A DNA stretch of 62,643 nt, counting the filler, from Myxococcota bacterium (GTDB taxonomy: Bacteria; Myxococcota_C; UBA6777): assembly GCA_023150835.1 (NCBI GenBank). It is 3 parts of 3 records of this genome, joined end to end, with 100 filler letters (N's around TTAATTAATTAA, not from the genome) between each part and the next. Parts side by side here need not be neighbours in the genome. Positions count along the whole stretch, not along the records: positions 17,359 to 46,107 come from JAKLKB010000144.1; 2 more parts are not named here. The stretch is one strand, 5' to 3'. Positions 1 to 62,643 of the stretch are shown one piece after another. A program made the position numbers and the translations under genes. Below the pieces are notes generated by a model. The model did no database searches. It was not told the DNA's origin and saw only the letters and a list, made by a program, of their open reading frames with translations. Each line of letters starts with the position of its first letter. Positions within the stretch are counted from its first letter, which is position 1.

Positions 1-420
1 CTGCAAACCTCCAACAGCCACCTCGACAAAGTCCTTCTTCTATACCTATCAAAACACCCGTATCTTCCGAACAAAAACACACGCCTCCCCCTCATCTTCC
101 TGTTGCTACCGCACGAAACTTCCCCACAAATCCTCCCTCCTCCGCCACAACCCCACCCTCTCCACGCGCCACCTCTCCTTCTTATACGCACGCAGAACAA
201 TCTCTCCCTCGTCGATCTTCTCCGTCTTATCCTTCTGCACAACAAATCCCAAGCCCCTCCTTCGACTCTCCGCTTGATGTCGTCGCTGGCACCCCTTCCC
301 GACGCGAAGCAGCCCTCCAACAAGACTCCCTCCGCGCCAAACCTCCCTCTCCCCTCGGCACCACCGAACACAAGAATGAACAGAAAAACGACAGCAAATC
401 GCCCTCTGTCATCCCCGTGA
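1..420 (+). CDS. hypothetical protein, 5'-partial
   Basis: Frame 1 is open from the window edge to TGA at 418-420, overlapping the GTG start of the next gene (GTGA coupling); no recognisable motif. Confidence 0.45.
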   Translation: MQTSNSHLDKVLLLYLSKHPYLPNKNTRLPLIFLLLPHETSPQILPPPPQPHPLHAPPLLLIRTQNNLSLVDLLRLILLHNKSQAPPSTLRLMSSLAPLPDAKQPSNKTPSAPNLPLPSAPPNTRMNRKTTANRPLSSP

Positions 421-2543
421 ACACCGAAAAATCTGCTCTGCTCTCTTCTTCAGAAACCACACCCAAGCCTGTGATACCGACCTCTCCATCGACCGCTCCT
501 CCCGACGATATCTCCCTTCCTGCGATCCCCACCCTCTTACTTTTGCCCGTCTCTGGCGCGCCCCCGAACCTTGCTGCTTTCTCCGAAGATCTCGCCCGCA
601 CACTCACCGAACAACTCAGCCTCTTCCCAAACATCAGCGTCTCCCCACCCGAAGTCGCTTCTCAAACACGCGGAAAAAATATTACCCTCAAACAATTCCA
701 TCGAGACTTCGGAGCCGATCTTCTCCTCACTCTCCAAGTCAAACACCAGCAAAACGACAATATCGAACTCAGTATGCGCATCCAAGCCACCGTCGGCGGA
801 AAAATCTTATACACCGGTCGCCTTCCATCTTCCGCCCAAAGTGCTTTCTCCGCTGCTCAACAGATCCTTCGTGAACTGCATGAACCTCTTCAACTCCCCA
901 ATCCCCAAAAGCCCGCTGCTTCCGAGTCCCCAAAGCCCGTTGCTTCCGAGTCCCCAAAGCCCGCTGCTTTCGAGTCCCCAAAGCCCGCTGCTTCCGAGTC
1001 CCCAAAGCCCGCTGCTTTCGAGTCCCCAAAGCCCGCTGCTTCCGAGTCCCCAAAGCCCGTTGCTTCCGAGTCCCCAAAGCCTTTTGCGCCAAGACCCGAA
1101 GTGGCGTTCCCCCAAAAAGAACCCCTCGACGTCAAACAAGCCACCCCCCCGCTCAACAGCGGCAAAGGTGCGCTGCCCAAAGAGAACAAAGCTGCGCTAT
1201 CGCTAGAAGATGATTTTGCGGCTATTTTTCCACCCTCTCCCTCAAGAGCAACCGTTCCTCCTTTGACAGATCCCCAAGCCATCGCCACAGACGCTTTTTT
1301 CGGCGATGATCTCTTTCCACCGAAATCTCCCACCGAAGGAGCATTTCTGTTTTCTGCGGATTCGATCGGGGATGATTTTTTGCTTCCCACCTCCAGCATC
1401 GATGAGGACTTCCTCAGTCCTCTTCCTCCGCCTCATAAAAGTGTTCTTTCTCCTGTTCCATCCGCTCGATCTGCTCCGCCTGCTCCGTCCGCTCCGCCCG
1501 CTCGAACTGCGCTGCCTCCCCAGCCTGTGGCTTTTGTGCAGATCTCGTCTTCCAAAGAAGCCCTGCAACAACTCCTGCGCGCCAAAACCAGCCTCAACAA
1601 GCAATGGCAAGGGGACCTTTCGGAGCCTCTCGCTCTTTTTGAGTCCCTTCAAAAAGACTTCCCCCAAGATCCCGCTCCTCTCGCAGGCATCGCGATCATC
1701 AAAGCACGTCAAGCCTTTCCCTCTTCAGGCCCCAACGATCCACCCCTGCAAGACGCCCGAAAGACCGCACTCTCCGCCATCGCTCTCGATCCAGAACATG
1801 CCAACTCCCTCTATGCTCTCGCGTTGATCGACTTTTATCGGCACGCTTGGGAGGATGCTCTTCGTTCTCTTGCCAAACTCCTCGAACAAGGCCACCCCCA
1901 TCCCAAAGCCCACGCTCTCCTTGGCAGCATCATGCTTGAGATCGGCTCTCTTGGGGGGGCGATCGACAATCTCCAACACGCCCTCGCCCTCGATCCCACT
2001 TACCTGACCGCACGCTTTGAGATCGCCCGTGGTTACGCACTTCTCGAACAATGGAGCGACGTCGATCGCCTGCTCGAACTTCCCGCTCCCAACGAACAAG
2101 ACGAACGCACGCGCAACCTCTACCAAGCCCGCCTCAACCTCTGGCGACCCGACCCTCAAAGGCTGGAGATCTCTGCCCCAATCGCCGCAGACAACCAGAC
2201 ACAACAAAGCCTTCGCATCCTCAACCACGTCCGCGCCACCAAACAATTCCCCAAAACCCTCCAAACTCGTTTCTACCAAACACGCATCGCCACTACCAAA
2301 AGTCTGCGCCTTCACTTGCTCATGCGCCAAGAACTGATCGAGATCCTCGCTTTTGTCCAAGATTGGGATGCCGCTTTTTCTGTTCTCCAAGAAGCCTTTG
2401 ATCTCCAACTCTATGATCTCAATTGGCTCTCTCGATGCCCTCTCTTCCAACCCGTTCAACAAGATCCCCGCTATCTCCGCTTCCTCGAACAACTCAAGCT
2501 CCGCGTCCTCCCCCTCCACAAACGCCTTCAAGAAACCTATTAA
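417..2543 (+). CDS. TolB-like N-terminal domain / Pro-rich linker / TPR protein
   Basis: 708-aa ORF; N-terminal LLLLPV...LARTLTEQLSLFPNISV...FGADLLL resembles TolB-N-like modules; C-terminal TPR-like helices (ALALDP, AHALLGSIML). Confidence 0.65.
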   Translation: MNTEKSALLSSSETTPKPVIPTSPSTAPPDDISLPAIPTLLLLPVSGAPPNLAAFSEDLARTLTEQLSLFPNISVSPPEVASQTRGKNITLKQFHRDFGADLLLTLQVKHQQNDNIELSMRIQATVGGKILYTGRLPSSAQSAFSAAQQILRELHEPLQLPNPQKPAASESPKPVASESPKPAAFESPKPAASESPKPAAFESPKPAASESPKPVASESPKPFAPRPEVAFPQKEPLDVKQATPPLNSGKGALPKENKAALSLEDDFAAIFPPSPSRATVPPLTDPQAIATDAFFGDDLFPPKSPTEGAFLFSADSIGDDFLLPTSSIDEDFLSPLPPPHKSVLSPVPSARSAPPAPSAPPARTALPPQPVAFVQISSSKEALQQLLRAKTSLNKQWQGDLSEPLALFESLQKDFPQDPAPLAGIAIIKARQAFPSSGPNDPPLQDARKTALSAIALDPEHANSLYALALIDFYRHAWEDALRSLAKLLEQGHPHPKAHALLGSIMLEIGSLGGAIDNLQHALALDPTYLTARFEIARGYALLEQWSDVDRLLELPAPNEQDERTRNLYQARLNLWRPDPQRLEISAPIAADNQTQQSLRILNHVRATKQFPKTLQTRFYQTRIATTKSLRLHLLMRQELIEILAFVQDWDAAFSVLQEAFDLQLYDLNWLSRCPLFQPVQQDPRYLRFLEQLKLRVLPLHKRLQETY
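909..1076 (+). repeat. in-frame 24-bp tandem repeat x7 (KPAASESP)
   Basis: aagcccgctgcttccgagtcccca unit with minor variants. Confidence 0.95.
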
Positions 2544-2657
2544 GACGATATCCGAGCGATGTACACAGCAACGGAGAGTACGTAGACGCCCTATGATCGG
2601 GCAGCCACCCCTGTCTGCCCCTACCTCTTGACGTGTACACGATGGGCGGATCTCGTA
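2544..2657 (-). repeat. dispersed repeat family 1 (MITE/REP-like), reverse copy
   Basis: Reverse complement matches 34993-35106 (TACGARATCCG...GTAGGGGCAG...GTGGCTGCCC...GTCTACGTAC...CTCGGAT). Confidence 0.85.
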
Positions 2658-2756
2658 CAAATCATCGGAGCGACTGAACGACAAAAAAACCCTCGTGAGA
2701 CGATCCCACCCCCCCCAACCACCAACGGAACGCTCAACATACCGCACAGGAAAACG

Positions 2757-5468
2757 ATGAGGATCCCCAATACCCCCGATTCACCGAACCCATCTCCCGA
2801 TTCACCCACGACAACCAAGCGGCCCGCTTCGTTGTCGCTTGGCGACAGCACCCCAACAGCTTCGCTCTCTCTCGCCGAGGCCGCTTCGACAGCTTCGCTC
2901 TCTCTCGCCGAGGCCGCTTCGACAGCTTCGCTCTCTCTCGCCGAGGCCGCTTCGACAGCTTCGCTCTCTCTCGCCGAGGCCGCTTCGACAGCAGTCTTTC
3001 CACCTCGCACGCCCGAACTGCTCGCTCCCGCTGGAAACTGGGATTGCGCCCGCGCTGCCGTCGCCGCAGGGGCCGACGCCATCTACTTTGGTCTCCAAAG
3101 CTTCAATGCGCGTATGCGTGCAGATAACTTTACCAACGAAGATCTGCCTGATCTGATGCGCTATCTCCATGCTCACGGTGTTCGGGGCTTCGTCACGATG
3201 AATACCCTGATCTTTCCACAAGAGATCGCTGAAGCCGAGTCGTACTTGCGTACCCTCGAAGCCGCAAAAGTCGACGCCGTGATCATCCAAGATCTCGGAC
3301 TGGCGTGGCTGATGCGCGAAGTTGCTCCTTCGCTCGAACTTCACGCTTCCACACAGATGACCGTCACTTCCCCCGAAGGGCTTCACTTCCTTGATGGGAT
3401 CTTGCGTCTCGATCGCGTGGTGCTTGCTCGCGAGCTGAGTCTGCATGAGATCCAGAAGTTTTCTCCCCTCACGCAGCGCGTCCCCCTCGAAGTCTTTGTA
3501 CATGGTGCTTTGTGTGTGGCCTACTCTGGGCAATGTCTCACCAGCGAAAGCCTCGGTCAACGCTCCGCAAATCGTGGTGAATGCGCCCAAGCCTGTCGGA
3601 TGCCGTATGAACTGGTCGTCGATGGGCAAACCCGCCCGATGGGTGAGCAACGCTATCTATTGAGCCCCCAAGACCTCGCTGCGATCGACTTGATCGAGCC
3701 TCTTGTTCGTCTCGGCGTGGCCACCTTTAAGATCGAAGGACGCCTGAAATCGCCAGAATATGTCACGGCTGTCACCCGTGTTTATCGCAAAGCCCTTGAT
3801 GCCGCCATCGCTGGACAAGTGGGCCCTGAGATCATCCAACAGGCCGATCGTTACGCGCTGGAGATGACTTTCTCTCGTGGCCTTTCCTCGGGTTGGCTGG
3901 AAGGCACCAACCATCCGCGTCTTACACACGGTCGCTTTGGTAAAAAACGCGGTGTCTTCCTTGGGGAGATCGCCCAAGTCGGGGCTGGATGGGTGTTGTT
4001 GCGTCGTGCCGATCTCCATACACCCCTCAAGCCCGAGGATGGCGTGGTCTTTGACGCGGGCGAAGATCGCAATGATGAACAAGGCGCTCGGATCTGGCGC
4101 ATCGAAGGCGATCGCTTGTTCTTTCACCGCCGCAGTAAGCTCCATTGGCCCCGCATCCAGATCGGACAAAAGCTCTGGAAGACCGATGATCCTGTCCTTA
4201 ACAAAGAACTTCGCCAAGCATGGGAGAGCTTTTCACTCGATATCCCCAAAGATCCGCTGACGATCCGTGTCGAAGGCCATGCAGGCGTTCCCTTGCGCCT
4301 TTCGGCTCGCGGCGTCTCTGTCGAAAGCGCTACACCCCTTGAGGCCGCCCAAAAACATCCGCTCACCACCGAGACCCTCCAAGCCCAACTCGGTCGCCTT
4401 GGTGAGACACCTTTTTCGCTGGCGTCTCTCGAAGATCTCTTGCAGGGCGACGTCATGCTGCCCGTCAGTGTGCTCAATCGCTTGCGTCGCGCTCTCGTCG
4501 ATGCCCTTCTCTCTGCGCCCCCTCCCGCTGCGCCTGAAAAAACGCCGCTCCGTTATGCGCAGCTTTTGCCCGAACGACCGAACGAGACGCCTCCCCCTCC
4601 CACGCTTCGGGTCTTGTGCCGCACTCTCGAACAGATCGAAGCCGCCCTCGCCTTCGATCTCGCCGCGATCTATGTGGATTTTGAAGACGTTCGCCGTTTC
4701 AAAGACGCCCTCCAACTCGCTCGCTCGCACACAAAGGCCCCGCCGATCTTGCTTGCCACCCCGCGCATCCAAAAAGCCGGTGAGATCGGCTATTTCAGCC
4801 TGATCAAAAAACTAGAACCTGACGGGGTGTTGATCCGCAATCTCGGTGCGCTGCATTTTTTCCGCGATATGCCGCACCTTCAACTCGTCGGAGACTTTTC
4901 TCTCAACATCGCCAACCCCTTGACCGCTCGCTTGTTGCGTGAACACACCGCCCTTCGGCACTTTACGATCTCTTGTGACCTCGATATCCAACAAGTGATC
5001 GATCTGCTGCGTTCGGCTCCCCCTGCTTGGTTTGAACTGATCTTGCACCAACACATCCCCATGTTTCACATGGAACATTGCGTCTTTTGTGCCTTCCTTT
5101 CTTCTGGAAAAGACTACAAAGATTGCGGTCGCCCCTGTGATACACACTCCGTTCATCTGCGCGACCGTGTCGGGCAACTTCACCGCCTCCAAGCGGATGT
5201 CGGCTGCCGCAACACCCTCTTCAATGGCCGCGCACAGACAGGCGCACGCTTTTTCCCCCAACTCCAAGCCGCTGGCTTACACCGCTACCGCCTCGAACTA
5301 CTTGATGAGTCTGCCGCCCAAACCACCGCACACATCGACGCCTATCTTCGCCTATTGTCCGGCCAAACCGACGGACAACAGATCTGGCGGCGACTCGGGG
5401 CGCTCGAACGTCTCGGTGTCACCGAAGGAACCCTCGATAGCCGACCGCGCAGATCAGAGGGGGGCTAA
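2757..5468 (+). CDS. U32 family peptidase-like protein with DUF3656-type C-terminal region (RlhA-like rRNA hydroxylation family)
   Basis: PELLAPAG, GADAIYFG, LHASTQM, EVFVHGALCVAYSGQC, SANRGECAQACR, FKIEGRLKS motifs; ATG 2757 preceded by AGGA. Confidence 0.9.
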   Translation: MRIPNTPDSPNPSPDSPTTTKRPASLSLGDSTPTASLSLAEAASTASLSLAEAASTASLSLAEAASTASLSLAEAASTAVFPPRTPELLAPAGNWDCARAAVAAGADAIYFGLQSFNARMRADNFTNEDLPDLMRYLHAHGVRGFVTMNTLIFPQEIAEAESYLRTLEAAKVDAVIIQDLGLAWLMREVAPSLELHASTQMTVTSPEGLHFLDGILRLDRVVLARELSLHEIQKFSPLTQRVPLEVFVHGALCVAYSGQCLTSESLGQRSANRGECAQACRMPYELVVDGQTRPMGEQRYLLSPQDLAAIDLIEPLVRLGVATFKIEGRLKSPEYVTAVTRVYRKALDAAIAGQVGPEIIQQADRYALEMTFSRGLSSGWLEGTNHPRLTHGRFGKKRGVFLGEIAQVGAGWVLLRRADLHTPLKPEDGVVFDAGEDRNDEQGARIWRIEGDRLFFHRRSKLHWPRIQIGQKLWKTDDPVLNKELRQAWESFSLDIPKDPLTIRVEGHAGVPLRLSARGVSVESATPLEAAQKHPLTTETLQAQLGRLGETPFSLASLEDLLQGDVMLPVSVLNRLRRALVDALLSAPPPAAPEKTPLRYAQLLPERPNETPPPPTLRVLCRTLEQIEAALAFDLAAIYVDFEDVRRFKDALQLARSHTKAPPILLATPRIQKAGEIGYFSLIKKLEPDGVLIRNLGALHFFRDMPHLQLVGDFSLNIANPLTARLLREHTALRHFTISCDLDIQQVIDLLRSAPPAWFELILHQHIPMFHMEHCVFCAFLSSGKDYKDCGRPCDTHSVHLRDRVGQLHRLQADVGCRNTLFNGRAQTGARFFPQLQAAGLHRYRLELLDESAAQTTAHIDAYLRLLSGQTDGQQIWRRLGALERLGVTEGTLDSRPRRSEGG
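2856..2987 (+). repeat. in-frame 33-bp tandem repeat x4 (TASLSLAEAAS)
   Basis: acagcttcgctctctctcgccgaggccgcttcg repeated four times in the N-terminal extension. Confidence 0.95.
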
Positions 5469-5519
5469 ATAGAACAGCGACGCGTTTTGAAGGGTCTTGT
5501 GGGGTTCTACCCCATACGC

Positions 5520-5562
5520 GCTACGTACTCTCCATTGCTGTGTACATCGCTCGAATCTCGTG
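5520..5562 (+). repeat. family 1 repeat, 3' half
   Basis: ctacgtactctccattgctgtgtacatcgctcg nearly identical to the reverse complement of the 2544-2657 copy. Confidence 0.7.
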
Positions 5563-6870
5563 TTAGGGCTTCGCCAAGATCGCCTCCACCGTCTTCTTGA
5601 GCGATGGCAAGAGCGCTTTTGTAGGCGGCTGCTCGATCATCGCGTGAAGACGCGGAAGGGCCGCGACAGCACGCCATCTCATCCGCTCTAAGATCCGCAA
5701 TATCCGCTGTTGTAGCGCCAGATCTGCTTGTAAAAAAACTTCCAACAGCGCAGGCACCGCACGCAACGAAAGACGTTGCAAAGCGATCTCTGCGTGCGTT
5801 TGGGTCTTTTTTGGGGATCGACGCAACGCACGCAACAGCGTATCGAGCGGCAGAGCGCAATGCCCCAGTTTGCAAAGGACATACGCCGCTTGCACAGAGA
5901 CCAACTCTTCGGGATGCACCAACAATCGCTCGATCTCAGGAAGCAGCCGATCCGCCCGCTGTTGTAGGCGAAGGATTGCGCGGCTCGCTTGCAGACGGAT
6001 GTGCGCGTTTTGGTGCTGCATCAACGACAGTAACAGATCGCAGCCTTGCGATCGTTGTTTTTGGCAAAGCGCGTAGGCTGCCGACGTGACAAGCAGCGGC
6101 TCGCGCAGATCCAACAATGCGCGCTGCAACCTCTGCAACACAACGGGCGAAGACTGCGCAGGGATCGCTCCAAGCGCAAACGCCGCATTGTAGCGCACGA
6201 TGATCATCGCGTCCCCTAAAGCCCCCATCACTCCAGACGGACAGCGTGAGGGCGTCATCCCAAGAAGCCCTTGGATGCGCACCGCTTCACGCCGCACGAT
6301 CCATTGCTTGTCTTTCATCGCATCACAAAGCTGCCGGCAAGCCACCGCCGCTCCCCCTTGGAGCGCACACATCGCAGCGGCAGCCCACGTCCGATCGATC
6401 GCAGAAGACGAACGCACACGGATATCATCCAGCGTGCGAAGGCTTTCTTCTGCAGGCAAGCGCAACGTCGCCAAAAGCTGGATCCCCAAACGACGGGCGG
6501 GAAGATACGGATCTTGCCAAACAATCCATTGCAGCCGCTGATCGAGGCCCACAGACAACAGCGTGGTGCGCGATAGCCCCGATGACTTTTCCAACAAACG
6601 CAGTGCTTGCAAACGAATCTGCTGGTTTGGATCGTCTAGCGATTTGGCAACGTCCCTCACTTCCGAGGACTTCAAGGCTTGCTTTTGTGCTGAACGCTGA
6701 TACAACGAAAACATCCGATGCGCGGGTGTTTGCACAACGGGTTCGGCGCGTTGTGCCGCCAATGGCACACATCCCCAAACACACACGCTCCACCCCAAAC
6801 ACAGCACCATCCGCATCCCAAACCAATCTCGCACCCACAAAGCCACGCCTCCCTTCCACAACGCGCCCAC
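5563..6870 (-). CDS. HEAT-repeat protein, possibly exported/lipoprotein
   Basis: Repeated VRxxAxxALG-like helices; hydrophobic N-terminus with WGC; true start may be slightly downstream. Confidence 0.7.
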   Translation of the reverse strand: MGALWKGGVALWVRDWFGMRMVLCLGWSVCVWGCVPLAAQRAEPVVQTPAHRMFSLYQRSAQKQALKSSEVRDVAKSLDDPNQQIRLQALRLLEKSSGLSRTTLLSVGLDQRLQWIVWQDPYLPARRLGIQLLATLRLPAEESLRTLDDIRVRSSSAIDRTWAAAAMCALQGGAAVACRQLCDAMKDKQWIVRREAVRIQGLLGMTPSRCPSGVMGALGDAMIIVRYNAAFALGAIPAQSSPVVLQRLQRALLDLREPLLVTSAAYALCQKQRSQGCDLLLSLMQHQNAHIRLQASRAILRLQQRADRLLPEIERLLVHPEELVSVQAAYVLCKLGHCALPLDTLLRALRRSPKKTQTHAEIALQRLSLRAVPALLEVFLQADLALQQRILRILERMRWRAVAALPRLHAMIEQPPTKALLPSLKKTVEAILAKP

Positions 6871-6946
6871 ACCAGCGCCCGCTCGCCTTCATTTAAACCC
6901 ATCCATCCGAGAACGCAACCCGCGAAGATCTTGCGGTGTGGGATGA

Positions 6947-7058
6947 TACGAAATCCGCAGGGTGTGTGATCGTAAAACGTAGGGGCAGACAGGTGTGGCT
7001 GCCCAACCGTAGGGCATCTACGCACGATCCTTCGATCACACATCTTGCGGATTTCGTA
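6947..7058 (+). mobile_element. family 1 MITE-like element, complete copy
   Basis: Perfect terminal inverted repeat TACGAAATCCGCA/TGCGGATTTCGTA, TGA on both flanks, internal GGGCAG...CTGCCC palindrome. Confidence 0.75.
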
Positions 7059-7148
7059 TGATTTGTGTTTTCCGTCATACCGAGTTTGCTGGTTTGACGA
7101 ACAAGCAATTTGGACGGTTTGTTTGTGTCGCAAAAGAAGGAGCGTGCG

Positions 7149-7940
7149 ATGGATACGCCAAAACCATCGACAACATTTGAAAAACTCAGTCAGATCGGTC
7201 ATGCAAGCATGAATCTCTGCAATCCGCTCAGCGAGGCCAAACTGGGCCAGATGTTGCGGATCTTACCGCTACAAGAACGTGCCAAAGTCTTGGATATCGG
7301 CTGCGGAAAAGGCGAGATGTTGATTCGCTTGGCCGAGCGCTTTGGCATCGACGGGGTGGGCGTGGATATCTCGGAGGCATTCTTGCACGAAGCCCGAGAA
7401 CAAGCGCGTTTGCGTGTTCCACGACGGCATATCGATTTCCTTTTGGCCGATGTTCGGCAACTTTCTTTAACCCCCAAACACTTTGACCTTGGGATGTGTG
7501 TCGGTGCAACCCAAGCGCTCGGCTCGATGACACTTACTTTGGCTCGACTCAAAGAGCTTGTACGCCCGGGTGGATGGATCCTCGTCGCCGAAGGATTTTG
7601 GAGGCGGCCTCCTGCCCCCGAGTATCTCGAATTCTTGCAATGCGATGCGCAGATCTACCGCACCCACGCCGGCAACGTCGAGCTAGGGCAACAAGAAGGA
7701 CTGACTTATCTTTTTGGGCTGGTTTGTGAGCGCGAAGAGTTCGATCTCTACGAAGGAACCTATCTGTTCAATCTCGAATCCTATTGTGCCGAGCACCCCA
7801 ACGAACCCGAAAACGATACGATGTTGCGGCGTATCCGCCGCTGGCACAGCCATTATCTGCGCTATGGGCGTGATACTTTGGGTTTTGGCTTTTACCTGTT
7901 TCGCACCCCCGAGAATGCCCCCTCACACGCCCGCCCCTGA
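7149..7940 (+). CDS. class I SAM-dependent methyltransferase
   Basis: VLDIGCGKGE motif I, GVDIS, RPGGWILV; AAGGAG RBS before ATG 7149. Confidence 0.9.
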   Translation: MDTPKPSTTFEKLSQIGHASMNLCNPLSEAKLGQMLRILPLQERAKVLDIGCGKGEMLIRLAERFGIDGVGVDISEAFLHEAREQARLRVPRRHIDFLLADVRQLSLTPKHFDLGMCVGATQALGSMTLTLARLKELVRPGGWILVAEGFWRRPPAPEYLEFLQCDAQIYRTHAGNVELGQQEGLTYLFGLVCEREEFDLYEGTYLFNLESYCAEHPNEPENDTMLRRIRRWHSHYLRYGRDTLGFGFYLFRTPENAPSHARP

Positions 7941-8048
7941 AACATCCTTGCGCCTTTCTTGCTCCATGCGCCGGAAGGTGATCTGCCGCTGGTGTTTGCC
8001 TTCGTGGGTCACCTGAAACATCCTTGCGCCTTTCTTGTTCCATGCGCC
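7936..8048. repeat. 37-bp direct repeat x2 with 39-bp spacer
   Basis: cctgaaacatccttgcgcctttcttgYtccatgcgcc at 7936-7972 and 8012-8048. Confidence 0.85.
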
Positions 8049-8131
8049 TATGTACGCTCCCCAATTGCCTCTTGGCGCGAAGGCGGCTATCTTTGGCCAA
8101 AGAAACAGAGCATACCTCGCTTGAGATCTGC

Positions 8132-8494
8132 ATGACCAAAGAACCCGTTATCACAAAATCCACAAACGCCCTCTCCGACGCCTCGGCAGAGATCCCACCC
8201 ACCGCAGGCGCTTTTTCGCAAAAACAAACGCTGGCATGGGCGATGGTCGCTTCTTCTTTTGTGCTGTACGCCTCGCTGTTTTTCATCCCTTTTTTGTCGT
8301 GGGGAGCGCGTCCGAAACTGATGCTTTTTGGCATCTTGTTTGTGGCAAGCGAAGTGACCTTCTGGGTTGGCGGATGGATCTTGGGAAAAGAAGTGTTTCA
8401 ACGCTACAAGGCTTATTTCAATCCGTTGTCGTGGTGGAAGCGTCCGCAAAAACATGAAGGAGAAACCGATGGTCAACACAAAGGAGACGGATAA
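8132..8494 (+). CDS. transporter suffix domain-like small membrane protein
   Basis: Two TM helices ending in SEVTFWVGGWILGKEVFQRYKAYFNP. Confidence 0.7.
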   Translation: MTKEPVITKSTNALSDASAEIPPTAGAFSQKQTLAWAMVASSFVLYASLFFIPFLSWGARPKLMLFGILFVASEVTFWVGGWILGKEVFQRYKAYFNPLSWWKRPQKHEGETDGQHKGDG

Positions 8495-10028
8495 CCAAGG
8501 GAATGGGCTGCAAGACCTTGGGTGGTTGTTGTTGGGGACGGTGTGTATGGCCTTGAGCGCGGGGCGTTGGAATGTGCCTCTGGCTGCGTGGTTGGGGCCT
8601 TTGTTTGTGTTGCGTTATACAAGATCGCAACCGATCCTACGCGGCTATCTATCGGCACTTCCGTTTGTTTTCGTGGGCGCGTGGGTGGGATTGTACGGCT
8701 TGATCCCGCAGCCTTTGGCGATGTACACCGCAACCGTGGCGTTTGGTGTGCTTATGGGTATGCTGCCTTACGTTCTGGATCGTTGGCTCTGGCCCCGCTT
8801 TTCGGGTATCGCAGCAACGTTGGTCTTGCCGTCCTCGGTGGCTGGGTTGGAATACTTGAATGCGATTAGCAATCCTTTCGGAACGTGGGGCGCTTCGGCC
8901 TACTCGCAGATCGCCTCTCCTGCATTGTTGCAGTTCTCTTCGGTCTTCGGGATCTGGGGGATCTCATTTTTGATGTTTTGGGCAGCGGCAGTCGCACACG
9001 AGGCTTGGATACACAAAGAGTCAAGACGACCTCCTGCCTTGTGTTTGTCTCTTTGGGTCGTATGCGCTGTCTTCTGTTGGGGCGGATGGCGCGTCACCAC
9101 GGAGAACCCGCGCCCCCAAACGATCCCTGCCGCAGGCGTCTTGTCTCCCAAGCACAAAGCCTTGTGGTCCCATCTCAGCCACGTTTTGTTAGAAGGCACC
9201 AAAGCGCCCCCCAACTTTTGGCAAGATCTGTATCGACTTGGTGCAGAAGTCAACGAAGATCTCTTCGCTCGCACCGAGGCTGCCGCCATCTCAGGAGCGC
9301 GCATTATCCTTTGGCCCGAAGCTGCCGCGCTCTTGCCCAAATCCAAAGAACCTGCTTGGCGCGATCGCGCCCGTCTGCTCGCACACAAACACAAGCTCTA
9401 TCTTGGCGCCACGTTGTGGGCCGTCTTGCACGAAGACTTCTCCAAGATCCCACAAAAAAAGATGGTCGAAAACCGCTTCCTCTTGTTCACACCCGACGGA
9501 AAGCTCGGATGGGACTACGCCAAGCGGATCCCTGTCCCGGGCGTTGAAGAAGCCATGACCGCCCAAGGACAAGCACCGCTCCCGCTGATCGAAACCGCCT
9601 ATGGCCGCATCGGTGGAGCGATCTGTTTCGATATGGACTTCCCTCAGATGATCCGCTCCTTGGGACAACGCCGCGCCGATATCCTGCTCGTCCCTGCGGG
9701 CGATTGGAAAGCCATCGCTCCCTACCACACACAGATGGCCTCCCTTCGAGCCATCGAAAATGGAGCCGCTTTACTGCGCGTCGTTAACAACGGATACTCC
9801 GCAGCTTACGACGCCAAAGGCCGCCTCCTCGGCGGCATGGACGCCTTCACCACACAAAGCCACCAACTCGCTATCGACCTTCCTGTCCGCTCTCACCATC
9901 GGACGCTTTACGCCTTCATCGGAGATCTTTTTGCATGGCTCTGCTTGCTTGGCTTCCTTGTCTTCGCCTTTTGGGGCTTTCGCCTCTCTCGTTCCACCCC
10001 ACCCCATCGCCCCGCCGACAATCTTTGA
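8469..10028 (+). CDS. apolipoprotein N-acyltransferase-like carbon-nitrogen hydrolase
   Basis: Multi-TM N-terminus; nitrilase-fold triad contexts LWPE, YAKRIPVP, ICFDMDFP; AAGGAG RBS. Confidence 0.85.
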   Translation: MVNTKETDNQGNGLQDLGWLLLGTVCMALSAGRWNVPLAAWLGPLFVLRYTRSQPILRGYLSALPFVFVGAWVGLYGLIPQPLAMYTATVAFGVLMGMLPYVLDRWLWPRFSGIAATLVLPSSVAGLEYLNAISNPFGTWGASAYSQIASPALLQFSSVFGIWGISFLMFWAAAVAHEAWIHKESRRPPALCLSLWVVCAVFCWGGWRVTTENPRPQTIPAAGVLSPKHKALWSHLSHVLLEGTKAPPNFWQDLYRLGAEVNEDLFARTEAAAISGARIILWPEAAALLPKSKEPAWRDRARLLAHKHKLYLGATLWAVLHEDFSKIPQKKMVENRFLLFTPDGKLGWDYAKRIPVPGVEEAMTAQGQAPLPLIETAYGRIGGAICFDMDFPQMIRSLGQRRADILLVPAGDWKAIAPYHTQMASLRAIENGAALLRVVNNGYSAAYDAKGRLLGGMDAFTTQSHQLAIDLPVRSHHRTLYAFIGDLFAWLCLLGFLVFAFWGFRLSRSTPPHRPADNL

Positions 10029-10107
10029 TGTGCCATGTTGTTCGTTCGGATGGTTCGTGCGCGTGATCTGTAGAGAAAGAGCGCACACAACACAAAGGAG
10101 TTTTTTG

Positions 10108-13100
10108 ATGAGGAAGATCGCAAGATGGATGATGATCTGGGGGCTGTGGTGGGGATGGAGCGGCGCAAGCTTGGCGCAGCCGCTCCCGCCAAACAACGAT
10201 ACCGCCTCCCCTCCCAAAGCAGCGCAGGACAAGGCCGCTTCGGAATGGAACGCCACGATGGTGTTGACGGCTCCCCGCCTGCGCTCGTGGTGGGATATGT
10301 TGGAAAAAGCCAAACAACGGGGGATCTGGTCGCCTCGCTTCGATCAAGAGCTTGGCAAACTCCAAACGGAGCTACAAAGCGCCATCCGCAACAAACTCAA
10401 ACAAGAACCCAAAGGTGATCTGCCTGCTTTGCTAGAACAGATCGGACTGTCTTTGACCGCACAAGTCGGGGTCAGCCAATGGAGACGTTCGAGCCAACCG
10501 GCCTTTCGCCCTTCGCGTGAGGTGATGGTCATCACCCTTTCTGCGGATGGAGAGCGACTGACACAGATGTTTGCCTCCCGAAGAGGACACACGGTGCGCT
10601 GGCTTCCCGAAAACCAAACCGATCAAGTGATGATGGAGGCTCGCCATGACCGCGAATGGCTGAGCGGTCTGCGCTTTGGTAATCGTTTTCATTTCTTTGT
10701 GCGCGACAAAGAACCGATGTTCCAAGGCTTTGTCGCTCCATCGCCTGAACAACTCAAATCGTGGCAAGCCTCCGAAGAAACCTTCCGCAACGAGGTATAT
10801 GCCTTTTTGCGCGATCATCGGGGCTTTTTGACGCAGGCGATCCGAGCCCACGCCTCGGCATCTTCGCTCAAGCCCAACGCGGATCAGCTTGTGTGGGGCA
10901 GTGTGGCCTTGCGCGGTCTCCCCAACACAACCGACCTCGAAAAAGCAAAGCGTTTTGTGCATGGTGTTTCCTTTGCCGCCGAAACCAAGGGCGATCGCGT
11001 CAAAGCCTCTGTCGCGGTGCTGGGTCAGCCATCCTTTGGGCCTTTTTTGAAACCCACCACCCCCATCCAAGCCCCCCTGTCGATTGAACAAGCCGTGCCT
11101 TCGGGATTGTTGTACTTACAATCGTTGCACCTGAACTTTCCAGCTTTTGGCGAGATCCCCGCACAGCTCGGACGGATCGGAGCGATCCAACAAAAAGAGC
11201 TGTTTTCGCTTTATATGGGCTACGGCATGATCGATAGCGTTGCCGCGCAGTTGGGCGTCCGCCTCCATGATCTGTGGGGGCCGATGAACGGGCAGATCCT
11301 ATTTGGCCTCTTGGATCGCCCTTGGATCCGCGAAAGTCTGGCCCAACGAAGACCGACGGCGGCGATCACTTCGCCCTTTTTGCTGCTGGGGATGAAAGAG
11401 GGTCAATCGGCTGCGGCATGGGTTGAGCGCGTTGCAAAGGTTTGGCCCAAAGTCGTGCAGATGTACCCGCGCATCGGCCAAATGTTCTCCGTCACCACAC
11501 AAGACCAAGACGGCGCAAAGCTCGCCCACATCTCAAGGCTCGGCCAAACTGTCGTGACGATCGCTGGACGCGATCGCTGGCTGCTTCTTACGGCTTCTCC
11601 CCGCACTTCCGAGATCTTCGTGCAGATGTGGAACGGAAAGCTCCCGACACTTGCACAAAGCCAAGATGCCCTCAAGACCGCACTTTCCGAGCGCATGACA
11701 CACTTCGGCGCGGTCGATCTTGGCGCGCTCTTGCCGCTCTTGCCAAAACGCGCATGGCCCCGAGACTTCCGCAAGATGCCCGACGAAGCCAAACAGTTTT
11801 TCCTCACCGCCTTGCTCGCACTTCCAACCCCCCGCTTTGGCCTTGAAGCCAAAGGCAACGACCTTCACCTCGAATTCGCCGCCCAGATCTTCCCCGTCAA
11901 CGAAGACCTCAAAGCCAAGGTCGCAGCACTACTCAAACGCCTCAAACGCCCGATCCCCTACTGGCAAAGACGGCGGTACGCCCCCTCGATTCCGCCCATG
12001 CCTCCGAGCAAAAACGAACCTGCTGTACCGCCCATGCCTCCGAGCAAAAACGAACCTGCTGTACCGCCCATGCCTCCGAGCAAAAACGAACCTGCCGTAC
12101 CGCCCGTCCTTCCTACACCTCCCCACAAAACGGAACCCGCTGTCCCTCCGATGCCGCCACGCGTTCCTTCGGAGGATATACCGACTCCTGCTGCGCGACC
12201 CGCACAAAAGATCGTCCCGGGCTTGTCATGGGTTGGCGCACCATCGCTCGGCCCCGCCGATGCACCCGTCACCATCGTCGCCTTTTCAGACTTCCAATGC
12301 CCCTTTTGCGCACGAGCCTCCCATACCATCAACAGACTCTTCGGCGATTTTAACGGAAAGATCCGCCTTGTCTTCAAACATCGCCCCCTCTCTTTTCATA
12401 AAAACGCCAAACCTGCGGCTATCGCTGCGATGGCTGCACACCGCCAAGGCAAGTTCTGGCCCTATCACGACAAACTCTTCGCGAACTTCCGACGGCTCGA
12501 ACGGAGCGATCTTGTCGCTTATGCCCGTGAGATCGGCCTTGAGATGGCCCAGTTTGAAAGCGACATCGAAGATCCCTCCCTCAAAAAATACGTCGAAGCG
12601 GACGACGCGATGGGCGTCCGTGTCGGTGCAAACGGCACCCCCACCTTTTTTATCAACGGCTTCCGCATCGTCGGCGCACAACCCCCCGCACGCTTCCAAC
12701 AAGCCATCCGCGAGATCCTCTCTGGCAAGGCCCCCTCTCTCGCACGCCCCCATCGACCCTATCGCCCTCGCGCACCCCAACCTCCCGCCACCCCCATCGC
12801 GATCACCCTCGGACAAGCCCCCACATGGGGCCCCGACAACGCTCCCGTCACTGTCGTGATCTTCTCCGACTTTGAATGCCCCTTCTGCTCTCGCGCCAAC
12901 CGCACCCTTGACGCCATCAAACAAGCCTACCCGGGACAAGTCCGTTTCGCCTTCAAACATATGCCGCTGCCCTTTCACCGAAACGCAAAGCCCGCAGCCA
13001 TCGCCTCCATGGCCGCACACCGACAAGGCAAGTTCTGGGAGTACCACGATAAGCTTTTCGCTGATTACCGTAACCTCAACCGCGAAAAATTTCTGCAAAT

Positions 13101-13308
13101 CGCCGAACAGCTCGGCCTCGACACCCAACGCTTCCAAACCGACCTCGAAGATCCTGCCCTCCAAAGCCTCGTCGAAGCTGATATGGCCTACGCCCGCCGT
13201 ATCGGTGTCAACGGAACCCCCACCTTCTTCGTCAACGGTCGTATGCTCGTCGGCGCACAACCCCTCCCCTCCTTTCAACGCTTGATCGACCCCATCCTCA
13301 AAAAATAA
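10108..13308 (+). CDS. exported protein with two C-terminal DsbA-family thioredoxin domains
   Basis: Signal peptide; two copies of FSDFxCPFC...GTPTFFxNG...GAQP; AAGGAG RBS. Confidence 0.85.
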   Translation: MRKIARWMMIWGLWWGWSGASLAQPLPPNNDTASPPKAAQDKAASEWNATMVLTAPRLRSWWDMLEKAKQRGIWSPRFDQELGKLQTELQSAIRNKLKQEPKGDLPALLEQIGLSLTAQVGVSQWRRSSQPAFRPSREVMVITLSADGERLTQMFASRRGHTVRWLPENQTDQVMMEARHDREWLSGLRFGNRFHFFVRDKEPMFQGFVAPSPEQLKSWQASEETFRNEVYAFLRDHRGFLTQAIRAHASASSLKPNADQLVWGSVALRGLPNTTDLEKAKRFVHGVSFAAETKGDRVKASVAVLGQPSFGPFLKPTTPIQAPLSIEQAVPSGLLYLQSLHLNFPAFGEIPAQLGRIGAIQQKELFSLYMGYGMIDSVAAQLGVRLHDLWGPMNGQILFGLLDRPWIRESLAQRRPTAAITSPFLLLGMKEGQSAAAWVERVAKVWPKVVQMYPRIGQMFSVTTQDQDGAKLAHISRLGQTVVTIAGRDRWLLLTASPRTSEIFVQMWNGKLPTLAQSQDALKTALSERMTHFGAVDLGALLPLLPKRAWPRDFRKMPDEAKQFFLTALLALPTPRFGLEAKGNDLHLEFAAQIFPVNEDLKAKVAALLKRLKRPIPYWQRRRYAPSIPPMPPSKNEPAVPPMPPSKNEPAVPPMPPSKNEPAVPPVLPTPPHKTEPAVPPMPPRVPSEDIPTPAARPAQKIVPGLSWVGAPSLGPADAPVTIVAFSDFQCPFCARASHTINRLFGDFNGKIRLVFKHRPLSFHKNAKPAAIAAMAAHRQGKFWPYHDKLFANFRRLERSDLVAYAREIGLEMAQFESDIEDPSLKKYVEADDAMGVRVGANGTPTFFINGFRIVGAQPPARFQQAIREILSGKAPSLARPHRPYRPRAPQPPATPIAITLGQAPTWGPDNAPVTVVIFSDFECPFCSRANRTLDAIKQAYPGQVRFAFKHMPLPFHRNAKPAAIASMAAHRQGKFWEYHDKLFADYRNLNREKFLQIAEQLGLDTQRFQTDLEDPALQSLVEADMAYARRIGVNGTPTFFVNGRMLVGAQPLPSFQRLIDPILKK
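11992..12099 (+). repeat. in-frame 36-bp tandem repeat x3 (PPMPPSKNEPAV)
   Basis: Direct reading of linker region. Confidence 0.9.
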
Positions 13309-13428
13309 TACGAAACCCGCAGGGTATGATCGCAAAACGTAGGGGCTGCCCCCCGTGACTGCCCACAAACAGGGCGTTTACAGCGGATCGCGTCAACACA
13401 CAGATCACGCTTCTCTCGGAGAATCGTA
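13309..13428 (+). repeat. family 1 repeat copy
   Basis: tacgaaacccgcaggg...gtaggggctgcccccgtgactgccc...tcgta directly after the stop codon. Confidence 0.8.
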
Positions 13429-13513
13429 TCACCCCCCTCGCTCCGCCCTCCTCGCCCAAGCCTTGCCTTTTCTCAAAATCTCCTCTATTTTGCACAAAGC
13501 AAGCCAACAGACA

Positions 13514-13529
13514 TGGCTCAGCCCTTGCA
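13514..13529 (+). promoter_or_regulatory. putative sigma-54 (-24/-12) site upstream of rpoN
   Basis: TGGCTCAGCCCTTGCA = GG-N10-GC; a second, oppositely oriented GG-N10-GC lies at 13491-13506. Confidence 0.5.
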
Positions 13530-13664
13530 ATGCCGCCGTTCCCTGCGCCTCTCGGACCCTCTTTCTCAACGCTGCCCCCCTCTCTCAGCGCACGTTGGCC
13601 TCCCAAGGAAACGAATCGGCACGCGATCCTTCACCCCTGTCGCACGAACGCCGGAGGCTTTTCG

Positions 13665-15284
13665 ATGAACCGCATCGGCATCGGATTGGAACACCGCCAG
13701 ACCCTACGCCTCGAACACAGACTGGTCATCACGCCTCAACTCCAACAGGCGATCAAGCTCTTGCAGCTCAACAACATCGAGATGGCCGATATCCTTCAAG
13801 AAGAGCTGCTCGAAAACCCCATGCTCGAACAACAAGACGAAGAAGACGAAGACTGGGACAACGAACGCCGCGAACCCGATCTCTCGGAAGAAACCTCCTT
13901 TGGCAACGAAGAAGACGAAAACCGCGCAGAAGCCGCACAAATCGACGCACAACTCCCCGAACTCCTCTCTCCCGAAGAACAAACCGACCAAGCCGTACCC
14001 GACAATTTCAACGAAGTCGACTGGGAAGCCTACTTCCAAGACATGGAGTTCTCCACCCCCAGCCTCCCTTCCAACCGCGAAGACTTCGACGCCGACCTCC
14101 CCACCCTCGAATCACGCCTCACTCCCGAAGAGACGATGATCGAACACCTGATGCAACAACTCCGCTTGCTTCGCCTTGATGACGACACCCGCGAAATGGC
14201 CGCACTGATCATCGGCAACCTCAACGAAGACGGCTGGCTCGTCATGGACGACTCAAACCCACACGACGCACTCACCCTACTCGCCGAACAAATGTCTCTC
14301 CAAGAACGCTCACAACATGGCGAAAAAAACACGGGCGGCGAAAGCCTTGAGGAAAGCATCGAGTACTGGCGCGAGATCGCCGAAGAAGCCCTTGAAGTCG
14401 TCCAAAGCCTCGAACCCGCCGGCATGGGCGCACGAAACCTCCAAGAAAGCCTGCTGATCCAACTCAAACAACGCGACGACGACAACGATATCCCCCTCCT
14501 CCAACGCCTCGTCAGTGAACATCTCAAAAATCTCGAACGCCGAAACTTCGCTGCCATCGGCAAAAAAATGCGTATCTCTCTGCTCGCACTCCTCGATGCC
14601 GCCGAACAGATCGGACAAATGGACCCTCGCCCGGGACGACACTTCCAAAATGATCCCTCCTTCTACATCACCCCCGATATCTACGTCCGCAAAGTCAACG
14701 ACCAATACTACATCACCCTCAACGACGACGGTCTGCCCAAACTCAAGATCAGCCAGTTCTACAAACAAGCCATGCGCGGACAAGCCCAAGGCAAAGAATT
14801 CATCCAAGAAAAACTCCGCAACGCCACTTGGCTGCTCCGCTCCATCCACCAACGACAACAAACCATCTACAAAGTGACCGACTCCATCGTCAAACGCCAA
14901 CGCGACTTCTTCGACTTTGGCCTCCAATACCTCAAACCCATGATCCTACGCGATGTCGCCGAAGACATCGAAATGCACGAGTCCACCGTCAGTCGCGTCA
15001 CCACCAACAAATACGTCCACACCCCACAAGGCGTCTTTGAACTCAAGTTCTTCTTTACCTCCAGCCTCCAAGCCACCGACGGCGGCGACGATGTCTCCAG
15101 CTTGACGGTCAAAGAAAAGATCAAGAAGATGATCGCCGACGAAGATCCCCGCGATCCACTCTCCGATCAACAGATCGTCAAACTCCTCGAAAGCGAAAGC
15201 ATCCAGATCGCACGCCGCACCGTTGCCAAATACCGAAACATCCTTAACATCCCGTCCTCTAGCCGCCGAAAGCAGCTTTTTTAA
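13665..15284 (+). CDS. rpoN: RNA polymerase sigma-54 factor
   Basis: ITPQLQQAIKLLQL region I, HESTVSRVT, RpoN box ARRTVAKYR; GGAGG RBS. Confidence 0.97.
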   Translation: MNRIGIGLEHRQTLRLEHRLVITPQLQQAIKLLQLNNIEMADILQEELLENPMLEQQDEEDEDWDNERREPDLSEETSFGNEEDENRAEAAQIDAQLPELLSPEEQTDQAVPDNFNEVDWEAYFQDMEFSTPSLPSNREDFDADLPTLESRLTPEETMIEHLMQQLRLLRLDDDTREMAALIIGNLNEDGWLVMDDSNPHDALTLLAEQMSLQERSQHGEKNTGGESLEESIEYWREIAEEALEVVQSLEPAGMGARNLQESLLIQLKQRDDDNDIPLLQRLVSEHLKNLERRNFAAIGKKMRISLLALLDAAEQIGQMDPRPGRHFQNDPSFYITPDIYVRKVNDQYYITLNDDGLPKLKISQFYKQAMRGQAQGKEFIQEKLRNATWLLRSIHQRQQTIYKVTDSIVKRQRDFFDFGLQYLKPMILRDVAEDIEMHESTVSRVTTNKYVHTPQGVFELKFFFTSSLQATDGGDDVSSLTVKEKIKKMIADEDPRDPLSDQQIVKLLESESIQIARRTVAKYRNILNIPSSSRRKQLF

Positions 15285-15304
15285 AGGATCGGACACCACC
15301 GCCC

Positions 15305-15775
15305 ATGATCAAGATCGCCGACATCCTCGAACAACAGGCCATTATCCCTCGCCTCGCTGGACACACCCGCGAAGAAGTCTTGCGCGAACTCGCCAACCAA
15401 ATGGCCCATGCCTACGCCTCCATGCAACTCCAACCCGACGAGATCTACACTCTCCTCCTCGAACGCGAAAAGATCAGCAGTACCGGCATCGGCAGCGGCC
15501 TTGCCATCCCCCATGCCCGCATCCCCGGACTGCCCAAACTCTTCGCCGCTCTCGGCATCAGCCCCGAGGGCATCGACGTCGACGCCGCCGACGCCAAACC
15601 TGCCTCCGTCTTCTTCGTCCTGCTCGCACCCGAAGGCGCACACCGCAACCACCTCAGCGCATTGGCCCGCATCTGCCGCCTCTTCAAAGGCACCCCCTTG
15701 AGTAAAAAACTCATGGAACAACAATCCTCCGAAGACATATACTCCACCATGCTCCAACAAGACAACCATCTCTAA
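15305..15775 (+). CDS. ptsN: PTS IIA nitrogen-regulatory component
   Basis: EREKISSTGIGSGLAIPHAR, HLSALARI; follows rpoN. Confidence 0.9.
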   Translation: MIKIADILEQQAIIPRLAGHTREEVLRELANQMAHAYASMQLQPDEIYTLLLEREKISSTGIGSGLAIPHARIPGLPKLFAALGISPEGIDVDAADAKPASVFFVLLAPEGAHRNHLSALARICRLFKGTPLSKKLMEQQSSEDIYSTMLQQDNHL

Positions 15776-15884
15776 ACCACGAGAATCCAATGCCAAACCA
15801 ACCAACGCCTACCTCAACCAAATCGGCGCAACAACCAACGGCAACACACCCGTTTTGACGCCCACAAAGACGGAGATTGTTTCG

Positions 15885-16745
15885 ATGATTCGCCACCTTG
15901 TGGTTATTACCGGCATGAGCGGCTCTGGAAAAAGCATCGCTGCCAAAACCCTCGAAGACAGCGGCTATTTCTGCGTTGACAACCTCCCTCTCCCTCTCCT
16001 CCCCAACCTTCTCGAAACCCTCGAAGCACGCCACACCTCTCTCGAATACGTCGCTGTCGTCACAGATACCCGTCAACCCGGCTTCGCCGGCCACGAAGCC
16101 CAAACCCTTCGCGCCCTCTTCCAACAACTCCGCTACGAAGCTCGTCTCCTCTTCCTCGATTCCCAAGACGATATCCTCGCACGCCGTTATGCTGAAAGCC
16201 GACGCCCTCATCCCATGGACCACCGCACCGTCTCCGAAGGCATCCGCCGCGAACGCGCTCTGCTCGCCTCTTTCCGCGAAGAAGCCGACCTCATCCTCGA
16301 TACCTCACTCCTCGAACCTCGCCAACTCCGACAACGCCTCCGCGAAGCCTTCGATGTCCAACACGAAACCGAACGCCTCCGCATCTCTGTCCTCTCCTTT
16401 GGCTTCAAATACGGCCCTCCCATGGACGCCGATATGCTCTTTGATGTCCGCTTCCTCCCCAACCCCTACTGGGTTGAAAGCCTTCGCCCCCGCACCGGCG
16501 AAGAATCCGAAGTCATCGACTTCCTCGAAAAACAAGACGCCACCGCCACTTTCCTCGATCACCTCCGCTCCATGCTCTCCTTCATCCTACCCCAATTCCA
16601 AAGCAGCGACCGGCACTACCTCACCATCGCCATCGGATGCACGGGCGGACAACATCGCTCCGTCTACATCGCTCGCACTCTCCAATCCTACCTCCAACAA
16701 CTCGGAACTCCCGCCTTCCTCATGCACCGCGATATCCGACGCTGA
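15885..16745 (+). CDS. rapZ: RNase adapter RapZ
   Basis: GMSGSGKS, CVDNLP, SFGFKYG, DVRFLPNPY, IGCTGGQHRSV. Confidence 0.95.
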   Translation: MIRHLVVITGMSGSGKSIAAKTLEDSGYFCVDNLPLPLLPNLLETLEARHTSLEYVAVVTDTRQPGFAGHEAQTLRALFQQLRYEARLLFLDSQDDILARRYAESRRPHPMDHRTVSEGIRRERALLASFREEADLILDTSLLEPRQLRQRLREAFDVQHETERLRISVLSFGFKYGPPMDADMLFDVRFLPNPYWVESLRPRTGEESEVIDFLEKQDATATFLDHLRSMLSFILPQFQSSDRHYLTIAIGCTGGQHRSVYIARTLQSYLQQLGTPAFLMHRDIRR

Positions 16746-16776
16746 ACCTCAACCTCACCCAAAAGGAGATGACGCC

Positions 16777-17085
16777 GTGGAACCACCACACGAATGGCTC
16801 GAACAATGCGTCGAGATCCGCTGCCCCAAAGGACTCCACATGCGCCCCGCAAGCGCCATCGCCAAAATCGCCCGCAGCTTCAACGCCGAGATCTTTTTGT
16901 GCAAAGCTGGCCTCGAAGCCTCCGCCACCAGCGTCATCAAACTGCTCCAACTCGAAGCCTCCGCTGGCACACTCCTCTCTCTGCGCGCTCGCGGCCCCGA
17001 CGCTCTCTCCGCTCTCCACGCCATCTGCGCTCAACTCCAACTCGTCGACTCACACCCCAAACTCTCCCCACCCTCCGAGTCTTAA
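16777..17085 (+). CDS. HPr-family phosphocarrier protein
   Basis: GLHMRPAS (His15 motif) and SATSVIKLLQL (Ser46 region); GTG start after AGGAG. Confidence 0.88.
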   Translation: MEPPHEWLEQCVEIRCPKGLHMRPASAIAKIARSFNAEIFLCKAGLEASATSVIKLLQLEASAGTLLSLRARGPDALSALHAICAQLQLVDSHPKLSPPSES

Positions 17086-17128
17086 CCCCCTCCAACTCTC
17101 TTGAAACGCTTCGCCCACCGTTCGCCTC

Positions 17129-17258
17129 CGCCCACAAATCCCAACAACCTCCGCTCCTCGTTCTCTTCGCCTTCGCCCACAAATCCCAACAACCTCCGCT
17201 CCTCGTTCTCTTCGCCTTCGCCCACAAATCCCAACAACCTCCGCTCCTCGTTCTCTTC
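17129..17258. repeat. 45-bp tandem repeat (~3 copies) running into contig end
   Basis: cgcccacaaatcccaacaacctccgctcctcgttctcttcgcctt at 17129, 17174, 17219. Confidence 0.9.
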
Positions 17259-17358
17259 NNNNNNNNNNNNNNNNNNNNNNNNNNNNNNNNNNNNNNNNNN
17301 NNTTAATTAATTAANNNNNNNNNNNNNNNNNNNNNNNNNNNNNNNNNNNNNNNNNNNN
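17259..17358. other. artificial contig linker
   Basis: 44 N + TTAATTAATTAA (stop in all frames) + 44 N. Confidence 0.97.
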
Positions 17359-17390
17359 CAACAGATATCGCTGCTTTAGACACCCTCTTA

Positions 17391-17451
17391 TACGAGATCC
17401 GCTCGTTGTGTGATCGTAAAAATGTAGGGGCAGCCCCCTGTGGCTGCCCAA
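17391..17451 (+). repeat. family 1 repeat, 5' half
   Basis: tacgagatccgc...gtaggggcagccccctgtggctgccc. Confidence 0.8.
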
Positions 17452-17583
17452 GAAGTGAGGGGTCAGAACATCGCGGATCCAACCACCTTCTCTCCAGAGC
17501 AAACCTTTTTCGCAAACACCCTCTGATATCTCAGGGTTCCCCTTTTCAACTGCGTAAGTCGTATATGCAGTGGCCAAAAAAAG

Positions 17584-17703
17584 CCGTGTTCGCGAGACTT
17601 CAAGCGAGAGGGTCGCCGATTTGAAAAACAGTGATCGTTTCGCCTATATGGGGTCAAGGGGCCTTCGGTCCCTTGTGGGGCGTGGGGTGAAACCCCACCA
17701 AAC
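17584..17703 (+). repeat. dispersed repeat family 2 copy
   Basis: CCGTGTTCG...TCAAGCGA...TTGAAAAA...GGGGTCAAGG...GGGCGTGGGG..AAACCCC; matches 35137-35257 and the reverse complement of 42244-42365. Confidence 0.8.
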
Positions 17704-17822
17704 ACAAGCCAACAGGATTTGTGGTTCGGTGGTCTGTGGGAGTGTGGGGATGGTTGTAGCGTGCGGAGGTGGTTTTGTGATAGAGCGGTAGCGTACTATC
17801 GCGACGGAAGTGGAGGGCCTCG

Positions 17823-19625
17823 ATGCGAACGATGTGTTTTCGTGGATGGTTGTGGTGTTTTGGGATCGTGGGTGGGTGTTGGAGTGTGGAGGTTGCTGCG
17901 AGGCCAGCGGCATCGCAAAAGGGAAAAGAGGAGGCTCGCTCGACGGTGGGAGAAGTGTGGTTGAAGAGCGAGCGAAAAGTGCGTTGGATACGGCCTCCCG
18001 GTTTGTTTTGGCCGTATCAAGATCTGTTGAGGCGTGCGGTGTATCAGGGTTGGATCGCGCAGACCACGCGGCCAAGCGATGAAGACGAAAAAGGATCGCA
18101 AGAGATCGCCAAAAAAGCCGAACAGATGGGGATTGCGCAGAATGGGATCTCCTTGCGTGATGCGCTAAAAAGGCTGATCAGCGACAACCCAGCGTTGAAG
18201 CGCGAACGCTTGCTTTTGCGGATCGCGGCAGCGGATCTGATGCGTGCGCGGGGGGCGTTTGGTTTTGATCTGAACTTGGATCTGACGGCTTCGCACATTA
18301 CGGAGCCACAGGGGATTCAAAACTTTTTGACGGGCGGGGCGTCGATCAACGTCGATGCGGTGCGCGAAGGTTGGAGTGTCGATGGAAATATCCGCCTCGA
18401 CAAGCGCTTTGAATCAGGGACGACGTTATCGGCGATCTTTGCGAACCGTTGGGGGAATGTGAATCGCTTGTTTTACGATCTTGAAGGGAAGCTGTTGGCA
18501 GATCGAAGTGTGCAGATCGAGACGGTGAACACTTCGTTTACGCTGCAAGCAACACAAGCGTTTTTGCGGGGGGCTTTTTTGGAGCCGAACCTTGTGCCGA
18601 TCTGGCAATCGGAAGAGGGCTTACGCAAAGTCCACGATCAGCTTGCGGGGGTCGTCACGCAGTATGCGGCGCAGACGATTCGGGCGTATTGGGATCTGGT
18701 GTTTGCGCGGGCCAACCGTCAGATCCAACAAGGTGCGTTGGATCTGGCGGAAGAGCAGTTGCGTACGACGCTTGCGCTGATCCAAGGGGGCAAAAAGTCG
18801 CCGTTGGAGCGTTATGAGGCCGAACAAGCGGTGGCGCAGCGCAGAGGGAGTCTTTTGCAAGCGGAAAACACGGTGGACGATGCGATGACATCGGTGCGTA
18901 CGTTGCTTGGGATGGAGAATGGAGCGGCTCCTGAACCTTCTGAACCCCCTGCGCAAGCGGCGGATGTACCGGATCTTCCGACATTGCTTAAACAAGTGGA
19001 GCGTTCGAGTATTGAGCTAATGGTGGCGCATCGCGATGCTCGGATCGCAAAGTTAGCGCTGATCGCCTCGAAGAATGCGACACTTCCGCAGTTGGACGGC
19101 AATATCGGTTTTACTTTTCGCGGTTTGGGCAACACGGTACAAGGGGCTGCAACGAACCTGCAACCGTTCCCTCGGGCCTACAGTACGTTGTTTGATCCAT
19201 ACACACACAACTTCCAAGTGGGTGTGGTGCTGCGGATCCCGCTCGATAACCGCCAAGCAGCGGGCCTATACGAGCGCCAACAAGTCGAGTCGCAACGTGC
19301 CGAGATGCAGCTCACGGTGATCCGCCAGCAGCTTCGTTTGGATCTGCAAAGGCTCCATTCGATCGCGTTGCGGACGCGCCAACGCATCCCGATCGCCCGT
19401 GTTTCGTTGATCTTGGCGCAAAAGAAGCTTGAGGCCGAGCAGCTACGCTACAAATTAGGCCAAAGCACGCTGTTTACGCTGCTTCAATACCAACAAGATC
19501 TTGCGACGGCGCAGCTCGAAGAAGTGCGCGCACGGGTGGACTTGCAAAAAGCCGCCATCGCGATCTACGAGCGCGCAGGTCTGTTGCTTGAGCGCTACGG
19601 TATCGCGCAAAAGAAAGCCGACTGA
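17823..19625 (+). CDS. TolC family outer membrane efflux protein
   Basis: Signal peptide; AYWDLVFA, LPQLD, LRIPLDNRQA, EQLRYKLGQST patterns of the OEP repeats. Confidence 0.88.
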   Translation: MRTMCFRGWLWCFGIVGGCWSVEVAARPAASQKGKEEARSTVGEVWLKSERKVRWIRPPGLFWPYQDLLRRAVYQGWIAQTTRPSDEDEKGSQEIAKKAEQMGIAQNGISLRDALKRLISDNPALKRERLLLRIAAADLMRARGAFGFDLNLDLTASHITEPQGIQNFLTGGASINVDAVREGWSVDGNIRLDKRFESGTTLSAIFANRWGNVNRLFYDLEGKLLADRSVQIETVNTSFTLQATQAFLRGAFLEPNLVPIWQSEEGLRKVHDQLAGVVTQYAAQTIRAYWDLVFARANRQIQQGALDLAEEQLRTTLALIQGGKKSPLERYEAEQAVAQRRGSLLQAENTVDDAMTSVRTLLGMENGAAPEPSEPPAQAADVPDLPTLLKQVERSSIELMVAHRDARIAKLALIASKNATLPQLDGNIGFTFRGLGNTVQGAATNLQPFPRAYSTLFDPYTHNFQVGVVLRIPLDNRQAAGLYERQQVESQRAEMQLTVIRQQLRLDLQRLHSIALRTRQRIPIARVSLILAQKKLEAEQLRYKLGQSTLFTLLQYQQDLATAQLEEVRARVDLQKAAIAIYERAGLLLERYGIAQKKAD

Positions 19626-19641
19626 GGAAGGTGTGGCTGTT

Positions 19642-19698
19642 GTTTGGTGCGGGGTGTCACCCCACGCCAAACAAGGGAACTGCGTCGCCTTGACCCCG
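19642..19698 (-). repeat. family 2 repeat, partial (terminal hairpins)
   Basis: Reverse complement cggggtcaagg...ccttg...gcgtggggtgacacccc. Confidence 0.65.
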
Positions 19699-19952
19699 TT
19701 TTGGCGGGGCGAACAGAGGTTTCCACACAGATCATGCGATATGTCGGGTGGTTCGGAGAGCTATGTCGGGAGGTCGGAGAGATAGGCGTTTGTGTATCTT
19801 CTTACGAAATTTTGTGCGGAAAGTCTTTGTGTCGTAAGAAATAGTGTGGACACAAGAGTCTCGAGATGTTAAAACAAAATCGTTCGATCCGTTTGGCAAT
19901 GCCTCCAACCCGATAAGTCGGGGACTACATCGTAAACAAAGGAGATCTGGTC

Positions 19953-20444
19953 ATGCCTTTGCCGTTAATTCCTCTCATCATTGGCGGCGTTTCTTTGATC
20001 GCTGGGGCGATCGGAGCCAAAAAGGGCTACGACGGTGTCGTAGACATGAACGAAGCGAACAAGATCGCAGAAGAAGCGAAAACTAGGTTGGAGCGCCATC
20101 AGGTCGGGTTGGAAGTGGAAAGAACCCGAACACAAAAAGCAGCGGAAGAATACGGAAAACAGTTGCTTTTGATGAAAAAAGAGACCCTTCAATCTTTTTT
20201 AGATTTTCTCCAATCCATCGAGCGAAACGGTGAGCAAGAAGCCATGCTGCGCCACTTGTCGGATATCGGTATCCAAAAGACGGAGATCCAAGAGTACAAA
20301 ATCGGCGTCAAAGATGCCGTTCACCTCTTGGGCGGTGCGGCAGCTGCCGTGGCTGGCGGTGCGGCGGCAGACGTTTGGAGATACCGCCCACAAGAAACGA
20401 CCACAAGAAATGGCGAGGGACCTGATGAGTGTTGCAGTTCTTGA
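19953..20444 (+). pseudogene. probably truncated coiled-coil / glycine-zipper membrane protein
   Basis: AGGAG RBS, MPLPLIPLIIGG TM start, coiled coil, then the Gly/Ala zipper (GGAAAAVAGGAAA) breaks into unrelated sequence overlapping the next gene. Confidence 0.45.
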
Positions 20445-20901
20445 CATCCACACATTGCGCGAACTCGCGCATCCTCCGCTCTTATCCAACGTCGATCCAC
20501 TTGGCTTCGAGCAGCGTCGAAATAGGATTGAAGCTGCGACGGAAGTGATCCGCGAATACTGGAACGAGCTTCCTCTGCCGATTAAGGACGAAGTGGTTCG
20601 GTACGTGCGTTTGCTTGTGGATTCGCCAAGCCTTTCTTTTTGGGAAAGCCTCATGCATCGGGTCTCTGTGGTCGGCGGTTTCCTCGCGGTGGCTTACCAT
20701 TTTTTCGTGGACAAGAAATCGATGCACTCGTACGTTGGATATGTTCAATCCGTCGATCGACTGATTCAGACGGTGCTTGATGCGGTGGAGAGAGAAAACG
20801 CTTTCTATCAGCAAGCCATCCAGATTTCAAAAGAAGAAGAAGGCAAGGAATTGAAAGGAACAACGGCGGGGGATTTTCGTGACTTCCTTGGAAGGTTATA
20901 G
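20425..20901 (+). CDS. hypothetical protein, putative antitoxin
   Basis: Overlaps downstream toxin-like ORF; C-terminal GTTAGDFRDFLGRL amphipathic tail resembling type II antitoxins; start 20410 or 20425. Confidence 0.55.
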   Translation: MSVAVLDIHTLRELAHPPLLSNVDPLGFEQRRNRIEAATEVIREYWNELPLPIKDEVVRYVRLLVDSPSLSFWESLMHRVSVVGGFLAVAYHFFVDKKSMHSYVGYVQSVDRLIQTVLDAVERENAFYQQAIQISKEEEGKELKGTTAGDFRDFLGRL

Positions 20902-21322
20902 GTTTCTGATCACGTCTTGCTTTGAGCGGAGTTATCGGGACGTGTGCAAAAAGCACTACAAGAAAGACACCAGAGGGCGAGGTGAACTAGACGAGCTTGT
21001 GGGCGTTTTTCTTTCGTCGATAAAACAAGACTATAAACATCCTCAATCTTCTCTTGAGCCTTGGCCGAATAAGACGCACCAAGAGCCTTGGGAACTTTGG
21101 AAGCTACGCTTCACGATGCCTCGACAGTCGGGTAGTTCTAGTTATGGTCGGCTGATCTATTGCGTCGATCCTGTCGATCGGTGGGTAAAGCTGATGTTGC
21201 TGTACACCCACGCTGAGTATGAGGGGCGACCAAGCGATCAACAAATTCGAGAGGCTTTTCACGAAGAAGTTGAGCCGCCACATCACGCGGAGCCGCCACC
21301 CAGCACAGAACCATCTTCCTAG
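20888..21322 (+). CDS. putative RelE/ParE-fold toxin
   Basis: N-terminal FERSYRDV helix, WKLRF...GRLIYCVD...VKLMLLYTH pattern of RelE-like ribonucleases; TTG start overlapping upstream gene. Confidence 0.55.
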   Translation: MEGYRFLITSCFERSYRDVCKKHYKKDTRGRGELDELVGVFLSSIKQDYKHPQSSLEPWPNKTHQEPWELWKLRFTMPRQSGSSSYGRLIYCVDPVDRWVKLMLLYTHAEYEGRPSDQQIREAFHEEVEPPHHAEPPPSTEPSS

Positions 21323-21392
21323 AAAGATTTGCCTTGATTAGCGCGATTAGACATGGATGGTTTGATCGGGGTGTCGGCGGGAAGTACAGGGT

Positions 21393-23558
21393 TTATTCGG
21401 GGAGGATGTTGGGGTAGAGGGCAAATTTTTCGCGAGCGGCCCCGGAGGGTCGGGCTTCGGGATGTTTTTGGAGGAAGGCTTGGTAGGGCTGGTTGAGGGC
21501 GTGGGGGAGATCGCCGTAGACCATCTTGACGAAGCCAACGATGCCTTGGACGTGGTTGCGGGTGTCGGCGTCGAGTTGGCCTGTGGGGATCTTGGCGGCA
21601 GCGCGTCGGAGGACGCTGCGGAAGGTTTTGATCTTTTCACGGGGGATGCGGATCTGTTGGTCGTCGATGCGAAGTCCGCATATCTCGAGGTCTTGGCCTT
21701 TGGCGACGGAAGCGGAGTGGACTTTGTGGGGATGCCAGCGGAATCCAGCGTTTTCGATGATGGATTGGACTTGGAGGAGGAGGAGTTCGGGGAGGTCGTC
21801 TTGGGTGGAGAGGGTGAGATCGTCGGCGTATCGGGTGTATACGATGGGTGTGTGGTATTCTTGGAGGGAGGCGAACAGGCGTTTGTCGAGGGTGAGGCAA
21901 GAGAGATTGAGGAGATAGCCCGAAGTGGGGGCACCTTGGGGGAGTTCGTTTTTGTGGGTGGTGAGATCGGCGATCAGGGCGACGACATCATCGCGCAGTT
22001 CACGAGGACAACGCAGTCCGAATTTTTTGAGAAGAGCGCCAAGACCGACCTGCATGACGTGTTTGACGCGGGCGGTGCTGACGGACGGGAAAGCATCTTT
22101 GAGGTCGAGATTGAGCAAGTGTTTTGCGCCGAGGTGGGCTTGTGCGTTGGTGACGATGGATCGGCCCGGGACGAAGCCATGCGAGGCGACAGAGACAGGC
22201 ATGTGATAGAGGAGTCGGTCAAGGATGCGCTCTTGGACGGCTTTGAGTTCGCTTTTGGGCGAAGATATCTGGCGGGTTTTGCCGTTGCCTTTGGGGATCT
22301 CCCATTCGTCGTAGCCAAGTCCGCTTTGGGCGAGTTGTTGGGCCAGTCCGACGTAGGAGGGGGAAAGGTCGAGCCATTGGGCAAGAAGGGAGACGGCGTC
22401 TTGGGCTTCGACAGGTCGGGGAGAGGTGGCGGCGATCGCAGGTGCGGTGATCTCGGTTTCATCGGGGAGATCGCGTGTTTTTCGATAGCGTTGGTAAGCG
22501 TCTTTGATCGAGGGGGGGAGTTGTTCGCCGTAGACCTGTTTGAAGAAGGAGATGATCCCGCGAATCTTGCTGCGTCGTTTGATCTCGGTGCGGGGGTCGG
22601 CGATATCGAGGGAGCGTTCGAGAGCTTCTTGGCAGCGTTCGATCAAGAGGGGGTCGGCTTCGAGTCGGCCAAAGCGGAGAGTGACGCCGCAGATGACGGC
22701 GTTTTCGTGTTGTGTGTCGACGAGTCGGGTTTTTCCGCGATGGAGGCGGAAGTCATTTTTGATCACCGCGAGTTCGAGTTCTTGTTGGACGTTTTGGGGG
22801 ATCGAGGTGGGGGTTGAGATCGTGATATCGTCGATGTATCGGGAATAACGAAGGCCGAGTTCTTTGTGTTGATCGATGATCTTGAAGATCTTGCGATCCA
22901 TCTCAAGGCAGGCGAGGTTGAGGAGGTAGCCTGAAGTGGGTGCGCCTTGGGGGAGAGCGTAGACGGTGTGTGCGCCTTGGGGGGTGGCTTCGGTTTGGCG
23001 CATGGTGGTGAGAGCGGCGAGGAAGTGGAGGGCTTCGTCGAGGGGAGAAGGGCCATCATGGAGGGTTTTGGCGTGGGGGAGGGGGCCAAACTGTCGAAAA
23101 AGTGGTTTGACGTAGCGTCGAAAGATCGTGTGGACGCGAGGGAGCCGGACCGAAGGGAAGGCGTTGCGCAAGTCCATCAAAAGGAGTTGTTGTGCATCGG
23201 GGAGGTGGTGCATGGCGTTGGAAACAACGGAGCGACCCGGGACAGCGCCATGTGCGGCGTTGGAGACGGGGATCGGGTAAAGCAAGCGATCGAGGATGCG
23301 GCGTTGGATCTCTTTGAGAGCGCCGTAAGGCTCGTAGATATCGCGCCATTCGAGGCGACCGGGTTTGGGGATGCGGTAGTGAAAATAAGCATCATCGGAG
23401 CGCATGGCTTGGTGGACTTCGGCAAGCAAGGCGGCATCGACATCGAGCCATTGAGCGAGCAGTTGATGTGCCGCTTCAGAATAGCTTGCGAGCGGCTGAT
23501 ACGCGCGGATGGTGAGGTGAGCAGTATTCCGTTTGCGTTTAGGCGTGTCTTGAACCAT
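21393..23558 (-). CDS. protein with two tandem retron-like reverse transcriptase domains
   Basis: Domain 1: IPK..R, NAMHH, DLRNAFPS, LPQGAPTS, YSRYIDD (22827-22838), ICG. Domain 2: IPK..R, NAQAH, DLKDAFPS, LPQGAPTS, YTRYADD (21819-21830), ICG. AAGGAG RBS before ATG. Confidence 0.93.
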   Translation of the reverse strand: MVQDTPKRKRNTAHLTIRAYQPLASYSEAAHQLLAQWLDVDAALLAEVHQAMRSDDAYFHYRIPKPGRLEWRDIYEPYGALKEIQRRILDRLLYPIPVSNAAHGAVPGRSVVSNAMHHLPDAQQLLLMDLRNAFPSVRLPRVHTIFRRYVKPLFRQFGPLPHAKTLHDGPSPLDEALHFLAALTTMRQTEATPQGAHTVYALPQGAPTSGYLLNLACLEMDRKIFKIIDQHKELGLRYSRYIDDITISTPTSIPQNVQQELELAVIKNDFRLHRGKTRLVDTQHENAVICGVTLRFGRLEADPLLIERCQEALERSLDIADPRTEIKRRSKIRGIISFFKQVYGEQLPPSIKDAYQRYRKTRDLPDETEITAPAIAATSPRPVEAQDAVSLLAQWLDLSPSYVGLAQQLAQSGLGYDEWEIPKGNGKTRQISSPKSELKAVQERILDRLLYHMPVSVASHGFVPGRSIVTNAQAHLGAKHLLNLDLKDAFPSVSTARVKHVMQVGLGALLKKFGLRCPRELRDDVVALIADLTTHKNELPQGAPTSGYLLNLSCLTLDKRLFASLQEYHTPIVYTRYADDLTLSTQDDLPELLLLQVQSIIENAGFRWHPHKVHSASVAKGQDLEICGLRIDDQQIRIPREKIKTFRSVLRRAAAKIPTGQLDADTRNHVQGIVGFVKMVYGDLPHALNQPYQAFLQKHPEARPSGAAREKFALYPNILPE

Positions 23559-24011
23559 CTAACCCTCTCCTTACAAGGCTCACTAGGACGACGGAGGTTG
23601 CGGGGGCAAACCTCGCGGTGTTTACGAGAAAAGACCGTGAATAGGAAACTGTTTGGAACGAAGAGCAATATGCTCACAGGACGCAAAGAAAGGAAAGGAG
23701 GCGGCTTGGGCTTGGGGGGATATCCTCTCTCGGGGCGCAGGGGGGAGAGAGGAAGCAGAGAGGAAGGGTGGCTTGCGGCCTCGTGTCTTTCCAGTTATCG
23801 TGCGTTGCGAAGTGGGGGGCTGTGGAGCAGAAGTGCGGTGGTGCGGGCATCTGCGAGGGAAGCCCCAAAAAACACCCAAGCCCGAGGGGATGGATGTTTT
23901 GGAGTTGGTATGGTGTTTGGTGGAACCCAAAAAGCGCTCCATGCGGTGCGTTTGTCGAACAGAGCACACAAGGCAACAAGATCGCAAAGAGAGAGGTCCT
24001 TGTGGGGACGT
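23559..24011 (-). ncRNA. candidate RT-associated structured RNA (msr-msd-like position)
   Basis: Intergenic region directly upstream of the RT gene with several hairpins; no clear a1/a2 inverted repeat identified by eye. Confidence 0.3.
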
Positions 24012-26165
24012 GTGGAGTGGTGTCTTGTGCGGGTTGTGTTGTGTTGGGTAGCCCACGGGTGGTGGCTTCCTTTTTCGGTGAATGGAGAAACATCCGCGAG
24101 GGGTTCCAAGCAAAGAAACAAAGAGACCACAAAAGCGGATCGAGGTCAACAAGGCAACACGCAAAAGTCAAGTGCTGTGGGGATTGTGGAGGGTGAGGAT
24201 CCAAGCGAATCGCTGTCTTTTGCGCAATTGGCCGCGTTATGGAGTCAGGGGCATCTTTACGGGCAACGTATGACGCAACTTGTCGCACGTTCGTTTGAGG
24301 AGTGGCTAGGGGACTTGGGAGGCGTCTCGTGGGGCGGCAGCGATCCTGCGGGGGGTTCGTTGTGGTTGCGTGGAGGGGGAGGAGGGCGGGTGGCGATTCG
24401 ATTGGATGGGTTGCCGTTGTTGCGGGGTGTGGAAGAGTTGGTGGGAGAGCGACCCTTGGCGGGTTTGGCGCTGTGGGATATCAAAGAAGTGACGTTGTTG
24501 CGAGGGCCGACTTCGGTGTATTTGGGAGATCATGGATTGTTGGGAGGGCTGTTGTTGCGAACGGAGGGGGATGGTTGGGAAGAAGGCGGTGGTTGGCGGG
24601 GTTGGCGAGGGGGAGGTGTGGCAGAAGGGCATTATACGAGTGGTGCGCAGGGAGGGAGCGGATTTGCGAAGGCATGGGTGGGGATGCCGATCTTTGGTGT
24701 GCGGCTCAGCGGAGGATACGAAGGGATGCAAGCGATGCGCACAGGGGGGGGTGAAGTGGTGCCTGAGAGCGGTTATCAACGAGGGCATGTGTCTGCAAAG
24801 CTGCGGTTTTCCTCTCCTGCACGCCTTTGGGAAAATCGTTTGTTTTACACGGTGGGTTGGTTGCGGGATGCTGTGCGTGTGGATCAGTTGCCGCCATACG
24901 GCGATCGGACGGTGTTGGGGCGGCAACAACATCTTGGGTATGTGGACAGTCGTCTGGTCTTGCCTTTTTTGAAAACGCGGCTGCGTGGGATGTTTGGTGT
25001 GCAATTTTTGGAAGAAGATCGTTTGGTGGAACGCTTCGCCTCGGTGGGCGGGGGAGTTGTGGGGTGGCGAGAAGAAAGAACGCCGCACTTGCGATGGGAC
25101 GGATTGATCCACGCAGAGAGCCGCCCTTGGTCGGTGTTGCTGTTGCGTTATGGCGCAGAATTTTCGACGGAATCGCTAGAGCATCGGACGATTCGAGAAA
25201 CAGGACAAAGTAGCGGAGGTCGTTCTTTTCTTGGGCAGGCGAGGCAAAATGATTTGTCGTTTTTTTTGTCAAGCCGTGTGTCGTTGCCTGCGGATAGATT
25301 GCGCATCGACATGGAGGGCGGGATAAGAGTTCACAATCATTGGCGCGATATCGATGCTCTTGTATCGGGAAATTCTACGCGCTGGGCCAAAACTTTGTAC
25401 GCGGCTTATTTGGGGATCAAGCTGCATGATGCGCGGGTGTGGTCGGTGCGTTTGTTTTTCTCTGACGGGTTTCGGACGCCAAACATGGCGGAGATGGGGC
25501 GGTTGGGAGTGTTTGGACAAGCTTTTTTTATTCCCAATACAGAGTTAAACGAAGAACGAACGCGTGCCTTAGAAGGGACGTTTACACTTCGGATGACAGG
25601 GCGTGTACAGACTTCTGTTCGCTTCTTTTTGCAAGCACTTTCAGGATGGTTGGCTTTGCAGCCTGCGTCGTATGGCGGTCAAGGCGCTGTGGGCGGCTTG
25701 CCTGTCTATCAATACCAAGCCACCGAAGAAGTCGTGATGTTGGGGGCGGAAGCTACGCTGGCTTGGCAGATCATCGGTGGATGGAGTTTGCGTGCAGAGA
25801 TCGGATGGTTGGATGAGATGGGCAACGGTAGCGCACGTCCCCCCACGCCGATCTGGCCGCCTGCATCGAACTGGACAGGTCGATTGCTCACGCGCTACAA
25901 CTGGGAGGGCTGGGGTGGGATCGAGATCATGGCGCAAGGAGCGATGGGGCGAGAAGCGCGCTATCTTCCTCCGTGGCAGGTGGCGCGGATGCCTTCGGCC
26001 TCGTGGTGGACGATGCACATCCGCGCTGATCTGCGCTTGATGTCGTGGATGCAGTTGTTGTTTTCTGTGCGAAACCTTCTCGATCAAGCCTATATCCCGT
26101 TCCCTTCGCGCTATCCTGCAATGGGTCGCGATATCCATCTGGCTTTGCGTCTTTCTTTTTCCTGA
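24012..26165 (+). CDS. TonB-dependent receptor
   Basis: Plug-like VAIRLDG, EVTLLRGPTSVYLG; FRTPN, VRNLLDQAY, C-terminal GRDIHLALRLSFS; start at GTG 24012 inferred from signal-peptide-like stretch. Confidence 0.8.
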   Translation: MEWCLVRVVLCWVAHGWWLPFSVNGETSARGSKQRNKETTKADRGQQGNTQKSSAVGIVEGEDPSESLSFAQLAALWSQGHLYGQRMTQLVARSFEEWLGDLGGVSWGGSDPAGGSLWLRGGGGGRVAIRLDGLPLLRGVEELVGERPLAGLALWDIKEVTLLRGPTSVYLGDHGLLGGLLLRTEGDGWEEGGGWRGWRGGGVAEGHYTSGAQGGSGFAKAWVGMPIFGVRLSGGYEGMQAMRTGGGEVVPESGYQRGHVSAKLRFSSPARLWENRLFYTVGWLRDAVRVDQLPPYGDRTVLGRQQHLGYVDSRLVLPFLKTRLRGMFGVQFLEEDRLVERFASVGGGVVGWREERTPHLRWDGLIHAESRPWSVLLLRYGAEFSTESLEHRTIRETGQSSGGRSFLGQARQNDLSFFLSSRVSLPADRLRIDMEGGIRVHNHWRDIDALVSGNSTRWAKTLYAAYLGIKLHDARVWSVRLFFSDGFRTPNMAEMGRLGVFGQAFFIPNTELNEERTRALEGTFTLRMTGRVQTSVRFFLQALSGWLALQPASYGGQGAVGGLPVYQYQATEEVVMLGAEATLAWQIIGGWSLRAEIGWLDEMGNGSARPPTPIWPPASNWTGRLLTRYNWEGWGGIEIMAQGAMGREARYLPPWQVARMPSASWWTMHIRADLRLMSWMQLLFSVRNLLDQAYIPFPSRYPAMGRDIHLALRLSFS

Positions 26166-26440
26166 GGGGATCTGCGCGGTTCGATCCTCGGAGGGGGTGT
26201 GCTGTTTTGGGGCAGAGGCGGAATCGCTTGGAGGGCGAGACTGTTTCGTTGCGTTGACACCTACGTCTCAGAGTGGGAAATTTTGATCTTGAAATCGGAA
26301 GGCGACTTGCTTTATGATGCGAGGGCTTGTGTTTTCTTCCTTATGCAAAGTGGAACACCACCCACGAGGCCGACCATGCAAACGAGGCGCTCTTTTGTTT
26401 TTTGTTTCTTCCGCCTCGCCTTCACCAACAGGAGGGGCGC

Positions 26441-28030
26441 ATGAGATCGCACACCCACTCGACGCCGGCCTTGCTCTTGATCGTCCAACACTCGCTCTTG
26501 GCCCACGACCTCTCGGCCTTTGCACACACCCACCATCTCCCCCTGATCTACGCCGCCAACTTTGAAGAAGGGCGAGCGGTTGCTTCCCAAACATCCCTGC
26601 GCTGCATCGTGCTGGATGTGATGCGCGAAGACGAGAGCGGCTTTTTGTTTGCCGAATGGGTACGACAACAGCCGATGTTGGATGCGGTAGATCTGATCTT
26701 TGTCAGCGACACCCATCCCGCAGCCCATTTTCGGGACTCTGCCTTGCCGCGTTATCGGGCGATGGCGTATTTCGATCTCCCCGTACCCCGCGAAGCGTTG
26801 TTCCAAGTTCTCTTGCTTCAGCTACAACGCAATACGCATTCTTTTGCGCATCCTTCGGCCTCCACAAGAGCTCCTTCTCGTTCGCAATGGATGACGCCAG
26901 CCCCTTCTGCTTCGCCCTCTTCATCCTCTCTTGTTGCGCGCCCACAGCCCGAACGCTCCGCATCAGCTTCATGGGGAGTCCCCTCCGCACCGTGGACTCC
27001 CCCTGTTTCTTCCGAACATTCCGACGCTTCCGCGTCTCTCCACGCGGCTCCTTCCGATGCTGCGGCGTCATGGCCTCACGCATCCTCTTCTTGGTCTGGC
27101 GAAGGAGCCGCCGATCTCAACCCAACACAGTTTTTGACGGACCCCGAAGATTGGGCGCAATCGATCTTTTCTCGACCTTCTTTACCCCAACACGTCACAC
27201 CAGCAGCTTTTCACAACGCAGATCCCGAACACGATCAACTTGCAGACACCGGCAATTACGGACAAGCGCCCGACTTTGAAGAACTCTCCGCAGAGTCTAC
27301 CGCTGAAGAGATCCCGCGCATCCCCCGCGATCTTCAAAACCCCTTCTCTTCTTCGCCCTCCCGAGACGAACAAGCCCATCAATTTGAAGATGAGCAGACG
27401 CACGCCCCGCAGGGAACGCACGCCCCGCAGGGAACGCACGCTCCGCACGAATCGCAGGAACCGCAAAGAGCGAACACTCCGCAAAGAGCGAACGCTCCGC
27501 ACAAATCGCAGGAACCGCAAAGAGCGAACACTTCGCAAAGAGCGAACACTGCGCATGGACCGCATGGACCGCAGAGATCGAATGCTCCGCAGGGATCACA
27601 GGATCTGTATGATCCTGAGGAAGACAGCCTCGAAGAGCTCAACGAGGAAGCAGAAGCAGCATTCGCGGAGGGGTTGAGAGGGTTGGCGCAGCGCGAGTAT
27701 TCTCAGGCATTACCGTTGTTTGCGCGTGCTTTTCAGATGCAAAATTCGCCACGTTACGAATGTTATTTTGCGTGGACGCTTTTTTTGTCACAGCCGCAAA
27801 ATCAACTGCAAGCCAAGATCGCTTTGATGCACTTAGAAAAGTCGCGAAAGGCCGAGCCTTATTACGAGAAAACGTATCTGTTTATGGGCCATATTTTTCA
27901 GCAGATGCGTCGCTTCGACGAGGCGTTGCAGATCTATCGCGAGGCGCTGGCTTTTTCGCCCGCATTTTTGGAGGTTTATCGGGAGTTACGGCTGTTGGAG
28001 CTTCAGATGACAAGAGCATTCAAGACTTGA
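26441..28030 (+). CDS. receiver-like domain / low-complexity linker / TPR protein
   Basis: IVLDVMREDESGF receiver-like motif, LIFVS; C-terminal TPRs; GGAGG RBS. Confidence 0.7.
   Translation: MRSHTHSTPALLLIVQHSLLAHDLSAFAHTHHLPLIYAANFEEGRAVASQTSLRCIVLDVMREDESGFLFAEWVRQQPMLDAVDLIFVSDTHPAAHFRDSALPRYRAMAYFDLPVPREALFQVLLLQLQRNTHSFAHPSASTRAPSRSQWMTPAPSASPSSSSLVARPQPERSASASWGVPSAPWTPPVSSEHSDASASLHAAPSDAAASWPHASSSWSGEGAADLNPTQFLTDPEDWAQSIFSRPSLPQHVTPAAFHNADPEHDQLADTGNYGQAPDFEELSAESTAEEIPRIPRDLQNPFSSSPSRDEQAHQFEDEQTHAPQGTHAPQGTHAPHESQEPQRANTPQRANAPHKSQEPQRANTSQRANTAHGPHGPQRSNAPQGSQDLYDPEEDSLEELNEEAEAAFAEGLRGLAQREYSQALPLFARAFQMQNSPRYECYFAWTLFLSQPQNQLQAKIALMHLEKSRKAEPYYEKTYLFMGHIFQQMRRFDEALQIYREALAFSPAFLEVYRELRLLELQMTRAFKT
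27398..27552 (+). repeat. in-frame 18-bp-based repeats (THAPQG, QRANTP)
   Basis: Direct reading of linker. Confidence 0.8.
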
Positions 28031-28160
28031 GAGACGGGACTGAAGCAGCCAAGCCAAAAAAGACTGTGGCGGGGAAGTCGTTTTTGGGGCCGATTTTTGT
28101 GGATACAAACCATTGATTTTCATGGTCGCCTTGGAGGGCCATGTGAGAAAAGGAGCCGAG

Positions 28161-29093
28161 ATGAGCTTGCCTTATTTTCGAGTCGACACCCAAAACGAGC
28201 GCCTCGTGACGTTGGTGGAGAAGCATGGCTCTGTGTGGAGCGATTTTAATCAAAAGCTCGATCTCTCTTGGATCTACCATGATCACGGCATGGAGGGCGT
28301 GGTGTTGCAAGCCCAAGAGATCGGGATCGCTTTGAACCAAAAAGTGATCTCCACAGACGCTTTTTTGCCGGCGTACCAAGAGATCAAAAACCTTCATGCT
28401 TGCATCGAGTGGCTGCGCGAATTGTCCGATGCACGGCGCTCAGAAAAAGTCACACGCGCTTTGATCCAGCGCTGCTATGAGACGATGGTGCAGCGTTTGC
28501 GTAGCAGCGCAAAAAGCGACGGATTGCGGCAAGATGACAATCGGTATGGCGCGTATTATCACCGCCATTGCTCTCACAACGAAGTGGGGGCAGGTTTGGA
28601 TGCGTTTGTGGATTTTTTCAATGGTTTGCATGCAGACAAGCAACATCCGATCGTCAGCGCAGCCCAACTGCATTATCGTTTTATGCAATTGATGCCTTAC
28701 GGTCGGTTCTCTGGGCGTTTGGCGCGCTGGCTGACCAACCTGTTTTTGATGCGTCACGGTTATCCCGCCTTGGTGATCCACACGGCAGAGCGCGCTCGTT
28801 ATTACGAAGCCCTTGCTTTTGAAAACGAATCAGAGTTGAGCCACCTCTTTACAGAGGCGATGAATGCTACGGTGGAGAGTGCTTGTCAGTACATCCAAAA
28901 TAGCTTGGAAGAACGGCGAAAAAAGCGCGAAGCTTACAAGGTGGCCCGTCACAAGCGCGAAGAAGCCGCAAAACGCGCACGCGAAACCCCCAAAACCCAA
29001 AAAGCCGCCAGTTCTCCACGCAAACTCAAAGCGGTCTCCGACGCTCCCACAGGGAAAAAAGCGCGATCAGCCTCGAAACGCCGCCCTTCATAA
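28161..29093 (+). CDS. Fic/DOC family protein with degenerate motif
   Basis: WIYHDHGMEG, HPIVSAAQLHYRF then MPYGRFSGRLAR at the HPFxxGNGRxxR position, RYYEAL. Confidence 0.8.
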   Translation: MSLPYFRVDTQNERLVTLVEKHGSVWSDFNQKLDLSWIYHDHGMEGVVLQAQEIGIALNQKVISTDAFLPAYQEIKNLHACIEWLRELSDARRSEKVTRALIQRCYETMVQRLRSSAKSDGLRQDDNRYGAYYHRHCSHNEVGAGLDAFVDFFNGLHADKQHPIVSAAQLHYRFMQLMPYGRFSGRLARWLTNLFLMRHGYPALVIHTAERARYYEALAFENESELSHLFTEAMNATVESACQYIQNSLEERRKKREAYKVARHKREEAAKRARETPKTQKAASSPRKLKAVSDAPTGKKARSASKRRPS

Positions 29094-29244
29094 ACTTTGT
29101 TTGTGGGGCGTTTTGACGCTTCCGATCACAATTCTTTCGGATAAAGTAGAAAAGACGTTGTTAGGCTTGACAGGGGGAGCGGGGCGAGGCATCATCCTGC
29201 GCTTTGTTCGGATGGCTTTGGTTTTGGATGGAGGAAATATCGAG

Positions 29245-30234
29245 ATGACGAGCCGCTTTGGGATGGTGGCGTTGGTGGGGCGACCCAACGTCGGCAAATC
29301 CACGTTAATGAATTATCTTGTGGGCGAGAAGATCTCGATCACAACGCCTGTTGCGCAAACAACGCGCAATCAGATCCGTGGGATCCAAAATCATCCCGAC
29401 GGGCAGATCGTATATCTTGATACCCCCGGAATTCACAAAGCGCGCAATCCGCTCAACCAAACCATGGTCAACGTCGCATGGCAAGCGATCGACGAAGTGG
29501 ACCTCGTGTTGTACCTTGTGGATGCCACGCGCCCTGATCCACAGATCGCAGCGCATCTTCCTTCGGAGATCGGTACACCCCATCGCGACGACTCGCGCAA
29601 AGATCCGGGCTTTGGCGAAGACGCGATGATCTTGCAGCGCTTCAAAGAAACCCAAACACCCGTCTATTTGGTGATCAATAAAGTTGATCAGATCGTCCCC
29701 AAGCCCCTGTTGCTTCCGTTGATTCAACGCTACACCGAAGGGAACAATTTTCGAGAAGTCATCCCGATCTCGGCGGCGACGGGCGAAAATACCGATCAGC
29801 TTGTGCGTTTGATCTTGCAGGTACTCCCCGAAGGAGTACCGCTGTTTCCGCCCGAATATGCGACCGATCGGGCAGAACGTTTTTTGGTCTCCGAGTTGAT
29901 CCGCGAACAACTGATCTTGTTGACACGTCAAGAACTTCCCCATAGCTGCGCGGTCTTGGTCGAAGCGTTTGATGAGGAGCGACGCGACGAACAAGATCGA
30001 CCGCTCGTCCGCATCGAAGCCACGATCATTGTCGAGCGAGACTCGCAAAAAGGCATCGTGATCGGCAAGCGCGGTGAGATGTTAAAGCAAGTGGGGCAAC
30101 GCGCACGCGAAGAGATCGAAAACCTCCTCGGCTGTCACGTCTTTTTAAAGCTCTGGGTCCGCGTCGACAAAAACTGGAGCCGCGATATGTCTTCTGTCCG
30201 TCGCCTCGGCTACGGCGACGAATTAGAGCAATAG
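29245..30234 (+). CDS. era: GTPase Era
   Basis: GRPNVGKST, QTTR, DTPG, NKVD, ISA, KH domain VIGKRG. Confidence 0.96.
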   Translation: MTSRFGMVALVGRPNVGKSTLMNYLVGEKISITTPVAQTTRNQIRGIQNHPDGQIVYLDTPGIHKARNPLNQTMVNVAWQAIDEVDLVLYLVDATRPDPQIAAHLPSEIGTPHRDDSRKDPGFGEDAMILQRFKETQTPVYLVINKVDQIVPKPLLLPLIQRYTEGNNFREVIPISAATGENTDQLVRLILQVLPEGVPLFPPEYATDRAERFLVSELIREQLILLTRQELPHSCAVLVEAFDEERRDEQDRPLVRIEATIIVERDSQKGIVIGKRGEMLKQVGQRAREEIENLLGCHVFLKLWVRVDKNWSRDMSSVRRLGYGDELEQ

Positions 30235-30314
30235 CCCCTTCCCTCCGAAAGAAAGCGATCAAGGATCGAGAACCATCGTCCCTCCCTTCCGAAAGAAAGC
30301 TGTCGAGAATCCCA

Positions 30315-31658
30315 ATGGAAGAAAAACTTCCCCGCTGTGCCTTGGTGGGCCGCCCCAATGTGGGCAAGTCCACCCTTTTTAACCGTCTGATCGGCAAACG
30401 CGATGCGTTGGTCGAAGACATGCCCGGTGTCACCCGCGACCGCAAGTACGGGAAGTGCGAGTGGAACGGCCAAACCATCGAAGTGATCGATACAGGTGGA
30501 CTTGAACCCACCACCGACGACTACATCTTGTCTGCCATGCGCAAGCAAACACAGATGGCGATCGACGAAGCAGACTTTGTGTTGGTGATCGTCGATGCCC
30601 GTCACGGCTTGATCTCCGAAGACAAGGAGATCATCAACGAGCTGCGCCGACAAAACAAACCCTTCTTTTTGCTTGTGAACAAGGTCGATAATCCCAAACA
30701 AGAAGACCTTGCCGCTGATTTTTATGCCCTTGGGATCGAGACGATCTACCCGATCAGCGCGACGCATGGTGTGGGGGTCGGCGATATGCTTGATGATCTT
30801 CTTGAGCAGATGAACCAAGCCCAGATCGAGATCCCTAGCGCCACCGAGATCATCCACGAACACGATGGACTCCCTCGGATCGCAGTCGTCGGAAAACCGA
30901 ACGCAGGAAAGTCTACCCTGATCAACTACTTGCTCGGCGAGGAGCGCTTGCTCGCCATGCCCGAAGCAGGAACCACCCGCGATGCCATCGATGTGGTCGT
31001 CAAACGTGGCGACAAAGAATATCTCTTCATCGACACCGCTGGGATCCGCCGCCAAAAGTACATCACAGAGCGCCTCGAACGCTTGACGATCAATCAAAGT
31101 CTCGATGCTTTGGATCGTTGTGATGTTGCGCTCTTTCTTGTCGATGCTGCCGAAGGGATCACCGAACAAGATACCAAGGTCGCAGGATTTGCACACAACA
31201 AAAATCGTGGCGTGATCATCGTCGTCAACAAGTGGGATCTCAAGCCCAAAGGCCAAGAACCCATGAAAGAATTCGAGGAAGAGATCCGCTACAAGATGAA
31301 ATTCCTCGCCTACGCCCCGATCGTGTATTGCTCCGCCATCACGGGTTCTCGCGTCCAGCGCATCTTCCAACTGATCGATCAAACCTACGAGTCCTTCAAA
31401 CTGCGTGTCCCCACAGGAGAACTCAACCGCTTCTTCAATGAGATGATGCGCTACCATCCACCACCCGTCCACAAAGGCAAGCCCGTTAAATTCTACTACA
31501 TCTCCCAAGTCCAAGTCGCGCCCCCGACGTTTGTGATCAGCGCCAACCAGCCGGACGCTGCACACGTCACCTATCAACGCTTCATCATCAACAGTCTGCG
31601 CGCTGAGTTCGGATTTGAAGGCGTCCCCCTTCGTTTGTTGTTCCGCCATCACCACTGA
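30315..31658 (+). CDS. der: ribosome biogenesis GTPase Der (EngA)
   Basis: Two G domains (GRPNVGKS/DTGG/NKVD; GKPNAGKS/DTAG/NKWD), C-terminal FGFEGVP. Confidence 0.97.
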   Translation: MEEKLPRCALVGRPNVGKSTLFNRLIGKRDALVEDMPGVTRDRKYGKCEWNGQTIEVIDTGGLEPTTDDYILSAMRKQTQMAIDEADFVLVIVDARHGLISEDKEIINELRRQNKPFFLLVNKVDNPKQEDLAADFYALGIETIYPISATHGVGVGDMLDDLLEQMNQAQIEIPSATEIIHEHDGLPRIAVVGKPNAGKSTLINYLLGEERLLAMPEAGTTRDAIDVVVKRGDKEYLFIDTAGIRRQKYITERLERLTINQSLDALDRCDVALFLVDAAEGITEQDTKVAGFAHNKNRGVIIVVNKWDLKPKGQEPMKEFEEEIRYKMKFLAYAPIVYCSAITGSRVQRIFQLIDQTYESFKLRVPTGELNRFFNEMMRYHPPPVHKGKPVKFYYISQVQVAPPTFVISANQPDAAHVTYQRFIINSLRAEFGFEGVPLRLLFRHHH

Positions 31659-31704
31659 TGCGCGATTCGACCGATGCGTGATCGAGACGTCAACACGATT
31701 CGTT

Positions 31705-31779
31705 GTAGACGCCCTGTTGTTGGGCAGCCACAGGGGGCTGCCCCGACATGTTTCGATCACGCAACGGGCGGATCTCGTA
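31705..31779 (-). repeat. family 1 repeat, reverse copy
   Basis: gtagacgccctgttgttgggcagccacagggggctgcccc...cggatctcgta. Confidence 0.8.
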
Positions 31780-32036
31780 CGATCTCTGACTGCACGGCGG
31801 TAGGATCGGCGAACACGATGTCTCCTTCGCTTGCTGTTCCACCGACACCACTCCTTTCGCCCCGCTTGCTCCTTTCCCGCCCGCTTGCTCTTCGTTTCGG
31901 TCTTGGCTATTTTTAGACGCGACTAAATCCTGTATCTGGGTTTGGCTCAACATCGAAGGTTCGCAGCCGTGAGATGGCTTTTGCGAAGAGATGCGGAGGC
32001 CGTTGTTTTGGGATGTTAGGCGATGGATGCGGCTTA

Positions 32037-32229
32037 GACGAAATCCGCAGGGTGTGTGACCGCAAAATGTAGGGGCAGCCCCCTGTGGCTGCCCAACAAC
32101 AGGGCGTCTACGCCGCAAAGATCGCTGTCCAGCCAAACGAGCGGCGGCAGCCCCCTGTGGCTGCCCAACAACAGGGCGTCTACAGCGGATCGCGCCTACC
32201 CTTCGATCACACTTCTCTCGGATGTCGTA
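32037..32229 (+). mobile_element. family 1 MITE-like element with duplicated core
   Basis: GACGAAATCCG...CGGATGTCGTA ends, TTA on both flanks, two GGCAGCCCCCTGTGGCTGCCC cores. Confidence 0.72.
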
Positions 32230-32250
32230 TTAGATGGAAAAGGCTGTGGG

Positions 32251-32937
32251 ATGACCAACGAAGACAAAAAAGAACTGAGTCCGGCGATGGAGGATTATCT
32301 GCGTGTGATCTACAAGTTCGAAGAAAAAGGAGCGATGGTCACGACGTCGATGATCTCGGAGAGTTTGGGGGTTGCGCCTGCGTCCGTGACCAAGATGATG
32401 AAGCGTTTAGCGTCGATGGACTTGGTGGAACATGAGCCGTATCGGGGCGTGGGATTGACGGCGAACGGGGAGAAGGCCGCTGCGGAGATGGCGCGGCATC
32501 ATCGTTTGATCGAGTTGTTTTTAACGGAAGTGGTGGGTGTTCCTTGGGATCGAGTGCATGATGAGGCGCATCGTTTGGAACACGCATTATCCGAGTATTT
32601 GGAAGATCGTTTGGCGGATATCTTGGGCGATCCAAAGGTCGATCCGCACGGCCAACTGATCCCTTGTAAGGAGGGGCGTGTGGCGGTGCGAAGTTTACGG
32701 ATGCTGTGGGATTTGGAGCAGGGGACGCGAGGCGTGGTCGCGGAGATCGAGGATCACGATCCAGCTTTGTTGCGTTATGTGGCGGAACGGGCGTTGTTTC
32801 CGGGGACAAAGATCTGTGTGGCCGAGCGAGATCCGTACGGCGGGAGCGTGATCGTGGCGCTGGGTGCGGAGCGTTGCGCGGTGGGGCAGGATGCTGCGCG
32901 GCAGATCTGGATCGAAACAAACGAGACCGCCGCTTGA
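32251..32937 (+). CDS. DtxR/MntR family metal-dependent regulator with FeoA domain
   Basis: EDYLRVIY, VAPASVTKM, RHHRLIELFL, EAHRLEH, DPHGQLIP. Confidence 0.93.
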   Translation: MTNEDKKELSPAMEDYLRVIYKFEEKGAMVTTSMISESLGVAPASVTKMMKRLASMDLVEHEPYRGVGLTANGEKAAAEMARHHRLIELFLTEVVGVPWDRVHDEAHRLEHALSEYLEDRLADILGDPKVDPHGQLIPCKEGRVAVRSLRMLWDLEQGTRGVVAEIEDHDPALLRYVAERALFPGTKICVAERDPYGGSVIVALGAERCAVGQDAARQIWIETNETAA

Positions 32938-33879
32938 TCAGAGGGGGGCCGGAGGCGATTGTTGCGGTAGGATGTGTTGTTCGAGGCGGTCGAGTAGGGC
33001 TTCGGCCTGTTCGAGGATTTGTGAAAGGGGCGGTGTATCGGGGTCTGGTGCGATCTTGAGGGAGAGAGCTTGAAAGGTATCGGCGAGGTGTGTCAGGAGA
33101 TCGTCGAAAGCGTCGAGATCGGAGAGCCAATCGGATTGTTGGTCGAGGTTTTGGAGCCAGTAGAGGCGGGATTGGGCGACAGCGCGTGTGTGGTCGGGGA
33201 GATCGGCTTGTTGGAGGAGTCGTTTGAGGCGGGGAAGGGGGCGTTGTTTGAGCAGTAGACGGGCGTGTTGGAAAAGCTGCCAGAGCGGATAGAAGCGGTC
33301 TTTGAGGCAGCGGGTGAAGCGCAAAAAAGACGCATAGTCGGGATCTTTGGGGGAGATCTGATGGAGCCAAGAGGTGAGTTGTTCGGTGGTCCAAGGGGGG
33401 GGTTGAGCGGAGATCGGCTGTGCAAGGCGGATCAATACCTCGATGCCTCGGCGTTTTCGGAGGGTGGTACGCATACGAACAGCGAGTTGGAGGGCTGCAA
33501 GGATGCAAGAGACAATTCCAGCGATCCGCCATGCTGTGGGCCACGCCCGCCACCACAGGGCAAAGACAGCGACGCCAAGGAAGGCAAATCCTGCGTAAAG
33601 GGCTGTCAGGGGTTTTTGTTGGACGACAAACTCTTCGGGAGAGCGCCAGCGCAAGGAACATCGTTGGCAGTGGACCTCGGGGACGAGCCCGAGTTCACCG
33701 CGCATGGCGAAGTGGACGTTGGGATCGCGCTGACAGCCTTTGAGGGGGATGGGTGGGCAAGAGGGTTTGGGCAGGGGGAGCTGTTGCCAGACATCCAGCC
33801 AGAGGTGGGCTTGTTCGGTCGGGGAGAGTTCCGAGGGGTCGGAGGGAGTAGGCTGTTGGGTCTTGGGTGATTTGTTCAC
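32938..33879 (-). CDS. hypothetical membrane protein with CxxC motif
   Basis: 313-aa ORF, HCQRCS, two TM helices, helical C-terminus. Confidence 0.65.
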   Translation of the reverse strand: MNKSPKTQQPTPSDPSELSPTEQAHLWLDVWQQLPLPKPSCPPIPLKGCQRDPNVHFAMRGELGLVPEVHCQRCSLRWRSPEEFVVQQKPLTALYAGFAFLGVAVFALWWRAWPTAWRIAGIVSCILAALQLAVRMRTTLRKRRGIEVLIRLAQPISAQPPPWTTEQLTSWLHQISPKDPDYASFLRFTRCLKDRFYPLWQLFQHARLLLKQRPLPRLKRLLQQADLPDHTRAVAQSRLYWLQNLDQQSDWLSDLDAFDDLLTHLADTFQALSLKIAPDPDTPPLSQILEQAEALLDRLEQHILPQQSPPAPL

Positions 33880-34066
33880 GGTGGCTTGCGTCCTCTCGGG
33901 TCGTCGAAGGTAGACGGGGTTTGTGTTCTTTGGCGGAGATCGTTAAAACGTTTGGAAGGCCGAGGCAAGACGATCTTAGAAAAAAGAGCATGGAGATCGC
34001 GCATTATCGGGTATTTTGGAGGTATGTGATGGTGAGTCGTGACTGGAAGAGGTGGGGAGGCGAGTG

Positions 34067-34988
34067 ATGAAGATCGAGCGTAGGTTCGAGATGTTGGTGG
34101 TGGGGGGGGGCGTCGTCGGTGTGGGGGCATCGTTTGGGGTTGCGTGTGGGGCTGGTGGAGAAAGAGCGGTTGGGTGGTCAGTTGTGGATGATCCACAAAG
34201 AGATCCCGGACTATCCGGGGTTGGTGTGTGCCGATGGTGCGGAGATGGTTGAGCGGATGGAAGCGCATCTGGCGATGCTATCGGGGATTGAGCGGATCGT
34301 GGGTGAGGTGACGGAGATCGATGGAGAAGAGGGGTGGGTGAAGATCCGAGGAGGGCAAGGAGAAGAAGTCTTGGGAGCGGAGGCGGTGGTGTTGGCGACA
34401 GGGATGGTGCGGCGTCGGTTGTGGGAGCCCGATCTGCGGGCATGGGAGGGGCGTGGGGTCGAGTATACAGCGAGCGGTGCGCGGGAGGCATTTGTGGGGC
34501 AGCGTGTGTGCATCGTTGGGGGAGGAGATGGTGCGTTTGAAAATGCGTTGTGGCTGGCGGATACATGCGACTGTCCCGAAGTGACGGTGTCTTCGCGTGG
34601 AGAAGCGTTTCGGGCGCGTCGGGACTTTGTAGAGCAGGCCAAGGCGCATCCGAAGATCCGTTTGTGGGCGGGGAGTGTGTTGGAAGGTGTGGAGGGGAGC
34701 GATCGGATCGAGGCGGTATTTCTTCGGATACACGGGGAGATCCAACGATTGGAAGTCGGGGCATTGTTGATCAAGATCGGTTTTGCGCCGCAGTCGCAAC
34801 GGGTCGTGGGGCAGTGTCGCCTTGATCCGCAGGGATACGTGGTGGTGGACGCAACGCAACGAACCAGCTCCCCGCGTCTTTGGGCGGTTGGAGATGTGTG
34901 TACGCCGATCGATCCGTCGCTTTCGGTGTGTGTGGGGCAAGGGTGCTTGGCGGCCCGAGAGATCCAGCGCTTTCTGCGCCCTGTGTGA
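34067..34988 (+). pseudogene. TrxB-like NAD(P)/FAD oxidoreductase, frameshifted near 5' end
   Basis: LVVGGG (frame of 34067) is out of frame with WGHRLGL...LGGQL, VLATG, VGGGDGAFE, WAVGDV; break at the G9 run 34102-34110. Confidence 0.7.
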
Positions 34989-34992
34989 ATGA

Positions 34993-35106
34993 TACGAAAT
35001 CCGCCCGTTGTATGATCGTAAAGATGTAGGGGCAGCCCCCCGTGGCTGCCCTATAATAGGTCGTCTACGTACTATGCCTTTGTGTACACATCACTCGGAT
35101 GTCGTA
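34993..35106 (+). mobile_element. family 1 MITE-like element
   Basis: TACGAAATCCG...CGGATGTCGTA ends with TGA on both flanks. Confidence 0.75.
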
Positions 35107-35136
35107 TGAGTACAGACGCGTTGTCGCTGAAAAACC

Positions 35137-35257
35137 CCGTGTTCGCGAGGCTTCAAGCGACAGCGTGATGGGTTTGAAAAACGATGATCACTTCGCTGAT
35201 ACGGGGTCAAGGGAGCGGCGCTAAGGGCGCGGGGCGTGGGGCAAAGCCCCAACAAAC
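35137..35257 (+). repeat. family 2 repeat copy
   Basis: Colinear motif blocks with 17584-17703. Confidence 0.8.
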
Positions 35258-35448
35258 CGATCTGGTGAGTTCTGTGTGAACAGAAGGCATCGGATGCGGT
35301 CGGAGAGTTTTTGGGAGCGGGGCGTTGTGTTGTCGGGAAGAAGAAGCCGCGAGTGGTGGTTGCCAAGAGCGGAAAGAGGCGATAGGTTTGAGATATCGCG
35401 TCAGCGGGTGGTGTGTGGATGGATGTTTGTATGGACGGTTGAGGGCGC

Positions 35449-38400
35449 GTGAGGGTGTGTTGGTGTGTTGGATGGAGGCTTGCTTTGTATCGTGTTGGTG
35501 TTTGGGGATATACAAGCGTATGGAGCTTGTTGTGTTGGGGCTTTTGGGGCTTTTGTGTGCAGGCACAGGCCAGTCCGGCCTTTGTCAGTACGCCTGTCAC
35601 AAAAGCGCCCGTAGGTGATCTCTATCGTTATCTTGTGCGGGTGTGGCGTCCAGATCGCCGAGAAGCCCGATTGTCGGTGCAATTGAAGGGAGTTCCTGCG
35701 TGGGGGAACTTTCGTTTGGTGATGCTTGGGCGGGTGGGGTGTTGTGTTTGGCAGGCCGTATTGACGGGCCGTTTGACGGTGGAAGATGCAGGGAAAAAGG
35801 CCGGGATCGTTCTTGAAGCGGTGGATGTCGCGGAGCCAACGTCGGTTGCGACGCAGCGTTTTCAGTTGGAAGTCGCTCCCAAAAACCGTCCTCCTGCGTT
35901 CACGCCGCCTACCGCCTTACAAAGAGAAGTGCGCCGTGGCGAAAAGTATGTGTACTCGCCGCAAGTGCAAGACGCCGATCATGCGGCCTCTCAGGTCAGC
36001 CTTTCGCTTGTCGAAGGCCCCTTGGGGATGACGTGGGACGCAGGGGCAGGGCAGTTGGTCTGGCAGACAGGTGCAGCGGATGTGGGATTGCATGGAGTGG
36101 TGATGCGTGCGATCGATCCGCTCGGAGGCGTGGGGGTATTGCGCTATCTTTTGGACGTCAAACCAGAGAACTCTCCACCTGTGTTTGTTTCGGTGCCTCT
36201 GGAAGGAGCGGCCCTTGGAGAGCCGTATGTGTACGCTTTGCGCGCTCGCGATCCAGAGGCCCAAGACACCTTGTTGTACACACTGAAACAAGGCCCTGCG
36301 GGGATGTCTGTTCATCCGACGGGATTGCTGGTTTGGCCGACGCCAAGCGGCGCAGGAAGTGCGCACGCTGTCTCGGTTGAAGTGCGCGACCGCAGCAGCG
36401 GCGGATTGAGCGCACAACAAAACTGGACGCTCAAGGTCTTTGCGAACAATCAACGACCACAGATCGTCTCGCAATCTCCGATCGAGGCCACGCAAGGCGC
36501 GGTGTATCGGGCTTTGATCCAAGCAACTGACGCTGATCCATCCGACAGTCTGCGCTTTGTGCTAGAACAAGCGCCCGTTGGAGCGCAGATCCTTGCCAAA
36601 GACAGCCGCAGCGCAGAAGTGACGTGGACGCCTCGCCCCGAAGAGGTGGGATTACAGACGTTGGTCGTGCGGGTGGATGATGGTCGTGGTGGGGTGGCTT
36701 GGTCGCGCACGCCGATCCATGTGCAAGATATCAACGATCCACCGACCTTTGTGGCTCCTTGGCCGTTGGCGGTGGCTGTGCAGGGAAAGGTCTACAGGAC
36801 GCAGATCTTTGCGAAGGATCCTGATGTGGGGGCGCGCCTACGTTTTCTTCCGTTGCGCTTGCCTGCGGGGATGCGGCTTGATGGAGAAACGGGCTGGCTG
36901 TATTGGACGCCCGACGCGACGCACGTCGGCAAGCCCCAAGAAGTCGAACTGACGGTCGAAGATCAACAGGGTCTTCGTGCAAAAAGCCCGCTGCGTTGGA
37001 CGATTCAGGTCATCGGAGAAGCTTCTCCCCCGGTGTTTGCTTCGGTCCCCGCTTCGTTTTCGTTGGTCCAAGGCCAAGCGTGGCGTTTTGTGATCTCGGC
37101 AAGCCACCCCGATCCCAACCAGCGCACCATCCGTTATCGCATCGAAGACGCGCCGTTGGGGATGCAGATCAACGAGTCTACAGGAGAGATCCTTTGGACA
37201 CCGACGCGGGAAGATGTCGGAAAGCATCTTGTGTGGATCGAAGCATGGAACGATGCGGGCTTGCGCGCCCAGCAAGCCCTCTCCTTGGAGGTGCGAGGCA
37301 TCAATCAAGCGCCTGTGTTGGACACGCGCCTTTCCAACCCGGGAGGGGCGGCGATGGTGGGCGTGATGTACACGTATCTGCCGGTGGTTCGGGACCCTGA
37401 CGGAGATCGCTTGCGCTTTTCCTTGGAACGAGCGCCTGTGGGGATGAGCGTGGAGGAAACAGGTTGGGTGGCGTGGACCCCCAAAGAAACGGATGCGGAT
37501 CAGACGTTTCGTTTTGTGTGGGTGGCGCGTGATCCGTCAGGTCTTGAGGCCCGCCAAGAGATCACGCTGAAGGTCTACCCCAAAAATCAGCCCCCCTCGA
37601 TCAAACAAGAAACCTTGAGCAAGCTGCGCTCGTTGTACAAACTCCCCGCAGATCGGGCGTGGGAGTTTTTGCTGCCTTCAGCAAGCGATGCGGATCGAGA
37701 CGCGCTGACCTACGTCCTCGAAGATGCACCCGAAGGTGTGACCCTCACCACACTCAAAGAGACCACCGAAGACCTGTACGTTGGACGATTGTCGTGGACT
37801 CCAAACACCCAACAGATCGGCCTTCATGCTTTGCGCATCCGCATCGAAGATGGGCGCGGTGGGATCTTTCGGCTGCGTTTGATGGTGGAGGTCGGTGTTC
37901 CCGAGTTTTTGGGGGCAAACGAGCAGCCTGTGATCCAAAGCGAGCCACCAACACGAGCCGCTGTCGGCAGAGCGATGTTCTACCAACCCCGCATCCAAGA
38001 GATCATCCCAACGGTGGGGACGTGGTTGTTTGCTTTGGACAGCGGTGCGCCGAGTGGAATGAGCATTGATGTTCAAAGTGGGCGGCTGGCATGGACGCCC
38101 AAAGCCTCGGATGCAGGGGCCGCTCACACGGTACGTTTACTTGCAAAGAAATTCGATGCTTCCCAAAAAGTGCTGTTTTCGTTGGAGCAATCGTTTGTGT
38201 TGTGGGTCGAGGTCGTGGCGTCAGGGCTTCCCTCGCAAGGCGGAGCAAGTGCAGCGGGAGATCAGGACCAGCCGTTTTCTTCGTCGTTTCAACTGCTCCA
38301 AGATCACAGCACCGCATGGTCTTTTGTGCGCTTGATCGAGGGGCCATCGGGCCTAGAGGTGGCCCCGTATAGCGGGGTGGGCCGCTGGCTTCCAAACGCC

Positions 38401-41400
38401 CGCGATGTCGGGACGCACAAGGTGGTTTTGCAGATCGAAGCCGAAGGTGAACAACGCATGATCACAGGAAGCCTCGTGATCAAAGATCGCAATGATCCTC
38501 CCATGATATCCAGTCTGCCGTGGCTCGGTCTCGTCGCGGGGACGACCGCCAACATGACGCTTTCTGCGAGCGATGGGTTGGACTTGCCTCCCGACACGCC
38601 CTTGCTGTGGTCTCTTTGGCAAGCCCCAAGCGGAGCATCGATCGTGGCCAGTTCTTTTCCATCGGGCCTTTCGTGGAATCCCTTGGCATCGGATATCGGG
38701 CGTCGTTTGTTGGTCTTGGAGGCCGAAGATCAGCGTGGGGCCAAAGCTGTTCAAGCTTCTGTCTTGAATGTCGTTGGGCAAAATCGGCCTCCAACGTGGA
38801 CGAAGCAACCTGTCGGATTGCCCGCTGCGATCGCGCTCATCACGGGTCAGATGTGGAAAAGCACGGTGGCTGCGACCGATCCAGACGGTGATCGTGTGCG
38901 GTATCGTATCGCCGCAGCACCCGAAGGTTTGGTGATCGGGGAGGTTAGCGGTGAGTTGCTCTGGACGCCGCCTCCAAAAGCGGTGGGGAGCTTTTTGGCC
39001 GAAGTCCAAGCGGTCGATCCCAACGGCGGTGTGGCCTCATTGCAGATACCGTTTGAAGTTGCGCGGGGGACGGACACAGGACCACGATTCTTGTCGCAAC
39101 CTCCGCTCTTTGCGCAGGCAGGCGAGAACTATCGCTACGAACTGCGTGTGGACGATCCAAACGATGCGCCGTCGGCTTTGCAGATCAGTCTTGCGCAAGC
39201 CCCACAAGGGATGGTCTTTGATCCCCAAAGTCGGACGCTTTCGTGGCCTGTTCCTGCCGCCACACAAGGGCTTTTTTCGGTGTCGTTGGTTGTGGCGGAT
39301 GCTTCGGGCTTAACGGCCACACAGTCGTATCTGCTGTCGGTTCGCTCGCTTCCCGAAGCACCCAAGATCCTTTCTTCCCCACCCAGCCGCATCACGGAAG
39401 GCGAACGGCTGATCTATCCTGTGTTGGTCTCGAAGCACGCGGATGTATCGGTGTCTTTTTCGCTGTTGCAAGCCCCGAGCGGGATGGAGATCCACGCACA
39501 AAGCGGTGTGGTGTCTTGGACCCCCAACGCGCAAGATGCGCGTACTCGCGAACATACCGTCGAGATCGCGGTGGTCGATACGAGGGGCGAAAGCGCGACC
39601 CAACGTTTCGCGCTGTGGGTAGAAGGTCGAAACGCAACGCCGCGCTTTGTGTCGGCGATCTGCCCCGAAGCGATCGCGGGTCAAAAATACAACTGTGTTG
39701 TAAAAGCTGAAGATCTCGATCGCCGCCCATCAGAGGGCGGTTCGTGGCTATTTTTTCGCTTGCGCAGCGCGCCAGAGGGGATGTCGATCCCTGCCAGCGC
39801 GCAAGGTGTCCGTTTGACCGACGGAAGCAGCGTTGCTACGGTACTTTTGGAATGGACGCCCCGCACCAACCAAGTGGGGAATTTTTTGGTGGTCTTCGAG
39901 GTGCGCGATAGCGACGGAGATATCGCGGTGAGTGAGTATTCGATCCGCGTTTCCTCCGAACAAAAGGGGCCGATCGCCAATGCAGGCGAAGATCGCAAAG
40001 GCATCTTTCCCCAAGAGATCGAACTCGATGGCTCCGAAAGCATCGCCCCCGAAGGAGCGACCGAATCGCTGCGTTATCAATGGCAAGTGCGCCAAAGTCC
40101 TGCCGATGAAAAGATTCGGATCCTTGATGCCGAAGCTCGGCGGGCGCGTGTGATCTTGCGGCGGGCGGGTGATTATCTGTTCCAATTGACGGTGCGGTCG
40201 GGAGCGCAAGAGAGTTTGCCTGATCTTGTCGAGGTCAGCGTGCGCAACGTCCCACCAAATGCTGCGGTGGATGCGCCTTTGCGCGTGGAAACCTTGCCTG
40301 AAGGGACACCGCGCAAGATCTACACATTGATCGGCCAAGTCGGTCAGGAGATCGCGCTCGATGCAAGCCCAAGCGATGACGCCAACGGCGATCCCTTGCG
40401 CTTTTCGTGGTCTCAACTGCGCAAAGAGTCCCCCCTTGAAGTCCCCCAAGTCGATATCAAAGATCCCCAAGAAACCAAAGCCCGCTTTATACCCACCCAA
40501 GCGGGCGTCTACCGCTTCCAATTGCGTGTCGAAGATATCCCCTCACAAAGCGATATCTCTCCGCTCCAAAGCACCGCCACCCTCGAAGTGATCGTCCATG
40601 ATCCTTCGGCTTCTCCTGTGTATGTTCCGATGGCTCTATTGCTTGCTCCCGAGCAAGGCGCGATCAACGAGGCCATCCGCCTTGATGCTTCTCGTTCGGT
40701 CGCTCCCTTCGGAAAGATCGTTTCCTACCAATGGCGGCTGTTGACACAAGGCGAACAGGTTCGGCTTGACAAAGATCCTCAATCCCCCACGATCGCCCGA
40801 CTGACGGCTTCTTTGCCGGGGTATTACCTCGTCGCGCTGAGTGTGGAGGCCGATGTCCAAGGAAAACGCATCCTCTCGCAAGAACAGGTGGTCGGTGTGC
40901 GTGTTGAAGGCCAAAGCAATACCAACCGTTTGCCCATCGCCATCGCCGCATCCGCACACGCAACCTACGAAACGTGGTTCCAATTGGATGCCTCGCAAAG
41001 CCTCGATCCTGCGGGTTCACAGCTAACCTTTCGTTGGGTGCAGATCGACGGACCTTCGGTTGCGCTGCGCGATGAAAAAACCGCTCGCCCGACCTTCTTT
41101 GTGCTGCGACAAGCGGACTATCGTTTCCGTTTGTGGGTGCGCGGTGGGCCTCTTACACAACAAGCCTCCCTTGAAAGCGCACCGATCGATATCTTGATCC
41201 GCGCCAATCCCAAAGCAAACCAGCCCCCCATCGCCCAACACAACGGCGATCTCGCAGGCGAACGCAGTCTAAAAGCTGGAATCGCCCTCAACAAGGGCAT
41301 CTTGGATGCTTCGCAAAGCAATGACCCCGAAGGCGAAGCCTTGCGCTTTCGTTGGCGTCTCGTCGGTGGCTTTCCAACTCCCCTCAAAGATGACCAAAGC

Positions 41401-42222
41401 AAAACTCCGTTCTTGGTCCCCGTTGTTTCGGGGATCTTGCAAATTTCTCTTGAAGTCTCCGATGGCAAGACATGGAGCTTGCCTGTCGATGCCTTTCTCG
41501 CCGTCAACGACGACAAAAACCAAGTCCCTGTCGCCCACGCAGGAGCCGATCAGACTGTTCGTCTTGGTCACACCGCCCGTCTTGATGGCTCACGCAGCTA
41601 CGACAAAGACCCCACAGATACGCTCTCCTACCATTGGCGCTTGATCGAGCCCCAAGGGGCTGCTGTCTTGCTCAATACCGCCGAACCCATGAGTCCCTAC
41701 TTTGCCGCACAAGACCCCAAGATCCCTCGCTATCTCTTTGGCTTGCGTGTCGACGATGGAAAGGTCCGTTCGATCGAGTCCCGCGTTCTACTCTCCGTCG
41801 AAGGAGCCAACCAACCTCCCGTCGCACAAATCGAAACCATCGGCGAAGTCTTCGTCGGCCAAGAGATCACTCTTGATGGCTCCCGTAGCTTCGACCCCAA
41901 CAACGAATCCCTCTCTTATCGCTGGAAGCAGATCGAAGGAAAACCCGTCCCCGCTCAGTCATGGACTTCACCAACCCTCACCTTCCTCGTCGAATCCGAA
42001 GGCTCCTACACCTTCCAACTCCAAGTCTCCGATGCCAGCGGCGCTTCTTCCGCCCCTGATACCCTGACCTTTCGCGCCAAAAACAAAGGCGTCTTTGTCG
42101 GCTGCTCTTGCCAATCCAACCCTCTTTCCCCACTCTTGCCCTTCTCTTGGTGGATCGTTGTCCTGTTCTTCTTCCGCCGCAACCGCCGTCGCCCCACCAT
42201 CCGCCCTCACACTCCCCGATAA
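35449..42222 (+). CDS. large surface protein with putative Ig/cadherin-like and PKD-type repeats, MYXO-CTERM-like tail
   Basis: Many NxxP..DPD..APxGM..G.L.WTP repeats, then LDxSxSxD..Y.W.Q repeats; ends GCSCQ-hydrophobic-RRNRRR; start uncertain. Confidence 0.85.
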   Translation: MRVCWCVGWRLALYRVGVWGYTSVWSLLCWGFWGFCVQAQASPAFVSTPVTKAPVGDLYRYLVRVWRPDRREARLSVQLKGVPAWGNFRLVMLGRVGCCVWQAVLTGRLTVEDAGKKAGIVLEAVDVAEPTSVATQRFQLEVAPKNRPPAFTPPTALQREVRRGEKYVYSPQVQDADHAASQVSLSLVEGPLGMTWDAGAGQLVWQTGAADVGLHGVVMRAIDPLGGVGVLRYLLDVKPENSPPVFVSVPLEGAALGEPYVYALRARDPEAQDTLLYTLKQGPAGMSVHPTGLLVWPTPSGAGSAHAVSVEVRDRSSGGLSAQQNWTLKVFANNQRPQIVSQSPIEATQGAVYRALIQATDADPSDSLRFVLEQAPVGAQILAKDSRSAEVTWTPRPEEVGLQTLVVRVDDGRGGVAWSRTPIHVQDINDPPTFVAPWPLAVAVQGKVYRTQIFAKDPDVGARLRFLPLRLPAGMRLDGETGWLYWTPDATHVGKPQEVELTVEDQQGLRAKSPLRWTIQVIGEASPPVFASVPASFSLVQGQAWRFVISASHPDPNQRTIRYRIEDAPLGMQINESTGEILWTPTREDVGKHLVWIEAWNDAGLRAQQALSLEVRGINQAPVLDTRLSNPGGAAMVGVMYTYLPVVRDPDGDRLRFSLERAPVGMSVEETGWVAWTPKETDADQTFRFVWVARDPSGLEARQEITLKVYPKNQPPSIKQETLSKLRSLYKLPADRAWEFLLPSASDADRDALTYVLEDAPEGVTLTTLKETTEDLYVGRLSWTPNTQQIGLHALRIRIEDGRGGIFRLRLMVEVGVPEFLGANEQPVIQSEPPTRAAVGRAMFYQPRIQEIIPTVGTWLFALDSGAPSGMSIDVQSGRLAWTPKASDAGAAHTVRLLAKKFDASQKVLFSLEQSFVLWVEVVASGLPSQGGASAAGDQDQPFSSSFQLLQDHSTAWSFVRLIEGPSGLEVAPYSGVGRWLPNARDVGTHKVVLQIEAEGEQRMITGSLVIKDRNDPPMISSLPWLGLVAGTTANMTLSASDGLDLPPDTPLLWSLWQAPSGASIVASSFPSGLSWNPLASDIGRRLLVLEAEDQRGAKAVQASVLNVVGQNRPPTWTKQPVGLPAAIALITGQMWKSTVAATDPDGDRVRYRIAAAPEGLVIGEVSGELLWTPPPKAVGSFLAEVQAVDPNGGVASLQIPFEVARGTDTGPRFLSQPPLFAQAGENYRYELRVDDPNDAPSALQISLAQAPQGMVFDPQSRTLSWPVPAATQGLFSVSLVVADASGLTATQSYLLSVRSLPEAPKILSSPPSRITEGERLIYPVLVSKHADVSVSFSLLQAPSGMEIHAQSGVVSWTPNAQDARTREHTVEIAVVDTRGESATQRFALWVEGRNATPRFVSAICPEAIAGQKYNCVVKAEDLDRRPSEGGSWLFFRLRSAPEGMSIPASAQGVRLTDGSSVATVLLEWTPRTNQVGNFLVVFEVRDSDGDIAVSEYSIRVSSEQKGPIANAGEDRKGIFPQEIELDGSESIAPEGATESLRYQWQVRQSPADEKIRILDAEARRARVILRRAGDYLFQLTVRSGAQESLPDLVEVSVRNVPPNAAVDAPLRVETLPEGTPRKIYTLIGQVGQEIALDASPSDDANGDPLRFSWSQLRKESPLEVPQVDIKDPQETKARFIPTQAGVYRFQLRVEDIPSQSDISPLQSTATLEVIVHDPSASPVYVPMALLLAPEQGAINEAIRLDASRSVAPFGKIVSYQWRLLTQGEQVRLDKDPQSPTIARLTASLPGYYLVALSVEADVQGKRILSQEQVVGVRVEGQSNTNRLPIAIAASAHATYETWFQLDASQSLDPAGSQLTFRWVQIDGPSVALRDEKTARPTFFVLRQADYRFRLWVRGGPLTQQASLESAPIDILIRANPKANQPPIAQHNGDLAGERSLKAGIALNKGILDASQSNDPEGEALRFRWRLVGGFPTPLKDDQSKTPFLVPVVSGILQISLEVSDGKTWSLPVDAFLAVNDDKNQVPVAHAGADQTVRLGHTARLDGSRSYDKDPTDTLSYHWRLIEPQGAAVLLNTAEPMSPYFAAQDPKIPRYLFGLRVDDGKVRSIESRVLLSVEGANQPPVAQIETIGEVFVGQEITLDGSRSFDPNNESLSYRWKQIEGKPVPAQSWTSPTLTFLVESEGSYTFQLQVSDASGASSAPDTLTFRAKNKGVFVGCSCQSNPLSPLLPFSWWIVVLFFFRRNRRRPTIRPHTPR

Positions 42223-42243
42223 CATCCGAGCGATGGGCTTGGC

Positions 42244-42365
42244 GTTGTTTTGCGGGGCTTTGTCCCACGCCCCACCATCGATGATCGCTCCTTGACCCCG
42301 TGCCGGCGAACAGAGCAGCATTTTTCAACCAGACCACTCCGTCGCTTGATCGGGCCCGAACACGG
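42244..42365 (-). repeat. family 2 repeat, reverse copy
   Basis: Reverse complement ccgtgttcg...tcaagcgac...ttgaaaaa...cggggtcaagg...gggcgtgggacaaagcccc. Confidence 0.75.
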
Positions 42366-42748
42366 GGGGGGTTGAAGCATGGCGCGGGCCTCTTCACGAT
42401 CCACTCGTTTTTTCGATGTTGCTTTTTTCATCGTTGCTTGAGGTGTCCAAAGAATGGACAGATGGGCAGATTTATTGTGAGATGGATCACAGTTTTTAGA
42501 AAAAGAGCGGAAGGGCGAAACCGAGGGGGTGGTGGGGTACGGATCGCGTAAAAAGCCTTTTGTTTTTGGGGAGATCGTGGGGGGGGGTGGAAGCAAGGAA
42601 TATTCTTTGACTTGATGCGGGGCGCAGACAACAGAAACCGAGACCTTCTTGGGTGGGGATATCGCCGTGGAAGAGAAAATGATCGGGGTTTCCAAACGAA
42701 GAGACAACGAGTCTTTTCGAGAGCGCAAAGCGCAGAAGGAGAACGGCC

Positions 42749-43480
42749 ATGAAAAGCGCAGAGATGTTGATCGAGAAGCCGGATCTGGGTACGAAGATCG
42801 CGCCTGCTGCCCATGATCGGAGCCAGCGTAAGATTGTTGTTCGTTCTCATACGCCTGTGATCTACTACTATCCGTCGATCGTGATGGCGTTGTTTTGCGG
42901 TTTGATGGTCCCGACGGATGGCAGTGGCGTGTGGGCAGGGTTGTTTTTGACCACCTTCTTCGCCAATACGGTGGTGGTGCTGTTCGATTTTAACTCGCTG
43001 CGGACGTTGTTTTTGGGCTTGGTGGCAGCGGTGTTGGGCTTGTTGATCTGGCACTTTGGTTTGGGTTGGTTGATCTCGCAGTCGCTGTCTTTGCTGCACG
43101 TTCGGATGAACAGCCACGCTTTTTTCACGTTCGCGGGCTTCTTTGGTTTCTTGATTCTGTGCGACTTTGTGTGGGCGCACCTCAACCGTTGGGAGTTTTC
43201 CGCCAACGAAGTCAAGCACGTTCAAACGTTTGCGGGTCACTCCACCAACTATCCGGGGCGCGCACTCAACTTTCGTGTCCTGACCACCGATGTGTTCGAG
43301 CGGCTGATCTTGGGCGCTGGAACGATGGTGCTGTTGATCGGCAAAAAGCAGGTTCGTTTGCAGAACGTGATCTTGGCGCACCACAAAGTCAAAGAACTTG
43401 AAAAGTTTGTCCGTTCCACCGGGGTTTTCGCTGACGATGCGGATGTGTTCGGTGATGATGGCGATGACGGCGACGAATAG
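42749..43480 (+). CDS. hypothetical membrane protein
   Basis: AGGAG RBS, four hydrophobic segments and a soluble C-terminal domain. Confidence 0.8.
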   Translation: MKSAEMLIEKPDLGTKIAPAAHDRSQRKIVVRSHTPVIYYYPSIVMALFCGLMVPTDGSGVWAGLFLTTFFANTVVVLFDFNSLRTLFLGLVAAVLGLLIWHFGLGWLISQSLSLLHVRMNSHAFFTFAGFFGFLILCDFVWAHLNRWEFSANEVKHVQTFAGHSTNYPGRALNFRVLTTDVFERLILGAGTMVLLIGKKQVRLQNVILAHHKVKELEKFVRSTGVFADDADVFGDDGDDGDE

Positions 43481-43491
43481 CGGGGCTTGTA

Positions 43492-45973
43492 TCAGGCGAG
43501 GCGTCGTCGGAGGTAGAGTCCGAAGATCAGGACAAAGAGTAGGAAGAAGGGGAGTTGGAGGGGAGCTTGGGGGTTGGATTGGCAAGCGCAGCCTGTTTTG
43601 GGTTTGACGCAAACCGTTGTGCAATTTTTGCCTTCAACGTCGCACTCTTCGGCTTGTTCTTCGACAGGGCAGGGGAGTGTGGGCTTGGTGGCGGCGCAAG
43701 CGTTGTTTTGGCAGGATTGACCGCTCGGGCATTTGCAATCCGAAGGGCAAGAGCCGCAATGTTCGCCTTTGTCTGCTTGGCAAGAGCCGTTTCCGCAATC
43801 TTGCGCAGCGACACAGATGTTGTTTTGGCAGGCTTGGCCGCTTGGGCATCCGCAATCAGCGGCGCACGTTGCGCAGTTTTCGCTTTTGTCTGCTTGACAA
43901 GTGCCGTTTCCGCAATCTTGTGAGGCAGCGCAGACGTTGTTTTGGCAGGACTGACCGTTCGGGCATTTGCAATCAGCGGGGCAAGAGCCGCAGTGTTCGC
44001 CATTGTCGCACGTACCGTTTCCGCAGCTTTGGGACGCAACGCAGGCATTGTTTTGACAGGCTTGGCCGCTCGGACATCCGCAATCAGCGGGGCACGTCGC
44101 GCAGTTTTCGCCTTTGTCCGCTTGGCAAGTGCCGTTTCCGCAGTCTTGAACGGGGGCTTTGCAGACGCCCGCATCGCAGTTTTGTCCTGCGGGGCATTTG
44201 CAATCATTCGGGCAGTTTTGGCAGTTTTCGCCGCTGTCGCATGTGTTGTTTCCGCAATTCTTGGGAGGATCTTGGCAGAGGTTGTTGATGCACTGACGAC
44301 CGCCTGAACAAGCACAGTCTTTGGGGCAGGTCGCGCAGTTTTCACCGAGGGAGCCGTCACAAGTTCCGTTGCCACAGGCGTTGGGATCTTGGGCGACGCA
44401 ATAGCCCGCTGTTCCGAAGGCAAAGTTGCAACGCTGTCCTGCGGGGCAGGGAGCGGCGTTCGAGCAGCCACAGAAGTAGGAGCCTCCTTGGGCGGGGATC
44501 ACGCAGCTTCCGCCAAACTTGCACTGCCCGGGTTGTCCATTTTGGCAAGGCTCCATACAGAGATAGCTGTTCGTTCCAACGCCGACGCATTGAAGGCCAT
44601 CTTTGCAGAGCTCGTTTTGTGAACAAGCTTCACCCGGTCCTTTGGTTCCTGTGGGATAACAGATGCAGTCTTGGCTTTGTGCAGAGCAAGCTGTTTGGGG
44701 CGCTTGGGCATCTTTGCAGGCCGAACCAGCGAAACAGGACACGGGTCCGCTCGCAGGGGCGCACGCACCGACGCTTTGTTGAAAGAGCTTTGTGAGGGTG
44801 GCTTTGTTGCAAGTAAAGCCGCTCTTGCATTGGCTGTCTTGGCTGCACAAACAAGCGTTGACGTTGTTTCCGACTTGGAAGCACTGTCCGCCATTTCCGC
44901 TTGTGCAGGACGTATTGGAGGTACATTGCACCATGCAGATGTTGCCGCTGCTTCCCGTTTGGAAACACGTGGCCCCGTTGGAGCATCCGCCCGAACCTGT
45001 ACAGGTGGAACCCGGGGAGCCAGCAGGTGCGGAAGAGGCGGATTGACCGCAGAATTGGATACAGAGGCTTCCGCCTTGGGTGGGGGTGCATTCAAAGCCC
45101 GTTGCGCAGGGCTGTTGGTCTCCACAGGGATCGCCAAACGTCCCACCCCCCGGCTTTTGACAGAACTTGTTTCGGCAGACTTGGCCGGTGGGACAATCGG
45201 CGTCGATGCCACAGGGGCAGATCAAGTTTTCGGGGACACAAACGCGGCCCGAAGACGTGGACTGACAATCAAATCCAGTCGGGCAAAATAGGTCTGCTGC
45301 ACAAGGTTGGAGGCAGCGATCTTCGCCGCGCAGATCGAAGCACTTGTTGGAACCTGCGCATTGTCCGCTGCTACAGAACTTACAAGCGTTGGCGTCTTGG
45401 GTGACGGGCTGGGGTTTGCAGACCCCATTTTGGCAAGACTCGCCCGGACCGCAGTTTGTGTTGGCGGTGCAGGAGATCGGTGGGCAGGTTCCCGAGGTGT
45501 GAACGCATTGCTTTTGTCCGCCGCCGACATCCGAACAACGGTAGCCTGAGGGGCAACACTCGTCTTTGTCGCAGGCTTGTCCACAGCGGTTGCCTTCGGG
45601 GGTGCGGATGCAGATATCCGCCGTACCACCGCAATCATCGGGTTTGGTGCAAGGCTTACAAAGTCCCGTCACAGGGGCCACTTGGCGAGGTTCGCAGGTC
45701 TTGGAGGCTGTGTTGCAGGCAAAACAACCGCTGCAATCGGATTGTTGGGTGCAGTTGAGGCGCGGATACGTCGAGCAGATCGCCGTCACATCGTCGGCGG
45801 GGAGGTTGCGTTTGTAGGTGTTGGCCCAAAGTGGGCCGATGCCTGACGTGGCGTAATACATCAGCGCGCTCGAAAACTGGCTGTGCCCAAGGCCGATGGC
45901 ATGGCCGAATTCGTGTGAGGCTACGCTGGTGATATCGTACTCGTTGTTTTGGACGTTGTCGGCTCCCCAAGGG
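43492..45973 (-). pseudogene. matrixin (M10) metalloprotease with Cys-rich repeats and MYXO-CTERM-like tail, 5' part cut off by IS
   Basis: HEFGHAIGLGHS zinc motif and ALMY Met-turn; CGNGTC...ENCxxCPxDC repeats; GCACQ-TM-RRR; upstream of 45973 the sequence becomes IS-like. Confidence 0.8.
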
Positions 45974-46107
45974 CTTTCTCTTGGACACTTTATGTGTAAG
46001 TGGTTAGAATGACAAGCAGCGCTTTTTAAGGTACAAGAAGGAGACGATGATGTACTACATAAAGTCTGAAAGAGAATGGGCAAAAAAAACTTTAAACACA
46101 GCCAAGT
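45974..46107 (+). mobile_element. left end of IS4-family (IS50-like) element with transposase 5' end
   Basis: CTTTCTCTTGGACAC resembles IS50 end CTGACTCTTATACAC; AT-rich; AAGGAG then ATG 46047/46050 MYYIKSEREWAKKTLNTAK similar to IS50 Tnp WAKSVFSSAAL; runs into contig end. Confidence 0.7.
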
Positions 46108-46207
46108 NNNNNNNNNNNNNNNNNNNNNNNNNNNNNNNNNNNNNNNNNNNNTTAATTAATTAANNNNNNNNNNNNNNNNNNNNNNNNNNNNNNNNNNNNN
46201 NNNNNNN
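46108..46207. other. artificial contig linker
   Basis: 44 N + TTAATTAATTAA + 44 N. Confidence 0.97.
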
Positions 46208-47520
46208 AGAGGGGCGGGGAGAGGGTGGGGGGTTTTGGAGGTGTCCAACATGGAGGTGGTTTGTCGGGAGACAGGGGGTGGGGCGAGGCGGTTGCGTTGT
46301 TGTGAGTTGGGTGGGTGGATGGATATCGCGTCTCCGATATGGAGGGGTTCGGGGGCTGCACCCATTCGACCGGGAGGGGGCAACGGCGACGGTTTGGTGA
46401 TCAGGCCGTAGATGGTGTTGTGGATCAGGGGTCGAAAGCGTCGGATCTCTTCGTTGGAGCGGGAGGGATGGACGCGGTTCGTCAACAAGACGACGATGAT
46501 CGATTCGTCGCGATCGATCCAGATGGAACAGCCTGTAAACGCCAGATGCCCTACACTACATCGAGAAAACAACTCGCCTGCGGAGCTTCCTTCGGAGGAA
46601 GGCGTGTCCCATCCCAACGCCCACGTCGAACCCTCGACGATCCCTTGTGTGCGCCAAAACTCCCGAACCACCGATGGCGAGAAAAAAGAAGCGCGATCTT
46701 GACTACAACGCAACAGCGTAAGCGAAAAACGATGCAGATCAGCCATCGTTGAAAACAGGCCCGCATGCCCCGCGATCCCTCCCATCGCATGGCAGTTATC
46801 GTCGTGGACTTCGCCCACCAAGATCCGCTCTCTCCAAGGGCAGCGCTCCGTGGCAGCGACTTGACGCCCACGCAAGCGTTGTTCGCGCTTTTCGGGCTGA
46901 TGCAAAGGCAAGAAAAACGTGTCTTCCATCCCCAAAGGAGCAAAGATGTTTTCGTGGCAAAAGTCATCCAATGACGCTCCTGCGATCACCTCGATCAATC
47001 GGCCTAAGACGATGTAGCCGAGATCGCTGTAAACGGTACATTCTCCCGGTGGTAGCGTCTCCAAACGAGCGATCTCTTCGATCACCCAATCTACCGATGC
47101 TGTTCCCAACGCAGGGCCTTCTTCTTTTTGGCGCATCCGATGAAGGCGTTCATAAAATTTCAGGTGAGCGGGGAGTCCCGCTGCATGACAAAGCAGATGG
47201 CGGATCGTGATCTTTTCTTTGTTGGGCCGCGCAAACAAAGGCATCCACTTGGCGACAGGCGCGTCCAACTCCAACTCGCCCGCATCCAATAACGCCATCA
47301 CCGCTGCGGCTGTTGCGACGGGCTTGGTCAAAGACGCCACATCGAAGATGGCTTGCGCAACCAACGGAAGCTGCGCAGGTTCCAAAGCCGCCCAACCCAG
47401 CGCATGATCGTAGCGCACATCTCCCTCTCGCGATGCGCAAAGCACCGCTCCCGGAAACACGCCGCGTTTGATTGCTTGACGCAGCAACTGCAACACGGGA
47501 TCGCTGCTGTTTGTCACCAT
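46208..47520 (-). CDS. serine hydrolase (beta-lactamase family), 3'-partial
   Basis: FDVASLTK (SxxK), LLCHAAGL, YSDLG, GHAGLFS, GHLAFTG, LTNRVHP; runs into the gap. Confidence 0.9.
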
Positions 47521-47534
47521 CCTTGTCTCCTATC

Positions 47535-50711
<3,177 letters not shown>

Positions 50712-50734
50712 TCCGATCAAAGGAGGACGATATC

Positions 50735-53700
50735 ATGCGATTCTATCGGTGTTTGGTGTGGCTTGTGGTACTTTGCGCGGGGCTGGTTTGCCCCTTGGCT
50801 ACGGCAACCGCGCAGCTTTATCAGGGCGACGGCAAAGATTATGTCCTATATGTGAATCCAACCTTGTGGGTGTGGGCCAAGGAAAACAACACGACAGTGA
50901 CGGTTCGTCGGTTGGATACAGGTGCGGTGTTGGGGACGCAAACCATCGCAGCAGCGGGGGAGATGGTGAAACGCGATTTTACGGTGAACCAGATCCGCGT
51001 ACAAGCTGACAAGCCCGTCTTTGTGGCGACAGGGGTGGTGGGGACGGGAACCAACAATGATGCTTATGGAACGTATCTTTTGAGCGAAAATGGCTCACGC
51101 ATCGGACGAAGTTTCGAAGGGTACACGCGCTCCGAGGTGCTTGTTGCGTGTCAGAGAGACGCATCTTCGACAACGCCCCCAAGCGTCGAACTGATCGACG
51201 TGACCGATCGCGGGACCGCAAATGACGACAGCGTGACCTTGGGGCTTGCGCAAGCGACCTTTAGCAACACCGACGTGATCTACTGGTATCGCAACAACTT
51301 CGACGACGACCAGATCCGTGTTCGTGCGAACCTTGCTTGCGCGGTGTTGGTGGGGCATCGTTTGCGGACCAATCCTGCGGACGATTTTTCGTACACGCCG
51401 CCTTCCTTTGATCCGCGCGATGAGGGGCGGAGTGTGGGCCATCGATTTTTCACTTACGCCCACGCACCCCTCACGATCATCGCAACCGAAGACAACACGA
51501 CCATCACCATCCGCGATCTTTCGGACGGAGACGACAACCGCACGTTGACCTTGAATCGCAAGCAGTTCTTTACAACCCGACCTGCCGCGCAAACCTACAA
51601 CGGCTACTCGCAGATATCTCCCAACCCCGCGAACTTGATCGATGATGACTTTCTCGATATCTCCGCCAACAAGCCGATCGTGGTGTACGTTGGCCCGACT
51701 ACTTCCGATGTCAACGAACACTCGATCTTTGCGGAAAGTGTGCCGCGTGGAAACGGAAAGCAGGAAGCCTATTGTTTTATCCAAAACGGCGGAGCGAGCG
51801 ACTTCCAGATCTTCGCGCAAAACAGCCAAACCCAAGCGACTGTCACAACGATGGCGGGTGGAGCAAACGATACCTCGATCTTGCAACGGATCGGCCCGGG
51901 AGGGGCAGCATGGAGCGGCCCTGCCGCAGGGCCTGTGTGGTGGCAAAGTGCGGCGTATCGGTTTGAATTGGTCCATATCGAAGCGGATGCGCCGTTTACC
52001 GCGTTGTGTGGCGACTTTGATCAGGCTTCTTGGCAATCGTTCTTGCCCTTTTACGCACCCAACCGCGCCCCACAGATCGCCGCCAACAGCGCTTTGACGC
52101 GCACCATCGCCGAAGGGCAGAATCTCAACATCACCTTCACAGGCAGCGATCTCGATGGTGACACCAGCTTGACGTGGACGATCTCTCCGCTTCCTGCGGG
52201 GGCAACCATCGCAGGAACGGGCCTGACGCGCACGTTTGATTGGACGCCGAACTTCACGCAGGCCGGAACCTACCAAGTGCAGCTCAGCCTGCGCGACAGC
52301 GGGGTTCCTTCGCGCACCACCACCATCACGCTGACGATCATCGTGACGGACGTGAACCGCGCCCCCAGCATCACCTCCACCCCACCCACGACCGCAACCG
52401 AAGACAGCCTCTACAGCTACAAACCGACTGCCACCGATCCCGATCCCAACACGACCTTCACATGGCGGTTTGCGAAAGATGCAAACGGTGCGGATATCGC
52501 TCCACAAGGCGCAACCATCAATCCCAATACAGGCGAGATATCGTGGACGCCCGGAGATGCCGATGCCAACAAGGAATTCGACTTTGCCATCGAAGTTTGC
52601 GACAACGCCACTCCACCCGCTTGCACCAAACAATCGTGGAAAACCAAAGTTACCAACGTCAACGATCCACCCTCGATCACTTCAACTCCCCCCAACAGCG
52701 GGCGCGACGGTAGCCCTTATCGCTACAAACCAACCGTCACGGATCCTGATACGGGAAGCACATTCACATGGAGAAAAAAGAGCGGACCTGCGGGCGTGAG
52801 CGTCGATCCAAATACGGGCGAAGTGGCATGGACCCCCGATGCTTCGGATGCACAAGCAGGCTCGCGAGAGATCGAGATCGAAGTCTGCGACAATGCCACG
52901 CCTCCCGCTTGTGTGCTCCAAAAATGGACGGTCAACGTGAGCCGCACCAATCAAGCACCCTCGATCACAAGCACCGCTCCCGACAAAGCTTTTGTCGGTC
53001 AAGACCTCGGGTATACGCCGACGGCAACGGATCCTGATCCCAATAGCGTCTTGACATGGCGGTTTGTGAAAGATGCAAGCGGCGCGAATATCGCTCCTCA
53101 GGGCGCAACCATCGATCCCAACACAGGAAAGATCACATGGACCCCAAGCGCCAACGACGCAGGAAAAGATATCGATTTTGCCATCGAAGTTTGCGACAAC
53201 GCCACTCCGCCGCTTTGTACCACGCAGCGTTTTCGCACGCGGGTTCACCGCCCTTGCCAAGTCGACGCGGATTGTCCGACTTCAGAGATCTGTTCCGCAA
53301 AGACCTGCCGTCCTGCGGGCTGTTCAAACCAAAGCATCTCCTGCGCAGCGGAGCAATTTTGCCGAGACGGCCAATGTCTCGAAGATATCTGCAAAAAAGG
53401 CACACTGACCTGCACAGCGCCACAGTTTTGCCGACCGGGAGATCCGGCCTGTATCGGTTCGTGCGCAGGAGTTTCTTGTGCGAGCGATGAGCGATGTCGC
53501 GGGGGAGCCTGCGCAAAAGACCCATGCAACGGGATCTCCTGTCAAGGCGGGAAAGTCTGTGCCGAAGGCCAATGTGTGACGGAGCATTGCAACCAAGCCA
53601 ACGCTTGCAAACACGGTCGTTTGTGTCGCTCGGATCTCCAGATCTGCCAAGAAGATCTCTGCAAAAGCATCACTTGTCCCCAAGGCCAATTGTGCAAAGA

Positions 53701-54604
53701 CGGCCAGTGTGGCGTGGATATCCCTTGCGCGTATGACAGCGATTGTGGCGGAGAGGCCGTCTGTATCGCGAAACTTTGCAAACCCGCTGGCTGCTACAAA
53801 ACAGGCTGCAAACAAGGAGAGCGCTGCAAAGAAGGGGTCTGTGTGCCCGATCCTTGCGCAGGGATCACCTGTCCAAACAACGGCTCGATCTGCCGTCCCT
53901 CCGATGGGGTGTGTGTTCGCGTATGCAGGGTGGTTTGTGCGCGTGGGGAAGTCTGTTTGGAGGGGCTGTGTGCGATCGATCCTTGTAGCGTTGTCACGTG
54001 CGCTGCGGGTTCACGTTGCGTTCTTGGAAAATGCCTGCTGGATGGGTGTTTCAGTTCGCCCAACGAAAAGTGCAAGGCCCAACGCGCCTGTTCTGTCGAT
54101 GGTTGTGTCGATGATCTCTGCAAAGATTTGTCTTGTCCGATCGGACAGATCTGCATCCAAGGCCAATGCCAACCACCCAGCGCAAGCACCGAAGGCAACA
54201 CCGAGACAAGCACCGAGACAAGCAACGAGACAAGCAACGAGACAAGCAACGAGACAAGCAACGAAACAAGCAGCGAAGGCAGCAACGAAACAAGCAGCGA
54301 AGGTAGCACCGAAACCAGCAGCGAATCTCCGACAGAAGGGGGGCAAGAAACATCCGCAGAGACCGCAAACGAGTCCACGACACAAGAAGAAGTCCAAGAC
54401 AGCGTGATCTCCGAACCGACGGTCGAGTCCCAAGAGACGAATGCCTCCGATAAAGCAGACACACAAGATCAAAGCAACACGGATAACGCAGGGGCGGTTG
54501 GCGGGGGCTGTTCTTGTCAACAGGCCGATCCTTGGTTGTCGTGGTCTTTCTTTTTCCTGATCGTCGTTTCGCTTGCTTTTCGGCGGAAACATCGTATAGA
54601 GTAG
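50735..54604 (+). CDS. surface protein: IgGFc-binding-like N-terminus, Ig-like repeats, Cys-rich region, MYXO-CTERM-like tail
   Basis: Signal peptide; IIATEDNTTITI / ISANKPIVV; NxAPSITSTPP..ATDPD..G.I.WTP repeats; GGGCSCQ-TM-RRK; GGAGG RBS. Confidence 0.85.
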   Translation: MRFYRCLVWLVVLCAGLVCPLATATAQLYQGDGKDYVLYVNPTLWVWAKENNTTVTVRRLDTGAVLGTQTIAAAGEMVKRDFTVNQIRVQADKPVFVATGVVGTGTNNDAYGTYLLSENGSRIGRSFEGYTRSEVLVACQRDASSTTPPSVELIDVTDRGTANDDSVTLGLAQATFSNTDVIYWYRNNFDDDQIRVRANLACAVLVGHRLRTNPADDFSYTPPSFDPRDEGRSVGHRFFTYAHAPLTIIATEDNTTITIRDLSDGDDNRTLTLNRKQFFTTRPAAQTYNGYSQISPNPANLIDDDFLDISANKPIVVYVGPTTSDVNEHSIFAESVPRGNGKQEAYCFIQNGGASDFQIFAQNSQTQATVTTMAGGANDTSILQRIGPGGAAWSGPAAGPVWWQSAAYRFELVHIEADAPFTALCGDFDQASWQSFLPFYAPNRAPQIAANSALTRTIAEGQNLNITFTGSDLDGDTSLTWTISPLPAGATIAGTGLTRTFDWTPNFTQAGTYQVQLSLRDSGVPSRTTTITLTIIVTDVNRAPSITSTPPTTATEDSLYSYKPTATDPDPNTTFTWRFAKDANGADIAPQGATINPNTGEISWTPGDADANKEFDFAIEVCDNATPPACTKQSWKTKVTNVNDPPSITSTPPNSGRDGSPYRYKPTVTDPDTGSTFTWRKKSGPAGVSVDPNTGEVAWTPDASDAQAGSREIEIEVCDNATPPACVLQKWTVNVSRTNQAPSITSTAPDKAFVGQDLGYTPTATDPDPNSVLTWRFVKDASGANIAPQGATIDPNTGKITWTPSANDAGKDIDFAIEVCDNATPPLCTTQRFRTRVHRPCQVDADCPTSEICSAKTCRPAGCSNQSISCAAEQFCRDGQCLEDICKKGTLTCTAPQFCRPGDPACIGSCAGVSCASDERCRGGACAKDPCNGISCQGGKVCAEGQCVTEHCNQANACKHGRLCRSDLQICQEDLCKSITCPQGQLCKDGQCGVDIPCAYDSDCGGEAVCIAKLCKPAGCYKTGCKQGERCKEGVCVPDPCAGITCPNNGSICRPSDGVCVRVCRVVCARGEVCLEGLCAIDPCSVVTCAAGSRCVLGKCLLDGCFSSPNEKCKAQRACSVDGCVDDLCKDLSCPIGQICIQGQCQPPSASTEGNTETSTETSNETSNETSNETSNETSSEGSNETSSEGSTETSSESPTEGGQETSAETANESTTQEEVQDSVISEPTVESQETNASDKADTQDQSNTDNAGAVGGGCSCQQADPWLSWSFFFLIVVSLAFRRKHRIE
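54200..54322 (+). repeat. in-frame 12-bp repeats (ETSN/ETST)
   Basis: gagacaagcaac units. Confidence 0.85.
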
Positions 54605-54698
54605 TGCTGCTTTGCCCCTATCCATCAAGCCGATCAAGTGCGGTCGAGAAATAAAAACAGACGCGTACTTGATCCAAACCCAAAGAGCGCCACGCACG

Positions 54699-57149
<2,451 letters not shown>

Positions 57150-57284
57150 ACGTTTCTTTCAAGCGCTTCTCCTACATACCAACAAAACAAATCCACACGG
57201 ATCGTCCGAATCATTACAAAACTGCAGCGATCTGGTTTTGCTGACGAACGGACGCAACGCTTTAGCTTTGCCGACGGAGAGAGT

Positions 57285-57596
57285 ATGTACCCCTTTTTTC
57301 TGTTTCAGATACCGCCGAACGCCACAGACGAAGAAGTGGAAGCTCGTTATCACGCGTTGATCACGCGCTATTCACCCGAAGCAGCACCCGAACAATTTGC
57401 GCAGATCCGCAAAGCCTACGAGGCGCTCCGAACCAAAGAAAAGCGAGCAGCGGTGTTGGTGTCGTACCACGATCAGACAGGACAGGCTTTGTTAAACGAA
57501 TATCCTTTTTGGCTGCAAGAACAAGCGCGCAAACGACTTTCTTTTGAGCAGTTGCGCGAGCGGCTTGTCGAAGCGAACCTTCCGAAGATTTCTTAA
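57285..57596 (+). CDS. atypical J-domain protein
   Basis: PFFLFQIPPNATDEEVEARY...RYSPE...FAQIRKAYEAL; HPD replaced by SPE. Confidence 0.8.
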   Translation: MYPFFLFQIPPNATDEEVEARYHALITRYSPEAAPEQFAQIRKAYEALRTKEKRAAVLVSYHDQTGQALLNEYPFWLQEQARKRLSFEQLRERLVEANLPKIS

Positions 57597-57650
57597 CGGC
57601 AGCTTTTTTCTTTTCTTGGGTACGCAGCCTCGTATGGCGGAGCATGGTGT

Positions 57651-58298
57651 ATGGACCACATCCACGAGATGATCCAGCAATGGATCGCAGAAGAAACCAA
57701 GCATCTCTCGGAGCTTGAACATCTCGTCGTTTCGGAAGTGCCAGAAGTCGATCTGCGCACGTTGTTGTCGGAGATGGTGTCTTTTCGTGCGGCTTGGCGC
57801 ACAGAAGCTGAAGCAACAAAAGAACTGCGCGAGCAAACGAAAGCAGCGCTGCATCTCGCACAACAGAGTTTTGAGGACGCGCAGATACGCGCTCAGCGCG
57901 CTGAGCAAAAGCTGGCCGCTTTGGAGCAAGCCAACGAACGCAAACAAGCGCAGCCTTGGGTGGAGGCTTTGGAGCGGCTTGAGCGATCCATTGAGCAGGC
58001 ACGCAAGATAGCCCAACCTCGGGGGTGGTGGAAGCATCGTATCGATCCAAATGCCCAAGCTATGTTGGAGGGCTTGTTGCTGACGCAAACGCAATGGCTC
58101 CAACAACTCCAAGCCTTGCACATCGAGCCGATCCGTGCGCTTTATCAGCCTTTTGATGCCGAACGGATGGAATGTGTAGGGATCACAGAACAGTATCAGT
58201 ATGCAAATGGCCTTGTCACCGAAGAGATCACTCGTGGCTATACACACCGACAAGGGCTGTGGCGCACATCGAAAGTGATCGTAAACCGCCTTCCATAG
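57651..58298 (+). CDS. GrpE-like nucleotide exchange factor
   Basis: Coiled coil then QPFDAERMECV...VTEEITRGY...RTSKVIV. Confidence 0.8.
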   Translation: MDHIHEMIQQWIAEETKHLSELEHLVVSEVPEVDLRTLLSEMVSFRAAWRTEAEATKELREQTKAALHLAQQSFEDAQIRAQRAEQKLAALEQANERKQAQPWVEALERLERSIEQARKIAQPRGWWKHRIDPNAQAMLEGLLLTQTQWLQQLQALHIEPIRALYQPFDAERMECVGITEQYQYANGLVTEEITRGYTHRQGLWRTSKVIVNRLP

Positions 58299-58309
58299 GG
58301 GAGTATTGA

Positions 58310-60115
58310 ATGCCTTCTTCTTTGATTCTTGGGATCGATCTGGGCACGACGAATTCAGCGGCTGCGGTGTTTGAGGGCGGCCAACCCCGTGCTGTCGAAG
58401 TGGACGGCCAAGTGCTTTTGCCTTCGTGTGTGGGGGTGGACGCAGAAGGTCGCTTGATCGTCGGACAGGCTGCGCGGAACCAAATCGTGCTTTACCCCGA
58501 GCGCACTGTGAAGTCTTTCAAGCGCATGATGGGCAAGGATACACACGTCACTCTCGGCGAACAGAAGTTTACGCCGACCGAGCTATCGGCTGTGGTCTTG
58601 CGCCGATTGAAGCAAGCCGCAGAAGCCCAATTTCAGCAGCCGATCCATGAGGCTGTGATCACAGTCCCAGCGTATTTTTCTGATGCGCAACGCACCGCAA
58701 CCAAAGAAGCCGGCGAGATCGCGGGCTTTGAGGTGCGCCGTATCCTCAACGAACCCACCGCAGCCGCGCTGTGTTATCTTTCCCAAGACGAGCGCGATCG
58801 CACGTTTCTTGTGTACGATCTGGGGGGCGGAACCTTCGATGTATCGATCTTGCGCTCCAAAGGAAAGGTCACTGAAGTACTCGCTTCTCACGGGGATACT
58901 GCACTTGGGGGAGATGACTTCGATCGTTTGTTGTATGATTTTTTGGTGGAGCGCTTGAAAGAACAACATCCGAATCTGGCTTTTCCTCTGCCTTTGCGTG
59001 CGCAGCATCGCTTGCTTCGTGCCGCAGAGTCCGCCAAGATCGAGCTTTCTACCGAGTCTTACGCCCAAGTTATTGAGGAACACTTGGCCGAGATCGATGG
59101 CGTTCCGATCCATTTTCGTTGCGAAGTCAAGCGCCGCAGCTACGAAGAATTGATCGAGCCTTGGCTACAGCGCACGCGGGATTCTGTTCAAAAGGCCCTC
59201 AATGAAGCGAAGTTATTGGCCCGTCAACTAGATGAAGTCATTCTGGTGGGGGGGGCTTCTTACACGCCGGCGGTTCGTGAGCTGCTTCGGGGGTTATTGG
59301 GTGTCGAGCCGCGTATGGATATCAACCCCGAGTATGCTGTCCTCTATGGTGCGGCGATCCAAGCAGCCCGTTTGGCGGGGCAACAAGTGGATCGTATCCT
59401 CGTTGATGTGACTCCTTTTTCTTTTGGGACGTCCTGTCTAGGCTTCTTGCATGGGGTTCCATCTGCCGACTGCTACGAGATCGTGATCCACCGCAACACT
59501 CCGCTCCCAACGCGCCAAACAGAGGTCTTTTGTACTTCCGTCGATTATCAAGCAGCCGTCGACGTCAAGGTGTTCCAAGGAGAAGATCCAGACGCACGGC
59601 GAAATCTGTTTTTGGGAGAATTTTGGGTCGAAGGTTTGGACAAGAAAGCCGATGCTGGCAGCGAGATCCTGTTCGATATGCGCCTCGATCTCAACGGGAT
59701 GTTGGATGTCCAAGTGACAGAGAAGCACACGGGCCTTCGCAAAGGCATCACGATCAAAGATGCTTTTCGCAAGCTTTCCCCCGAAGAGCGCGAACAGGCG
59801 CAGCAGCGGATTCGTTCGTTGTGGGATGATCAAAGCGAAACCGAATATTCGCTGCAAGATGCTCCTGCGCACGGCGAATCGTTTGATTTGCCTCCTGCCC
59901 CCGAAGGTCTTGCAAAAGAGCAGCAACAAGCGTGGTTGCGCCTTTGCGAGTTGCTGAAAAAAGCGCAGCAGAAATCGTTTTCGCTCGAACAAGCCGATCG
60001 AGAGGAGCTTTTGGAGATCATCCATCGTGGGCGTGGGCATCTTGAGCGTACAGATCTCTCCAAGATCGCCGAATGTGCAGACGAATTGAACGATGTACTT
60101 TTCTATCTCGATTGA
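58310..60115 (+). CDS. Hsp70 family protein (specialised DnaK paralogue)
   Basis: GIDLGTTNS, VITVPAYF, NEPTAAA, YDLGGGTFDVS, LGGDDFD, LVDVTPFSFG. Confidence 0.93.
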   Translation: MPSSLILGIDLGTTNSAAAVFEGGQPRAVEVDGQVLLPSCVGVDAEGRLIVGQAARNQIVLYPERTVKSFKRMMGKDTHVTLGEQKFTPTELSAVVLRRLKQAAEAQFQQPIHEAVITVPAYFSDAQRTATKEAGEIAGFEVRRILNEPTAAALCYLSQDERDRTFLVYDLGGGTFDVSILRSKGKVTEVLASHGDTALGGDDFDRLLYDFLVERLKEQHPNLAFPLPLRAQHRLLRAAESAKIELSTESYAQVIEEHLAEIDGVPIHFRCEVKRRSYEELIEPWLQRTRDSVQKALNEAKLLARQLDEVILVGGASYTPAVRELLRGLLGVEPRMDINPEYAVLYGAAIQAARLAGQQVDRILVDVTPFSFGTSCLGFLHGVPSADCYEIVIHRNTPLPTRQTEVFCTSVDYQAAVDVKVFQGEDPDARRNLFLGEFWVEGLDKKADAGSEILFDMRLDLNGMLDVQVTEKHTGLRKGITIKDAFRKLSPEEREQAQQRIRSLWDDQSETEYSLQDAPAHGESFDLPPAPEGLAKEQQQAWLRLCELLKKAQQKSFSLEQADREELLEIIHRGRGHLERTDLSKIAECADELNDVLFYLD

Positions 60116-60136
60116 TCGAGCGAGCGAGAGGATCGG

Positions 60137-60538
60137 ATGCGCGAGGAACTTCTTCTTTTGAAATGTCCTGCTTGCCATACACGTTTCCAAGGCGACGAAT
60201 CACCTGACGATCCGTGTCGTCGTTGTCGCACAGATCTGCGCTCTCTGCGGCTTTGCTACCAACACGCACGCCTCTTGTGTCAAAAAGTGCGCATCGCGCT
60301 GCTCAAGCAACAAGCCACACAGGCCCTTTGGCTGGCAAAGCGTGCGCGAGCACTTGTCGAACACCCGATCACAACGAAGCTTTTTGCTTGTGCATTTTAC
60401 GCATACCGAGCACAACAAAAAACAGTAGGGACTTTTCCCACACAAGGGGAAGGCTCGGAAGGGGAAGGCTCGGAAGGGGAAGGCTCGGAAGGGGAAGGCT
60501 CGGAAGGGAAAATCTCAGATGTGGAGTACAAGCGTTGA
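60137..60538 (+). CDS. zinc-ribbon protein
   Basis: CPAC...CRRC then helical segment; 15-bp repeat x4 (GEGSE) at 60446-60505. Confidence 0.7.
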   Translation: MREELLLLKCPACHTRFQGDESPDDPCRRCRTDLRSLRLCYQHARLLCQKVRIALLKQQATQALWLAKRARALVEHPITTKLFACAFYAYRAQQKTVGTFPTQGEGSEGEGSEGEGSEGEGSEGKISDVEYKR

Positions 60539-61409
60539 TCCTCTTGGATGGACGGGGTTTTGGGGTCGTGCTGCTGTGTTGGTGCAGGTGCATCACCAAG
60601 ATCGTTTAGGTTGTCGATATAGGTTTTGGGGGCCTCTTGGTGTGTTGGCGCGGGTGAGAGCAGGCGCGTGGGTGGTGGGCTGGCTGCTTTGTTTTTGGGT
60701 GCCTTGTACTGCCCAAGCCAGCGGGGGGTACAAAGCCTTTATGGCGGGTCGCAAGGCGTTGGCTGAGGGGGATGCGGATCTTGCGCTAAAGCATCTTCGC
60801 AACGCTCGCAAAACCTTGTCCCATTGGGGCCTTGTGCATCTTGAGATCGCCGTTGCGTATCGACAGCTTGGGGAGTTTGGGCAAGAAGCGCGTGTTGCGG
60901 TCCAAGAAGCGGTGCGTTTGCTTCCGCAAAATCCGCGTGCGCATCTGTTCGCTGGATTTTTTTGGGAAGGCGCGGGCGAACCCAAGCAAGCTCACCATCA
61001 CTTCTTGCAAGCGGTGGCGTTGGGGCATCCGTCTCAGGACGCTTGTTTACACGCTGCGCGTCTTGCGCTCCGTTTTCAGCGCCATCAAGATGTGCTGCCT
61101 TGTTTGCAGATCTTGCGACGGCAAACCAAGTACGAACGCGCTGCTCATCTGTTGCTTGCTCAAAACCTCCAATCCATCGGTCGTATCCAAGAATCTGCAT
61201 ACCATTGGCGTTGGCTTTCTGCCCGTAGCTACGCGCTGTTTGAGCTTCAACTTTGCCTTTCCTTTTTTGTTCGCTATGTCGACCAACAATCCCCCAAAGA
61301 CAAGCGGATCTGGCGCGCAGATATCCAACAAATCGAACGCAAACTACGGAGCCTTGCACCCCATTCGCCCAAGCGCGATCTGCGTCCGTTGTTGCCTAGC
61401 AAACGCTAA
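60519..61409 (+). CDS. TPR protein, probably exported
   Basis: TPR-like AVRLLPQNPRAHL; signal-like segment suggests the real start is nearer 60642. Confidence 0.6.
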   Translation: MWSTSVDPLGWTGFWGRAAVLVQVHHQDRLGCRYRFWGPLGVLARVRAGAWVVGWLLCFWVPCTAQASGGYKAFMAGRKALAEGDADLALKHLRNARKTLSHWGLVHLEIAVAYRQLGEFGQEARVAVQEAVRLLPQNPRAHLFAGFFWEGAGEPKQAHHHFLQAVALGHPSQDACLHAARLALRFQRHQDVLPCLQILRRQTKYERAAHLLLAQNLQSIGRIQESAYHWRWLSARSYALFELQLCLSFFVRYVDQQSPKDKRIWRADIQQIERKLRSLAPHSPKRDLRPLLPSKR

Positions 61410-61450
61410 CCTGCCTTGGCTTGGAAAGGCACAGCGAGAGACCTGCCGAG

Positions 61451-62467
61451 ATGACTCCATCAACTCTTTCTTCTCAGCCTCTGTTGAAAGACGCTTATCA
61501 TCGCGTGATCCGAGATCTGCGTGTTTCTGTGACGGAGCGCTGCAACTACAAATGTTTCTATTGCAAGCCTGAGTTTGGCTTCCGTGAGGCCCGTAGCCGC
61601 GCAGGGATCATGTCATACGAAGAGATCACACACCTGACGCGTTTGTTTGTCGGGATGGGGGTCGAGAAAGTCCGATTGACGGGCGGAGAACCCTTGTTGC
61701 GGCGAGGGATCGAAGATCTGGTGTCCATGCTTTCGGATATCGAGGGCCTTGCGGATATCGCGATGACCACCAACGGGCATCTTTTGGTTTCCAAGGCCCG
61801 AAAGCTACGCGATGCAGGGCTGCATCGACTGACCGTCAGCCTCGATAGCCTGCGGCGTGAGCGTTTTGCCTCGATCACGGGCCAAGATTCTCTTGAGCAA
61901 GTGATGAACGGTCTCCGCGCTGCCGAAGATGCCGGCTTTTCGCCGATCAAGATCAACGCCGTGATCGTGCGTGGTATCAACGATGACGAGATCGAAGACT
62001 TTGCTCATTTCTCCCGTGAGACGGGACATATCGTGCGATTTATTGAGTTTATGCCGCTCGACGAGGACAAGCGTTGGAGCCATGACAAAGTCGTCCCACA
62101 ATCCGAGATGATCCAACGCCTTCGCGGAGTCGGGCAGCTCGTGGAAAAAGGCCGAAGTTACAGCAGCGAAACGGCCAGTACCTTTTCTTATGCCGATGGG
62201 CGCGGGAATATCGGGATCATCGCTCCTGTGACCGCCCCTTTTTGTGGGCAATGCAGCCGTCTTCGCCTAACAGCGGAGGGAAAGCTGCGCACCTGCTTGT
62301 TCTCGCTCGACGATCACGACCTGTTGAAGCCGCTGCGCGAAAACGTCGACGACTCCGTCTTGATCGAGATGATCCGTACCATCACATGGCGCAAAGAGGC
62401 GGGACACAAGATCGGCAAACAAGACTTCTCCTACCCCAACCGCAGTATGTCTTTGATCGGCGGCTAA
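61451..62467 (+). CDS. moaA: GTP 3',8-cyclase MoaA
   Basis: LRVSVTERCNYKCFYC, RLTGGEPL, FCGQCSRLR..C, terminal MSLIGG. Confidence 0.96.
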   Translation: MTPSTLSSQPLLKDAYHRVIRDLRVSVTERCNYKCFYCKPEFGFREARSRAGIMSYEEITHLTRLFVGMGVEKVRLTGGEPLLRRGIEDLVSMLSDIEGLADIAMTTNGHLLVSKARKLRDAGLHRLTVSLDSLRRERFASITGQDSLEQVMNGLRAAEDAGFSPIKINAVIVRGINDDEIEDFAHFSRETGHIVRFIEFMPLDEDKRWSHDKVVPQSEMIQRLRGVGQLVEKGRSYSSETASTFSYADGRGNIGIIAPVTAPFCGQCSRLRLTAEGKLRTCLFSLDDHDLLKPLRENVDDSVLIEMIRTITWRKEAGHKIGKQDFSYPNRSMSLIGG

Positions 62468-62522
62468 GACGAAATCCGCAGGGTGCGTGATCGAAAAACG
62501 CAGGGGCAGCCCCCTGTGGCAC
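62468..62522 (+). repeat. family 1 repeat, 5' half
   Basis: gacgaaatccgcaggg...ggggcagccccctgtggc directly after moaA stop. Confidence 0.75.
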
Positions 62523-62643
62523 TTGGACCAACTCAATCGATTCGTTTCGCTGACAACACGACTGTTTTTTCCCTGCGTAACGAGGTTTCTGCTCCGGACT
62601 GTTCGCTTTGACGGCTGCTTTTTTCAAAGCAAACAGTTTCTAC

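Follow-up and report, generated by a model that had tools for sequence, protein, structure and literature searches.

Two retron-clade reverse transcriptase modules fused head to tail in a single Myxococcota polypeptide

Retron reverse transcriptases (RTs) are viewed as single polymerases dependent on a non-coding RNA (ncRNA) plus an effector. A gene of a Myxococcota bacterium (UBA6777; assembly GCA_023150835.1, record JAKLKB010000144.1) raises the question of what one polypeptide with two such polymerases might do. The gene lies in a 62,643-nt stretch of DNA, filler included, that was analysed as a whole and is called the window here. A first-pass annotation had described a 721-residue ORF with two tandem, apparently catalytic, retron-like RT domains joined by an Ala/Pro linker; it knew of no described system with two fused RT domains, and proposed HMM scans, structure prediction, phylogenetic placement of both halves and a search for homologues with the same double architecture. 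In line with its view of novelty, we found no description of a fused two-RT retron in the literature, the supplements of Mestre 2020 aside. We ask whether the fusion is genuine, whether both modules are likely to be active, and how such a protein could work.

Architecture and authenticity of the fused gene

Pfam RVT_1 was found twice in the dual RT (P0001), at residues 63-281 and 421-617, and the two halves align over 345 residues with 35% identity (E 1e-57), a likeness far above what chance would give. The AlphaFold model of the chain (pLDDT 88, pTM 0.80) comprises two full fingers-palm-thumb units. Its pLDDT is mostly >85 in the N-type module, with thumb helices at 303-361, and drops below 50 at residues 371-384, where the linker is disordered; the linker is also weakly conserved across the alignment of the 15 full-length homologue clusters. 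The closest fold matches in the PDB were the retron RTs Eco2, Ec86, Eco7 and Ec78, and the top PADLOC matches were retron RT models. The HMM scan and the structure prediction confirmed that one polypeptide consists of two complete retron-clade RT modules head to tail, with the Ala/Pro linker between them, as first described (Table 1).

The homologue search returned the same double architecture in 15 full-length clusters, the window's own included, of 695-723 aa, 50-83% identity and different sources, all in a continuous frame. In five genome assemblies the fused gene forms one open frame free of stops. An independent 7260-nt DNA contig, taken from a separate study, covers 20369-24600; it carries 6 differences and is free of indels, the linker included. 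At least 94% of the sampled words were present in each of 16 runs, which stem from 5 or more studies. Although two separate, overlapping RT genes do exist in sister lineages, these data, with five assemblies and the contig crossing the junction, refute misassembly and make it highly improbable that adjacent RT genes were merged here by any artefact, be it assembly, a frameshift or a read-through call. In P0016 and P0265 an N-terminal extension of about 330-410 aa is not counted as a new domain: it probably reflects an over-long gene call, as starting at an internal Met would leave about 725 aa.

Table 1 Features of the dual-RT locus, in window coordinates.
Feature	Coordinates	Strand	Basis and remarks
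Dual-RT gene P0001	21393..23558	-	721 aa, stop codon included; ORF and translation
N-type RT module, residues 15-370	22449..23516	-	Fingers, palm, three-helix thumb; Pfam RVT_1
C-type RT module, residues 386-706	21441..22403	-	Pfam RVT_1, retron RT models
Ala/Pro-rich linker, residues 371-385, TAPAIAATSPRPVEA	22404..22448	-	Poor conservation, low pLDDT; sequence confirmed
Motif A catalytic Asp, N-type module, D129	23172..23174	-	Invariant 15/15
Motif C, N-type module, YIDD (Y241, D243, D244)	22827..22838	-	Translation; invariant 15/15
Motif A catalytic Asp, C-type module, D485	22104..22106	-	Alignment and translation
Motif C, C-type module, YADD (Y577, D579, D580)	21819..21830	-	Invariant 15/15
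Conserved leader, ~100 nt, close upstream of ATG	23559..23660	-	AAACAGTTT block, GAGGTT...AACCTC hairpin, Shine-Dalgarno AAGGAGAGG
Remaining divergent intergenic region	23661..24011	.	Up to likely TonB-receptor start (23910 or 24012, estimated)

Conservation of both active sites and history of the two halves

The motifs that had been listed as shared, LLAQWLD, IPK, ILDRLLY, HG.VPGRS.V.NAxxH, D..AFPSV, LPQGAPTSGYLLNL, RY.DD, ICG and G..F...VYG, all occur in both halves. Three catalytic Asp per half, as claimed, and the YxDD Tyr (D129, Y241, D243 and D244; D485, Y577, D579 and D580) are invariant in 15/15 homologues, and YADD of the C-type module is invariant in 41/41 rows of the wider alignment A3. 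The reported distance of 336 residues between catalytic motifs holds for YIDD and YADD but not for the motif-A Asp, which are spaced 356 residues apart because of a longer N-half insert between motifs A and B'. Retron RTs carry two named motifs, NAxxH in region X and VTG in region Y. In the dual RT, NAxxH (N114..H118, N471..H475) is invariant in both halves of the 15 homologues, and the region Y position reads (V/I)CG(V/L) rather than VTG, with CG invariant in each half across all 15 and ICG in both halves of P0001. In the N-type module, the fingers residues IPK..R and LPQGAPTSGY are likewise invariant (15/15), down to 50% identity. The dN/dS values of the N-half and C-half were 0.088 and 0.081 between the window and L001, and 0.086 and 0.129 between the window and L002; the two halves are under equal purifying selection. 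Both modules are apparently catalytically competent.

In the phylogeny, the N-halves form one clade (support 97/100) and the C-halves another (100/100), and the internal topologies of the two clades match. The stem branch is longer for the N-type than for the C-type (0.52 vs 0.37). The two types are old paralogues and do not stem from a recent duplication, and the trees point to their co-divergence since before the radiation of the family. Sister lineages encode split pairs of overlapping genes, RT1 (YVDD) and RT2 (YADD), at L008, L009, L026 and L028/L029, with the same gene order, N-type then C-type. YVDD is kept in 4/4 split RT1 genes; at L025 an RT2 was read, overlapped by a short upstream ORF that was not counted among the RT1 genes. 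RT1 clusters with the N-halves at 92/92 support, a grouping to which a long-branch warning is attached, and AU tests (N+C as one clade, p 0.042; RT1+RT2 as one clade, p 0.15) do not firmly reject independent duplications.

Some relatives are linked to kinases. In L028/L029 (one lineage, near-identical contigs) the split pair has a Pkinase gene upstream, and the singleton P0121 is a kinase-RT-RT fusion protein that is colinear with P0001 (35% identity) and retains both motif sets. The Ser/Thr kinases of L028/L029 and P0121 share 27%, a generic kinase similarity only.

The conservation of the N-type site bears on whether the protein has one working polymerase or two. In HIV-1 RT, the p51 subunit is catalytically silent and comes from the same gene as p66 via proteolysis; the dual RT resembles p66/p51 in having two RT-fold units as one enzyme. 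By this likeness, it could be an asymmetric pseudo-dimer in which one module, probably the C-type, polymerises and the other serves as a scaffold, nucleic-acid clamp or sensor. The greater divergence of the N-type module, seen in its stem branch and in its weaker, type-ambiguous HMM matches, would suit such a role, and a degenerate copy does occur in P0141, an independent double RT whose first copy is without motif A and YxDD. P0141, however, illustrates how a dead RT copy looks, and the N-type module contrasts with it: its catalytic Asp, YxDD Tyr, IPK..R, NAxxH and LPQGAPTSGY do not vary among the homologues, its catalytic motifs persist in P0121 and, as YVDD, in every RT1, and its dN/dS is just as low as the C-half's. 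Unlike p66/p51, the dual RT has catalytic residues in both units, which are old paralogues and covalently joined. A silent N-type module is on balance unlikely. A complex prediction of the N-half with the C-half (residues 15-368 and 386-706) gave a score of 0.05 and was counted for neither side.

Genomic setting and relation to known retrons

The dual-RT gene is flanked by a TonB-receptor gene and a TolC-like (OEP, outer-membrane efflux) gene, and this synteny, seen in related Myxococcota MAGs, is kept in the window, L001, L002 and L003. At L004 the downstream TolC-like gene is kept, and upstream lie co-oriented genes with no TonB receptor. The genes separating the RT from the TolC-like gene vary among loci. 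In the window, the genes downstream converge on the RT and the TonB-receptor gene upstream diverges from it, which bears out the earlier remark that no co-oriented effector gene is adjacent. The fused and split loci yielded no conserved effector gene or fused effector domain and no SWIM protein, a Pfam scan of the immediate neighbours found no ARM/HEAT repeats, and three small ORFs at 19953-21322 had no Pfam, NCBIfam or PADLOC match. The gene is present in 5/5 genomes from the taxa of G001 (its order, class and phylum), a very small genome set. The RT and its L002 orthologue share 83% identity, where the flanking genes reach 78% and 60%; with the L003 orthologue it shares 60%, where they reach 38% and 29%. 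These comparisons show that the fused gene is vertically inherited at a fixed chromosomal site, with no conserved effector nearby.

The highest PADLOC score of each half went to RT_XIII, with a clear lead for the C-half (230.6 bits; next model 183.6); for the N-half, retron RT models lay at 137-140 bits with RT_XIII on top and no clear best type. Sequence and modelled fold place the dual RT in the retron clade, and it has the retron RT fold in common with type XIII. In Mestre et al. 2020 (PMC7736814), type XIII is RT clade 10 and tends to vertical inheritance, as the dual RT does. Within the same genomes (G003-G005), RTs that truly belong to type XIII reach 489-605 bits across model positions 6-428, whereas the dual RT scores 212-226 bits, covers positions 140-433 of 469 only and is without the N-terminal extension. 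Type XIII has a winged-helix/SWIM partner: G003:C95 has a SWIM match at a distance of 47 nt from its true RT_XIII, and none was found near the dual RT in 5/5 genomes, its neighbours being the TonB receptor and the outer-membrane efflux protein. The HEAT/ARM-repeat accessory protein of type XIII likewise had no counterpart among the immediate neighbours scanned with Pfam. Type XIII also has one RT module rather than two. The dual-RT family is thus near type XIII and does not qualify as a member.

Other retron families were compared as well. The NCBIfam model NF038233 (retron St85 family RT) was rejected: the halves stay at 127.2 and 189.8 bits, below its cut-off of 235, and the 312.6 bits of the whole protein come solely from the sum of two domains. 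RT-Toprim (I-C), RT-protease (XI), RT-TIR (XII) and RT-DUF3800 (VII-A1) retrons resemble the dual RT in joining an RT and a second module in one polypeptide, and their models strongly match its RT region. In these retrons a non-RT effector forms the second module, at the C-terminus, whereas in the dual RT the second module is also an RT and the diverged copy is N-terminal.

The closest relatives of the C-type module are uncharacterised single RTs of Planctomycetota (~400 aa; P0018-P0037; L006, L007, L021-L023, L030) with an N-terminal zinc ribbon. Their identity is 43-49% to the C-half and 33-37% to the N-half, and they sit in the same unresolved four-way tree split as the dual RT. The single RT lies upstream of a PNPase gene at 3/3 loci examined. 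These relatives have a conserved, structured upstream RNA (16 pairs, 6 with compensatory changes) to which the dual-RT loci have no match.

The region upstream of the dual RT was searched for such an RNA; 6 distinct lineages with the fused gene were at hand. About 350-450 nt of intergenic DNA precede the RT in the window and L002, and upstream gaps are short at the split loci L008, L009 and L026 (107-154 nt). The leader next to the gene is kept between the window and L002 despite near-saturated synonymous sites (dS about 1.1-1.2); it is not conserved in L003-L005, and is probably a promoter/5' UTR. An Rfam scan of 19500-24500 (E up to 5) gave only a chance lncRNA match, and the fold of 316 nt upstream had z = -1.0. 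Inverted repeats in six upstream regions came as short pairs whose positions are not homologous, as chance would allow, and a promoter/terminator scan found sites no more frequent than in shuffles. A covariance model, R1, built from the upstream RNA of five loci of the Planctomycetota relatives, matched only these training loci among 24 sources. With filters off it found nothing in the window (17000-28000; best score 8.8 bits) or at 7 loci, and on the whole genomes G001-G005 it gave only matches of 22-28 bits, far from the RT. Because no msr/msd-like RNA is detectable at the locus, the dual RT is a putative retron only, in the strict sense.

The protein might still belong to an ordinary type XIII-like retron whose msr/msd RNA and effector were missed, being too diverged, overlapping coding sequence or encoded elsewhere; each module would then make msDNA, or both would work together on one ncRNA in the manner of a homodimer. 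The RT_XIII matches, the structured RNA of the nearest single-RT relatives and the intergenic room in the window and L002 all lean this way. RNA-library contigs also cover the upstream region, those of two studies ending at 24249 and 24251, a weak hint only; positions 24276-24600 have no cover in all three RNA runs, which is not evidence by itself. Against this stand the confinement of R1 to its training loci, the short upstream gaps of the split loci, downstream gaps of 8 nt (L001), 47 nt (L003) and 2 nt (L025), the far higher scores of the true type XIII RTs, and the SWIM partner, which adjoins the latter and never the dual RT. We regard an overlooked ordinary retron as a doubtful explanation.

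Possible modes of action and their meaning

The account we favour, though with no more than even confidence, is that the dual RT fuses two retron-clade RTs, paralogous and both catalytically competent, that form an obligate pair and whose two sites work in succession. Both active sites would act successively on one substrate: the C-type module, canonical and retron-like, would make the first strand on an RNA template, in the way of retron RTs, and the faster-diverged N-type module would add a second polymerisation step, for example second-strand synthesis or extension. RNA-templated synthesis by the C-type module is an assumption, because an msr/msd-like RNA was not found. The DNA product could be the output itself, or a signal to a partner such as a Ser/Thr kinase, and the role could be anti-phage defence or a domesticated cellular function. 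We infer these two steps from analogy and from the conservation of both sites.

The analogy is with DRT3, which consists of Drt3a, Drt3b and an ncRNA, its two RTs reportedly making complementary strands (10.64898/2026.05.04.722794). Like the dual RT, DRT3 is based on two different RTs; those of DRT3 are both active and act together, a functional model of how two sites might give complementary DNA strands. The RTs of DRT3 belong to the UG3/UG8 classes and are separate genes, whereas those of the dual RT are fused retron-clade paralogues for which no ncRNA was found. The Drt3a model scored 40.7 bits on the whole protein and 27.4 on the N-half, against a cut-off of 200, and Drt3b was absent among the listed model matches. 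The dual RT is unrelated to DRT3 and possibly analogous to it; a similar mode of action would have arisen inside the retron clade.

A further possibility, which we hold only tentatively, is a lineage-wide domesticated, retron-derived two-polymerase enzyme that dispensed with a cis msr/msd RNA and a separate effector and took on the N-type RT as its partner. Cooperation of the sites would then give a double-stranded or otherwise two-step DNA product, and the Ser/Thr kinases of sister lineages could be a coupled output or sensor. Such an enzyme would be a retron-clade counterpart of DRT3, its gene fixed among the core genes of a deep Myxococcota branch.

The dual RT suggests an alternative design of RT systems, with two conserved, predicted-active sites per chain, inherited vertically and conserved on a par with its housekeeping neighbours, without a recognisable ncRNA or effector. 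If the sites cooperate, dual-RT DNA synthesis would have originated a second time, independently of DRT3, and a single compact gene could supply biotechnology with programmed DNA products. The forms make up a natural series, from a single RT with RNA through two genes and the fused gene to the kinase-fused protein, in which the question is directly testable. The fixed position and lineage-wide presence of the gene bear on the non-defence cellular roles that some retron-type RTs may have.

The dual-RT gene and its protein

P0001, the 721-aa dual-RT protein, matches RVT_1 (Pfam) twice, at residues 63-281 and 421-617, and its N-half (first RT module) and C-half (second) align with each other over 345 residues at 35% identity (E 1e-57), in agreement with the first-pass annotation of two RT domains in one chain. 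The motifs listed there were each found in both halves, the catalytic motifs YIDD and YADD are separated by 336 aa as reported, and an Ala/Pro linker joins the halves. The motif-A Asp residues are D129 (N-half) and D485 (C-half).

Coordinates of features at the dual-RT locus and at related loci
Feature	Position	Strand	Remark
Dual-RT ORF, P0001	21393-23558	-	721 aa
N-half motif C, YIDD	22827-22838	-	
C-half motif C, YADD	21819-21830	-	
Linker	22404-22448	-	residues 371-385; Ala/Pro-rich, weakly conserved, predicted disordered
1759-nt cassette	19634-21392		directly after RT stop codon
Cassette small ORFs	19953-20444; 20230-20901; 20879-21322	+	
Structured RNA, single-RT loci	L021 16-95; L022 129-210; L023 3488-3568; L030 7-87; L007 9523-9607		
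Ser/Thr kinase gene	L028 1147-3411; L029 1386-3650		upstream of split RT pair
Polynucleotide phosphorylase gene	L021 2043-4145; L022 2148-4319; L023 5560-7815		

A search of 5.8 billion proteins for the same double architecture, as the annotation had proposed, returned 14 further full-length clusters (695-723 aa, 97-100% query cover) from NCBI, ENA, JGI and Logan, 51-83% identical to P0001 by BLAST, the lowest being 50% in the MAFFT alignment. The gene is one open frame without stops in five species-level genome assemblies. In 16 runs, drawn from at least five activated-sludge or aquatic studies, ≥94% of the words sampled from positions 21300-24300 are present. A 7260-nt DNA contig, whose study is not the likely source, spans the gene from end to end with six substitutions and no indel. 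That the fusion is an artefact is ruled out by the further clusters, the five assemblies and this independent contig. RNA-library contigs from three studies also cover the ORF, which is not proof of transcription because such libraries can contain DNA.

Across an alignment of 15 full-length dual-RT sequences, the motif-A Asp, the Tyr and both Asp of YxDD, the IPK..R fingers residues, NAxxH, LPQG.PTSGY, the motif-D Lys, CG and the thumb motif G..F...Y.G are invariant in both halves. Values of dN/dS (NG86) were 0.088 for the N-half and 0.081 for the C-half between the window and L001, and 0.086 and 0.129 between the window and L002, both homologous fused loci; deeper comparisons were saturated. 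The AlphaFold2 model (41-row alignment; mean pLDDT 88, pTM 0.80) contains two full fingers-palm-thumb units, with low confidence only at the termini, the linker and one loop. Its best structural matches are the retron RTs Eco2 (E 1.6e-17), Ec86, Eco7 and Ec78, with TM up to 0.76 on the target, followed by DRT9, group II intron and DGR RTs. Judged from their sequences, both RT modules look catalytically competent, as first annotated.

Family placement and origin of the two halves

The top PADLOC matches to P0001 were all retron RT models, RT_XIII being best for both halves, with a clear margin for the C-half (230.6 bits vs the next 183.6) and a negligible one for the N-half (139.9, 137.0 and 136.5 bits). 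The dual RT scored 212-226 bits against RT_XIII over model positions 140-433; true type XIII RTs elsewhere in dual-RT genomes scored 489-605 bits over positions 6-428. A SWIM domain adjoins the true type XIII RT at G003:C95, whereas none lies near the dual RT in any of the five genomes holding the fused gene (G001-G005). Whole P0001 exceeded the 235-bit cut-off of retron_St85_RT (NCBIfam) at 312.6 bits, unlike either half alone (127.2 and 189.8), and the Drt3a model gave 27-41 bits against a cut-off of 200. P0001 thus belongs to the retron-clade RTs, close to type XIII but outside it, given its partial-length score and the lack of a nearby SWIM domain, and is not DRT3, a two-RT defence system with separate genes, given its Drt3a score. 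The G003 locus (G003:C95:64942-66475, 604.9 bits, adjoining a SWIM-domain gene) is a bona fide type XIII retron RT; G003, which also carries the dual RT, has three strong RT_XIII matches in all.

The nearest single-RT proteins, ~400-aa Planctomycetota RTs with an N-terminal zinc ribbon, are 43-49% identical to the C-half and 33-37% to the N-half (BLAST). In two trees, of 75 rows by a quick method and 45 rows by a careful one, N-halves form one clade (97/100) and C-halves another (100/100), with matching internal branching, and the fusion is therefore older than the radiation of the family. Sister lineages (L008, L009, L026 and L027-L029) carry two separate RT genes, overlapping and co-oriented, and at L025 the upstream RT gene is cut short or uncertain. 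In these split pairs the upstream RT1 carries YVDD and the downstream RT2 YADD. RT1 joins the N-halves with 92/92 support, subject to a long-branch warning, and the C-halves, RT2, the single RTs and the N-halves plus RT1 form a four-way split without resolved order. AU tests gave p 0.042 for N- and C-halves as one clade, a group named only after the tree was seen, 0.15 for RT1 with RT2, and 0.21 for C-halves with RT2. On these alignments, the favoured though unproven reading is one old duplication with a later fusion.

When 1.84 billion representatives were searched with a profile, only four proteins gave full-length double matches: the family representative, P0016 (with P0265 as full-length cluster mate), the partial P0017, and P0121. 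The last, a 1381-aa singleton, has a Ser/Thr kinase domain (residues 299-504) and, after it, an RT-RT region that aligns colinearly with P0001 (35% identity) and retains both motif sets. At L028 and L029, a gene for a 754-aa kinase lies directly upstream of the split pair with a terminator-like hairpin between; its similarity to the P0121 kinase is generic only. More distant matches included P0152, P0217 and P0258, in each of which a retron-type RT is fused to the domain 'HisKin-conflict' (Pfam PF22561). P0141 (853 aa) contains a retron-type RT that was duplicated within the chain in a recent, independent event. Its first copy is degenerate, with the motif-A Asp gone and RDVND in place of YxDD, and its second retains YVDD, in contrast to the P0001 family, where both motif sets are intact.

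Genomic setting and search for an RNA partner

In the window and L001-L003, the dual-RT gene is flanked by a TonB-dependent receptor gene (divergent) and a gene for a TolC-like outer-membrane efflux protein (convergent); L004 retains the downstream TolC-like gene, its upstream neighbours being co-oriented genes with no TonB receptor. Identity to L002 is 83% for the RT and 78% and 60% for the flanking genes, and to L003 60%, 38% and 29%, so that the dual RT is conserved at least as well as its neighbours. The fused gene occurs in 5/5 genomes searched as the order, class and phylum of G001 (each search comprising the same five) and, in a scan of one genome per species, in those five only. Such a distribution is that of a gene passed on vertically throughout its lineage, something unusual for defence systems.

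Between the RT stop codon and the TolC-like gene, L001 has 8 nt, L003 has 47 nt, L002 has a gene for a protoglobin sensor kinase and L004 has other ORFs. The window has a 1759-nt cassette there, which is absent from L001 and from a related strain, where an RNA-library contig runs from 19633 straight to 21393. The three small ORFs of the cassette had no match in Pfam, NCBIfam or PADLOC; the 147-aa one is similar to RelE/ParE toxins (protein atlas, score 0.95). Because base composition is strongly skewed by strand (GC skew up to ±0.4), long spurious frames arise antisense to real genes, such as a 1072-aa ORF across the RT gene (22947-26165, +), within which the real TonB receptor starts only at ~23910-24012. 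At 17100-17310, a peptide-level tandem repeat, in which AHKSQQPPLLVLF occurs three times in the same frame, enters the N stretch at ~17255-17300, probably an assembly gap within the repeat.

Upstream of the single-RT relatives we found a conserved structured RNA, starting ~270 to 470 nt before the RT in loci with a defined start, with covarying hairpins (16 pairs, six with compensatory changes), a TTAGAGGYAAGGTT block and, ~215-230 nt further downstream, a GCGCAGTC motif. A terminator-like hairpin precedes the RT in L021 and L022. This RNA is probably the msr/msd of the Planctomycetota single-RT clade. These RTs lie a few hundred bases upstream of a polynucleotide phosphorylase gene in all three loci with enough flank, which suggests a fixed chromosomal position for them too.

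A covariance model built from the 5' module of this RNA at five training loci recovered only those five (69-87 bits), with no match at fused or split dual-RT loci or elsewhere near them. Upstream of the ATG, conservation between the window and L002 is limited to ~100 nt; upstream gaps are 107-154 nt in the split loci L008, L009 and L026, and downstream gaps at dual-RT loci are as short as 2-47 nt. Neither the covariance model nor the upstream comparison revealed an msr/msd at dual-RT loci, which does not prove its absence. RNA-library contigs from two studies end at 24249 and 24251 where DNA contigs run on, which hints weakly at a transcript boundary, on either strand, ~690 nt ahead of the ATG.

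Possible action of the paired RTs

What fused and split loci share is two paralogous RTs, both with a complete active site, conserved as a pair whether in two genes or in one chain. The two modules may act in succession on one substrate, akin to DRT3, in which one RT is described as making poly(dTdG) off an RNA template and the other the complementary strand (10.64898/2026.05.04.722794). Less probably, one module could instead have a scaffold role, a reading that the active-site residues kept in both halves speak against. As a further less probable reading, the locus could be an ordinary retron with undetected partners, against which stand the covariance search and the short intergenic gaps.

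A full-text literature search on retrons with two, tandem, double, fused or dual RTs found none describing this architecture, in line with the original remark that no fused two-RT retron was known, though supplementary tables may list such proteins; passages of Mestre 2020, the 2026 SPIRE retron survey, the 2021 prokaryotic RT review and a 2026 RT census do not mention it. We rate the P0001 family as a variant among retron-clade RT systems, new in that its conserved core has two RTs.
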